In this document: piece by piece, positions 1-33,423 of the stretch
How the letters are laid out: each line of letters starts with the position of its first letter
How positions within the stretch are numbered: the stretch's first letter is position 1
IMG/VR virus record: IMGVR_UViG_2541047939_000004
Reading direction: 5' to 3' (one strand)
Length of the DNA: 33,423 nt
Source: a virus
Taxonomy: Duplodnaviria > Heunggongvirae > Uroviricota > Caudoviricetes
The notes under the pieces: model-generated
Database searches by the model: none
Told to the model about the DNA's origin: nothing
The model's input: the letters and a program-made list of their open reading frames with translations, nothing else
Made by a program: the position numbers and the translations under genes

Positions 1-1143
1 CTATGCTGTTTTGATATCTACGATAATCCAGTCTTTACCACGATCATCATTGTATCGGTCGGTCATTTTTCTGGATTTATGACCTAACAACTTTTGCGTA
101 TCCAGACCCTGTTCCCGATATAACCGTTCTGACAGAGATCGCTGCTCATGAAATGTGGGCGCAGTTCCTGGCTCCCATTTTATGCCACATTTTTCCCTGG
201 CCTTTTTAAAAGCCGTTGTAAGAGTATTTGCAGACACCTGGTCTCCTCTGTTTGCTTGAGAGGTAGTGTGACGGTAATGGACCAGATATTTACTAACAAC
301 AGCATCCCTGCACTGAGATATAACTTCACGAAGGGTAATATTCAGAGCATCGCATTTCAGGTTAAGCGGAATAGCAAGTTTTGAACCGGTTTTTTCCTGA
401 GTAATGTGCAACATGTCGTCCCAGATATCAGAGAATTTCAAATTGCAGATATCGCCTAAACGTTGTCCAGTGACAAGAGCAAGTAGCATCCCGCATTTTA
501 AATAGGGCTGCCGTCTGCTTACGCTGTCAAATATTGCCTGCCATTCGGGCAGTGATAATCTTTGGCGGTTTACTCGATTTCGCGGTTGTTTTGTTGCCTG
601 CGCTGGGTTAAATCCTGGCGGAACATGTCCTGCGTGTTGTGCTTCTTTGAAGACGTCGATCAACACCATTCTCACGACTTGCGCCATCCTGTTATGACCT
701 TCAGCCTTTACAGCATCAATTATTTCGGCAATATCAAGTGCGGTAATATCCTTGAGGTGTTGCATTCCACAATGCTCACGGAAAAGACGAATGGGTTTGC
801 CTTTTTGCCGATAGGAGTTGGGTCTTAGTTCATTATGTTGCAGCCTGTCCTCCTGGATAGAAATATATTTATCAAGCCATTCTGTCACCGTAATGTCTGA
901 GCGCCTGCCTTTCATTCTTTCTAGACGCTCATTGACGCTTAATATTTGTCGGGTACGTTGTTCAGCAATAATGGTATTTGCTTCAGTAGCAACTTGTTTT
1001 GCTTCATTCTCATCAGTTCCTAAGCTATGAAAACGACCGGATAGTGGATGTTTGTATTGCCAATATACCTTTCCGGTTCGCTTATCTAATTTGCAATATA
1101 AATTGGGTATAGAGATTTTGTGAGATCGGGGTCTAGCAGCCAT
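1..1143 (-). CDS. int: Tyrosine integrase, lambda Int family
   Basis: 380-aa ORF with stop at window edge; C-terminal ...PTFHEQRSLSERLY...LLGHKS...DDRG resembles lambda Int catalytic region; ATG at 1143 overlaps upstream xis. Confidence 0.9.
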   Translation of the reverse strand: MAARPRSHKISIPNLYCKLDKRTGKVYWQYKHPLSGRFHSLGTDENEAKQVATEANTIIAEQRTRQILSVNERLERMKGRRSDITVTEWLDKYISIQEDRLQHNELRPNSYRQKGKPIRLFREHCGMQHLKDITALDIAEIIDAVKAEGHNRMAQVVRMVLIDVFKEAQHAGHVPPGFNPAQATKQPRNRVNRQRLSLPEWQAIFDSVSRRQPYLKCGMLLALVTGQRLGDICNLKFSDIWDDMLHITQEKTGSKLAIPLNLKCDALNITLREVISQCRDAVVSKYLVHYRHTTSQANRGDQVSANTLTTAFKKAREKCGIKWEPGTAPTFHEQRSLSERLYREQGLDTQKLLGHKSRKMTDRYNDDRGKDWIIVDIKTA

Positions 1144-1369
1144 CAGCGATTATCCGTTGGAGTTTTGGGTTTGCGTTTATTGGGAGTTGCGGTTCTGCAA
1201 GCGTTCCTACAAAACGGGAATTTCGGTCAATCATCCAGTAGCGACCAACTTTTATAGCGGGTGGGGCCATCATTTTCCCTTGCGCGTATTTTTTCAGAAC
1301 TCGCTCACTTGGTGCTAAGTCCCCAAATTCTTCTTTAGCCCAGTCCTGTAAAGTGATTAGTCGAGACAT
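1133..1369 (-). CDS. xis: Excisionase-like protein
   Basis: 78-aa ORF directly upstream of int with 11-nt overlap; strong SD GAGGAGG before ATG 1369; call by position. Confidence 0.7.
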   Translation of the reverse strand: MSRLITLQDWAKEEFGDLAPSERVLKKYAQGKMMAPPAIKVGRYWMIDRNSRFVGTLAEPQLPINANPKLQRIIADGC

Positions 1370-1508
1370 TTGTCCTCCTCTTAGCTGCTGAGGGAGTTTG
1401 TGACCGATATATCTGACATGATATTAAGCTCATGGCAGGTACATCTCTTGACTGGTCATAGAGATAAATTTAATGCTGAGAAATGCAGTATTGAATTTAT
1501 CAATTTTT

Positions 1509-1748
1509 CTATTTCCTGCGTATGGCACGTAACTTCTTAATGTGTTCTGCTGTTTCGATCTCTTCAGCTATCCGATCTGCGTCAGCTTTATTCACAGGTT
1601 CAAAGTCATGATTAAAGCGGAACATGCTGGCGATACATGTTCTGCCTTTTCGGATGTAGTGAACTTTGTTGTGAGTGGAACGCAGGATTTTGCAGGGAGT
1701 GCCGTGGTGGTCGACGTACCAGGTGTTAGGGTAAATCACTCTGAACAT
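1509..1748 (-). CDS. hypothetical protein (b-region)
   Basis: 79-aa ORF, ATG at 1748, same strand as neighbours; no recognisable motif. Confidence 0.4.
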   Translation of the reverse strand: MFRVIYPNTWYVDHHGTPCKILRSTHNKVHYIRKGRTCIASMFRFNHDFEPVNKADADRIAEEIETAEHIKKLRAIRRK

Positions 1749-1773
1749 TCTTGACCTTGTGTTGTGCGGATTG

Positions 1774-2058
1774 TTATTCAGTGCCGATATTTACCTTTAT
1801 CGCGTATACCTTTACCGGTTTATCACCGAAGTGCGGATGTGTGATTGTCTTCACTTCATATCCGTCATACGGAACATCAACTCTGCGGCTGGAATCGTCG
1901 CGCTTCGGATATCCCTTTGTGATAATCAGGCGGTCATGCTTACGGTTAACGAGGCGCTTTTTCCAGTAGTCATTACACAGGCGATACTCTTCCGTTTTCT
2001 CTCCGCGAATCATGGCATCGAAGTATTCACCTTTAACGGCAAGTTGCAGGTTAGCCAC
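1774..2058 (-). CDS. ASCH-like domain protein (probable GTG start)
   Basis: Motif KGEYFDAMIRGEKTEEYRL typical of ASCH/DUF3850; SD AAGGAG 7 nt before GTG at 2058; the track start at 2142 would overlap the upstream gene by about 90 nt. Confidence 0.5.
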   Translation of the reverse strand: MANLQLAVKGEYFDAMIRGEKTEEYRLCNDYWKKRLVNRKHDRLIITKGYPKRDDSSRRVDVPYDGYEVKTITHPHFGDKPVKVYAIKVNIGTE

Positions 2059-2791
2059 GGTTAACTCCTTGCTGTGTGGCGTCGAGTAATAAATCCCACA
2101 ACCGCTGAGAGCAATTTCCGCATGTACAGCGTTGACCCACAACGTTTATCGCGTTGCTGATTTCCGGCGTTACCTGTTTAGGAACCATAACCCAACCATC
2201 CGGAGTTACCGGAAGCGAGAACGGCAGCACATCTCTGTGAACAAGTTTTTGCTGTGACAGGTTATCCAGAACTTTCTGTACTGCTGCATCACCGAATACA
2301 CCAAGCGCATCTGCCATAACTCCTACAACCTGATAAGCCTCAGCGCATACCGTGGATAAACCATCCGGAATTACCGGAGAGTTGCCGGGTTCTTTAATGT
2401 GCAAGCGAGGCTCACCATCTTTTGGCTCAGGCCACTGGCGCTCCATGTTGATCTTCAATTTATCTTCCATAGCAACGGTAATTTCAGCATCGCTGATGCC
2501 AGCACGGCGCTGTGCATCCCACAACAGAAACTGCATATCAGCCCACTCGCTAAGATCGTCTGGTTCGGCTGCGGCTTCCAGTGCCTCTTTTGAGAGGTGT
2601 TTCAGTGGACCAATGGGGCCAACGCAGCCAAATGTGGAGTCAGACCATTTGGCATGCTCGTGGCGAATCTGTTCGCGTTCCAGTGATGCCAGTGCAATTC
2701 GTGCTAGTTCCATTTGTTCGCCACGAGTAAGCCCGTTTTCAAGCGGATTTTTAATGAACAATTCAATACGTTCTTTGGTAATAGTGGTCAT
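2051..2791 (-). CDS. DUF550/DUF551-like prophage accessory protein
   Basis: 246-aa ORF; SD GAGGA before ATG 2791; sequence recalls the DUF550 pyrophosphohydrolase-like family common in prophage b-regions; ATGA overlap with upstream gene. Confidence 0.55.
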   Translation of the reverse strand: MTTITKERIELFIKNPLENGLTRGEQMELARIALASLEREQIRHEHAKWSDSTFGCVGPIGPLKHLSKEALEAAAEPDDLSEWADMQFLLWDAQRRAGISDAEITVAMEDKLKINMERQWPEPKDGEPRLHIKEPGNSPVIPDGLSTVCAEAYQVVGVMADALGVFGDAAVQKVLDNLSQQKLVHRDVLPFSLPVTPDGWVMVPKQVTPEISNAINVVGQRCTCGNCSQRLWDLLLDATQQGVNRG

Positions 2792-2997
2792 GTGTTAATC
2801 CTCAAAACTTTATGCCCGGGCGCAAAAGTACGTGTTTTGTCTTTGCTTATTCGCCACCCGTCTTTACGGGCCTCTTTTGCACAACCAGACCATGACGTAC
2901 CGATATACTCACCGAAGTCTGGCACTGGATATACACCTTCCGTACACTGGCGACAATCACAATAGAGATGCATGGTGTAACTTGCGGCAATAGCCAT
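2788..2997 (-). CDS. small Cys-rich protein
   Basis: ATG at 2997 directly after upstream stop (TGATATG); sequence MAIAASYTMHLYCDCRQCTEG... has a Cys cluster; the track start at 3039 is an over-extension. Confidence 0.5.
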   Translation of the reverse strand: MAIAASYTMHLYCDCRQCTEGVYPVPDFGEYIGTSWSGCAKEARKDGWRISKDKTRTFAPGHKVLRINT

Positions 2998-2998
2998 A

Positions 2999-3532
2999 TC
3001 ACTCTCTTTTTCCCTGAAGCATGGCAGCGTGGCAGGCATCCTCTACGCCCTTAACTGCATCTGCGCAGTAGTTATAGCGATTGCATTCCACTAACTTCTG
3101 CCTGAGATTTTCAATTGCTTGCGCGACATCAGCCTGTATTACAGGAACTGGCGGAACGGCTGTCTGCTGCTCTCGAACGTCATTAGTCGCTATCGGTTCT
3201 GCTGCCAACTGACTGGCATATTTGTTAATGGTAACGATAAGCTCTTGCTCAGCCTCATCCAGACAATCACCGATACCTCGCCTGTCGCCGTCAAAATCAT
3301 CGAAATCAGCACGAACTCTGGCAAATTTCAGGATTGCGGACAACACCTCACCAGGAATTACCGGAGAGTTGGTTGACGTTTCCGAAATTTCCCGAAAATT
3401 ATTGGTTGACGAATTCGCGTTTTCCCGAAAGTTTCCGGCATGAAGCATAGCCGCGCGGCAGGCGTTCCAGCCTCTCACCTCTGCAATAGCGGCAACAGCA
3501 TCGACCGCGTACATGCTAAGAGGGTTAGGCAT
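2999..3532 (-). CDS. Ead/Ea22-like accessory protein
   Basis: ORF with PV(I/V)P linker motifs and an internal NFRE...STN tandem repeat; ATG at 3532 chosen because the upstream gene ends at 3550. Confidence 0.5.
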   Translation of the reverse strand: MPNPLSMYAVDAVAAIAEVRGWNACRAAMLHAGNFRENANSSTNNFREISETSTNSPVIPGEVLSAILKFARVRADFDDFDGDRRGIGDCLDEAEQELIVTINKYASQLAAEPIATNDVREQQTAVPPVPVIQADVAQAIENLRQKLVECNRYNYCADAVKGVEDACHAAMLQGKRE

Positions 3533-3549
3533 TGGTTTTTCTTCAGGTA

Positions 3550-3804
3550 CTACTGGCACTGGCTTGGCATATATAGCGGCTGAACATACCAACCCTTTGA
3601 TAACCAACTGTCAGCAATGTTTTTACTCCTCGTTATTGCCGGAATACCTAAGCCATTGTCTGAATGCAGCCATGCCACCGGATTCTCTTCCAGCGATGCC
3701 AGAGCAATTTCATAAGCCCGGCGCTCAACATTGTCTCGCACATCCAAACTGCTGATACGCTCTTTGATTTCTTTAATCAGTTCTTTGTCGGTAAAAGTGC
3801 TCAT
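3550..3804 (-). CDS. hypothetical protein
   Basis: ATG at 3804 preceded by GGAGA; stop of upstream gene abuts the start; 84 aa. Confidence 0.5.
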   Translation of the reverse strand: MSTFTDKELIKEIKERISSLDVRDNVERRAYEIALASLEENPVAWLHSDNGLGIPAITRSKNIADSWLSKGWYVQPLYMPSQCQ

Positions 3805-3805
3805 A

Positions 3806-4570
3806 TCAATCTCCATTGGTATCAATGTTTACAGCCTGACAAGACTCTTTGAGCACCCAGTCAATAGCGTCTTTCCATGCCTCTGTTTCGACTGGTGGAT
3901 TTTCACGCTTAACCTGTTCATAGAAGCGCACTGCTTTAACCAGTCCTTCCGGTACTACTGGTGATGGCTGTTTAGCTTCTAAATCAGCAATTCTGTCAAC
4001 CACGGCATCGACAGCATCTGAAAAGCCGAACCAGTTGCTCCACTCCGGCTCATCCCCGGTTGCTGCAAAGTACATATCTGCTAAAGCAGATTCAGCATGG
4101 TCACGCTCGTTAATGAGTTGCTCTTCGCTTTTCTCCAGTTCAGCAATACGCTTACCCCCATCCGAGATAACACCTTCGTAATACTCACGCTGCTCGTTGA
4201 GTTTTGATTTTGTCTCCTCAAGCTCAACTCTCAGCTTCCCAACAGTAAGAGCAATATCCTCGTTCTCCTGGTCGCGGCGTTTTATGTATTGCTGGTTTCT
4301 TTCCCGTTCATCCAGCAGTGCCAGCACAGTAGCCGGATTGGCTGCGGCGATGAATTCAGCATTGGCCTGCTGTTCCATTTGGAAATCTTCATCGAAACCG
4401 CTTTCTGGATGCGCTCCTTCAATTCTGCAAATGGGAATATATCCAGCAACTTCACGATGAATTAGCGCATAATCACCATCAAATCGGCTCTCTCCATATT
4501 CGAGCGACCACTCACCACACGTTGCTTTTTCTGCCGCTTCACGCAGTGCCTGATAGTTAATTTCGCTCAC
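3806..4570 (-). CDS. Ead/Ea22-like coiled-coil protein (GTG start)
   Basis: 254-aa ORF; GTG 4570 overlaps TraR-like stop (GTGA); SD GAGAGG; central charged coiled-coil-like segment. Confidence 0.6.
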   Translation of the reverse strand: MSEINYQALREAAEKATCGEWSLEYGESRFDGDYALIHREVAGYIPICRIEGAHPESGFDEDFQMEQQANAEFIAAANPATVLALLDERERNQQYIKRRDQENEDIALTVGKLRVELEETKSKLNEQREYYEGVISDGGKRIAELEKSEEQLINERDHAESALADMYFAATGDEPEWSNWFGFSDAVDAVVDRIADLEAKQPSPVVPEGLVKAVRFYEQVKRENPPVETEAWKDAIDWVLKESCQAVNIDTNGD

Positions 4571-4788
4571 TTCGAACCTCTCTGTTTACTGATAAGCTCC
4601 AGATCCTCCTGGCAACTTGCACAAGTCCGACAACCCTGAACGACCAGGCGTCTTCGTTCATCTATGGGATCGCCACACTCACAACAATGAGTGGCGGATA
4701 TAGTCTGGTAGTTCAGACGACGCATTTTTATTGCTGTATTGCGCTGTAATTCTTCAATTTCTGATGCTGAATCAATGATGTCCGCCAT
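4567..4788 (-). CDS. TraR/DksA-family C4 zinc-finger protein
   Basis: 73 aa with CxxC...CxxC (CCECGDPI...CRTCASC) characteristic of phage TraR-like proteins. Confidence 0.75.
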   Translation of the reverse strand: MADIIDSASEIEELQRNTAIKMRRLNYQTISATHCCECGDPIDERRRLVVQGCRTCASCQEDLELISKQRGSK

Positions 4789-4842
4789 CTTTCATTAATC
4801 CCTGAATTGTTGGTTAATACGCTTGAGGGTGAATGCGAATAA

Positions 4843-4866
4843 TAAAAAAGGAGCCTGTAGCTCCCT
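4843..4866 (-). terminator. Intrinsic terminator (minus strand)
   Basis: GGAGC-5 nt-GCTCC hairpin (4850-4864) followed on the minus strand by TTTTTT; lies just downstream of the 4887-5168 ORF. Confidence 0.5.
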
Positions 4867-4886
4867 GATGATTTTGCTTTTCATGT

Positions 4887-5168
4887 TCACCGTTCCTTAA
4901 AGACGCCGTTTAACATGCCGATCGCCAGGCTTAAATGAGTCGGTGTGAATCCCATCAGCGTTACCGTTTCGCGGTGCTTCTTTAGTACGCTACGGCAAAT
5001 GTCATCGACGTTTTTATCCGGAAACTGCTGTCTGGCTTTTTTGATTTCAGAATTAGCCTGACGGGCAATGCTGCGAAGGGCGTTTTCTTGCTGAGGTGTC
5101 ACTGAACAAGCCCCATGTCGGCAAGCATAAGCACACAGAATATGAAGCCCGCTGCCAGAAAAATGCAT
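4887..5168 (-). CDS. hypothetical protein (orf61 position)
   Basis: 93-aa ORF followed by a terminator; start uncertain; an overlapping 27-aa hydrophobic ORF exists in another frame. Confidence 0.35.
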   Translation of the reverse strand: MHFSGSGLHILCAYACRHGACSVTPQQENALRSIARQANSEIKKARQQFPDKNVDDICRSVLKKHRETVTLMGFTPTHLSLAIGMLNGVFKER

Positions 5169-5178
5169 TCAGTGGTTG

Positions 5179-5370
5179 TCATACCTGGTCTCTCTCATCT
5201 GCTTCTGCTTTCGCCACCATCATTTCCAGCTTTTGTGAAAGGGATGTGGCTAACGTATGAAATTCTTCGTCTGTTTCTACTGGTATTGGCACAAACCTGA
5301 CTCCAATTTGAGCAAGGCTATGTGCCATCTCAATACTCGTTCTTAACTCAACAGGAGATGCTTTGTGCAT
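5179..5370 (-). CDS. lambda orf63-like protein
   Basis: 63 aa [23 protein letters not shown]... closely matches remembered lambda orf63; spacing to exo as in lambda. Confidence 0.6.
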   Translation of the reverse strand: MHKASPVELRTSIEMAHSLAQIGVRFVPIPVETDEEFHTLATSLSQKLEMMVAKAEADERDQV

Positions 5371-5531
5371 ACCGCCTCCCGTTTATTATTTATCTTCTCA
5401 GCCAGCCGCTGTGCTTTCAGTGGATTTCTGATAACAGAAAGGCCGGGAAATACCCAGCCTCGCTTTGTAACGGAGTAGACGAAAGTGATCGCGCCTACCC
5501 GGATATTATCGTGAGGATGCGTCATCGCCAT
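5343..5531 (-). CDS. lambda orf60a-like protein
   Basis: 62-aa ORF overlapping orf63 by 28 nt and exo start, as in lambda. Confidence 0.5.
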
Positions 5532-6202
5532 TGCTCCCCAAATACAAAACTAATTTCAGCCAGTGCCTCGTCCATTTTTTCGATGAACTCCGGCACCATC
5601 TCGTCAAAACTCGCCATGTACTTTTCATCCCGCTCAACCACGACATAATGCAGTCCTTCACGCTTCATACGCGGGTCATAGTTGGCAAAGTACCAGGCAT
5701 CTTTTCGCGTCACCCACATGCTGTACTGCACCTGGGCCATGTAAGCCGATTTTATGGCCTCGAAACCACCGAGCCGGAACTTCATGAAATCCCGGGAGGT
5801 AAACGGGCATTTCAGCTCAAGGCCGTTGCCGTCACTGCATAAACCATCGGGAGAGCAGGCGGTGCGCATACTTTCGTCGCGATAGATGATCGGGGATTCA
5901 GTAACATTCACGCCGGAAGTAAACTCAAACAGGGCTCTGGCGTCGTTCTCGTACTGTTTTCCCCAAGCCAGCGCCTTAGCGTTAACTTCCGGAGCCACAC
6001 CGGTGCAAACCTCAGCAAGCAGGGTGTGGAAGTAGGACATTTTCATGTCAGGCCATTTCTTTCCGGAGCGGGGTTTTGCTATCACGTTGTGAACTTCTGA
6101 AGCGGTGATGACGCCGAGCCGTAATTTGTGCCATGCATCATCCCCCTGTTCGACAGCTCTCACGTCGATCCCGGTACGCTGCAGGATAATGTCCGGTGTC
6201 AT
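5522..6202 (-). CDS. exo: Exonuclease (Red alpha)
   Basis: 226 aa, near-identical to remembered lambda Exo ([37 protein letters not shown]...). Confidence 0.95.
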
Positions 6203-6984
6203 GCTGCCACCTTCTGCTCAGTGGCTTTCTGTTTCAGGAATCCAAGAGCTTTCACTGCTTCGGCCTGTGTCAGTTCTGACGATGCGCGAATGTCGCGGCG
6301 AAATATCTGGGAACAGAGCGGCAATAAGTCGTCATCCCATGTTTTATCCAGGGCGATCAGCAGAGTGTTAATCTCCTGCATGGTTTCATCGTTAACCGGA
6401 GTGATGTCGCGTTCCGGCTGACGTTCTGCAGTGTATGCGGTATTTTCGACAATGCGCTCGGCTTCATCCTTGTCATAGATACCAGCAAATCCGAAGGCGA
6501 GACGGGCACACTGAATCATGGCTTTATGCCGTAACATCCGTTTGGGATGCGACTGCCACGGCCCCGTGATTTCTCTGCCTTCGCGGGTTTTGAATGGTTC
6601 GCGGCGGCATTCATCCATCCACTCGGTAACGCAGATCGGATGATTGCGGTCTTTGCGGTAAATCCGGCATGTACATGATTCATTGTCCTGCTCAAAGTCC
6701 ATACCATCAAACTGCTGGTTTTCATTGATGATGCGGGACCAGCCATCAACGCCCACCACCGGAACAATGCCGTTCTGCTTATCAGGGAAGGCGTAAATTT
6801 CTTTCGTCCACGGATTAAGGCCGTACTGGTTGGCGACGATCAACAATGCGATGAACTGCGCATCGCTGGCATCACCTTTAAATGCCGTCTGGCGAAGAGT
6901 GGTGATCAGTTCCTGTGGGTCGACAGAATCCATGCCGACACGTTCAGCCAGCTTCCCTGCCAGCGTTGCGAGTGCTGTACTCAT
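6199..6984 (-). CDS. bet: Recombinase Bet (Red beta)
   Basis: 261 aa, near-identical to remembered lambda Bet. Confidence 0.95.
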
Positions 6985-6989
6985 CCGTT

Positions 6990-7286
6990 TTATACCTCTG
7001 AATCAATATCAGCCTGATGGTGAGCAATGGTTTCAACTATGTACCGGATGTGTTCTGCCATGCGCTCCTGAAACTCAACATCGTCATCAAACGCACGGGT
7101 AATGGCTTTTTTGCTGGCCCCGTGGCGTTGTAAATGATCGATGCATAGCGATTCAAACAGGTGCTGGGGCAGGCCTTTTTCCATGTCGTCTGCCAGTTCT
7201 GCCTCTTTCTCTTCACGGGCGATCTGCTGGTAGTGACGCGCCCAGCTCTGAGCCTCAAGACGATCCTGAATGTAATAAGCGTTCAT
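6990..7286 (-). CDS. gam: Gam, short form (RecBCD inhibitor GamS)
   Basis: 98 aa [21 protein letters not shown]... matches lambda GamS; SD AGGAG upstream. Confidence 0.9.
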
Positions 7287-7361
7287 GGCTGAACTCCTGA
7301 AAATGGCTGTGAAAATATCGCCCGCGAAATGCCAGGCTGATTAGGAAAACAGGAAAGGGGG

Positions 7362-7505
7362 TTAGTGAATGCTTTTGCTTGATCTCAGTTTCAGTATTAA
7401 TATCCATTTTTTATAAGCGTCGACGGCCTCACGAAACATCTTTTCATCGCCAATAAAAGTGGCGATAGTGAATTTAGTCTGGATAGCCATAATTGTTTGA
7501 TCCAT
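7362..7505 (-). CDS. kil: Kil (host cell-division inhibitor)
   Basis: Internal ATG gives 47 aa [47 protein letters not shown], matching remembered lambda Kil; the track ORF is an N-terminal over-extension. Confidence 0.7.
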
Positions 7506-7638
7506 TTTTTGGGACTCCTGGCTGATTAAGTATGTCGATAAGGCGTTTCCATCCGTCACGTAATTTACGGGTGATTCGTTCAAGTAAAGATTCGGAAGGG
7601 CAGCCAGCAACAGGCCACCCTGCAATGGCATATTGCAT
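7474..7638 (-). CDS. cIII: CIII (FtsH inhibitor)
   Basis: Hand translation from ATG 7638: [47 protein letters not shown]... matches lambda CIII; 54 aa, absent from the track (<60 aa); 32-nt overlap with kil as in lambda. Confidence 0.75.
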   Translation of the reverse strand: MQYAIAGWPVAGCPSESLLERITRKLRDGWKRLIDILNQPGVPKNGSNNYGYPD

Positions 7639-7710
7639 GGTGTGCTCCTTATTTATACATAACGAAAAACGCCTCGAGTGAAGCGTAATTGGTATGCGGT
7701 AACGCCGCGC

Positions 7711-8079
7711 TCAGGCGGCCTTGATAGTCATATCATCTGAATCAAATATTCCTGATGTATCGATATCGGTAATTCTTATTCCTTCACTACCATCCATTGG
7801 AGGCCATCCTTCCTGACCATTTCCATCATTCCAGTCGAACTCACACACAACACCATATGCATTTAAGTCGCTTGAAATTGCTATAAGCAGAGCATGTTGC
7901 GCCAGCATGATTAATACAGCATTTAATACAGAGCCGTGTTTATTGAGTCGGTATTCAGAGTCTGACCAGAAATTATTAATCTGGTGAAGTTTTTCCTCTG
8001 TCATTACGTCATGGTCAATTTCAATTTCTATTGATGCTTTCCAGTCGTAATCAATGATGTATTTTTTGATGTTTGACAT
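7711..8079 (-). CDS. ea10: Ea10-like protein
   Basis: 122-aa ORF at the lambda ea10 position between cIII and ral; ATG at 8079. Confidence 0.65.
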   Translation of the reverse strand: MSNIKKYIIDYDWKASIEIEIDHDVMTEEKLHQINNFWSDSEYRLNKHGSVLNAVLIMLAQHALLIAISSDLNAYGVVCEFDWNDGNGQEGWPPMDGSEGIRITDIDTSGIFDSDDMTIKAA

Positions 8080-8095
8080 CTATTCATATCCTCAT

Positions 8096-8125
8096 AGATA
8101 AAAAATCGCCCTCACACTGGAGGGC
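8096..8125 (-). terminator. Intrinsic terminator (tL-like, minus strand)
   Basis: GCCCTC-6 nt-GAGGGC hairpin (8108-8125) followed on the minus strand by GATTTTTTATC; between ral and ea10. Confidence 0.45.
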
Positions 8126-8261
8126 AAAGAAGATTTCCAATAATCAGAACAAGTCGGCTCCTGTTTAGTTACGAGCGACATTGCTCCGTGTATTCACTCG
8201 TTGGAATGAATACACAGTGCAGTGTTTATTCTGTTATTTATGCCAAAAATAAAGGCCACTA

Positions 8262-8462
8262 TCAGGCAGCTTTGTTGTTCTGTTTACCAAGTTCTCTGGC
8301 AATCATTGCCGTCGTTCGTATTGCCCATTTATCGACATATTTCCCATCTTCCATTACAGGAAACATTTCTTCAGGCTTAACCATGCATTCCGATTGCAGC
8401 TTGCATCCATTGCATCGTTTGAATTGTCCACACCATTGATTTGTATCAATAGTCGTAGTCAT
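8262..8462 (-). CDS. ral: Ral (restriction alleviation)
   Basis: 66 aa MTTTIDTNQWCGQFKRCNGCKLQSECMVKPEE... matches remembered lambda Ral. Confidence 0.85.
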   Translation of the reverse strand: MTTTIDTNQWCGQFKRCNGCKLQSECMVKPEEMFPVMEDGKYVDKWAIRTTAMIARELGKQNNKAA

Positions 8463-8532
8463 ACGGATAGTCCTGGTATTGTTCCATCACATCTTGAGGA
8501 TGCTCTTCGAACTCTTCAAATTCTTCTTCCAT
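8446..8532 (-). CDS. orf28-like acidic peptide
   Basis: Hand-translated 28 aa MEEEFEEFEEHPQDVMEQYQDYPYDYDY; stop overlaps ral start; position of lambda orf28. Confidence 0.45.
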   Translation of the reverse strand: MEEEFEEFEEHPQDVMEQYQDYPYDYDY

Positions 8533-8675
8533 ATATCACCTTAAATAGTGGATTGCGGTAGTAAAGATTGTGCCTGTCTTTTAACCACATCAGGCTCGGT
8601 GGTTCTCGTGTACCCCTACAACGAGAAATCGGATAAACTCTATTCACCCCTACAGAGAGCAAAAGAGAAACGCCG

Positions 8676-9257
8676 ATGAACAACTCATGGTGGCAGGAAC
8701 TAATGCATTTTTTCCTGCAAGGAATGACACTTAAACAGTTGATTCATATGCTAATCATCCTGATCATATTGATTATTGTTATGCCGGTAAGCGTAAAAGA
8801 ATGGATAAACCTGCATAGTCCAGAAATCCTTCCTCATTACTGGATGTATTACATCCTGTTGTTTTGCGTTAGCTATGTGCTTAACGGCGTTGTTAATTCC
8901 GCTTATCACGCTGTGACTGAAAGAATTGAGGTATTCGCTGCTCAGAAGCGCAAATCTAAAGAAGAAAAATATGTGCAAGATTTGTTTGATTCGTTAACTC
9001 TTGGAGAAAGAGCGTATTTGGCATTCGCTGTAGCCGCTAATAACCAGCTACAAACGGAAAAGGGCGCTCATGAATCAATTTCATTGCTCAAAAAAGGACT
9101 CCTCGTTCGAAGGCCTCCTGCTGTTGGATATCCTGATACCGACCGTTTCGTTATCCCTGAAAGCTATAGACATGAGTGCTACATTAGGTTTGCCGGGAAG
9201 GCAGACAGCCTTATGGATGAACTTATCGCTCAGGATAAGCATGGCAAAAACAAGTAA
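8676..9257 (+). CDS. sieB: Superinfection exclusion protein B
   Basis: 193 aa MNNSWWQELMHFFLQGMTLKQLIHMLIILIIL... matches remembered lambda SieB; plus strand opposite to the pL operon, as in lambda. Confidence 0.85.
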   Translation: MNNSWWQELMHFFLQGMTLKQLIHMLIILIILIIVMPVSVKEWINLHSPEILPHYWMYYILLFCVSYVLNGVVNSAYHAVTERIEVFAAQKRKSKEEKYVQDLFDSLTLGERAYLAFAVAANNQLQTEKGAHESISLLKKGLLVRRPPAVGYPDTDRFVIPESYRHECYIRFAGKADSLMDELIAQDKHGKNK

Positions 9258-9273
9258 TTAGCAAATGAATTTA

Positions 9274-9546
9274 TCATCTCGCCGTCAGTTGTTTTGATTT
9301 CCGGTAGCCTGCCGCGTAAAGAGCTACGTTCGGAAGACAAGTTGAACCTTCATATTTTCTGGTCAACGTTGTCAGAGTTATCACTTCTGCTCTCATTGCT
9401 GGTTTGAGCTTGCATTGCAAGACCACTCGTGAAGGGGTTGGCCTGTGTAGCTTGTCGGAGCTGATCGCCTCCTGACTTTGCAGATTTGCGCGACGAGCTC
9501 TACGGCGAGAAGCTGCGGTGCCTTTAAATTCTGTTTTTCTGGACAT
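9274..9546 (-). CDS. N: N-like antiterminator (non-lambda specificity)
   Basis: ATG 9546 with SD GGGAGG; N-terminal arginine-rich motif KTEFKGTAASRRRARRA like phage 21/P22 N ARM; first gene downstream of pL/nutL. Confidence 0.65.
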   Translation of the reverse strand: MSRKTEFKGTAASRRRARRANLQSQEAISSDKLHRPTPSRVVLQCKLKPAMRAEVITLTTLTRKYEGSTCLPNVALYAAGYRKSKQLTAR

Positions 9547-9645
9547 GGATTCCTCCCGAATAAACTTTGGCGATGCAATCTCGAAGCTCCTCCTGAGACG
9601 GTTGCTTCGGCATTGCATCCCACAGCTTATGTGGTTGGGTGATCT

Positions 9646-9689
9646 GGCTTTTCAGCCACGTAGTCGAGAGTCGACGTTGTTTAAAGAGC
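9646..9689 (-). promoter_or_regulatory. nutL candidate (boxA plus two hairpins)
   Basis: Minus strand GCTCTTTAA (boxA-like), then hairpins TCGAC-TC-TCGAC... and GGCT-GAAA-AGCC; same architecture with covarying stems at nutR. Confidence 0.5.
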
Positions 9690-9729
9690 CTGCCAGTCTG
9701 TTCCATTTGGCTTCCAGCGTCCTGCTGAC

Positions 9730-9790
9730 GGTTAAATAGTACGATATGTACTTTACAAGATCAATACAATTTGTTGTAAGTTGGCGTGGT
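9730..9790 (-). promoter_or_regulatory. pL/OL region candidate
   Basis: 15-bp palindrome AGTACGATATGTACT (9738-9752) between -35-like TTGATC and -10-like TACTAT on the minus strand; AGTAC-containing sites recur in OR. Confidence 0.4.
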
Positions 9791-9950
9791 TTTTTATAAC
9801 GCTTTGTATTTAATAGTGTTGTTTTTTAGCGTGGATGTATTGCCTCGGCGATGTAAGGAGAGATCAGAATTGCGTGGTTTAGTGGGTTGCATCTATTTAT
9901 TTTTCAATAAATATAATTGGTTATGTGTTTTTAGGTGGGCGAACGTGAGG

Positions 9951-9977
9951 CAAAGAAAACCCGGCGCTGAGGCCGGG
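9951..9977 (-). terminator. Intrinsic terminator ending the cI-distal immunity operon
   Basis: CCCGGC-6 nt-GCCGGG hairpin (9960-9977) followed on the minus strand by TTTTCTTTG; 5 nt after the 9983 stop. Confidence 0.55.
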
Positions 9978-9982
9978 TTGTA

Positions 9983-10735
9983 TTATGCTGCAAGTCTCTT
10001 AACCCAAGTCTCTCTTTTGGAGAATGGTAGAACTTGGCTTGATTCATGGAAGAGTAAGGAGAGTTGTTGCATTTGATCACCAATTGCTTCGCTGTCTATA
10101 ACAACAAATCTGTTGTTATACTCCTCACTTGAAGCTTTAAGATCAATTAGTTTCCCAAGCAATGAGTAAGCACTATTCCAGCTTCCTCCGTGTTTCACGC
10201 TTGATGTAAAAACGTATTTAGGTATGTCGGTTTTTATTGTTACAGGGACGGTAATTTGATGTCCACTCAAGCCATATACGTTTTCACGAAGAGAAAGTGC
10301 GTCTCTAAGCTCTGTGTGATATAGATAATCAATAACCATACTTTCAAACTTTTCAGCTTGAACTGGCTGATACCAGTCTAACGACAAAGTTGATGCGAGT
10401 ATACCAGCTCTAATTATGTTCGATGTAATCGCACCGACATCCTTTTCTGTTGCCCAAGCAATGATTTCTCCTCGAGCATTGAGTTCTGCGCCTTCTTTAA
10501 GCAGTAATTGTCGTATCTCATCAAGTCGTTTTTTGGTAAGCGAGATCCCTCTTGCCTCCATATTCATTAAGGCATCGCATCTGTCACTAACTAAATACCT
10601 ACCATTGACTTCACGGATAAAGGCACCGACATGCTCTCCATCATCACAGTAAGTGAATGGACTGATAATTCTCAAGGTCTTGCCTATTGGATGGCATTCG
10701 AAACCTAGTTGTGAGATCACTGTTGAGCACATCAT
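9983..10735 (-). CDS. Uncharacterised protein, distal gene of rex-position cassette
   Basis: 250-aa ORF, ATG 10735 overlaps upstream stop (ATGA); no TM segment; no motif I recognise; AT-rich codon usage. Confidence 0.7.
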   Translation of the reverse strand: MMCSTVISQLGFECHPIGKTLRIISPFTYCDDGEHVGAFIREVNGRYLVSDRCDALMNMEARGISLTKKRLDEIRQLLLKEGAELNARGEIIAWATEKDVGAITSNIIRAGILASTLSLDWYQPVQAEKFESMVIDYLYHTELRDALSLRENVYGLSGHQITVPVTIKTDIPKYVFTSSVKHGGSWNSAYSLLGKLIDLKASSEEYNNRFVVIDSEAIGDQMQQLSLLFHESSQVLPFSKRETWVKRLAA

Positions 10736-11289
10736 ATTCCAAACCCCATTTGCCCCGACTCATCTTCAAGCGGTAAAGGTATTCTCCCAGAGTAAGTTAT
10801 GTTCAGATGTTTACAGAAGTAATTCCAATACCCTACCAGGTCATCTGGGTTTATGTCATCTTCGATTGGAAACGCTATTCTATCACTATAGTATCCAGCT
10901 TCTTCATAGTATACATGGTAGTGAGCACCGTAAATGATATCTTGGTACTTCGGATGATCGACCTTGTAACTATTCGTGTGTTTGTCAAAGTGATAGGTAT
11001 CTACCGCGAAAACCCTCTTGTTATGATAGAAAGCAATAATATTTATTTTAGGGTAAGAAATCGGGTCATCAGGTTCTGAATCCTGATCTGGTTTCCATTT
11101 CAGTTCAAACTTTAGCCCTTGTATAGGTATACAATCCTCATCCAAGGGGATGATATGGGCTTGTAGCCACATATCAGAGCGACTTGGTTTCTGTTTCCAT
11201 TTAACGCCAGAAAAGTTAACTATTTTTTTACAATAAAGTACTTTATCAACTTCTACTTGGCTTGGCTGATAATCATCTATTTTTGCCAA
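10732..11289 (-). CDS. Uncharacterised acidic His/Tyr-rich protein, proximal gene of rex-position cassette
   Basis: 185-aa ORF starting 39 nt downstream of cI stop with SD-like GGGCGG; acidic runs (DQDSEPDDP, EDDINPDD) and HYHVYYEE; no TM segment. Confidence 0.7.
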   Translation of the reverse strand: MAKIDDYQPSQVEVDKVLYCKKIVNFSGVKWKQKPSRSDMWLQAHIIPLDEDCIPIQGLKFELKWKPDQDSEPDDPISYPKINIIAFYHNKRVFAVDTYHFDKHTNSYKVDHPKYQDIIYGAHYHVYYEEAGYYSDRIAFPIEDDINPDDLVGYWNYFCKHLNITYSGRIPLPLEDESGQMGFGI

Positions 11290-11328
11290 TGTTTACCGCC
11301 CTGTAAATTGTAGATAAAAGTGGTTTCA

Positions 11329-11988
11329 TCACCCAAACGTCTCTTCAGGCCATTGGCTGGCGATAACTTTCCCCACAACGGAACAACTCTCATTGCATGG
11401 GATCATTGGGTATTGTGGGTTTAGTGGCTGTAGAAACACCTGACCGCTATCCCTGATCAGTTTCTTGAAGGTAAATTCATCACCACCAAGTCTGGCTATG
11501 CAGAAATCGCCGGGCTCAACAGCTTGCTCAGGGTCAACCAGAATTAACATCCCGTCAGGAAAGCTGGGTTTGGAACCTGTTGGTGCGGTCATTGAGTTAC
11601 CTTCAACCTCAAGCCAGAATGCAGAGTCACTGGCTTTTTTGGTTGTGCTTACCAATCTCTCCGTATCGCCTTTGGTAAAGGTTCTGAGTTCTGGAGAGAA
11701 CATCCCAGCCTGAACATGAGAAAAAACAGGGTACTCATATTGTTTTTTAACTGGGGCCGATGAGTATTCGCCAACAGGTGAAAATGTCCCGTCGTGGTTG
11801 AATGATATGTTATCAATACCAAGGTATTTAAACACCACACCAATATCACTAAGAGATGGATGACGAGATCCGCGCAACCAGTGTCCAATCCCACCCTGCG
11901 TCATACCTAGCTCTTCGGCTAACTTCTCTTGAGTTATGCCGAGCTCTTTCATTCTGGATCTAGCCAGTTCATACCATTTCATTTTCAT
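11329..11988 (-). CDS. cI: CI-type repressor (HTH plus S24 LexA-like autopeptidase), non-lambda immunity
   Basis: N-terminal HTH ([20 protein letters not shown]) and C-terminal S24 motifs (GNSM...K); divergent from cro across OR; start at ATG 11988 (or 11982). Confidence 0.85.
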
Positions 11989-12099
11989 GTCCTTATTATT
12001 ACGCTCTGTACTGGAACCATCCATGCACAATGTGTATTTTTACTTGTATTCGCAAAGTACATATTGTATTTTTTTATTCGTGTTTACTATGGAGGGCAT
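11989..12099. promoter_or_regulatory. OR operator / pRM-pR divergent promoter region
   Basis: 111-bp cI-cro intergenic region with several imperfect AGTAC/GTACT-containing palindromes (e.g. AGTACATATTGTA) similar to the OL palindrome; exact hexamers not resolved. Confidence 0.55.
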
Positions 12100-12315
12100 A
12101 TGAGCAACCTACGAAAATATCGAGAGTCACTGAATATCTCTCAAACAACACTTGCTAAGGCAGTTGGATGCACACAGGGAGCTATCGGACATTGGGAATC
12201 TGGTCGTCGCTTCCCAGACCTTAAAACATGCCGTGCTCTTGTTGCGTGCCTAAACAAGTTAGGCGCAAAAGTCAGTCTTGATGACGTGTTCCCGCCGGAA
12301 CACAAAGCCGCTTAA
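12100..12315 (+). CDS. cro: Cro-like repressor
   Basis: Internal ATG 12100 with SD GGAGGG; 71 aa with HTH (ISQTTLAKAVGCTQGAIGHWESG); the track ORF is an upstream over-extension through OR. Confidence 0.8.
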   Translation: MSNLRKYRESLNISQTTLAKAVGCTQGAIGHWESGRRFPDLKTCRALVACLNKLGAKVSLDDVFPPEHKAA

Positions 12316-12325
12316 TAAGCGGATC

Positions 12326-12370
12326 CGCTCTTTGTAACAACGGACATTCGTCCTACGTCGCTGAAAAGCG
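12326..12370 (+). promoter_or_regulatory. nutR candidate (boxA plus two hairpins)
   Basis: CGCTCTTTG then GGAC-ATTC-GTCC and CGCT-GAAA-AGCG hairpins; aligns with nutL with compensatory stem changes. Confidence 0.5.
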
Positions 12371-12456
12371 AGTTCCAAGATATCTGACCAACTAAGGCCA
12401 TATGCGTTTCCACGCATACCTTTCAACTAACTATTCACTATTGGAAATCTTAAGAA

Positions 12457-12753
12457 ATGGAAAGAACAAGTTACAGCAAACTATCACAGCGTGACGTTGA
12501 TCGCGCAGAAACAGATTTACTTATCAATCTGTCAGCTATTACCCAGCGCGGTCTGGCAAAGATGATTGGCTGTCATGAATCGAAGATAAGCAGAACGGAC
12601 TGGAGATTTATTGCTTCGGTCTTGTGTGCTTTCGGAATGGCATCAGACATCAGTCCGATTAGCAGGGCTTTTAAGTATGCGCTTGATGGACTCACCAATA
12701 AAAAACGCCCGGCGGCAACCGAGCGTTCTGAACAAATCCAGATGGAATTCTGA
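12457..12753 (+). CDS. cII: CII transcriptional activator (mosaic)
   Basis: C-terminal ...LTNKKRPAATERSEQIQMEF identical to remembered lambda CII; N-terminal two-thirds divergent. Confidence 0.85.
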   Translation: MERTSYSKLSQRDVDRAETDLLINLSAITQRGLAKMIGCHESKISRTDWRFIASVLCAFGMASDISPISRAFKYALDGLTNKKRPAATERSEQIQMEF

Positions 12754-12773
12754 GGTCATTACTGGATCAATCC
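12697..12773 (-). ncRNA. oop: OOP antisense RNA
   Basis: Minus-strand sequence ...GATTGATCCAGTAATGACCTCAGAA...GCTCGGTTGCCGCCGGGCGTTTTTT closely matches remembered lambda OOP including its terminator hairpin; overlaps cII 3' end. Confidence 0.65.
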
Positions 12774-12785
12774 ACAGGAGTCATT

Positions 12786-13685
12786 ATGACAAATACAGCA
12801 AAAATACTCAACTTCTGCAGAGGTAACTTTGCCAAACAGGAGCGTAATGTGGCAGATCTCGATGATGGTTACGCCAGACTATCAAATATGCTGCTTGAGG
12901 CTTATTCAGGCGCAGATCTGACCAAGCGACAGTTTAAAGTGCTGCTTGCCATTCTGCGTAAAACCTATGGATGGAATAAACCAATGGACAGAATCACCGA
13001 TTCTCAACTTAGCGAGATTACAAAGTTACCCGTCAAACGGTGCAATGAAGCCAAGTTAGAACTCGTCAGAATGAATATTATCAAGCAGCAAGGCGGCATG
13101 TTTGGACCAAATAAAAACATCTCAGAATGGTGTATCCCTCAAAACGAGGGAAAATCCCCTAAAACGAGGGATAAAACATCCCTCAAATTGGGGGATTGCT
13201 ATCCCTCAAAACAGGGGGACACAAAAGACACTATTACAAAAGAAAAAAGAAAAGATTATTCGTCAGAGAATTCTGGCGAATCCTCTGACCAGCCAGAAAA
13301 CGACCTTTCTGTGGTGAAACCGGATGCTGCAATTCAGAGCGGCAGCAAGTGGGGGACAGCAGAAGACCTGACCGCCGCAGAATGGATGTTTGACATGGTG
13401 AAGACCATCGCGCCATCAGCCAGAAAACCGAATTTTGCAGGGTGGGCTAACGATATCCGCCTGATGCGTGAACGTGACGGACGTAACCATCGCGACATGT
13501 GTGTACTGTTCCGCTGGGCATGCCAGGACAACTTCTGGTCCGGTAACGTGCTGAGCCCGGCCAAACTCCGCGACAAGTGGACCCAGCTCGAAATCAACCG
13601 TAACAAGCAACAGGCAGGTGTGACAGCCTGCAAACCAAAACTCGACCTGACAAACACTGACTGGATTTACGGGGTGGATTTATGA
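12786..13685 (+). CDS. O: Replication initiator O
   Basis: 299 aa, near-identical to remembered lambda O. Confidence 0.95.
   Translation: MTNTAKILNFCRGNFAKQERNVADLDDGYARLSNMLLEAYSGADLTKRQFKVLLAILRKTYGWNKPMDRITDSQLSEITKLPVKRCNEAKLELVRMNIIKQQGGMFGPNKNISEWCIPQNEGKSPKTRDKTSLKLGDCYPSKQGDTKDTITKEKRKDYSSENSGESSDQPENDLSVVKPDAAIQSGSKWGTAEDLTAAEWMFDMVKTIAPSARKPNFAGWANDIRLMRERDGRNHRDMCVLFRWACQDNFWSGNVLSPAKLRDKWTQLEINRNKQQAGVTACKPKLDLTNTDWIYGVDL
13134..13220. repeat. ori-lambda iterons (4 copies) inside O, followed by AT-rich tract
   Basis: Four ~19-bp repeats ATCCCTCAAAACGAGGGA / TCCCCTAAAACGAGGGA / TCCCTCAAATTGGGGGA / TCCCTCAAAACAGGGGGA, then A-rich run 13221-13262. Confidence 0.85.
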
Positions 13686-14383
13686 AAAACATCGCCGCAC
13701 AGATGGTTAATTTTGACCGTGAGCAGATGCGTCGGATCGCCAACAACATGCCGGAACAGTACGACGAAAAGCCGCAGGTACAGCAGGTAGCGCAGATCAT
13801 CAACGGTGTGTTCAGCCAGTTACTGGCAACTTTCCCGGCGAGTCTGGCTAACCGTGACCAGAACGAACTGAACGAAATCCGCCGCCAGTGGGTTCTGGCT
13901 TTCCGGGAAAACGGGATCACCACAATGGAACAGGTTAACGCAGGAATGCGCGTAGCCCGTCGGCAGAATCGACCATTTCTGCCATCACCCGGGCAGTTTG
14001 TTGCATGGTGCCGGGAAGAAGCATCCGTTATCGCCGGACTGCCAAACGTCAGCGAGCTGGTTGATATGGTTTACGAGTATTGCCGGAAGCGAGGCCTGTA
14101 TCCGGATGCAGAGTCTTATCCGTGGAAATCGAACGCGCACTACTGGCTGGTTACCAACCTGTACCAGAACATGCGGGCCAATGCGCTGACTGACGCGGAA
14201 TTACGACGCAAGGCTGCCGATGAACTGACCTGTATGACAGCGCGAATTAACCGTGGTGAGACGATACCTGAACCAGTAAAACAACTTCCTGTCATGGGCG
14301 GCAGACCTCTAAATCGTGTTCAGGCGCTGGCGAAGATCGCAGAAATTAAAGCTAAGTTAGGACTGAAAGGAGCAAGTGTATGA
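13682..14383 (+). CDS. P: Replication protein P (DnaB loader)
   Basis: 233 aa, near-identical to remembered lambda P; ATGA overlap with O. Confidence 0.95.
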   Translation: MKNIAAQMVNFDREQMRRIANNMPEQYDEKPQVQQVAQIINGVFSQLLATFPASLANRDQNELNEIRRQWVLAFRENGITTMEQVNAGMRVARRQNRPFLPSPGQFVAWCREEASVIAGLPNVSELVDMVYEYCRKRGLYPDAESYPWKSNAHYWLVTNLYQNMRANALTDAELRRKAADELTCMTARINRGETIPEPVKQLPVMGGRPLNRVQALAKIAEIKAKLGLKGASV

Positions 14384-14670
14384 CGGGCAAAGAGGCAATT
14401 ATTCATTACCTGGGGACGCATAATAGCTTCTGTGCGCCGGACGTTGCCGCGCTAACAGGCGCAACAGTAACCAGCATAAATCAGGCCGCGGCTAAAATGG
14501 CACGGGCAGGTCTTCTGGTTATCGAAGGTAAGGTCTGGCGAACGGTGTATTACCGGTTTGCTACCAAGGAAGAACGGGAAGGAAAGATGAGCACGAACCT
14601 GATTTTTAAGGAGTGTCGCCAGAGTGCCACGATGAAACGGATATTGGCGGTATATGGAGTTAAAAGATGA
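14380..14670 (+). CDS. ren: Ren
   Basis: 96-aa ORF at the lambda ren position, overlapping P stop. Confidence 0.8.
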   Translation: MTGKEAIIHYLGTHNSFCAPDVAALTGATVTSINQAAAKMARAGLLVIEGKVWRTVYYRFATKEEREGKMSTNLIFKECRQSATMKRILAVYGVKR

Positions 14671-14743
14671 CCATCTACATCACTGAGCTAATAACAGGCC
14701 TGCAGGTAATCGCAGGCCTTTTTATTTGGGGGAGAGGGAAGTC

Positions 14744-15184
14744 ATGAAAAAACTAACCTTTGAAATTCGATCTCCGGCACATCAGCAAAACGCTATTCAC
14801 GCAGTACAGCAAATCCTTCCAGACCCAACCAAACCAATCGTAGTAACCATTCAGGAACGCAACCGCAGCTTAGACCAAAACAGGAAGCTATGGGCCTGCT
14901 TAGGTGACGTCTCTCGTCAGGTTGAATGGCATGGTCGCTGGCTGGATGCAGAAAGCTGGAAGTGTGTGTTTACCGCAGCATTAAAGCAGCAGGATGTTGT
15001 TCCTAACCTTGCCGGGAATGGCTTTGTGGTAATAGGCCAGTCAACCAGCAGGATGCGTGTAAGCGAATTTGCGGAGCTATTAGAGCTTATACAGGCATTC
15101 GGTACAGAGCGTGGCGTTAAGTGGTCAGACGAAGCGCGACTGGCTCTCGAATGGAAAGCGCGATGGGGAGATCGGGCTGCATGA
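14744..15184 (+). CDS. ninB: NinB (recombination protein)
   Basis: ATG 14744 after G-rich SD; MKKLTFEIRSPAHQQNAIHAVQQILPD... matches remembered lambda NinB. Confidence 0.9.
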   Translation: MKKLTFEIRSPAHQQNAIHAVQQILPDPTKPIVVTIQERNRSLDQNRKLWACLGDVSRQVEWHGRWLDAESWKCVFTAALKQQDVVPNLAGNGFVVIGQSTSRMRVSEFAELLELIQAFGTERGVKWSDEARLALEWKARWGDRAA

Positions 15185-15708
15185 CTATCAAATCAAATAC
15201 GCCAGCACACGACAAGGACTGCTGGCAAACGCCGCTTTGGCTTTTTGATGCACTGGATATTGAGTTTGGATTCTGGCTGGATTCGGCAGCGAGCGACAAA
15301 AATGCTCTGTGCGCTCACTGGCTAACTGAGGACGACGACGCGCTCAATTCTGAGTGGGTAAGCCACGGTGCAATCTGGAATAACCCACCGTACAGCAATA
15401 TCAGGCCGTGGGTGGAAAAAGCCGCTGAGCAGTGTATACAACAGCGACAGACGGTAGTGATGCTTGTGCCAGAGGATATGTCTGTCGGATGGTTCAGCAA
15501 GGCTCTGGAGAGTGTTGACGAAGTTCGTATTATCACTGATGGACGGATTAATTTTATCGAACCATCGACAGGGCTGGAGAAGAAGGGAAACAGCAAAGGC
15601 TCCATGCTGCTGATTTGGCGACCGTTCATCAGTCCTCGACGGATGTTTACTACCGTATCCAAAGCGGCATTGATGGCGATCGGGCAGGGCGTCAGGAGGG
15701 CTGCATGA
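15181..15708 (+). CDS. Phage Dam-like DNA N6-adenine methyltransferase
   Basis: ATG 15181 overlaps ninB stop (ATGA); NPPY motif (WNNPPYSN) and phage N6-A MTase-like sequence; occupies the lambda ninC/ninD position. Confidence 0.8.
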
Positions 15709-15881
15709 GACGACAGCGACGAAGCATCACCGACATAATCTGCGAAAACTGCAAATACCTTCCAACGAAACGCTCCAGAAATAAACGCAAGCTAATCCCA
15801 AAAGAATCTGACGTAAAAACCTTCAATTACACAGCCCACCTGTGGGATATCCGGTGGCTAAGATATCGTGCGAGGAAATGA
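15705..15881 (+). CDS. ninE: NinE
   Basis: ATG 15705 overlapping MTase stop; [29 protein letters not shown]... matches remembered lambda NinE. Confidence 0.7.
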
Positions 15882-16225
15882 CAATGGATTATTCACAGTT
15901 AAGTGATTTTGAAATTAACAGAATGGTAGGAGACATAATTTTTAAAGGCCTTTGGGCAAGTAAACCGGAAACATCAGGGAATAACACCAACAAATGGTAT
16001 TACGGAAATGCTGATACAACTTTTGAGCCATTAAATCATTTGCCTGACTACTGCAATGATCCGAGCGCTTCATGGCCGATTATTGAGAAATACAGGATTT
16101 CTATCTTAGACCAGTTAACTGAATGGTGTGTGGATGCAAAAGGCGTAAGCCCAATATTTGATACCAGACCTCTCCGCGCCGCCATGATTGTCTTTCTCCT
16201 GATGCAGGAGGCCAATAATGCTTAG
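15878..16225 (+). CDS. hypothetical nin-region protein
   Basis: ATG 15878 overlapping ninE stop (ATGA); 115 aa, hydrophobic C-terminus. Confidence 0.5.
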
Positions 16226-16412
16226 CCCATCTCAATCCCTTCAATACCTGAAAGAAAGCATAGAGCGGGCTTCAATGTGCACAGAGTGGATTCTATCTAG
16301 GTTTAGCGCATACAGAAGATTGCCGGTAAAGGGCATGCCAAGCAAGTCGATGCTGCATATGCAAAAGAATGCGCGCTGGAAGGTATGGCGAGAACACAGG
16401 TTATGTGGCTGA
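16218..16412 (+). CDS. NinF-like small protein (divergent)
   Basis: N-terminal [10 protein letters not shown] resembles lambda NinF, remainder diverges. Confidence 0.4.
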
Positions 16413-16431
16413 AAGAGGGGGTTATTAAGGC

Positions 16432-16794
16432 GTGAATACCTACAGCATCACATTACCCTGGCCTCCGAGCAATAATCGCTATTACCGCCATAATCGCGGG
16501 CGCACGCACGTCAGCGCAGAGGGGCAGGCATACCGCGATAACGTCGCCCGAATCATTAAAAACGCAATGCTGGATATCGGCCTGGCTATGCCTGTGAAAA
16601 TCCGCATTGAGTGCCACATGCCGGATCGCCGTCGCCGTGACCTGGATAATCTGCAAAAAGCCGCTTTTGACGCACTCACTAAAGCAGGTTTCTGGCTGGA
16701 TGATGCTCAGGTCGTTGATTACCGCGTTGTGAAGATGCCTGTTACCAAAGGTGGGAGGCTGGAACTGACCATCACCGAAATGGGGAATGAATGA
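16432..16794 (+). CDS. rusA: Holliday junction resolvase RusA
   Basis: 120 aa [32 protein letters not shown]... matches remembered E. coli DLP12 RusA; GTG start with SD AGAGGGGG. Confidence 0.9.
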
Positions 16795-16931
16795 TGTTTG
16801 AGTTTAATATGGCAGAACTTCTTCGCCACCGCTGGGGGCGTCTGCGCTTATATCGTTTCCTCGGTTCTGTTTTGACCGATTACCGAATACTGAAGAATTA
16901 CGCCAAAACCCTGACAGGAACAGGAGTATGA
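16791..16931 (+). CDS. ylcG: YlcG-like small protein
   Basis: Hand-translated 46 aa [46 protein letters not shown]; ATGA overlap with rusA; absent from the track (<60 aa). Confidence 0.45.
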
Positions 16932-17016
16932 AGTCAGAGATAACAATCAACTAATACTGTTTTGTTGATTTTTGCTTGTAATTGGCGTTCTGGTCTGATT
17001 TTTGTGGAGTAAGTTG

Positions 17017-17400
17017 ATGCGTGATATTCAGATGGTTCTTGAGCGTTGGGGTGCGTGGGCGGCTAATAATCATGAAGATGTGACCTGGTCGTCCATTGCC
17101 GCCGGTTTTAAGGGATTAATTCCTTCAAAAGTAAAATCTCGCCCGCAATGTTGTGACGATGACGCGATGATCATTTGCGGGTGCATGGCCCGTCTGAAAA
17201 AGAACAACAGCGATTTACACGATTTATTAGTAGATTATTATGTATGTGGTATGACATTCATGTCACTGGCAAGTAAGCATTGCTGCTCGGATGGTTATAT
17301 CGGGAAAAGGTTACAGAAGGCTGAGGGCATAATTGAAGGGATGTTAATGGCATTAGATATCCGGTTAGATATGGATATCGTTGCTAATAATTCTAATTGA
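17017..17400 (+). CDS. Q: Late antiterminator Q (phage 82/DLP12 QuuD type)
   Basis: ATG 17017 after GGAG; [31 protein letters not shown]... matches remembered DLP12 QuuD. Confidence 0.85.
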
Positions 17401-17432
17401 TATGCAATTGTTTACTAAAAGTTATTAAAAAT

Positions 17433-17450
17433 GGGGCGTGGAAACGCCCC
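17433..17450 (-). terminator. Intrinsic terminator downstream of nmpC (minus strand)
   Basis: GGGGCGT-GGAA-ACGCCCC hairpin followed on the minus strand by ATTTTTAATAACTTTT. Confidence 0.45.
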
Positions 17451-17538
17451 CAAAATAAAGGGTAATATATAACAGAAGGTTTATATAGTAAGAAGCAAGG
17501 TAGTGCTTCTAAAGGAAGTGGCTTGAGGGCTCCACTTA

Positions 17539-17580
17539 TATGTTGCGGAGGCAAAGCCTCCCGCAACATATCTTTTTCGT
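17539..17580 (+). terminator. Strong intrinsic terminator on plus strand (candidate tR' or end of early-right operon)
   Basis: 15-bp-stem hairpin ATATGTTGCGGAGGC-AAA-GCCTCCCGCAACATAT followed by CTTTTTCG. Confidence 0.5.
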
Positions 17581-17588
17581 AAGTCAGA

Positions 17589-18671
17589 TTAGAACTGATA
17601 AACCAGACCTACAGCGACGATGTCGTCGGTATCAATACCAGCTGTTTTGGTAAACTTACTATCGTCAATTAAGTTGATTTTGTAATCAACAAAAGTGGAC
17701 ATGTTTTTATTAAAGTAGTAAGTAGCACCGACATCGACATACTTGACTAAGTCTCGGTCACCATGAACACCAAGGTCTTTACCTTTTGACTGAAGGTAAG
17801 CAACAGATGGACGCAGACCGAAGTCAAACTGATATTGTGCTACTGCTTCAAAGTTTTGTGCTTTGTTTGCAATATGGTTATTACCAAAAACGGTCATATT
17901 CTGAGTTTCAGAATATGTGGTAGCCAGATAGATATTGTTCGCATCATATTTCAGGCCTGCAGCCCATACTTCCGCATTTTTGCCGGAGGCATTGAATTTG
18001 CTCTTACCATAGGCGACCTGACCGTCAGTGCGATCTGATTTAGCATAGGTTGCACCCACGCCGAATCCTTCATACTCATAAGTAGTGGAGAAACCGAAAC
18101 CATCACCATTGGCTTCAGTTACGTCAGTGCGGTCATTTTTACCCTGATACTGAGCAGCAAAGTTCAGGCCATCGACCAGACCAAAGAAGTCGTTGTTACG
18201 ATAAGTTGCAACACCAGTAGTGCGACCAGTCATGAACACATCTGTTTGGGTCCAGGTATCACCACCGAATTCTGGCAGAACGTCAGTCCACGCACCGATG
18301 TCGTATGCTACACCGTAGTTACGGCCGTAATCGATTGAGCCGTAATCACCAAATTTCAGGCCTGCAAATGCAAGACGGGTTTTGTCTTTGGAAGAACCTT
18401 GAGATTCAGCACGGTTGCCTTTGAATTCATATTCCCACTGACCGAAACCAGTCAGTTGATCGTTGATTTGGGTTTCACCTTTGAAGCCAAGACGGGCATA
18501 AGTAGTATCACCATCATCTGCATCATTAGAGGAGAAGTAGTGCTTGGCATTAACTTTCCCGTATAGATCCAGCTTGTTACTGTCTTTATTATAAATTTCA
18601 GCTGCCTGAGCAGACATCGCCATCAGTACTGATGCAGCTACAGCAGAAATTGCCACTGTTAATTTTTTCAT
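17589..18671 (-). CDS. nmpC: Outer-membrane general porin (NmpC/Lc/OmpC family), intact
   Basis: ATG 18671 with SD; signal peptide [23 protein letters not shown]; porin sequence ending ...GLVYQF; antisense to the late operon. Confidence 0.9.
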
Positions 18672-19097
18672 TGTACGCCCTTTTTTTGAACTATTATTAA
18701 AAAATGATGTCACTGCGCGATAAATATTCATCTAATCAATGTGATTATTTCAAGATGTAAGTTTTAGTTTCTCATTTAATTTGTGAAGTAGATCTCTATT
18801 TTTATCTGAACCTTTTCTATCTAATCCTATTCATGGCTCTTGTCTGAACAAAAATAAATCTATTAGCTAATTTATATTAATGGCACTTATTTATAAGTGC
18901 TCTATAATTCTTTAGCTTAATTTAAACAAACTAAAAATAACATCGGAAATTATTAACTGGTTATTTGTTGAAGTTTTCTTATGCATTTGTGGTGGTGTTT
19001 TGAACACTCGGTGGCATTCTCACAAATATCATTTAGTAGTTTACGTACGTAAAAAATTGGTTATGCTGTTAAGAGTGGTTACTTCGTCACACAGCTT

Positions 19098-19130
19098 AAA
19101 CCCGCCGTCGAGCGGGTTTTTCCATTTTTT
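19098..19130 (+). terminator. Intrinsic terminator upstream of the lysis genes (alternative tR' candidate)
   Basis: CCCGC-CGTCGA-GCGGG hairpin followed by TTTTTCCATTTTTT. Confidence 0.4.
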
Positions 19131-19259
19131 GAGTCTCGATATTAGCTGATAACCCAATACCTGAGTTATTCACTGACTCCGAATCTGTTACGTTTCTGCC
19201 TTTATTGCGATACGTAGTATCCCCTTAATTTACACCCGCTTTGTCTGCGAGGTGGGGTT

Positions 19260-19475
19260 ATGAAATCCATGGATAAGTTAACAACGGGTGTCGCCTATGG
19301 TACCTCAGCAGGTAGTGCCGGGTACTGGTTTTTACAGTTGCTCGATAAAGTCACGCCCTCACAGTGGGCGGCAATAGGTGTGCTGGGTAGCCTGGTATTT
19401 GGCCTGCTGACGTACCTGACAAACCTTTATTTCAAGATTAAAGAAGATAAGCGCAAGGCTGCGAGAGGTGAATAA
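19260..19475 (+). CDS. S: Pinholin, S21 type (dual start MKSM)
   Basis: 71 aa [26 protein letters not shown]... matches remembered phage 21 S / DLP12 EssD; SD GAGGTGGGG. Confidence 0.9.
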
Positions 19476-19972
19476 TGCCTCCATCATTACGAAAAGCCGT
19501 TGCTGCTGCTATTGGTGGCGGAGCAATTGCTATAGCATCAGTGTTAATCACTGGCCCAAGTGGTAACGATGGTCTGGAAGGTGTCAGCTACATACCATAC
19601 AAAGATATTGTTGGTGTATGGACTGTATGTCACGGGCATACAGGAAAAGACATCATGCTCGGTAAAACGTATACCAAAGCAGAATGCAAAGCCCTCCTGA
19701 ATAAAGACCTTGCCACGGTCGCCAGACAAATTAACCCGTACATCAAAGTCGATATACCGGAAACAATGCGCGGCGCTCTTTACTCATTCGTTTACAACGT
19801 GGGTGCTGGCAATTTCAGAACATCGACGCTTCTTCGCAAAATAAACCAGGGCGATATCAAAGGCGCATGTGATCAGCTACGTCGCTGGACATATGCTGGC
19901 GGTAAGCAATGGAAAGGTCTCATGACTCGTCGTGAGATTGAGCGTGAAATCTGTTTGTGGGGTCAGCAATGA
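19475..19972 (+). CDS. R: SAR endolysin (T4-lysozyme-like)
   Basis: 165 aa with N-terminal Gly/Ala-rich SAR segment ([19 protein letters not shown]) and lysozyme core; TAATG overlap with holin. Confidence 0.9.
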
Positions 19973-20430
19973 ACAGAGTAACCGCGATTATCTCCGCTCT
20001 GGTTATCTGCATCATCGTCTGCCTGTCATGGGCTGTTAATCATTACCGTGATAACGCCATTACCTACAAAGCCCAGCGCGACAAAAATGCCAGAGAACTG
20101 ACGCTGGCGAACGCGGCAATTACTGACATACAGATGCGTCAGCGTGATGTTGCTGCGCTCGATGCAAAATACACGAAGGAGTTAGCTGATGCGAAAGCTG
20201 AAAATGATGCTCTGCGTGATGATGTTGCCGCTGGTCGTCGTCGGTTGCACATCAAAGCAGTCTGTCAGTCAGTGCGTGAAGCCACCACCGCCTCCGGCGT
20301 GGATAATGCAGCCTCCCCCCGACTGGCAGACACCGCTGAACGGGATTATTTCACCCTCAGAGAGAGGCTGATCACTATGCAAAAACAACTGGAAGGAACC
20401 CAGAAGTATATTAATGAGCAGTGCAGATAG
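19969..20430 (+). CDS. Rz: Rz i-spanin
   Basis: ATG 19969 overlapping R stop (ATGA); N-terminal TM then coiled coil. Confidence 0.85.
20189..20371 (+). CDS. Rz1: Rz1 o-spanin lipoprotein, embedded in Rz in +1 frame
   Basis: 60 aa with lipobox LVVVGC and proline-rich [19 protein letters not shown]. Confidence 0.8.
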
Positions 20431-20461
20431 AGCTGCCCATATCGATGGGCAACTCATGCAA

Positions 20462-20755
20462 TTATTGTGAGCAATACACACGCGCTTCCAGCGGAGTATA
20501 AATGCCTAAAGTAATAAAACCGAGCAATCCATTTACGAATGTTTGCTGGGTTTCTGTTTTAACAACATTTTCTGCACCACCACAAATTTTTGCTGCATCG
20601 ACAGTTTTCTTCTGCCCAATTCCCGAAACGAAGAAATGATGGGTGATGGTTTCCTTTGGTGTTACTGCTGTAGGTTTGTTTCCAACAGTAAACGTCTGTT
20701 GAGCACATCCTGTAATAAGCATTGCCAGAGCGGCAGAAAACAACATTTTTTTCAT
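20462..20755 (-). CDS. bor: Bor lipoprotein (serum resistance)
   Basis: ATG 20755; MKKMLFSAALAMLITGCAQQTFTV... matches remembered lambda Bor. Confidence 0.85.
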   Translation of the reverse strand: MKKMLFSAALAMLITGCAQQTFTVGNKPTAVTPKETITHHFFVSGIGQKKTVDAAKICGGAENVVKTETQQTFVNGLLGFITLGIYTPLEARVYCSQ

Positions 20756-21235
20756 CTTATTATCCTGCATTGTTAAAAACGGCAGAATCCTATGTGACAA
20801 CAATTAAACGATAGTTAAATGGATTGATGAAAATTAAAACTACACAGGTGGGCTCAGACTATTGGAGGAAGTTGGGGACACTCAGAATCCTGTGGAATGA
20901 AATAAACCGGTCTATCCGTCCATTACCCTTTTAGCTGCGCTGTATCGTCGCCGTATTCCCGCATTAACCATGACCGTAGCCCGACGGGGAATTCCTTCTG
21001 CGTGAGTGTGCGGGAATAATTAAAAACGATGCACACCGGGTTTTTACCGCGTTAATGATTCGCGGGTTTATCCCGGTGCGATGGTGGAAGAAACAGGAAG
21101 CTGTATTACAGAAAGTGCTACTACTGTATCCCGATGCGATGTATGTAATGTGAGTCAGATAATGGCACAGGATGTGGTGATGTGGCAGTCTGGAACACAG
21201 GATATATTGTCAGAATAAGACCCGTAGGAATAAAA

Positions 21236-21562
21236 ATGAAAAGACGCCTTTTACTACTTTTTCTGTTATCTGTCCTGGCAGTGGGATGCTCGCAGCAAAA
21301 AGCTGATGAGCCCCGGCAATTAGTGACGGTGTATCCACGATATCCGGAATATGCTGCAGCAAATTATATCAAGGGGCTGGTTGAGGTTAAGTTCGATATT
21401 GGTGCTGATGGGACTGTGACACGGATCGTTTTTCTCCGCTCAGAGCCTCATAATTTGTTTCGTGATGAAGTGGTGAAGGCCATGGCGAAATGGCGATTTG
21501 AAAAGAATCGCCCCTGTCAGGGAGTGAAGAGACAATTTATCTTTACGCCGTCACGTCCTTGA
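21236..21562 (+). CDS. Lipoprotein with TonB C-terminal-like domain (moron)
   Basis: ATG 21236; signal plus lipobox MKRRLLLLFLLSVLAVGCSQ; C-terminal region resembles TonB-C fold proteins (pattern-based guess). Confidence 0.5.
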   Translation: MKRRLLLLFLLSVLAVGCSQQKADEPRQLVTVYPRYPEYAAANYIKGLVEVKFDIGADGTVTRIVFLRSEPHNLFRDEVVKAMAKWRFEKNRPCQGVKRQFIFTPSRP

Positions 21563-21684
21563 TGCTTCCAGGTAGAGAGGGGCTGGAAGCAGGAGAAAAA
21601 TGAAAGAGCCAGCGGTTATATTTTTGTCATGGCTGACGAGGAATGATGGAAGAAGGCGTTGTATGCCACACAACGCCTCACTGT

Positions 21685-21864
21685 TCATTTCTTCTTTTTC
21701 TCTGGTGGAACCCGATGAATAAGAGTTGCACTGGTTTCCGATGAGATGGCGATATACTCGGGCAAAGTATGCTGGCAGTTTTCCAACTGGTCAAAAATAC
21801 CTGCTCTCGTCTGTTGCAATGCCTGCAGCATGCGGCGGCAATGCGCCTTGCTTTTACTAACCAT
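21685..21864 (-). CDS. hypothetical small basic protein
   Basis: Internal ATG 21864 preceded by GAGGAAGGAAAG; 59 aa MVSKSKAHCRRMLQALQQ...; overlaps other candidate ORFs, weak. Confidence 0.3.
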   Translation of the reverse strand: MVSKSKAHCRRMLQALQQTRAGIFDQLENCQHTLPEYIAISSETSATLIHRVPPEKKKK

Positions 21865-21925
21865 CTTTCCTTCCTCTATCAGTCGCTGCGTGAACTCATC
21901 ATGGAATACCAGGTAAATGCGGATG

Positions 21926-22177
21926 TTATCGGTTTTGGCTACGCAGCATAGTACAAAACGGACAGGTGCATCCCGGGACGGGGGAGGCGTCACATGTCCC
22001 TGTGATGGTTGTTCCGGGTAATGTACTGTGTGGGGCATAAAAATGTCCGATAATTTTACTTTCTACCGCAGTTAGTTGATTCGTTGGTCCTGGTAGCACA
22101 TTGGGCGAGGATTTAAATGCTAGGCAACTGAAGGATGATGTCGCAAGGGAGATAGCGAGAATATTTCTGATTTTCAT
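21926..22177 (-). CDS. hypothetical small secreted protein
   Basis: ATG 22177 with SD AGAGG; predicted signal peptide MKIRNILAISLATSSFSCLA; Cys-rich C-terminus; adjacent to cos. Confidence 0.3.
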   Translation of the reverse strand: MKIRNILAISLATSSFSCLAFKSSPNVLPGPTNQLTAVESKIIGHFYAPHSTLPGTTITGTCDASPVPGCTCPFCTMLRSQNR

Positions 22178-22325
22178 TTGATGATGCCTCTGTGTGAAAT
22201 GACGGTAAACGACGCACTTGTGCCGGCACATAATAGCAAGCACCATAATAGATCAGATTCGATTCTTGCTGTAAGTGATAATTATTCTCGTTTTCGGGTC
22301 CTTTCCGTCGATCCAACAGGTTACG

Positions 22326-22337
22326 GGGCGGCGACCT
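22326..22337 (+). other. cos: cosN cohesive-end site (cosB follows to ~22510)
   Basis: GGGCGGCGACCT matches the lambda 12-nt cohesive end; followed by lambda-like cosB sequence (TTTATGAAAATTTT...) immediately upstream of Nu1. Confidence 0.75.
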
Positions 22338-22513
22338 CGCGGTTTTTCACTATTTATGAAAATTTTTCAGGGAAAATCGTGTCGGTACTTCTCGAATATA
22401 ACTTTTTGTTTTTTTTAATATTGCATCCGTAAAGGTCCGACATGAAAGTGTCCGAAAATGCCTTTTTCTGGCGTTTTCATGTCGGGCCTTGTATTTGATA
22501 ATGGGTTGTTTTC

Positions 22514-23062
22514 ATGAAGGTTAATAAAAAGAGGCTTGCCGAAATTTTCAACGTGGACCCGCGGACGATTGAACGCTGGCAGTCTCAGGGACTCCCTTGC
22601 GCCTCCAAAGGTAGTAAGGGCATTGAATCTGTATTTGATACTGCCATGGCAATTCAGTGGTATGCGCAGAGGGAAACTGATATCGAAAACGAAAAGCTCC
22701 GCAAAGAACTGGACGATTTGCGTGCGGCAGCGGAGTCAGATTTACAACCCGGCACCATTGACTATGAACGCTACCGGCTCACAAAAGCGCAGGCAGATGC
22801 GCAGGAACTGAAAAATGCCCGTGAAGACGGAGTAGTGCTGGAAACTGAACTGTTTACCTTCATTCTGCAACGTGTGGCACAGGAGATTTCGGGGATACTT
22901 GTGCGTGTGCCGTTGACATTACAGCGTAAATATCCGGACATTTCACCATCACACCTTGATGTGGTGAAAACTGAAATCGCGAAAGCCTCCAATGTTGCAG
23001 CTAAGGCCGGTGAAAACGTGGGCGGGTGGATCGATGATTTCAGACGCGCAGAAGGCAGCTAA
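22514..23062 (+). CDS. nu1: Terminase small subunit Nu1
   Basis: 182 aa [26 protein letters not shown]... with lambda Nu1 core IENEKLR...[24 protein letters not shown]. Confidence 0.9.
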
Positions 23063-24962
23063 TGCAGCCGGTGCGATAGCTACAGGGCTTTTATCTCTCA
23101 TTATTCCTGTTCCACTGACGACAGTTCAGTGGGCCAATAAACATTATTACCTTCCTAAAGAGTCGTCTTATACCCCGGGGCGATGGGAAACACTGCCGTT
23201 TCAGGTTGGCATCATGAACTGTATGGGCAACGATCTGATTCGCACGGTTAACCTGATTAAATCTGCCCGTGTTGGTTATACAAAGATGTTGCTGGGAGTG
23301 GAGGCTTATTTTATTGAGCATAAATCACGCAACAGCCTTCTTTTTCAGCCCACGGACTCAGCTGCTGAAGATTTTATGAAATCTCATGTTGAGCCAACGA
23401 TAAGGGATGTTCCTGCATTGCTGGAGCTGGCTCCATGGTTCGGAAGAAAACACCGCGATAATACGCTCACCCTGAAGCGTTTTTCCTCCGGTGTGGGGTT
23501 CTGGTGTCTGGGTGGTGCGGCAGCAAAAAACTACCGTGAAAAATCCGTGGATGTGGTCTGTTATGACGAGCTTTCCTCGTTCGAACCGGATGTTGAAAAA
23601 GAGGGTTCGCCAACCCTGCTGGGGGATAAACGTATTGAGGGCTCTGTATGGCCAAAATCCATTCGCGGCTCGACGCCTAAAATCAAAGGCTCCTGCCAGA
23701 TCGAAAAAGCCGCTAACGAGTCGGCACACTTCATGCGTTTTTATGTGCCCTGTCCGCACTGTGGGGAGGAGCAGTATCTGAAATTTGGCGATGATGCCTC
23801 GCCTTTCGGTCTTAAGTGGGAGAAGAATAAGCCAGAAAGTGTTTTCTACCTTTGTGAGCATCATGGCTGTGTGATCCATCAGTCTGAGCTTGACCAGAGT
23901 AACGGGCGGTGGATCTGTGAAAACACGGGCATGTGGACCCGTGACGGCCTGATGTTTTTCAGCGCCCGGGGTGATGAAATTCCGCCGCCGCGCTCCATCA
24001 CTTTCCATATCTGGACGGCGTACAGTCCGTTCACCACCTGGGTACAGATTGTCTATGACTGGCTGGATGCACTGAAAGATCCCAACGGCCTGAAAACCTT
24101 TGTGAACACCACGCTGGGCGAGACCTGGGAAGAGGCTGTGGGCGAAAAACTCGATCACCAGGTGCTGATGGATAAGGTTGTGCGTTACACGGCGGCGGTG
24201 CCTGCCCGGGTGGTTTATCTGACGGCGGGCATTGACTCGCAGCGAAACCGTTTTGAGATGTATGTCTGGGGATGGGCTCCGGGAGAGGAAGCCTTTCTGG
24301 TGGATAAAATCATCATTATGGGGCGTCCCGATGAGGAAGAGACGCTGTTACGTGTGGATGCGGCGATCAACAAAAAATACCGCCATGCAGACGGAACCGA
24401 AATGACCATTTCCCGTGTCTGCTGGGACATCGGGGGGATCGATGGCGAAATCGTTTATCAGAGGTCAAAAAAACACGGTGTTTTCCGGGTGCTGCCGGTA
24501 AAAGGCGCATCTGTCTATGGCAAGCCGGTGATCACCATGCCAAAAACCCGCAATCAGCGGGGCGTGTATCTGTGTGAAGTGGGGACGGACACCGCAAAAG
24601 AAATTCTCTATGCCCGTATGAAAGCCGATCCCACGCCTGTGGATGAAGCCACGTCGTATGCTATCCGTTTTCCTGATGATCCGGAGATTTTTTCGCAGAC
24701 AGAGGCGCAGCAACTGGTCGCGGAAGAGCTTGTGGAGAAGTGGGAAAAAGGAAAGATGCGTCTGCTGTGGGATAACAAAAAGCGGCGTAACGAAGCGCTG
24801 GACTGCCTGGTGTATGCCTACGCGGCATTACGTGTGTCCGTGCAACGCTGGCAGCTTGATCTGGCTGTACTGGCAAAATCCCGGGAAGAAGAGACGACCC
24901 GGCCAACCCTTAAAGAACTGGCAGCGAAGCTGTCCGGAGGAGTGAATGGTTACAGTCGCTGA
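23034..24962 (+). CDS. A: Terminase large subunit A
   Basis: Strong similarity to remembered lambda gpA; start set at ATG 23034, overlapping Nu1 by 29 nt as in lambda; the track start at 22992 is an alternative. Confidence 0.9.
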
Positions 24963-25152
24963 ACTGCAGGCGCTGCGTCAGGCGCGCCTTGATTTATTAA
25001 CCGGTAAACGGGTGGTGTCTGTCCAGAAAGATGGTCGCAGAATTGAATATACGGCGGCTTCTCTGGATGAGCTTAACCGGGCGATCAATGATGCGGAGTC
25101 GGTACTGGGGACAACCCGGTGTCGCCGTCGTCCGCTGGGAGTGAGGTTATGA
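24946..25152 (+). CDS. W: Head-tail joining protein W
   Basis: 68 aa with lambda W core LLTGKRVVSVQKDGRRIEYTAAS. Confidence 0.85.
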   Translation: MVTVAELQALRQARLDLLTGKRVVSVQKDGRRIEYTAASLDELNRAINDAESVLGTTRCRRRPLGVRL

Positions 25153-26741
25153 AACGAACGCCTGTCCTGATTGATGTGAACGGCGTTCCGCTTCGTGAGA
25201 GTCTCAGCTACAACGGGGGCGGTGCAGGATTTGGCGGGCAAATGGCTGAGTGGTTGCCACCGGCGCAGAGTGCCGATGCGGCCCTGCTGCCCGCGTTGCG
25301 TCTGGGGAATGCCCGGGCAGATGATCTGGTGCGCAATAACGGAATAGCGGCTAATGCGGTGGCTCTGCATAAGGATCACATTGTCGGGCATATGTTTCTG
25401 ATCAGCTACCGTCCGAACTGGCGCTGGCTGGGGATGCGGGAGACCGCAGCAAAAAGCTTTGTCGATGAGGTGGAGGCGGCCTGGTCGGAATACGCCGAAG
25501 GGATGTTTGGCGAGATCGACATGGAAGGAAAACGCACGTTCACGGAATTTATCCGTGAAGGTGTGGGCGTTCATGCGTTTAACGGCGAAATCTTTGTGCA
25601 GCCGGTCTGGGATACGGAAACCACGCAGTTATTCCGTACGCGTTTTAAAGCCGTGAGTCCGAAACGGGTGGACACGCCTGGACACGGTATGGGGAACCGT
25701 TTTCTGCGGGCCGGTGTGGAGGTCGATCGATATGGCCGTGCCGTCGCGTACCATATCTGTGAGGATGATTTTCCGTTCTCTGGTAGTGGACGATGGGAAC
25801 GGATCCCGCGTGAACTTCCCACCGGGCGTCCGGCCATGCTGCATATTTTCGAGCCGGTGGAGGACGGGCAGACCCGTGGGGCTAATCAGTTTTACAGCGT
25901 CATGGAACGGCTGAAGATGCTCGATTCCCTGCAGGCAACACAGCTTCAGTCGGCCATAGTGAAGGCGATGTATGCAGCGACGATTGAAAGTGAACTTGAT
26001 ACCGAAAAGGCCTTTGAATATATCGCCGGCGCGCCACAGGAGCAGAAGGATAATCCGCTTATTAATATTCTGGAGAAGTTTTCCAGCTGGTATGACACGA
26101 ATAACGTGACACTGGGCGGTGTCAAAATTCCGCACCTTTTCCCTGGTGATGATCTGAAACTACAGACTGCGCAGGATTCAGACAATGGATTTTCTGCGCT
26201 TGAACAGGCGCTGCTGCGGTATATCGCCGCCGGTCTTGGCGTTTCCTACGAACAGTTGTCCCGTGATTACTCGAAGGTCGGTTACTCAAGTGCCCGCGCC
26301 TCCGCCAATGAGTCGTGGCGCTATTTTATGGGGCGGCGAAAATTTATTGCGGCCCGGCTGGCCACGCAGATGTTTTCCTGCTGGCTGGAAGAGGCACTTC
26401 TTCGGGGGATTATTCGTCCGCCACGGGCACGTTTTGATTTTTATCAGGCGCGATCAGCCTGGTCACGGGCAGAGTGGATTGGTGCCGGAAGAATGGCCAT
26501 TGACGGGCTCAAGGAAGTCCAGGAATCAGTGATGCGCATTGAGGCCGGACTGAGCACGTATGAGAAAGAGCTGGCGCTGATGGGCGAGGATTATCAGGAC
26601 ATTTTCCGCCAGCAGGTCAGGGAATCTGCTGAGCGGCAAAAAGCCGGACTCTCACGTCCGGTGTGGATAGAGCAGGCGTATCAGCAGCAGATAGCGGAGA
26701 GTCGTAGGCCGGAAGAGGAGACAACACCACGTGAGACGTAA
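25149..26741 (+). CDS. B: Portal protein B
   Basis: ATG 25149 overlapping W stop (ATGA); strong similarity to remembered lambda gpB. Confidence 0.9.
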   Translation: MKRTPVLIDVNGVPLRESLSYNGGGAGFGGQMAEWLPPAQSADAALLPALRLGNARADDLVRNNGIAANAVALHKDHIVGHMFLISYRPNWRWLGMRETAAKSFVDEVEAAWSEYAEGMFGEIDMEGKRTFTEFIREGVGVHAFNGEIFVQPVWDTETTQLFRTRFKAVSPKRVDTPGHGMGNRFLRAGVEVDRYGRAVAYHICEDDFPFSGSGRWERIPRELPTGRPAMLHIFEPVEDGQTRGANQFYSVMERLKMLDSLQATQLQSAIVKAMYAATIESELDTEKAFEYIAGAPQEQKDNPLINILEKFSSWYDTNNVTLGGVKIPHLFPGDDLKLQTAQDSDNGFSALEQALLRYIAAGLGVSYEQLSRDYSKVGYSSARASANESWRYFMGRRKFIAARLATQMFSCWLEEALLRGIIRPPRARFDFYQARSAWSRAEWIGAGRMAIDGLKEVQESVMRIEAGLSTYEKELALMGEDYQDIFRQQVRESAERQKAGLSRPVWIEQAYQQQIAESRRPEEETTPRET

Positions 26742-28236
26742 TCTTTCACACATTATTGCCGCAGCATTCAATGAACCGCTGCTTCTGGAGCCCGCCTATG
26801 CGCGGGTTTTCTTTTGCGCGCTCGGGCGCGAGATGGGGGCAGCAAGTCTTTCGGTACCACAACAGCAGGTACAGTTTGATGCTCCCGGAATGCTGGCTGA
26901 AACGGACGAGTACATGGCCGGAGGTAAACGACCGGCCCGTGTTTACCGGGTGGTGAACGGTATTGCTGTACTGCCGGTGACCGGCACGCTGGTGCACCGG
27001 CTGGGTGGTATGCGGCCATTTTCCGGAATGACAGGCTATGACGGCATTGTCGCCTGTCTTCAGCAGGCAATGGCGGATAGCCAGGTGCGGGGCGTACTGC
27101 TGGACATTGACAGTCCGGGCGGGCAGGCCGCCGGCGCGTTTGACTGCGCTGACATGATTTACCGCCTCCGTCAGCAGAAGCCGGTCTGGGCACTGTGCAA
27201 TGACACGGCCTGTTCTGCAGCCATGCTGCTGGCGTCGGCCTGCTCCCGACGGCTGGTTACCCAGACATCCCGTATCGGCTCCATTGGCGTGATGATGAGC
27301 CATGTCAGCTATGCCGGTCATCTGGCGCAGGCCGGTGTGGATATCACGCTGATTTACTCAGGGGCGCACAAGGTGGATGGCAATCAGTTTGAAGCGTTGC
27401 CGGCAGAGGTTCGCCAGGACATGCAGCAGCGGATTGATGCGGCGCGCCGGATGTTTGCCGAAAAAGTGGCGATGTATACCGGTCTGTCTGTTGATGCCGT
27501 CACGGGAACAGAGGCTGCCGTTTTTGAAGGTCAGTCCGGCATTGAGGCCGGGCTGGCGGATGAATTAATCAATGCGTCGGATGCCATCAGTGTGATGGCC
27601 ACGGCGCTGAACAGTAATGTCAGAGGAGGCACTATGCCGCAATTAACTGCAACGGAAGCCGCCGCGCAGGAGAACCAGCGAGTGATGGGGATCCTGACAT
27701 GCCAGGAAGCGAAAGGACGTGAACAGCTTGCCACGATGCTGGCAGGACAACAGGGCATGAGCGTTGAACAGGCCCGGGCGATTCTGGCCGCGGCGGCACC
27801 GCAGCAGCCGGTGGCATCCACGCAGAGTGAAGCCGATCGCATTATGGCGTGTGAAGAAGCGAACGGTCGTGAACAACTGGCGGCAACGCTGGCGGCGATG
27901 CCGGAGATGACGGTGGAAAAAGCCCGCCCGATCCTGGCTGCTTCACCGCAGGCGGATGCCGGACCATCACTCCGTGATCAGATCATGGCACTGGATGAGG
28001 CAAAAGGGGCTGAGGCGCAGGCTGAACAGCTGGCTGCCTGCCCGGGAATGACAGTGGAGAGCGCCCGGGCTGTGCTGGCTGCGGGATCAGGTAAGGCAGA
28101 ACCGGTCTCTGCATCCACAACCGCCATGTTTGAACATTTCATGGCGAACCATTCACCGGCAGCGGTACAGGGTGGCGTGGCACAGACGTCAGCAGACGGT
28201 GATGCGGACGTGAAAATGCTCATGGCCATGCCATGA
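26731..28236 (+). CDS. C: Head maturation protease/scaffold C (S49 family), extended
   Basis: GTG 26731 with SD GGAAGAGGAG; lambda gpC-like N-terminal protease domain; C-terminal region carries three ~45-aa repeats; 501 aa against 439 in lambda. Confidence 0.85.
   Translation: MRRNLSHIIAAAFNEPLLLEPAYARVFFCALGREMGAASLSVPQQQVQFDAPGMLAETDEYMAGGKRPARVYRVVNGIAVLPVTGTLVHRLGGMRPFSGMTGYDGIVACLQQAMADSQVRGVLLDIDSPGGQAAGAFDCADMIYRLRQQKPVWALCNDTACSAAMLLASACSRRLVTQTSRIGSIGVMMSHVSYAGHLAQAGVDITLIYSGAHKVDGNQFEALPAEVRQDMQQRIDAARRMFAEKVAMYTGLSVDAVTGTEAAVFEGQSGIEAGLADELINASDAISVMATALNSNVRGGTMPQLTATEAAAQENQRVMGILTCQEAKGREQLATMLAGQQGMSVEQARAILAAAAPQQPVASTQSEADRIMACEEANGREQLAATLAAMPEMTVEKARPILAASPQADAGPSLRDQIMALDEAKGAEAQAEQLAACPGMTVESARAVLAAGSGKAEPVSASTTAMFEHFMANHSPAAVQGGVAQTSADGDADVKMLMAMP
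27634..28236 (+). CDS. nu3: Nu3-like scaffold, in-frame internal start within C
   Basis: ATG 27634 in C frame preceded by strong SD GAGGAGG; ~200 aa, analogous to lambda Nu3 nested in C. Confidence 0.45.
   Translation: MPQLTATEAAAQENQRVMGILTCQEAKGREQLATMLAGQQGMSVEQARAILAAAAPQQPVASTQSEADRIMACEEANGREQLAATLAAMPEMTVEKARPILAASPQADAGPSLRDQIMALDEAKGAEAQAEQLAACPGMTVESARAVLAAGSGKAEPVSASTTAMFEHFMANHSPAAVQGGVAQTSADGDADVKMLMAMP
27661..28095 (+). repeat. Three divergent tandem repeats (~145-155 bp) inside C/Nu3
   Basis: Peptide repeats QRVMGILTCQEAKGREQLATMLAGQQGMSVEQARAILAAAAP / DRIMACEEANGREQLAATLAAMPEMTVEKARPILAASP / DQIMALDEAKGAEAQAEQLAACPGMTVESARAVLAAG. Confidence 0.6.
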
Positions 28237-28272
28237 AGTCAGTGCTGACCATCAATAGGAGGTTTTTACAAT

Positions 28273-28620
28273 ATGGTGACGAAAACCATCACTGAACAGC
28301 GTGCGGAAGTACGTATTTTTGCCGGTAATGATCCGGCTCATACCGCCACAGGCAGCAGCGGGATTTCCTCGCCAACACCGGCACTGACGCCCCTGATGCT
28401 GGATGAAGCCACCGGGAAACTGGTGGTCTGGGACGGACAGAAAGCCGGTAGTGCGGTTGGCATACTGGTACTGCCGCTTGAAGGCACAGAGACGGCGCTG
28501 ACGTATTACAAGTCGGGAACCTTTGCGACGGAGGCAATCCACTGGCCTGAAAGTGTGGATGAACACAAAAAGGCCAACGCCTTTGCTGGCAGTGCCCTGA
28601 GTCACGCGGCGCTGCCGTAA
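28273..28620 (+). CDS. D: Head decoration protein D
   Basis: SD AGGAGG; motifs DPAHTAT, TPLMLD, AVGIL, YKSGTF shared with lambda gpD. Confidence 0.9.
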   Translation: MVTKTITEQRAEVRIFAGNDPAHTATGSSGISSPTPALTPLMLDEATGKLVVWDGQKAGSAVGILVLPLEGTETALTYYKSGTFATEAIHWPESVDEHKKANAFAGSALSHAALP

Positions 28621-28677
28621 CACGTTATCAGGCCACCGCGGTGGCCTGACTGATTTCTGAATGAAAGGAACTGATTT

Positions 28678-29706
28678 ATGGGATTGTTTACGACCCGCCA
28701 GTTACTCGGTTATACCGAACAAAAAGTTAAATTTCGTGCGCTGTTTCTGGAGCTGTTTTTCCGCCGTACGGTGAATTTCCATACCGAAGAGGTGATGCTG
28801 GACAAAATTACCGGAAAAACGCCGGTGGCGGCCTATGTCTCCCCGGTTGTTGAAGGAAAAGTGCTGCGTCATCGTGGTGGTGAAACCCGCGTGTTGCGTC
28901 CGGGCTACGTCAAGCCGAAACACGAATTTAATTACCAGCAGGCGGTTGAGCGCCTTCCTGGTGAAGATCCATCTCAACTGAATGATCCGGCTTACCGCCG
29001 TCTGCGTATCATTACCGATAACCTCAAACAGGAAGAGCACGCGATTGTCCAGGTGGAAGAAATGCAGGCGGTAAATGCTGTGTTGTATGGCAAATACACC
29101 ATGGAAGGAGACCAGTTCGAGAAAATTGAGGTCGATTTTGGCAGGTCGACGAAGAATAACATCACTCAGGGTAGTGGTAAGGAGTGGTCAAAACAGGATC
29201 GTGACACGTTCGATCCTACACATGATATTGACCTCTACTGCGACCTGGCCAGCGGTCTTGTGAATATTGCCATTATGGACGGTACCGTCTGGCGTCTTCT
29301 GAATGGTTTTAAGCTGTTCCGCGAAAAACTGGATACCCGTCGCGGTTCAAATTCTCAACTCGAAACGGCAGTGAAAGATCTGGGCGCAGTGGTGTCCTTC
29401 AAGGGGTATTACGGCGATCTGGCCATTGTGGTGGCGAAAACGTCTTATATAGCAGAAGACGGTATCGAAAAACGTTATCTTCCAGATGGCATGCTGGTTC
29501 TGGGGAATACTGCTGCAGATGGGATCCGTTGTTACGGTGCCATTCAGGATGCTCAGGCGTTGTCCGAAGGTGTGGTGGCCTCTTCCCGTTATCCGAAACA
29601 CTGGCTGACGGTAGGGGATCCCGCCCGTGAATTTACCATGACGCAGTCCGCGCCGCTGATGGTGTTGCCGGACCCGGATGAGTTTGTGGTGGTACAGGTG
29701 AAATAA
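28678..29706 (+). CDS. E: Major capsid protein E
   Basis: 342 aa, strong similarity to remembered lambda gpE throughout. Confidence 0.95.
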   Translation: MGLFTTRQLLGYTEQKVKFRALFLELFFRRTVNFHTEEVMLDKITGKTPVAAYVSPVVEGKVLRHRGGETRVLRPGYVKPKHEFNYQQAVERLPGEDPSQLNDPAYRRLRIITDNLKQEEHAIVQVEEMQAVNAVLYGKYTMEGDQFEKIEVDFGRSTKNNITQGSGKEWSKQDRDTFDPTHDIDLYCDLASGLVNIAIMDGTVWRLLNGFKLFREKLDTRRGSNSQLETAVKDLGAVVSFKGYYGDLAIVVAKTSYIAEDGIEKRYLPDGMLVLGNTAADGIRCYGAIQDAQALSEGVVASSRYPKHWLTVGDPAREFTMTQSAPLMVLPDPDEFVVVQVK

Positions 29707-29757
29707 TCCGTGAGCGGGGGCGAAATGCCCCCGTGTCTTTTTTCACAGGGGGCTGAT

Positions 29758-30132
29758 ATGGCAACGAAAGAGCAAAATCTGAAACGGCTTGATGAACTGG
29801 CCCTGATTCTGGGGCGTGAGCCGGATATATCCGGGAGTGCCGCAGAGATAGCGCAGCGGGTGGCAGAATGGGAAGAGGAAATGCAGTCATCCGGCGATGA
29901 TGTACAGGTTATGAATATGGATATCCGGGAGCGGGAAACCGCGGCTCATGATGTTCGTGAGGAAACATCCGGCGCGTTAACGCGCATCAGAGTTCTGACC
30001 TGCCTCCATCTCTGTGGCGTTGATGGTGAAACGGGGGAATCCGTTGAGCTTGCGGATGTTGGTCGGGTGATTCTGATTATGTCCTCAGATGCAAAAACAC
30101 ACGTTGATGGTGGAATGGCTGTTTATGCGTGA
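29758..30132 (+). CDS. FI: FI-like DNA packaging protein
   Basis: ATG 29758 after G-rich SD; acidic ~124-aa protein at the FI position; weak similarity to lambda FI. Confidence 0.6.
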   Translation: MATKEQNLKRLDELALILGREPDISGSAAEIAQRVAEWEEEMQSSGDDVQVMNMDIRERETAAHDVREETSGALTRIRVLTCLHLCGVDGETGESVELADVGRVILIMSSDAKTHVDGGMAVYA

Positions 30133-30478
30133 TTTTCAGAATGCCTTTGATGCCGCCCTTGCCGGGGTGGACAGTACGATTGTTGAAGTGATGGGCATCA
30201 GTGCGCAGTTCACCTCCGGTGCACAGCGTGGCGGCGAGGTTCATGGCGTTTTTGACGATCCGGAGTCGCTGGGTTTTGCCAGTAGTGGGATCCGTATTGA
30301 AGGAAGTAACCCGTCATTATTTGTGCTTACGGATACGGTTTGTGCTGTACGGCGTGGTGACACGCTGACCATTAACGGCGAGATGTTCTGGGTGGACCGT
30401 GTTTCTCCGGATGACGGAGGGAGTTGTTATCTCTGGCTCAACCGGGGGCAACCACCTGCCGCCAGCCGTCGCCGCTGA
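30125..30478 (+). CDS. FII: Head-tail connector FII
   Basis: ATG 30125 overlapping FI; C-terminal RRGDTLTI...FWVDRVSPDDGGSC.LWL.RG.PP matches lambda FII. Confidence 0.85.
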   Translation: MRDFQNAFDAALAGVDSTIVEVMGISAQFTSGAQRGGEVHGVFDDPESLGFASSGIRIEGSNPSLFVLTDTVCAVRRGDTLTINGEMFWVDRVSPDDGGSCYLWLNRGQPPAASRRR

Positions 30479-30489
30479 AAGGGGGATGT

Positions 30490-31068
30490 ATGGCCATAAA
30501 AGGTCTTGAGCAGGCCGTTGAAAACCTCAGCCGTATCAGCAAAACGGCAGTGCCTGGTGCCGCCGCAATGGCCATTAACCGCGTTGCTTCATCCGCGATA
30601 TCGCAGTCGGCGTCACTGGTTGCCCGTGAGACAAAGGTACGCCGGAAACTGGTAAAGGAAAGGGCCAGGCTGAAAAGGGCCACGGTCAAAAATCCGCAGG
30701 CCAGAATCAAAGTTAACCGGGGGGATTTGCCCGTAATCAGGCTGGGTAATGCGCGGGTTGTCCTTTCGCGCCGCAGGCGTCGTAAAAAGGGGCAGCGTTC
30801 ATCCCTGAAAGGTGGCGGCAGCGTGCTTGTGGTGGGTAACCGTCGTATTCCCGGCGCGTTTATTCAGCAACTGAAAAATGGCCGCTGGCATGTCATGCAG
30901 CGTGTGGCCGGGAAAAACCGTTACCCCATTGATGTGGTGAAAATTCCGATGGCGGTGCCGCTGACCACGGCGTTTAAACAGAATATTGAGCGGATACGGC
31001 GTGAGCGTCTTCCGAAAGAGCTGGGCTATGCGCTGCAGCATCAACTGAGGATGGTAATAAAGCGATGA
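30490..31068 (+). CDS. Z: Tail completion protein Z
   Basis: ATG 30490; 192 aa MAIKGLEQAVENLSRISKTAVPGAAAMAINRVASS... near-identical to remembered lambda Z. Confidence 0.9.
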   Translation: MAIKGLEQAVENLSRISKTAVPGAAAMAINRVASSAISQSASLVARETKVRRKLVKERARLKRATVKNPQARIKVNRGDLPVIRLGNARVVLSRRRRRKKGQRSSLKGGGSVLVVGNRRIPGAFIQQLKNGRWHVMQRVAGKNRYPIDVVKIPMAVPLTTAFKQNIERIRRERLPKELGYALQHQLRMVIKR

Positions 31069-31460
31069 AACATACTGAATTCCGTGCAGCCGTACTGGAT
31101 GCACTGGAAAAACATGACACCGGGGCGACGCTTTTTGATGGTCGCCCCGCTGTTTTTGATGAGGCGGATTTTCCGGCAATTGCCGTTTATCTCACCGGCG
31201 CTGAATACACGGGCGAAGAGCTGGACAGCGATACCTGGCAGGCGGAGCTGCATATTGAAGTTTTCCTGCCTGCTCAGGTGCCGGATTCAGAGCTGGATTC
31301 GTGGATGGAAAGCCGGATTTATCCGGCGATGAGCGATATCCCGGCACTGTCAGATTTGATCACCAGTATGGTGGCCAGTGGCTATGACTACCGGCGCGAC
31401 GATGATGCGGGCCTGTGGAGTTCAGCCGATCTGACTTATGTCATTACCTATGAAATGTGA
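31065..31460 (+). CDS. U: Tail terminator U (copy 1)
   Basis: 131 aa, near-identical to remembered lambda U; ATGA overlap with Z. Confidence 0.9.
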
Positions 31461-31467
31461 GGACGAT

Positions 31468-32208
31468 ATGCCAACACCAAATCCTCTGGCACCGGTGAAA
31501 GGGGCCGGAACCACACTGTGGGTTTATAACGGGAGCGGCGACCCTTATGCAAACCCGCTTTCAGACAATGACTGGTCGCGTCTGGCAAAAATTAAAGACC
31601 TGACGCCCGGCGAACTGACCGCTGAGTCCTATGACGACAGTTATCTCGATGATGAAGATGCGGACTGGACCGCGACCGGGCAGGGGCAGAAATCCGCCGG
31701 AGATACCAGCTTCACGCTGGCGTGGATGCCCGGAGAGCAGGGGCAGCAGGCGCTGCTGGCGTGGTTTAATGAAGGTGATACCCGTGCCTATAAAATCCGC
31801 TTCCCGAACGGCACGGTCGATGTGTTCCGTGGCTGGGTCAGCAGTATCGGTAAGGCGGTGACGGCGAAGGAAGTGATCACCCGTACGGTGAAGGTCACCA
31901 ATGTGGGCCGTCCGTCAATGGCAGAAGATCGCAGTACGGTGACGGCGGCAACCGGTATGACCGTGACGCCTGCCAGCTCCTCGGTGGTGAAAGGGCAGAG
32001 CACCACGCTGACCGTGGCCTTCCAGCCGGAGGGCGCAACTGACAAGAGCTTCCGTGCGGTGTCAGCGGATAAAACAAAAGCCACCGTGTCGGTCAGTGGT
32101 ATGACCATCACCGTGAACGGCGTTGCTGCAGGCAAGGTCAACATTCCGGTTGTATCCGGTAATGGTGAACTTGCTGCGGTTGCAGAAATCACTGTCACCG
32201 ACAGTTAA
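31468..32208 (+). CDS. V: Major tail protein V (copy 1)
   Basis: ATG 31468; 246 aa, near-identical to remembered lambda V. Confidence 0.9.
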
Positions 32209-32223
32209 TCCGGAGAGTCAGCG

Positions 32224-32727
32224 ATGTTCCTGAAAACCGAATCATTTGAACATAACGGCGTGACCGTCACGCTTTCTGAACTGTCAGCCCTAAAGGTACG
32301 CCGGAAACTGGTAAAGGAAAGGGCCAGGCTGAAAAGGGCCACGGTCAAAAATCCGCAGGCCAGAATCAAAGTTAACCGGGGGGATTTGCCCGTAATCAGG
32401 CTGGGTAATGCGCGGGTTGTCCTTTCGCGCCGCAGGCGTCGTAAAAAGGGGCAGCGTTCATCCCTGAAAGGTGGCGGCAGCGTGCTTGTGGTGGGTAACC
32501 GTCGTATTCCCGGCGCGTTTATTCAGCAACTGAAAAATGGCCGCTGGCATGTCATGCAGCGTGTGGCCGGGAAAAACCGTTACCCCATTGATGTGGTGAA
32601 AATTCCGATGGCGGTGCCGCTGACCACGGCGTTTAAACAGAATATTGAGCGGATACGGCGTGAGCGTCTTCCGAAAGAGCTGGGCTATGCGCTGCAGCAT
32701 CAACTGAGGATGGTAATAAAGCGATGA
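32224..32727 (+). CDS. Chimeric ORF: gpG N-terminal 23 aa fused in frame to gpZ C-terminal ~144 aa (duplication junction)
   Basis: MFLKTESFEHNGVTVTLSELSAL (lambda G start) then K-VRRKLVKERARLKR... identical to Z residues from ~49 onward; junction at 32291/32292. Confidence 0.6.
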   Translation: MFLKTESFEHNGVTVTLSELSALKVRRKLVKERARLKRATVKNPQARIKVNRGDLPVIRLGNARVVLSRRRRRKKGQRSSLKGGGSVLVVGNRRIPGAFIQQLKNGRWHVMQRVAGKNRYPIDVVKIPMAVPLTTAFKQNIERIRRERLPKELGYALQHQLRMVIKR

Positions 32728-33119
32728 AACATACTGAATTCCGTGCAGCCGTACTGGATGCACTGGAAAAACATGACACCGGGGCGACGCTTTTTGATGG
32801 TCGCCCCGCTGTTTTTGATGAGGCGGATTTTCCGGCAATTGCCGTTTATCTCACCGGCGCTGAATACACGGGCGAAGAGCTGGACAGCGATACCTGGCAG
32901 GCGGAGCTGCATATCGAAGTTTTCCTGCCTGCTCAGGTGCCGGATTCAGAGCTGGATTCGTGGATGGAAAGCCGGATTTATCCGGCGATGAGCGATATCC
33001 CGGCACTGTCAGATTTGATCACCAGTATGGTGGCCAGTGGCTATGACTACCGGCGCGACGATGATGCGGGCCTGTGGAGTTCAGCCGATCTGACTTATGT
33101 CATTACCTATGAAATGTGA
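32724..33119 (+). CDS. U: Tail terminator U (copy 2)
   Basis: Same protein as copy 1, offset +1659 bp; at least one synonymous difference (ATT/ATC at 31256/32915). Confidence 0.85.
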
Positions 33120-33126
33120 GGACGAT

Positions 33127-33423
33127 ATGCCAACACCAAATCCTCTGGCACCGGTGAAAGGGGCCGGAACCACACTGTGGGTTTATAACGGGAGCGGCGA
33201 CCCTTATGCAAACCCGCTTTCAGACAATGACTGGTCGCGTCTGGCAAAAATTAAAGACCTGACGCCCGGCGAACTGACCGCTGAGTCCTATGACGACAGT
33301 TATCTCGATGATGAAGATGCGGACTGGACCGCGACCGGGCAGGGGCAGAAATCCGCCGGAGATACCAGCTTCACGCTGGCGTGGATGCCCGGAGAGCAGG
33401 GGCAGCAGGCGCTGCTGGCGTGG
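33127..33423 (+). CDS. V: Major tail protein V (copy 2, truncated by window end)
   Basis: Identical N-terminus to copy 1, offset +1659 bp; continues beyond the window. Confidence 0.8.

What the first reader, a model, noticed from the sequence alone, without database searches (positions are those of the whole stretch)
9646..9689. nutL and nutR share a boxA plus double-hairpin layout with compensatory stem changes
nutL (minus strand) reads GCTCTTTAA-ACAACG-TCGACTCTCGAC-TACGT-GGCTGAAAAGCC; nutR (12326-12370, plus strand) reads GCTCTTTGT-AACAACG-GGACATTCGTCC-TACGT-CGCTGAAAAGCG. Both hairpins keep pairing through different stem sequences (GGCT/AGCC versus CGCT/AGCG, and TCGAC versus GGAC/GTCC), which is covariation evidence for functional RNA structure. 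The second hairpin has a GAAA loop on a 4-bp stem, unlike the lambda boxB pentaloop, fitting the non-lambda ARM of the N protein here. The conserved first hairpin is not part of the canonical lambda nut site.
Basis: partly seen in the sequence, partly recalled or inferred. Interest (0 to 1): 0.45.

Follow-up and report, generated by a model that had tools for sequence, protein, structure and literature searches.

The report
Phage nut sites with tetraloop boxB
The two sequences are real antitermination (nut) sites of a lambda-like phage, built like the known H-19B sites (boxA, a spacer hairpin, then the N-binding boxB hairpin) but with a 4-base boxB loop that always goes with a shorter RNA-binding motif in the phage N protein.

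Summary
The window is a lambdoid phage, identical here to Escherichia phages ev207, ev017 and PhiR57_1, and its N protein is of the VT2-Sakai type. One 55-nt module occurs exactly twice: after pL, upstream of N, and after cro, upstream of cII.

Each site reads boxA, ACAAC, a spacer hairpin, UACG, then boxB. BoxB has a 5-bp stem, not 4, and a GAAA loop.

Across 79 distinct related sites both hairpins covary strongly: 96.7% of cells are paired against 70% in shuffles. I counted 13 spacer stems and 13 boxB variants.

The extra hairpin is not new. Phage H-19B nut sites are published as having two hairpins, and the window's nutR matches H-19B nutR apart from 4 substitutions and one loop base (GAAA versus GACAA).

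What appears uncharacterised is the specificity class. A GNRA tetraloop at nutL went with a short N arginine-rich motif (ARM) in 163 of 163 loci. A GACAA loop went with an ARM 7 residues longer in 69 of 69. The nutL and nutR loop classes agreed in 181 of 181 pairs.

In passing, one E. coli PICI satellite lineage carries arrays of nut modules of several specificities upstream of alpA.

The parts
9736..9764 (-). Probable pL promoter (TTGATC, 17 nt, TACTAT), followed by the conserved early-left leader CAGCAGGACGC
   Evidence: Read. The leader CAGCAGGACGC is shared with the pL regions of P22, mEpX2, H-19B and VT2-Sakai. It scores 8 of 12, below the threshold of the consensus scan, so this is inferred by position and homology.
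9681..9689 (-). nutL boxA, GCUCUUUAA (rrn-type consensus with the extra U)
   Evidence: The consensus definition is in PMC2724277. 38 of 79 distinct related sites carry GCTCTT[TA] at this position.
9676..9680 (-). nutL ACAAC, near-invariant single-stranded 5' flank of the spacer hairpin
   Evidence: ACAA is invariant (followed by C or T) in the 24 seed sites and nearly so in the 79 distinct sites.
9663..9675 (-). nutL spacer hairpin GUCGA-CUC-UCGAC (5 bp, -3.5 kcal/mol)
   Evidence: Pair probability is 0.74-0.98. Covariation. 13 different stems in relatives.
9659..9662 (-). nutL UACG linker, near-invariant
   Evidence: Invariant in the 24 seed sites. One CACG exception among the 79 distinct sites.
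9645..9658 (-). nutL boxB, UGGCU-GAAA-AGCCA (5-bp stem, GNRA tetraloop, -6.3 kcal/mol)
   Evidence: Stem covariation. Loop class matches the N ARM class.
9274..9546 (-). N antiterminator gene, 90 aa from MSRKTEFKGTAASRRRARRANLQ (short ARM). The 114-aa ORF from 9618 is probably over-extended.
   Evidence: Pfam PF25694 N_peptide, 9.7e-33. PHROG 271. 98.9% identical to VT2-Sakai N and 41.7% to H-19B N. All homologues start at M[ST]R[RK]T. GGGAGG lies just upstream of this ATG.
12100..12315 (+). cro; nutR starts 12 nt after its stop codon
   Evidence: HTH_3 match; ORF.
12327..12335 (+). nutR boxA, GCUCUUUGU
12337..12341 (+). nutR ACAAC flank
12342..12353 (+). nutR spacer hairpin GGAC-AUUC-GUCC (4 bp, -3.8 kcal/mol), identical to the H-19B nutR spacer hairpin
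12354..12357 (+). nutR UACG linker
12358..12371 (+). nutR boxB, UCGCU-GAAA-AGCGA. H-19B has UCGCU-GACAA-AGCGA at the same place.
12457..12753 (+). cII, the first gene after nutR and the tR1-like region
   Evidence: Pfam Phage_CII, 7e-34.

Best explanation
These are the nutL and nutR sites of a VT2-Sakai-type lambdoid phage.

Proposed mechanism. The sites are transcribed from pL and pR and act as RNA. The second hairpin is boxB: a 5-bp stem capped by a true GNRA tetraloop (GAAA). [quoted passage not shown] Its specificity class differs from the lambda and P22/H-19B pentaloops.

The first hairpin is the spacer stem-loop of H-19B-class nut sites. Its pairing matters but its sequence does not. It most likely folds excess spacer away so that boxA/ACAAC and UACG/boxB sit about as far apart as boxA and boxB in P22 nutL. 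NusA would then contact the remaining single-stranded spacer, and NusB-NusE would contact the rrn-consensus boxA. The assembled N-Nus-RNA polymerase complex reads through downstream terminators.

Shown here: position, structure conservation, and co-variation of loop class with ARM class.

Inferred: N binding, Nus factor contacts, and the distance-reducing role of the hairpin.
For: Position:
- pL, nutL, N on the minus strand; cro, nutR, cII on the plus strand.
- Exactly two copies in 33 kb.

Structure:
- Both helices covary, with 13 spacer stems and 13 boxB variants.
- Spacer loops vary freely in length and sequence (CUC, AUUC, ACAC, GUGA, UGGA, GUCC and others), as expected for a purely structural element.
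- G-U wobble pairs appear on the transcribed strand (GAUUCG/UGAAUC, GGACG/UGUCC, UGGCU/GGCCA). They would be A-C mismatches on the other strand.

boxB as the N target:
- A nutL tetraloop (GAAA or GCAA) goes with the short ARM RRR..R..LQ in 163 of 163 loci (38 distinct ARM sequences). GACAA goes with the long ARM RRRERLKAKALANGVLA in 69 of 69.
- nutL and nutR loop class agree in 181 of 181 pairs.
- The short ARM is joined to at least four different N bodies and C-termini, so the ARM and boxB travel together as a unit.
- Window nutR and H-19B nutR differ by 4 substitutions and the 1-nt loop indel from ACAA to the cII start.

Spacer role:
- H-19B nutR has two hairpins. The single-stranded spacer Gs and the boxB loop G are protected by N plus NusA/NusG (PMC3526286).
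- NusA-SKK binds nut spacers, not boxA or boxB (PMC2724277).
- With the hairpin removed, boxA to boxB is ACAAC+UACG (9 nt at nutL). P22 nutL has a 10-nt spacer, CUUCGAUGAU.

From my own memory, not checkable in the held library: Neely and Friedman 2000 (title cited) named the H-19B spacer stem-loop the 'reducer'. They found that breaking one arm inactivates the site, that compensatory changes restore it, and that deleting it is tolerated.
Against: - No experiment on this N and nut pair was found. No solved structure of a relative exists.
- For naked RNA the predicted minimum-energy fold is not the two-hairpin form. It pairs boxA with the 3' half of boxB (-14.1 versus -12.0 kcal/mol at nutL; -12.3 versus -11.7 at nutR). 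BoxB formation would therefore need co-transcriptional folding or protein binding.
- The near-invariance of ACAA[CT]-G...C-UACG is stronger than a passive spacer needs. Some sequence-specific contact there is unexplained.
The association itself is unaffected, because the ARM was never part of the selection.
Confidence: 0.8

Rival explanations
1. The first hairpin with its conserved flanks (ACAAC-G...C-UACG) is itself a specific protein-binding element. It could bind NusA KH domains or the conserved HRPTxSR segment of N, and would replace boxA/NusB-NusE in this family rather than act as a passive distance reducer.
For: - The flanks and the closing G-C pair are essentially invariant in 79 distinct sites from at least six genera.
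- 33 of 79 sites lack any boxA-like sequence.
- The single-stranded spacer Gs of H-19B nutR are protected by N plus NusA/NusG, and also by Rho.
- All N proteins of this family share the HRPT.SR motif just after the ARM.
Against: - Stem and loop sequences and lengths vary freely, so the hairpin body is not read sequence-specifically.
- From memory, deleting the H-19B dyad symmetry had little effect (Neely and Friedman 2000).
Confidence: 0.15
2. The alternative fold, boxA paired with the 3' half of boxB around the spacer hairpin, is a functional switch. It would keep boxA and boxB masked until Nus factors or N open it.
For: It is the minimum-energy fold for both sites. In the equilibrium ensemble the boxB pairs have probability only 0.02-0.03 at nutL and 0.30-0.34 at nutR.
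Against: - Across the family these helices are only 61-63% paired. They show almost no double-sided change, while the spacer hairpin in the same test is 93% paired.
- About half of the sites have no boxA to pair with.
- The complementarity follows automatically from GCUCUUU and GAAAAGC.
Confidence: 0.06
3. The dyad symmetries act at the DNA level or on the opposite strand, for example as a protein-binding palindrome or as a terminator for antisense transcription from sieB.
For: On the plus strand, GTCGAGAGTCGAC followed by GTTGTTTAAA is flagged as terminator-like. GTCGAC is a palindrome.
Against: - The stems are only 4-5 bp.
- The same test fails at nutR and in sites without boxA.
- G-U pairs occur only on the sense strand.
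- The sites always sit in sense orientation in the early transcripts, in both operons.
- The palindrome sequence is not conserved, only the pairing.
Confidence: 0.02

Closest known systems
nutL and nutR of Shiga-toxin phage H-19B (also 933W); Neely and Friedman 2000; Muteeb et al. 2012, PMC3526286
   Same: - Same order: (boxA), ACAA[CT], spacer hairpin, UACG, 5-bp boxB.
- The nutR spacer hairpin GGACAUUCGUCC, the linker and the boxB stem UCGCU/AGCGA are identical.
- The roughly 125 nt from ACAA to the cII start differ by 4 substitutions and 1 indel.
- The N proteins are homologous (41.7% identity, same C-terminus).
   Different: - The boxB loop is GAAA (4 nt) here and GACAA (5 nt) in H-19B.
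- The N ARM here is 7 residues shorter (RRRARRAN-LQ versus RRRERLKAKALANGVLA).
- The window has rrn-consensus boxA at both sites. H-19B has GCUAUUUUC at nutR and no recognisable boxA at nutL.
- The nutL spacer stem differs (GUCGA/UCGAC versus GAUUC/GAAUC).
P22 nut sites and the P22 N-boxB complex (GACAA pentaloop with a GNRA-like fold)
   Same: - boxA GCUCUUUAA.
- 5-bp boxB with a G...A loop.
- N C-terminus ..ALYAAGhRKSKQ.TAR.
- From general knowledge, removing the extruded C from GACAA gives exactly GAAA.
   Different: - P22 has no spacer hairpin and does not match the model.
- Its loop is 5 nt.
- Its ARM is unrelated in sequence (GNAKTRRHERRRKLAIER).
Lambda nutL and nutR (boxA CGCUCUUA, A/U-rich spacer, boxB GCCCU-GAARA-AGGGC)
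   Same: Same genomic positions, the same three-part logic, and a 5-bp boxB stem with a GNRA-like loop.
   Different: - Lambda has an unstructured spacer and a pentaloop.
- Its boxA is non-consensus, lacking the extra U.
- Its ARM is different.
rrn operon antitermination boxA (GCUCUUUAACAA)
   Same: The window's nutL boxA plus its flank reads GCUCUUUAAACAA, one extra A relative to the rrn consensus. It has the additional U that makes boxA 'consensus'.
   Different: rrn antitermination needs no N protein and does not use its boxB hairpin.

Membership tests
Lambdoid N-utilisation (nut) site | Lies in the early transcripts: after pL and before N, and after cro and before cII | tested here: met
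   Gene order from ORFs and Pfam. Site positions. Only two copies in the window.
Lambdoid N-utilisation (nut) site | boxA (consensus GCUCUUUA) 5' of boxB | tested here: met
   GCUCUUUAA at nutL and GCUCUUUGU at nutR. Consensus definition.
Lambdoid N-utilisation (nut) site | boxB hairpin whose pairing is conserved and whose loop is specific to the cognate N protein | tested here: met
   The 5-bp stem is 100% paired in 79 distinct sites, with 3 covarying pairs. Loop class matches ARM class in 232 of 232 loci.
Lambdoid N-utilisation (nut) site | An N protein with an N-terminal arginine-rich motif is encoded just downstream of nutL | tested here: met
   PF25694, 9.7e-33. PHROG 271. The ARM lies within residues 1-22.
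Lambdoid N-utilisation (nut) site | N- and Nus-dependent read-through of terminators | not testable with these tools
   Needs reporter or in vitro transcription assays.
H-19B-class nut site (spacer dyad symmetry) | A stem-loop between boxA and boxB in which pairing, not sequence, is conserved | tested here: met
   4 of 5 pairs change on both sides; 93.4% paired. 13 stems.
H-19B-class nut site (spacer dyad symmetry) | Sequence homology to the H-19B nut region | tested here: met
   nutR to the cII start is nearly identical. H-19B sites score 55.9 and 48.1 bits with the model, which was built with them in the seed.
H-19B-class nut site (spacer dyad symmetry) | GACAA pentaloop boxB with the long ARM RRRERLKAKALANGVLA | tested here: not met
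   The window has a GAAA tetraloop and the short ARM. It is a sister specificity class, not the H-19B class proper.
H-19B-class nut site (spacer dyad symmetry) | Independence from boxA, NusB and S10 (reported for H-19B; recalled from memory) | not testable with these tools
   The window has consensus boxA at both sites, which suggests that NusB-NusE is used. 33 of 79 family sites lack boxA.
Lambda/P22-type boxB (GNRA-like pentaloop with one extruded base) | Five-nucleotide loop | tested here: not met
   The loop is the 4-nt GAAA at both sites. GAAA or GCAA occurs in all short-ARM phages.

The most novel reading that the evidence does not exclude
The ACAAC, hairpin, UACG, tetraloop-boxB cassette and the short ARM form a self-contained, portable and orthogonal N-recruitment pair. 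They would have switched from the GACAA/long-ARM pair by a 1-nt loop indel plus a 7-residue ARM indel.

Phage satellites may exploit such cassettes. One E. coli PICI lineage carries a variable tandem array of nut cassettes between int and alpA. The types are tetraloop, H-19B/P22 GACAA, lambda GAAAA/GGAGA and the mEpX2 type. This array could be how helper-phage N proteins switch on alpA and induce the island.
Probability: 0.35. Interest if true: 0.75.

Novelty: new variant of a known kind. Interest (0 to 1): 0.42.

Why it matters
N-boxB complexes are a textbook model for peptide-RNA recognition. All solved examples that I know of (lambda, P22, phi21; from memory) use loops of five or more nucleotides, and I recall the lambda and P22 loops mimicking a GNRA tetraloop by extruding one base.

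This is a large natural family, found in Escherichia, Shigella, Salmonella, Citrobacter, Enterobacter, Klebsiella, Atlantibacter and Tatumella prophages. Its boxB is a true GNRA tetraloop and its ARM is 7 residues shorter than that of its pentaloop sister class. The two classes never mix.

Window nutR and H-19B nutR differ essentially by one loop nucleotide, which gives a clean, directly testable specificity switch. It also offers a candidate orthogonal N/boxB tethering pair.

The family-wide invariance of ACAAC and UACG around a freely varying hairpin points to a specific but still undefined contact in the spacer.

Practically, VT2-Sakai-type N controls early gene expression in Stx2 phages of E. 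coli O157:H7. The PICI nut arrays seen in passing would, if functional, explain how lambdoid helper phages activate alpA.

Tried and rejected
- Rfam. No family matches either site; the best hits in 9000-13000 are chance-level.
- PDB sequence search with N. No relative at E up to 10.
- Literature. No held paper describes the VT2-Sakai or 933W nut sites or a natural tetraloop boxB. Neely and Friedman 2000 is not held, so the 'reducer' details rest on my memory.
- Alternative boxA:boxB-3' fold. It is the minimum-energy fold, but it is rejected as a conserved structure.
- Antisense terminator or DNA palindrome reading of the spacer hairpin. Rejected because of weak stems, sense-strand G-U pairs and pairing-only conservation.
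- IMG/VR search with the N alignment. It returned only 98-100% identical N genes and added little diversity, so pattern scans and the genome collection were used instead.
- Klebsiella, E. albertii and C. meridianamericanus loci (L095-L100). No nutR of this type within the 5 kb of flank held; not pursued.
- AlpA homologues at 73-83% identity. They have no nut array upstream, so the array is specific to one PICI lineage and is not a general PICI feature.
- The consensus promoter scan did not call pL or pR. pL is assigned by eye and by homology only.

Full report
**Context**

Region 9200-12800 of the window is 100% identical to Escherichia phages ev207, ev017, PhiR57_1 and PhiR63_2. The layout is a classical lambdoid immunity region:
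- sieB (8676-9257, +)
- N (9274-9546, -; Pfam N_peptide 9.7e-33)
- two accessory genes (9983-11289, -)
- cI (11329-12030, -)
- cro (12100-12315, +)
- cII (12457-12753, +)
- O and P

The N protein is of the VT2-Sakai type. It is 98.9% identical to VT2-Sakai N but only 41.7% identical to N of H-19B and 933W.

**The observation**

Both strings are present at the stated coordinates.

Each site reads boxA (GCUCUUUAA or GCUCUUUGU), ACAAC, a short hairpin, UACG, then a second hairpin.

The second hairpin has a 5-bp stem, not 4. This outer pair covaries in relatives.

The shared pattern occurs twice against 0.00 expected by chance. A covariance model of the module, whose seed included these two sites, scores them 62.3 and 54.5 bits. 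The next best hit in the window scores 8.1 bits. Rfam has no family for it.

**The same architecture occurs elsewhere**

The module is present at both nut positions of H-19B, VT2-Sakai, POCJ13, vB_SosS_Oslo, SF6 and 103203_sal5. It is absent from P22 and mEpX2, where boxA is followed directly by boxB.

It is also present in prophages of Citrobacter, Atlantibacter, Enterobacter, Klebsiella and Tatumella and in many IMG/VR contigs.

Constant features are ACAA[CT], the closing G-C pair of the first hairpin, UACG, and the inner GCU/AGC of boxB.

boxA is optional. Of 79 distinct sites, 38 have GCTCTT[TA], 8 are near-matches and 33 have nothing recognisable.

**Covariation**

| Alignment | Cells paired | Shuffled | Covariation score | Shuffled | Shuffles reaching it |
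|---|---|---|---|---|---|
| 24 sites, MAFFT, not fitted to any structure | 94.1% | 69.0% | 0.621 | 0.150 | 0 of 500 |
| 79 distinct sites, model-aligned | 96.7% | 70.2% | 0.629 | 0.136 | 0 of 500 |

Slid-register controls on the unfitted alignment reach at most 0.143.

On the 79-site alignment, four of five pairs of the first hairpin and three of five boxB pairs change on both sides.

I counted 13 different spacer stems: GGAC/GUCC, GUCGA/UCGAC, GAUUC(A/G/C)/..GAAUC, GGUGA/UCACC, GGCC/GGCC, GAAGAU/AUCUUC, GGCA/UGCC and others. There are also 13 boxB stem and loop variants.

Spacer loops differ freely in length and sequence. G-U pairs occur on the transcribed strand.

**The second hairpin is boxB, and loop size is the specificity determinant**

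The N proteins fall into two ARM classes that differ by a 7-residue indel.

| Class | ARM | Phages |
|---|---|---|
| Short | ..AA[SG]RRR[AE][RH]RA.-LQ | Sakai, POCJ13, SF6 |
| Long | ..SR[SA]RRRERLKAKALANGVLA | H-19B, Oslo, sal5 |

The association holds in every locus where nutL is followed by an N gene:
- GAAA or GCAA loops go with the short ARM in 163 of 163 loci (38 distinct ARM sequences).
- GACAA goes with the long ARM in 69 of 69 loci.

The loop class of nutL and nutR agrees in 181 of 181 pairs.

The short ARM is joined to at least four different N bodies:
- 90 aa with a P22-type C-terminus
- 120 aa with a P22-type C-terminus
- a lambda-type C-terminus (..GRQK.RGKSIPLI)
- a Klebsiella type (..AIYALGLQKRKKVTAR)

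The ARM and its boxB therefore behave as a mobile specificity unit.

The window's nutR and H-19B nutR are nearly identical from ACAA to the cII start. They differ by four substitutions and the single-base loop indel, GAAA versus GACAA.

From general knowledge, P22 GACAA folds like a GNRA tetraloop with the C extruded, so deleting that C gives the canonical GAAA. No solved structure of a relative of this N exists.

**The first hairpin is already known**

H-19B nutR is described as having two hairpins, a spacer hairpin and boxB. The single-stranded spacer Gs and the boxB loop G are protected by N plus NusA/NusG, and the spacer Gs also by Rho (PMC3526286).

[quoted passage not shown] The paper itself is not held. 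From memory, they called the stem-loop the 'reducer'. They showed that disrupting one arm inactivates the site, that compensatory changes restore it, that deletion is tolerated, and that H-19B N needs neither boxA, NusB nor S10.

My data fit that picture:
- Only the pairing is conserved.
- With the hairpin excised, boxA and boxB are separated by ACAAC+UACG (9 nt at nutL). P22 nutL has 10 nt.

NusA binds nut spacers rather than boxA or boxB (PMC2724277). The near-invariant ACAAC and UACG are the obvious candidates for that contact.

Unlike H-19B, this phage has rrn-consensus boxA with the extra U at both sites. NusB-NusE is therefore probably used here.

**Alternative fold**

For naked RNA the minimum-energy structure pairs boxA with the 3' half of boxB around the spacer hairpin:
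- nutL: -14.1 against -12.0 kcal/mol for the two-hairpin form.
- nutR: -12.3 against -11.7 kcal/mol.

Across the family these helices are only 61-63% paired, with almost no compensatory change. About half of the sites have no boxA. I treat the fold as a by-product of GCUCUUU and GAAAAGC being complementary. It does imply that boxB formation relies on co-transcriptional folding or on protein binding.

**Verdict on novelty**

The site type (nut) and the extra spacer hairpin (H-19B class) are known. Neither the held literature nor my memory contains a description of three things:
- a natural true-tetraloop boxB class
- its strict pairing with a 7-residue-shorter ARM
- the family-wide invariance of ACAAC and UACG

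I rate the finding a new variant of a known kind, of moderate interest.

**Noticed in passing: nut arrays in a PICI satellite**

The tetraloop pattern scan also hit L159. This is a P4-type integrase followed by a tandem array of nut-like cassettes of different specificities.

In intact copies the array lies between int and an alpA-like gene, on the alpA strand (L220 from E. coli EC4; L221-L226). The island has the int, alpA..., primase layout of Gram-negative PICIs.

The L220 leader contains, in order:
- a promoter-like site
- boxA-like GCUAUUUAACAG with the lambda-like boxB GCCCUGGAGAAGGGC
- a boxA, hairpin, UACG, CUGCUGAAAAGCGG cassette (33 bits with my model)
- boxA-like GUUCUUUAACAG with the P22-type GCGCUGACAAAGCGC
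- boxA-like GUUCUUUAAAAC with the mEpX2-type CCUGCCGAAAUGCAGG
- a perfect 15-bp hairpin before alpA

Other copies swap the GAAA cassette for GACAA, or carry the lambda GCCCUGAAAAAGGGC cassette. They have 3-4 boxA and 3-4 boxB motifs on the sense strand and none on the other strand.

AlpA homologues at 73-83% identity lack the array.

PICI induction in Gram-negative bacteria is said to require alpA expression 'activated by the helper phage' (bioRxiv 10.1101/2022.09.08.507074). No held paper links PICIs or alpA with antitermination.

The hypothesis that helper N proteins antiterminate into alpA through this array is untested.

Noticed in passing
L159:1480-1900 (+); L220:8992-9418 (+); L221-L226, upstream of position 1201: One E. 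coli PICI-like satellite lineage (int, alpA, antA/antB, ash, TOPRIM/DUF927 primase) carries a tandem array of 3-6 nut-like cassettes between int and alpA, on the alpA strand. The cassettes have different N specificities: a tetraloop type with spacer hairpin, H-19B/P22 GACAA, lambda GAAAA/GGAGA, and the mEpX2 CGAAAU type. A 15-bp hairpin follows the array. The composition of the array varies between otherwise identical islands. This may be how helper-phage N proteins switch on alpA. No held paper links PICIs with antitermination.
   Followed up: partly
window:9983-11289 (-): The two genes between N and cI, in the position of lambda rexAB, are a DUF1828 protein (250 aa) and a DUF6978-like protein (185 aa). 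They match the two components of the PADLOC candidate defence system PDC-M24 (B: 4.7e-10; A: 4.8e-4).
   Followed up: partly
window:9547-9618 (-): The 114-aa N ORF, annotated this way in VT2-Sakai AP000363, is probably over-extended at its N-terminus. All homologues start at M[ST]R[RK]T, GGGAGG precedes the ATG at 9546, and the ARM must be N-terminal. N is therefore 90 aa.
   Followed up: yes
window:9550-9640 (-): The leader between nutL and the N start codon folds into a long imperfect hairpin (GGGAUGCAAUGCCGAAGC...GCUUCGAGAUUGCAUCGCC). The z-score is -3.8 for 9540-9700. From memory, its position recalls the RNase III-processed N leader of lambda.
   Followed up: no
window:12308-12322 (+): A 6-bp hairpin, CCGCUU-AAU-AAGCGG, spans the cro stop codon immediately 5' of nutR boxA. 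On the minus strand it is flagged as terminator-like. It is shared with VT2-Sakai but not with H-19B.
   Followed up: no
L004:4818-4875 and L006:4843-4900 (+): Salmonella phages Oslo and 103203_sal5 have the long ARM and a GACAA nutR, but their nutL boxB is aberrant: GCUCCGUCAACGAGC, a 4-bp stem with a 7-nt loop. It scores only 26-27 bits.
   Followed up: no
L095, L096, L097, L100 (Klebsiella prophages): nutL of the tetraloop class is present, but no matching nutR was found within the 5 kb of flank held. Their N proteins end in ..AIYALGLQKRKKVTAR rather than the P22-type or lambda-type C-terminus.
   Followed up: no
L101, L105, L151, L191, L219: In these loci the short tetraloop-class ARM is fused to a lambda-like N C-terminus (..GRQK.RGKSIPL[IV]). 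This is a natural ARM and C-terminal-domain mosaic between the P22/H-19B-like and lambda-like N families.
   Followed up: no

What the first reader, a model, noticed from the sequence alone, without database searches (positions are those of the whole stretch)
9951..11328. Uncharacterised two-gene cassette in the rexA-rexB slot of the immunity region: candidate lysogen-expressed phage-exclusion module
In lambda the segment between cI and pL carries rexA-rexB, co-transcribed with cI in lysogens. Here a cI of different immunity specificity is followed 39 nt later by a 185-aa acidic His/Tyr-rich ORF (10732-11289), ATGA-coupled to a 250-aa ORF (9983-10735), and capped 5 nt after the stop by a hairpin plus U-run terminator (9960-9977). 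Neither protein has a TM segment (RexB has four) and neither resembles RexA, RexB or any defence or toxin family I can recognise by eye. The block is visibly AT-richer than the flanking lambda-like DNA, consistent with a horizontally acquired moron. The rex slot is a known hotspot for exclusion functions in lambdoid prophages, so position and operon structure argue for a defence or host-fitness role even though the mechanism is unknown.
Basis: partly seen in the sequence, partly recalled or inferred. Interest (0 to 1): 0.85.

Follow-up and report, generated by a model that had tools for sequence, protein, structure and literature searches.

The report
Untested defence-candidate gene pair behind prophage repressor
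Two tightly coupled genes of unknown function sit directly behind the repressor gene of this lambda-like phage, where lambda keeps its rexAB exclusion genes; they are very probably an anti-phage module made in lysogens, but others have already predicted this by computer and nobody has tested it.

Summary
The window is Escherichia phage PhiR57_1. cI (11329-12030, -) is followed after 39 nt by gene A (185 aa, TTG start, 10732-11289). A overlaps gene B (250 aa, 9983-10735) by ATGA. A strong terminator (9958-9979) follows, and OL/pL and N lie beyond it, as with lambda rexAB.

Neither protein resembles RexA or RexB. B has a DUF1828 domain (secretion-chaperone/YbjN-like fold) and a DUF1829 domain (restriction-endonuclease fold, but no canonical catalytic motif). 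B usually ends in an ssrA-like LAA. A is an all-beta protein with no structural relative, an invariant Asp/His/Asn cluster and a conserved flexible tail.

The pair is always together. In 79 of 80 viral contigs, and in prophages of about a dozen genera, it lies just downstream of a repressor; these repressors form 39 types at 70% identity. Both genes are under strong purifying selection. The cassette is in 250 of 5426 complete E. coli genomes, including Nissle 1917.

It is not unrecognised. It is distantly related to the untested PADLOC candidate PDC-M24. DefensePredictor lists these exact proteins as predicted defence genes, and they are absent from its tables of tested systems.

Verdict: a credible, untested lysogen-expressed defence candidate whose mechanism is only inferred.

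The parts
11329..12030 (-). cI-type repressor (HTH_3 + Peptidase_S24); annotated as 11329-12024 in PV340572.1. Upstream gene of the operon.
11290..11328 (-). 39-nt cI-A intergenic spacer. The scan found no terminator-like site here.
10732..11289 (-). Gene A: 185 aa, TTG start, acidic. The model is an all-beta meander with one helix (151-162) and a disordered but conserved C-terminal tail (175-185). Invariant across the wider family: W31, R92, D97, N106, H123, H125, F158, P173; nearly invariant: K22, H104, G121. PHROG 2017. Weak matches to DUF6978 and PDC-M24A.
9983..10735 (-). Gene B: 250 aa, ATGA-coupled to A. The N-terminal DUF1828 domain has a secretion-chaperone/YbjN-like fold. The C-terminal DUF1829 domain has a restriction-endonuclease-like fold. 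The protein ends in ...RLAA. PHROG 1960. Full-length match to PDC-M24B.
9950..9979 (-). Intrinsic terminator closing the cI-A-B unit: stem-loop 9979-9958 followed by a U-run.
9744..9756 (.). Operator-like half-site (ATATGTACTTT) shared in reverse complement with the OR region. It marks OL/pL to the left of the cassette.
12054..12066 (.). Matching operator-like half-site in the cI-cro intergenic region (OR/pRM/pR).
9274..9546 (-). N antiterminator gene; left boundary of the variable cI-N slot.

Best explanation
A and B form a two-protein anti-phage module that the prophage expresses in the lysogenic state, in the same slot as lambda rexAB.

Shown here:
- The genes lie between cI and OL/pL, on the cI strand, with no terminator before them and a strong one after them.
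- They are translationally coupled (ATGA) and are never found apart.
- They travel behind many different repressors.
- They are under purifying selection.

Inferred:
- They are transcribed with cI from pRM/pRE, so they are made in lysogens and shut off when cI is cleaved. That would spare the resident phage during induction.
- A and B form a complex. B would use its chaperone-like DUF1828 domain for dimerisation or for binding a peptide. That peptide could be A's conserved flexible tail (ExSGQxG-hydrophobic) or a phage protein. B's DUF1829 endonuclease-fold domain would bind or cut nucleic acid.
- A contributes a conserved Asp/His/Asn pocket (D97, H104, N106, H123, H125) that looks like a metal or catalytic site.
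- An infecting heterologous phage activates the pair in one of two ways. Either a phage product is sensed directly, or B is depleted. B's ssrA-like LAA end suggests ClpXP turnover, so host shut-off could deplete it.
- The outcome is attack on phage or host nucleic acid: exclusion or abortive infection.

I cannot decide which protein is effector and which is sensor or regulator.
For: - Anatomy identical to rexAB.
- 80 of 80 IMG/VR loci have A next to B. 79 of 80 have a cI-like repressor upstream on the same strand, 29-442 nt from A.
- These repressors, together with 15 from other loci, form 39 clusters at 70% identity and 16 at 50%.
- The same arrangement occurs in Klebsiella (Rac-like prophage), Aeromonas, Thorsellia, Yersinia, Providencia, Xenorhabdus, Izhakiella, Pantoea, Pseudomonas (D3-like phage) and Azotobacter.
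- The cassette occurs at 99.3% DNA identity (B protein identical) behind a different cI in an Stx1a phage. The same cI carries two unrelated cassettes in other phages. The slot therefore swaps cargo.
- The cI-N slot is a documented hotspot with rexAB and bstA (PMC8585504).
- Independent computational support: PADLOC PDC-M24B E = 4.7e-10 over the full length and PDC-M24A E = 4.8e-4. PDC systems were derived from cassettes embedded in BREX, DISARM or type I RM loci.
- DefensePredictor log-odds are 5.64 for B and 4.90 for A, against a cut-off of 4. 45% of the 94 tested units in that study were validated.
- dN/dS is about 0.05-0.13.
- 69 of 110 full-length B homologues end in LAA and 96 of 110 end in xAA.
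Against: - There is no experimental evidence of expression or of any phage-resistance phenotype for this pair.
- Neither accession occurs in DefensePredictor's tables of tested and validated units, which are held uncut, so it appears untested there.
- The canonical PD-(D/E)xK catalytic residues are not conserved in B. His159 sits where the Asp is expected, there is no conserved acid before K173, and K173 is lost in the Pseudomonas clade. The domain may only bind, or may be inactive.
- The match to PDC-M24A is weak and partial.
- One lineage carries the pair outside any prophage.
- Repressor linkage shows expression in lysogens, not what the genes do.
- The LAA degron reading rests on general knowledge of ClpX recognition, not on a test.
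Confidence: 0.55

Rival explanations
1. The pair is a toxin-antitoxin-type addiction module that stabilises the prophage or its immunity region. One partner is toxic and the other, proteolytically labile, neutralises it. Any phage defence would be secondary or absent.
For: The two genes overlap by ATGA and are strictly co-inherited. A is acidic and upstream, and B has a nuclease fold and is downstream, which is the canonical antitoxin-then-toxin order. B has a conserved ssrA-like LAA end, which suggests one unstable partner. A mostly uses weak GTG or TTG starts. One lineage carries the pair alone in a chromosome.
Against: There is no match to any toxin or antitoxin family in Pfam, NCBIfam or PADLOC. 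Neither protein has a DNA-binding antitoxin domain. The degron sits on the nuclease-fold protein, which is the wrong partner under the canonical order. Both proteins are larger than typical type II pairs. Strict placement behind repressors fits lysogen-expressed cargo better than a free-standing addiction module. Many TA systems are themselves defence systems, so this rival overlaps the main reading.
Confidence: 0.15
2. The pair is an accessory regulator of the lysis-lysogeny switch rather than a weapon against other phages. It might tune induction, cI stability or protease availability, for example by occupying ClpXP, by analogy with the anti-cell-death role reported for lambda RexB.
For: Linkage to repressor genes of 39 types is near-invariant. 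B has an ssrA-like C-terminus. I recall from the literature that RexB, in the same slot of lambda, inhibits ClpP-dependent proteolysis; I did not check this here.
Against: The slot is interchangeable: the same cI works with unrelated cassettes, so the switch does not need A-B. One lineage lacks any prophage context. Relatives defined as PDC-M24 are embedded in BREX, DISARM or RM loci, not next to repressors. DefensePredictor scores both genes as defensive.
Confidence: 0.1
3. The pair is a lysogenic-conversion moron that benefits the host in a way unrelated to phages, such as stress tolerance, colonisation or virulence.
For: It is AT-rich acquired cargo expressed in lysogens. The genomes listed among the top hits include many extraintestinal and commensal isolates, such as Nissle 1917, UM146, NU14 and APEC O18. 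bstA in the same slot was first linked to virulence phenotypes.
Against: Both proteins are cytoplasmic, with no signal peptide or TM segment. One has a nuclease-clan fold. Nothing points to a metabolic or surface function. The distribution follows temperate phages across genera with very different lifestyles.
Confidence: 0.1

Closest known systems
Lambda RexA-RexB
   Same: Same genomic slot (between cI and OL/pL), same strand as cI, two genes, its own terminator, and therefore probably the same lysogen-specific expression.
   Different: No sequence similarity (BLASTP E > 2). RexB is a small membrane protein, while A and B have no TM-like segment. The Rex genes do not overlap (15 nt apart). Different folds.
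PADLOC phage defence candidate PDC-M24 (Payne et al. 2024, bioRxiv 10.1101/2024.01.29.577857)
   Same: Two-gene cassette in the same order. B matches the PDC-M24B profile over its full length (E = 4.7e-10). A matches the C-terminal third of PDC-M24A (E = 4.8e-4). This corresponds to a DUF6978-like plus DUF1828 architecture.
   Different: PDC-M24 was defined from cassettes embedded in BREX, DISARM or type I RM loci and is itself untested. The pair here is a divergent, prophage-borne, repressor-linked branch. The A match is too weak to call membership.
DefensePredictor predictions and DS-6 (DeWeirdt et al., Science 2026, PMC13092281)
   Same: The identical proteins WP_000968518.1 and WP_001062368.1 are listed as predicted defence genes. 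The DUF1829 domain of B (PDDEXK clan) also occurs in DS-6B of the validated system DS-6.
   Different: This pair does not appear in the tables of tested or validated units. DS-6 pairs a DUF3037-DUF1829 protein with a HipA-like kinase, not with DUF1828 or an A-like protein.
BstA of Salmonella prophage BTP1
   Same: Prophage defence gene placed directly downstream of the repressor, with conserved synteny across genera and its own terminator.
   Different: BstA is a single protein with a cognate DNA self-immunity element. There is no homology; PADLOC gave no BstA match.
PD-(D/E)xK restriction-endonuclease-fold proteins (NgoMIV, Cfr10I, PspGI, Can2 nuclease domain)
   Different: The catalytic D...(D/E)xK signature is not conserved. 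The invariant residues are S157-G158-H159, D198 and R209, and K173 is only clade-specific.

Membership tests
RexAB (lambda) | Sequence homology to RexA and RexB | tested here: not met
   BLASTP of A and B against lambda RexA and RexB gave no hit with E < 2. No Rex model hit in PADLOC.
RexAB (lambda) | Membrane-spanning RexB-type partner | tested here: not met
   Maximum 19-residue Kyte-Doolittle means are 0.45 (A) and 1.19 (B), so no TM-like segment.
RexAB (lambda) | Location between cI and OL/pL, co-oriented with cI, closed by a terminator | tested here: met
PADLOC PDC-M24 | Protein matching the PDC-M24B profile | tested here: met
   E = 4.7e-10; residues 2-249 against profile positions 4-254 of 256.
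PADLOC PDC-M24 | Adjacent upstream protein matching the PDC-M24A profile | tested here: inconclusive
   E = 4.8e-4; only residues 104-163 against profile positions 79-134 of 148. DUF6978 is matched weakly by 16 of 18 family members.
PADLOC PDC-M24 | Embedded in, or associated with, BREX, DISARM or type I RM loci | tested here: not met
   Every locus examined is in a prophage immunity region or, in one case, a plain chromosomal context.
PD-(D/E)xK nuclease superfamily (B C-terminal domain) | Restriction-endonuclease-like alpha-beta-beta-beta-alpha-beta fold | tested here: met
   [not shown]
PD-(D/E)xK nuclease superfamily (B C-terminal domain) | Conserved catalytic D ... (D/E)xK residues | tested here: not met
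   H159 precedes strand 2, where the Asp is expected. There is no conserved acid two residues before K173, and K173 is not invariant once Pseudomonas homologues are included. I had no model coordinates, so residue placement is read from secondary structure only.
Secretion-chaperone / YbjN-like fold (B N-terminal DUF1828) | alpha-beta-beta-beta-alpha-beta-beta-alpha fold | tested here: met
   [not shown]
Type II toxin-antitoxin | Homology of either partner to a known toxin or antitoxin family | tested here: not met
   No such family in Pfam, NCBIfam or PADLOC.
Type II toxin-antitoxin | Toxicity of one partner, neutralised by a labile partner | not testable with these tools
   Only indirect hints: the ATGA overlap and the LAA end of B.
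Lysogen-expressed moron in the cI-N hotspot | Variable cargo between the repressor and OL/N, exchangeable between immunity types | tested here: met
   The same cI carries three different cargos. The same cargo lies behind 39 repressor types at 70% identity.
Lysogen-expressed moron in the cI-N hotspot | Transcription in the lysogen | not testable with these tools
   No RNA data found. Inferred from the absence of a terminator between cI and A.

The most novel reading that the evidence does not exclude
A-B is a mechanistically new, repressor-coupled abortive-infection system. A would be a new-fold metal-dependent effector. A nuclease-fold, chaperone-like partner (B) would hold it in check or arm it, and ClpXP turnover of B through its LAA end would act as the infection timer. 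The cassette would also be the missing factor behind the resistance of E. coli Nissle 1917 prophage 3 to lambda and Stx phages, which the cloned pr gene explained only partly (PMC5987069).
Probability: 0.2. Interest if true: 0.7.

Novelty: new variant of a known kind. Interest (0 to 1): 0.5.

Why it matters
If validated, this would add a widespread defence system with an orphan-fold component to the list of cargos of the classic rex slot. It is in about 4.6% of complete E. coli genomes, including the probiotic Nissle 1917 and reference strains ATCC 25922 and ATCC 11775. It occurs in temperate phages from Enterobacterales to Pseudomonas. It would also be a clean example of a defence whose expression is wired to the prophage repressor across dozens of immunity types. 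It could matter in practice for phage therapy and for engineering Nissle. It would give a first function to DUF1828, DUF1829 and DUF6978-like proteins. The value is tempered in two ways: hundreds of defence systems are now known, and two computational screens have already flagged this one.

Tried and rejected
- Sequence searches of PDB with profiles of A and B found nothing meaningful.
- The wider A profile hit a designed Kelch propeller (8pjr, E = 7e-12). This is the sum of six identical repeats of about 7 bits each, matching the short motif RIYAV...H.N. I rejected it as repeat inflation.
- The afdb50 library was unavailable.
- Pfam by HMMER did not detect DUF1829 in any of 25 B homologues. 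The assignment comes from HHblits in a published table.
- The genome-contig scan gave only 8 loci.
- Literature checked and found not to apply: Tai systems and HepS.
- Literature that is adjacent but not about A-B: the svsR sRNA of prophage NC-SV. Its supplements gave no usable expression values for prophage genes.
- The Nissle pr gene is a 410-bp amplicon, not this cassette.
- No paper was found for PhiR57_1, for DUF1828 or DUF6978 in any relevant sense, or for the protein accessions in main texts.
- The alternative cassette of PhiR11_1 has no Pfam or PADLOC hit.
- The promoter scan is uninformative: 5 sites found against 7.1 expected.

Full report
**What the window is.** The window is the left 33.4 kb of Escherichia phage PhiR57_1 (PV340572.1, induced from ECOR13). 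The region 9900-12100 matches that record at identical coordinates and 100% identity. The same 2.2 kb is identical in phages ev207, ev017 and PhiR63_2. The 1378-nt cassette is present at 99% identity or more in 250 of 5426 complete E. coli genomes, always on the chromosome. These include Nissle 1917, ATCC 25922, ATCC 11775, UM146 and NU14.

**Checking the observation.**
- cI (11329-12030, minus strand; HTH_3 plus Peptidase_S24) is followed after 39 nt by ORF A (10732-11289, 185 aa, TTG start).
- A's TGA overlaps the ATG of ORF B (9983-10735, 250 aa) as ATGA.
- Three bases after B's stop lies an 8-bp, GC-rich hairpin (9979-9958) followed by TTTTCTTT. Its energy is -17 kcal/mol, z = -3.4.
- The scan found no terminator-like site between cI and A.
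- An 11-nt operator-like half-site in the cI-cro spacer (12054-12066) recurs in reverse complement at 9744-9756. OL/pL therefore lies left of the terminator and right of N (9274-9546). The order N - OL - terminator - B - A - cI - OR is that of lambda N - OL - rexB - rexA - cI - OR.
- A is acidic (pI 5.27) with 8.6% Tyr and 4.3% His. Neither protein has a TM-like stretch.
- The cassette is 40.0% GC, against 46.2% for cI, 49.5% for N and 48.8% for the window. sieB next door is also 41%.
- The unusual TTG start is real. The first 39 residues are conserved, beginning with an invariant MAK. Nine of ten enterobacterial and Aeromonas lineages start A on GTG or TTG.
- Against homologues 58-77% identical in protein, dN is 0.15-0.30 with dS saturated. 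dN/dS is about 0.05-0.13 wherever dS could be estimated, so both genes are under strong purifying selection.

**What the proteins are.** Neither resembles RexA or RexB (BLASTP E > 2).

B:
- B carries Pfam DUF1828 at residues 26-110 (E = 5e-8) and belongs to PHROG 1960, of unknown function.
- Its AlphaFold model (pLDDT 80) has two domains.
- HMMER did not find a Pfam family for the second domain. A published HHblits table for the identical protein assigns residues 155-241 to DUF1829, clan PDDEXK, at 98.8% probability. This agrees with the fold search.
- The classical catalytic D...(D/E)xK signature is not kept. The conserved residues are S157-G158-H159 (before strand 2), D198 and R209. K173 is conserved only within the enterobacterial clade. 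The domain is nuclease-like in fold, but its activity is uncertain.
- The DUF1828 domain is the more conserved half. It holds an acidic and Cys cluster: C3, C14, D32, D51, D54 and E90 are invariant, and E13, D31, E34 and E60 are nearly so.
- 69 of 110 full-length homologues end in LAA and 96 end in xAA, across lineages only 25% identical. From general knowledge of ClpX recognition of ssrA-like C-termini, this suggests regulated proteolysis. That is an inference.

A:
- A belongs to PHROG 2017, of unknown function. It matches DUF6978 only weakly and only over residues 104-164 (E = 2e-4, below the Pfam cut-off; seen in 16 of 18 relatives).
- Its model (pLDDT 82) is a beta-meander sheet with one helix and a disordered tail.
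- The family is small: 20 representatives at 50% identity among 1.8 billion proteins.
- Across its full breadth the invariant residues are W31, R92, D97, N106, H123, H125, F158 and P173. H104 and G121 are nearly invariant. This looks like a metal or catalytic pocket.
- The flexible C-terminal tail keeps a GQ core followed by hydrophobic residues in most lineages, from E. coli to Pseudomonas. That suggests a docking peptide.

**Context elsewhere.** This is the strongest result.
- In 80 of 80 IMG/VR contigs carrying B, an A homologue sits immediately upstream. In 79 of 80, a cI-like repressor lies upstream on the same strand, 29-442 nt from A.
- Together with 15 loci from genomes and phages, those repressors form 39 clusters at 70% identity and 16 at 50%.
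- The arrangement holds in a Klebsiella Rac-like prophage with a short HTH repressor, and in Aeromonas, Thorsellia, Yersinia, Providencia, Xenorhabdus, Izhakiella, Pantoea, Azotobacter and Pseudomonas D3-like phages.
- In Pseudomonas phage VB_PaD_phPA-G the A gene is present but unannotated.
- The ATGA junction is kept in 15 of 16 lineages.
- In E. coli the same cassette sits behind a different cI and N in an Stx1a phage: 99.3% DNA identity, with an identical B protein.
- This window's cI is followed by unrelated cargo in PhiR11_1 and 2G7b, and in O157 Stx phages.
- The slot is therefore a cargo-swapping hotspot, as described for rexAB and bstA (PMC8585504).
- One uncultivated lineage carries the pair outside a prophage, so it is a self-contained module.

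**Prior knowledge.** I found no paper that characterises these proteins. Two screens have flagged them.
- B matches PADLOC's PDC-M24B over its full length (E = 4.7e-10), and A matches PDC-M24A weakly (E = 4.8e-4). PDC systems are 145 untested candidates derived from cassettes embedded in BREX, DISARM or type I RM loci. PDC-M24 is cassette CAS_00098, listed with a count of 153.
- DefensePredictor (Science 2026) lists exactly WP_000968518.1 (B, log-odds 5.64) and WP_001062368.1 (A, 4.90) as predicted defence genes in the genome set described as mainly ECOR strains, with a cut-off of 4. Neither accession occurs in the tables of tested or validated units, which are held uncut. Overall, 45% of their tested units were validated.
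- DUF1829 also occurs in the validated system DS-6.
- Separately, the Nissle 1917 prophage that carries this cassette was implicated in resistance to lambda and Stx phages. The cloned pr gene explained that only partly, and the authors asked for other prophage genes to be examined (PMC5987069).

**Interpretation.** The most likely reading is a lysogen-expressed, two-protein anti-phage module. I put this at about 0.55, given the anatomy, the repressor linkage, the hotspot precedent and two independent computational flags.

The mechanism is inferred:
- co-transcription with cI;
- an A-B complex;
- a nucleic-acid-directed activity based on B's DUF1829 domain and/or A's conserved pocket;
- activation by a phage cue or by loss of labile B;
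- shut-off on induction, when pRM falls silent.

The rivals are a prophage addiction module (0.15), a modulator of the lysis-lysogeny switch or of ClpXP (0.10), and a phage-unrelated host-fitness moron (0.10). The TA reading overlaps the main one, because many TA systems also defend.

**Verdict.** This is a good, testable candidate with an orphan-fold component and an unusually clean genomic signature. It is a predicted, untested member of a crowded class, so I score interest at about 0.5 and not 0.85.

Noticed in passing
L021:4420-5004 (Pseudomonas phage VB_PaD_phPA-G, PP083311.1, about 14449-15033): An unannotated ORF, probably starting at MAKQ, is a homologue of gene A (28% identity, pairwise E = 1e-10). 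It is ATGA-coupled to the annotated hypothetical CDS0029, which is a B homologue. It lies downstream of the CI-like repressor and one extra ORF.
   Followed up: yes
window 9983-9994 (C-terminus of B) and homologues P0022-P0162: B ends in ...RLAA. 69 of 110 full-length homologues end in LAA and 96 of 110 in xAA. This ssrA-like end suggests ClpXP-dependent turnover.
   Followed up: partly
L013:4044-4385; also L015 and L016 at about 4052-4394: In Izhakiella and Providencia prophages an extra 113-aa DUF3024 gene sits between the repressor and gene A. This is a second cargo in the same slot, and may account for the larger repressor-to-A gaps of about 290-440 nt seen in some viral contigs.
   Followed up: partly
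L002:3080-4460 (PhiR11_1/2G7b) and L030:2476-2997 (Stx1 phage AP005153): The same cI as in this window is followed in other phages by unrelated cargo: 163 aa plus 283 aa proteins with no Pfam or PADLOC hit, or ORF b63. These are further untested candidates in the slot.
   Followed up: partly
L027-L029 (metagenome contigs), pair at about 6495-7765: One lineage carries the A-B pair outside any prophage, next to recB- and recD-like genes. The significance is unknown.
   Followed up: no
window 8676-9257 (+): A sieB superinfection-exclusion gene (Pfam SieB E = 9e-22) lies just left of N. The immunity region therefore carries a second exclusion function beside the cassette.
   Followed up: no
window 11329-11450 (3' end of cI): A 2026 paper places a 77-nt sRNA, svsR, at the 3' end of cI of the icd-integrated lambdoid prophage NC-SV of E. 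coli NC101 and credits it with reduced phage adsorption. That paper mentions strain SF-468 as lacking one of NC101's other prophages, and SF-468 carries this cassette at 100% identity. I did not verify whether NC-SV has the same cI and cassette; if it does, A-B could contribute to that prophage's phenotype.
   Followed up: partly
L003 (E. coli Nissle 1917, NZ_CP022686.1 4786142-4788424): In Nissle the prophage is integrated at icd. An ISEc52 insertion truncates it between a partial integrase gene and sieB. sieB, N, the cassette, cI and the replication genes are retained.
   Followed up: no
window 17589-18731 (-), 20462-20755 (-), 15181-15708 (+): The deposited record annotates other accessory genes: an OmpD/NmpC-like porin between Q and the lysis genes, bor, and a Dam-like N6-adenine methyltransferase in the nin region.
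   Followed up: no
[not shown]
   Followed up: yes

What the first reader, a model, noticed from the sequence alone, without database searches (positions are those of the whole stretch)
30633..33423. 1659-bp tandem duplication in the tail-gene cluster creating an in-frame G'::Z' chimeric ORF
Sequence 30633-32291 (Z codon ~49 onward, U, V, first 69 nt of G) is repeated directly from 32292. The junction joins G codon 23 to the Z interior in frame, giving a 167-aa ORF (32224-32727) that would be translated from the G ribosome-binding site, followed by second intact copies of U and V. The copies differ by at least one synonymous SNP (31256 T versus 32915 C), which argues for a real duplication. 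There is no obvious microhomology at the breakpoint. Extra Z-fragment, U and V dosage could disturb tail assembly; a prophage has no packaging-size constraint on carrying it.
Basis: seen in the sequence. Interest (0 to 1): 0.6.

Follow-up and report, generated by a model that had tools for sequence, protein, structure and literature searches.

The report
Unfinished tail-gene duplication beside assembly gap
A draft E. coli genome shows a 1.66-kb stretch of prophage tail genes starting to repeat itself, but the second copy runs straight into an unsequenced gap and occurs in no other genome, so it is either a young private duplication or an assembly error, and ordinary either way.

Summary
The repeat is in the sequence. 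Window 32292-33423 repeats 30633-31764 with one mismatch. The joint has no shared bases and creates the 167-aa G'::'Z ORF.

The source is draft scaffold KE702366.1 (GCA_000461275.1). There the second copy is cut after 1,134 of 1,659 bases by a run of 2,265 Ns. Sequence resumes inside gene T. The second V is therefore truncated, and G codons 24-140 and the start of T are not assembled.

The element is a well-known phage-21/lambda-type prophage at icd. PhiR57_1 and E. coli ABU 83972 carry it with single-copy Z-U-V-G-T-H.

The joint is absent from 5,426 complete E. coli genomes, 50,697 phage records, IMG/VR, GTDB representatives and JGI metagenomes. The chimeric protein sits on one contig among about 15 billion proteins.

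My best reading (about 0.5) is a young, strain-private tandem duplication or triplication made by homology-independent illegitimate recombination. It would be silent in the lysogen, unstable, and would push the genome to about 106% of lambda length. A misassembly at the gap (about 0.35) cannot be excluded without the reads. Interest is low.

The parts
30490..31068 (+). Z, tail completion gene, intact first copy (192 aa)
   Evidence: Annotated Z in PhiR57_1 at identical coordinates. Pfam Minor_tail_Z in the source scaffold.
30633..32291 (+). Repeat unit, copy 1 (1,659 nt): Z from the third base of codon 48, then U, V and the first 68 nt of G
   Evidence: Identical to PhiR57_1 over this stretch.
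31065..31460 (+). U, tail terminator, copy 1 (T at 31256)
31468..32208 (+). V, major tail protein, copy 1, intact (246 aa)
32291..32292 (+). Novel joint ...CAGCCCT|AAAGGTA..., inside G codon 23 and Z codon 48/49, with zero microhomology
   Evidence: Absent from every other collection searched.
32224..32727 (+). Chimeric ORF G(1-23)::Z(49-192), 167 aa, using the G start codon and GGAG. Deposited as EQZ06265.1 / WP_021571556.1.
32292..33423 (+). Repeat unit, copy 2, incomplete. 1,132 nt lie in the window. The contig ends 2 nt later and 2,265 Ns follow.
32724..33119 (+). U, copy 2, intact, carrying the synonymous C at 32915
33127..33423 (+). V, copy 2, first 99 codons only, cut by the contig end
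   Evidence: (a 99-residue product abutting the gap).

Best explanation
This is a young, strain-private head-to-tail duplication, possibly a triplication or a mixed copy number. It covers 1,659 bp (most of Z, then U, V and the start of G) in the late operon of an icd-integrated phage-21/lambda-type prophage of one E. coli isolate (GCA_000461275.1).

How it arose (inferred): an unequal, homology-independent illegitimate exchange between two DNA copies. These could have been sister chromosomes, or two slightly different lambdoid genomes. The second option would explain why the copies differ at a site that is naturally polymorphic.

What a tandem duplication does (shown for the part that is assembled, inferred for the rest):
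- It destroys no gene.
- It adds one new joint, here an in-frame G(1-23)::Z(49-192) ORF behind the G ribosome-binding site.
- It adds a second U and a second V.

Consequences (inferred from lambda biology):
- The late operon is silent in a lysogen, so the change is neutral there.
- After induction it would give extra U and V plus an N-terminally truncated Z fusion.
- The genome would grow from about 49.9 kb to about 51.6 kb, roughly 106% of lambda, at or above the cos-packaging limit.
- Homologous recombination between the copies would readily restore the single-copy phage.

The identical repeat is also why the short-read assembly broke here.
For: - The joint is embedded in a contig and runs 1,134 bases into the second copy. 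Graph-based short-read assemblers normally need several reads to carry such a joint; this step is inference.
- The two copies differ at one base. At least two physical versions of this U segment with this prophage's own flanks therefore seem to exist. No public sequence matches copy 2 exactly: 0 of 5,426 genomes and 0 IMG/VR loci. A known second prophage type therefore does not explain it.
- The scaffold gap is 2,265 Ns. A single-copy truth needs about -618 bases, one extra copy needs about 1,041, and two extra copies need about 2,700. The positive estimate fits extra DNA.
- The unit ends do not coincide with natural homology ends or polymorphic sites. Position 30632 is C in 157 of 157 IMG/VR loci. 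Position 32292 is G in 118 and A in 2. Alignment ends do not pile up at either boundary. The structure is therefore not two repeat contigs simply abutted.
- The close relative PhiR57_1 is deposited as a complete phage genome with E. coli ECOR13 as host. The family is thus a live phage, not a fossil.
Against: - The second copy stops at a contig end next to an N gap. In addition, 516 bases of unique, compositionally normal sequence (GC 55%, no homopolymers) are missing after it. A simple duplication does not explain that loss.
- The joint has zero microhomology. That is the minority outcome for spontaneous illegitimate recombination in E. coli (established knowledge), but it is what a ligation chimera looks like.
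- A neutral 1.66-kb direct repeat should be lost long before it gains a point mutation, so a difference between copies is unexpected.
- The variant is the common natural allele at one of only 58 of 1,132 commonly polymorphic sites. The chance of that for a random change is roughly 0.03.
- The joint and the chimeric protein occur in this assembly alone. No independent assembly of the strain was found.
- The gap size fits neither two nor three copies well.
Confidence: 0.5

Rival explanations
1. Assembly artefact at a gap. The prophage has the normal single-copy Z-U-V-G-T-H order. The assembler or a gap-patching or polishing step extended the contig end through a chimeric read, for example a mate-pair circularisation junction. 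Such a junction joins a downstream end to an upstream start on the same strand, bluntly. The extension then re-read Z-U-V.
For: - The anomaly lies directly against a contig end and a 2,265-N gap, and unique sequence (reference 32292-32807) is missing there.
- The joint has no microhomology.
- It is absent from all 5,426 complete E. coli genomes, although 216 of them carry this prophage over at least 80% of the 24-kb query. It is also absent from all phage and metagenome collections searched.
- Draft assemblies built from jumping libraries are documented to have errors near gaps (PMC4580222).
- Contig B starts one base after a commonly polymorphic site, 32807. This hints that a related co-resident prophage confused the graph.
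Against: - A one-off chimeric read should not survive error correction. This is inference, and the assembler is not known from the tools.
- The gap estimate would have to be wrong by about 2.9 kb.
- The copies are not identical, and copy 2 matches no known second prophage.
- The unit ends are not at repeat boundaries.
Confidence: 0.35
2. Chimeric contig that involves a second, closely related lambdoid prophage in the same genome. The stretch after the joint, with the C allele, belongs to a rearranged or defective second prophage elsewhere on the chromosome. It was threaded onto the icd prophage through shared tail-gene sequence.
For: - C at the 31256-equivalent site is a common allele of other lambdoid U genes: 31 of 77 and 68 of 157, with exact 101-nt matches in, for example, O104:H4 prophages.
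- Many E. coli genomes hold several copies of these tail genes, up to 9 places per genome.
- Draft contigs often break inside Z. The chimera's protein cluster lists many partial Z proteins of 149-165 aa. One IMG/VR contig, L165, starts at 30619, just after polymorphic site 30617.
Against: - A G-to-Z joint still has to exist physically somewhere, so this only moves the rearrangement.
- Apart from the one base, copy 2 is identical to this prophage over 1,132 nt. No such second haplotype is known.
- Typical C haplotypes carry further differences 77 nt to the left and 43 nt to the right, and these are absent here.
Confidence: 0.1

Closest known systems
Single-copy reference prophages: Escherichia phage PhiR57_1 (PV340572.1), the E. 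coli ABU 83972 icd prophage (NC_017631.1), phage 21 and ev017
   Same: The window is collinear base for base with these records up to 32291. It has 11 substitutions against PhiR57_1 and 6 against ABU 83972. The content matches: integrase next to icd, 21-type head genes, lambda-type tail genes, iss/bor, a porin gene and sitABCD.
   Different: All of them read Z-U-V-G-T-H once. None has the G|Z joint.
Spontaneous tandem duplications of phage lambda, studied in the 1970s in deletion derivatives by Bellett, Busse, Emmons and Baldwin (my recollection, not checked here)
   Same: Both are head-to-tail duplications of a few kb with one novel joint. They arise without the known recombination systems and are lost by homologous recombination between the copies.
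   Different: Those duplications were selected because they restored DNA content to under-length genomes. Here the genome is already full length and the duplication takes it to or past the packaging limit. It is seen in a prophage, not in a phage stock.
Bacterial chromosomal tandem duplications and amplifications (general knowledge: Anderson and Roth; Sandegren and Andersson)
   Same: A private, unstable copy-number change with a single join point, and possibly heterogeneous copy number. The gap size here lies between the values expected for two and for three copies.
   Different: Most such joints lie in repeats (IS, rrn, REP) or in short microhomologies. This one has none. No selective benefit is apparent.
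Gap-adjacent errors in short-read draft scaffolds built from jumping libraries
   Same: A structural oddity directly beside an N run, with unique sequence missing and gene models truncated at the gap (general description in PMC4580222).
   Different: The joint lies 1,134 bases inside the contig, the copies are not identical, and the N run is long rather than minimal.

Membership tests
Genuine tandem duplication | A unit repeated head to tail with one novel joint | tested here: met
   1,132 of 1,132 comparable bases repeat at a spacing of 1,659, with one mismatch and a clean joint.
Genuine tandem duplication | Both copies complete and followed by the normal downstream sequence | tested here: not met
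   Copy 2 is cut after 1,134 of 1,659 nt by a contig end and 2,265 Ns. Reference positions 32292-32807 are absent.
Genuine tandem duplication | Reads spanning the joint and doubled read depth | not testable with these tools
   No reads are available. No independent (Logan) assembly of the strain was found through its private portal protein.
Genuine tandem duplication | Distance across the region consistent with extra DNA | tested here: inconclusive
   The gap is 2,265 Ns. The expected values are about -618 for no extra copy, 1,041 for one and 2,700 for two.
Lambda-type tail gene cluster Z-U-V-G-T-H | Gene order and protein families | tested here: met
   Pfam Minor_tail_Z, Phage_tail_U, Phage_TTP_12/Big_2, Phage_TAC_2 and TMP_2 occur in order. 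Differences from lambda run at about 0-11 per 100 nt between 30500 and 33300.
Assembly artefact | The anomaly abuts a contig end or gap and is absent from close relatives | tested here: met
   This is necessary but not sufficient, because a real repeat also breaks assemblies.
Assembly artefact | Unit ends coincide with the boundaries of repeats shared with other prophages (abutted repeat contigs) | tested here: not met
   Position 30632 is invariant (157 of 157) and 32292 nearly so (118 G, 2 A). Alignment ends do not pile up at either boundary.

The most novel reading that the evidence does not exclude
The duplication is real and stably kept in this lineage. It would then be a caught-in-the-act case of gene birth in a phage tail module: a new G-leader::Z-core fusion expressed at G level plus a doubled dose of U and V, with a measurable effect on tail assembly or tail-length control. 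It might have formed by illegitimate exchange between two different lambdoid genomes.
Probability: 0.03. Interest if true: 0.35.

Novelty: new member of a known kind. Interest (0 to 1): 0.12.

Why it matters
It matters little. If real, it is one more private and probably short-lived copy-number variant in a very well-known prophage family, with no sign of selection. If it is an artefact, the practical lesson is about annotation. The chimeric 'phage tail protein' WP_021571556.1 and the truncated V and T models in this assembly should not be read as biology. Windows that end at an N gap should be flagged before they are interpreted.

Tried and rejected
- **Synthetic or mutated copy of PhiR57_1.** I considered this because the coordinates are identical up to 32291. 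I rejected it because 7 of the 11 differences from PhiR57_1 are the ABU 83972 alleles, and the exact source scaffold was found.
- **Overlap of circular contig ends.** Rejected because the repeat is internal to a 1.5-Mb scaffold.
- **Two repeat contigs abutted at inter-prophage homology boundaries.** The unit ends are not polymorphic or homology-end sites. The head/tail mosaic boundary lies about 150 nt upstream, near 30466-30490.
- **Independent assembly or sibling strain.** I looked through the chimeric protein, the private portal variant and two private 31-mers. Nothing turned up beyond this scaffold.
- **Other tandem duplications of this unit** among about 200 IMG/VR lambdoid loci. There were none. 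Two loci have a double hit, but one hit of each pair is only about 81% identical to the unit, so they are not duplications of it.
- **Solved structure of gpZ**, to judge what losing residues 1-48 would do. None exists in the PDB by sequence search.
- **Literature search** for the assembly, scaffold and protein accessions. No paper was found.

Full report
**Observation**

A direct repeat with a spacing of 1,659 is present.
- Base by base, window 32292-33423 equals 30633-31764 over all 1,132 comparable positions, apart from 31256 T versus 32915 C.
- The match cannot be extended one base to the left. The 60 bases upstream of the two copies are 10/60 identical.
- The joint falls inside G codon 23 and at the last base of Z codon 48. 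It gives the 167-aa ORF 32224-32727, which is G(1-23)::Z(49-192).
- Pfam finds Phage_TAC_2 on residues 1-24 and Minor_tail_Z profile positions 46-190 of 190 on residues 23-167.
- The SNP is synonymous (U codon 64, ATT/ATC). The unit holds 68 nt of G, not 69.

**What the element is**

The window is collinear, without any indel, with Escherichia phage PhiR57_1 (PV340572.1) from position 1 to 32291, with 11 substitutions. It is also collinear with the icd-adjacent prophage of E. coli ABU 83972, with 6 substitutions. Both references read FII-Z-U-V-G-T-H once.

This is a phage-21-type lambdoid.
- Its head genes are 21-like.
- Its tail genes differ from lambda at only about 0-11 positions per 100 nt from roughly position 30500 onward.
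- It carries a porin gene and iss/bor. In the relatives, sitABCD lies downstream.

In ABU 83972 the prophage spans about 49.9 kb, measured from the end of icd to the end of the icd remnant.

**Where the window comes from**

An exact look-up of the chimeric protein found one contig only: NCBI GCA_000461275.1, scaffold KE702366.1 (1,526,657 bp). The protein is EQZ06265.1 / WP_021571556.1 and sits on one contig among about 15 billion proteins.

Reading the scaffold shows the following.
- The contig ends two bases after the window's last base.
- A run of 2,265 Ns follows.
- Sequence resumes at reference position 32808, inside T.

So the second copy is seen for only 1,134 of 1,659 bases, and the second V has 99 of 246 codons. 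Reference positions 32292-32807 are not assembled. They hold G codons 24-140, the GGGAAAG frameshift site and the start of T. That 516-nt stretch is compositionally normal.

**How widespread the joint is**

The joint was not found anywhere else.
- A 400-nt probe across it is covered at 80% or more in none of 5,426 complete E. coli genomes and none of 50,697 phage records.
- An exact 32-mer across it is absent from IMG/VR, GTDB species representatives and JGI metagenomes.
- By contrast, 216 complete genomes carry this prophage over at least 80% of a 24-kb query, always in single-copy form.
- The strain's portal protein has two private substitutions and is found only on this scaffold, so no independent assembly of the strain could be consulted. 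Its private 31-mers are absent from IMG/VR.

**Real or artefact**

Three points favour a real duplication.
- The joint lies inside a contig.
- The two copies are not identical, and no public sequence equals copy 2.
- The N run is long. A single-copy truth would need an overlap of about 618 bases. One extra copy needs about 1,041 and two need about 2,700.

I also tested whether the unit ends are simply places where co-resident lambdoid prophages stop being identical, which would make this two abutted repeat contigs. They are not. Position 30632 is C in 157 of 157 IMG/VR loci. Position 32292 is G in 118 and A in 2. Alignment ends do not pile up there.

Five points count against a real duplication.
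- The anomaly abuts a gap.
- Unique sequence is missing beyond it.
- The joint has no microhomology.
- The structure exists in one draft only.
- The SNP is awkward. A neutral 1.66-kb direct repeat should be lost by homologous recombination long before it gains a mutation.

On the last point, the variant is the common natural allele (C in 31 of 77 full-length homologues) at one of only 58 commonly polymorphic sites among 1,132. The chance of that for a random change is roughly 0.03. This suggests input from another lambdoid sequence. That input could be gene conversion, a duplication formed between two slightly different genomes, or mixed reads from a co-resident prophage. Typical C haplotypes carry further differences 77 nt to the left and 43 nt to the right that copy 2 lacks. 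Contig B starts one base after the commonly polymorphic site 32807, another hint that a related prophage complicates this region.

I put a real duplication or amplification at about 0.5, an artefact at about 0.35, and a chimeric contig involving a second prophage at about 0.1.

**Mechanism and consequence if real (inferred)**

- The duplication would arise from homology-independent illegitimate exchange.
- No gene is lost, because a tandem duplication adds only one new joint.
- The late operon is silent in the lysogen.
- On induction the phage would make extra U and V, and a Z core lacking its first 48 residues behind the G leader.
- The genome would be about 51.6 kb with one extra copy and about 53.3 kb with two. 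That is at or beyond the roughly 105% lambda limit (established knowledge, not tested here).
- Recombination between the copies regenerates the normal phage.
- No gpZ structure is available to judge the fusion.

**Verdict**

The finding is either a private, transient copy-number variant in a very well-known prophage or a gap-adjacent misassembly. It is of low interest either way, and the isolate's reads would settle it.

Noticed in passing
window 9983-10735 (-) and 10732-11289 (-): Two overlapping genes lie directly downstream of cI, in the position rexA/rexB occupy in lambda. One is a DUF1828 protein and the other has a weak DUF6978 match. They hit the PADLOC candidate defence pair PDC-M24B (E = 5e-10) and PDC-M24A (E = 5e-4).
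   Followed up: partly
window 11664, 22121, 25521, 26280: Four substitutions are private to this assembly relative to ABU 83972 and PhiR57_1. All are transitions and all are nonsynonymous: cI A121T, hypothetical protein G66S, portal V125M and portal S378G. The two portal variants are found in no other assembly or IMG/VR contig.
   Followed up: partly
window 17589-18731 (-) and 20462-20755 (-): Lysogenic-conversion cargo flanks the lysis cassette. One gene is an OmpC/OmpD-type porin (Porin_1, E = 2e-151; the ORF is 380 aa, while ABU 83972 annotates 360 aa). The other is iss/bor. In the relatives, sitABCD lies beyond the tail fibre genes, outside the window.
   Followed up: partly
window about 30466-30620 (end of FII and start of Z); locus L165 position 1: The head-module (21-type) to tail-module (lambda-type) mosaic boundary lies near 30466-30490, and the last common polymorphic site is 30617. 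Draft contigs often break inside Z: the chimera's protein cluster lists many partial Z proteins of 149-165 aa, and one IMG/VR contig (L165) starts at 30619.
   Followed up: partly
L003 11203-13467 (scaffold KE702366.1, just after the window end): The 2,265-N gap removes G codons 24-140, the G-T frameshift site and the start of T. The assembly therefore annotates a 99-aa V fragment and an 84-aa T fragment as genes.
   Followed up: yes
L165 (IMGVR_UViG_2563366905_000004), reference positions 31256-31327: This lambdoid is otherwise 99.6% identical to the reference. It carries a tight patch of 7 differences confined to 72 nt of U that starts exactly at the 31256 T/C site. It looks like a short recombination tract among lambdoid U genes.
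   Followed up: no
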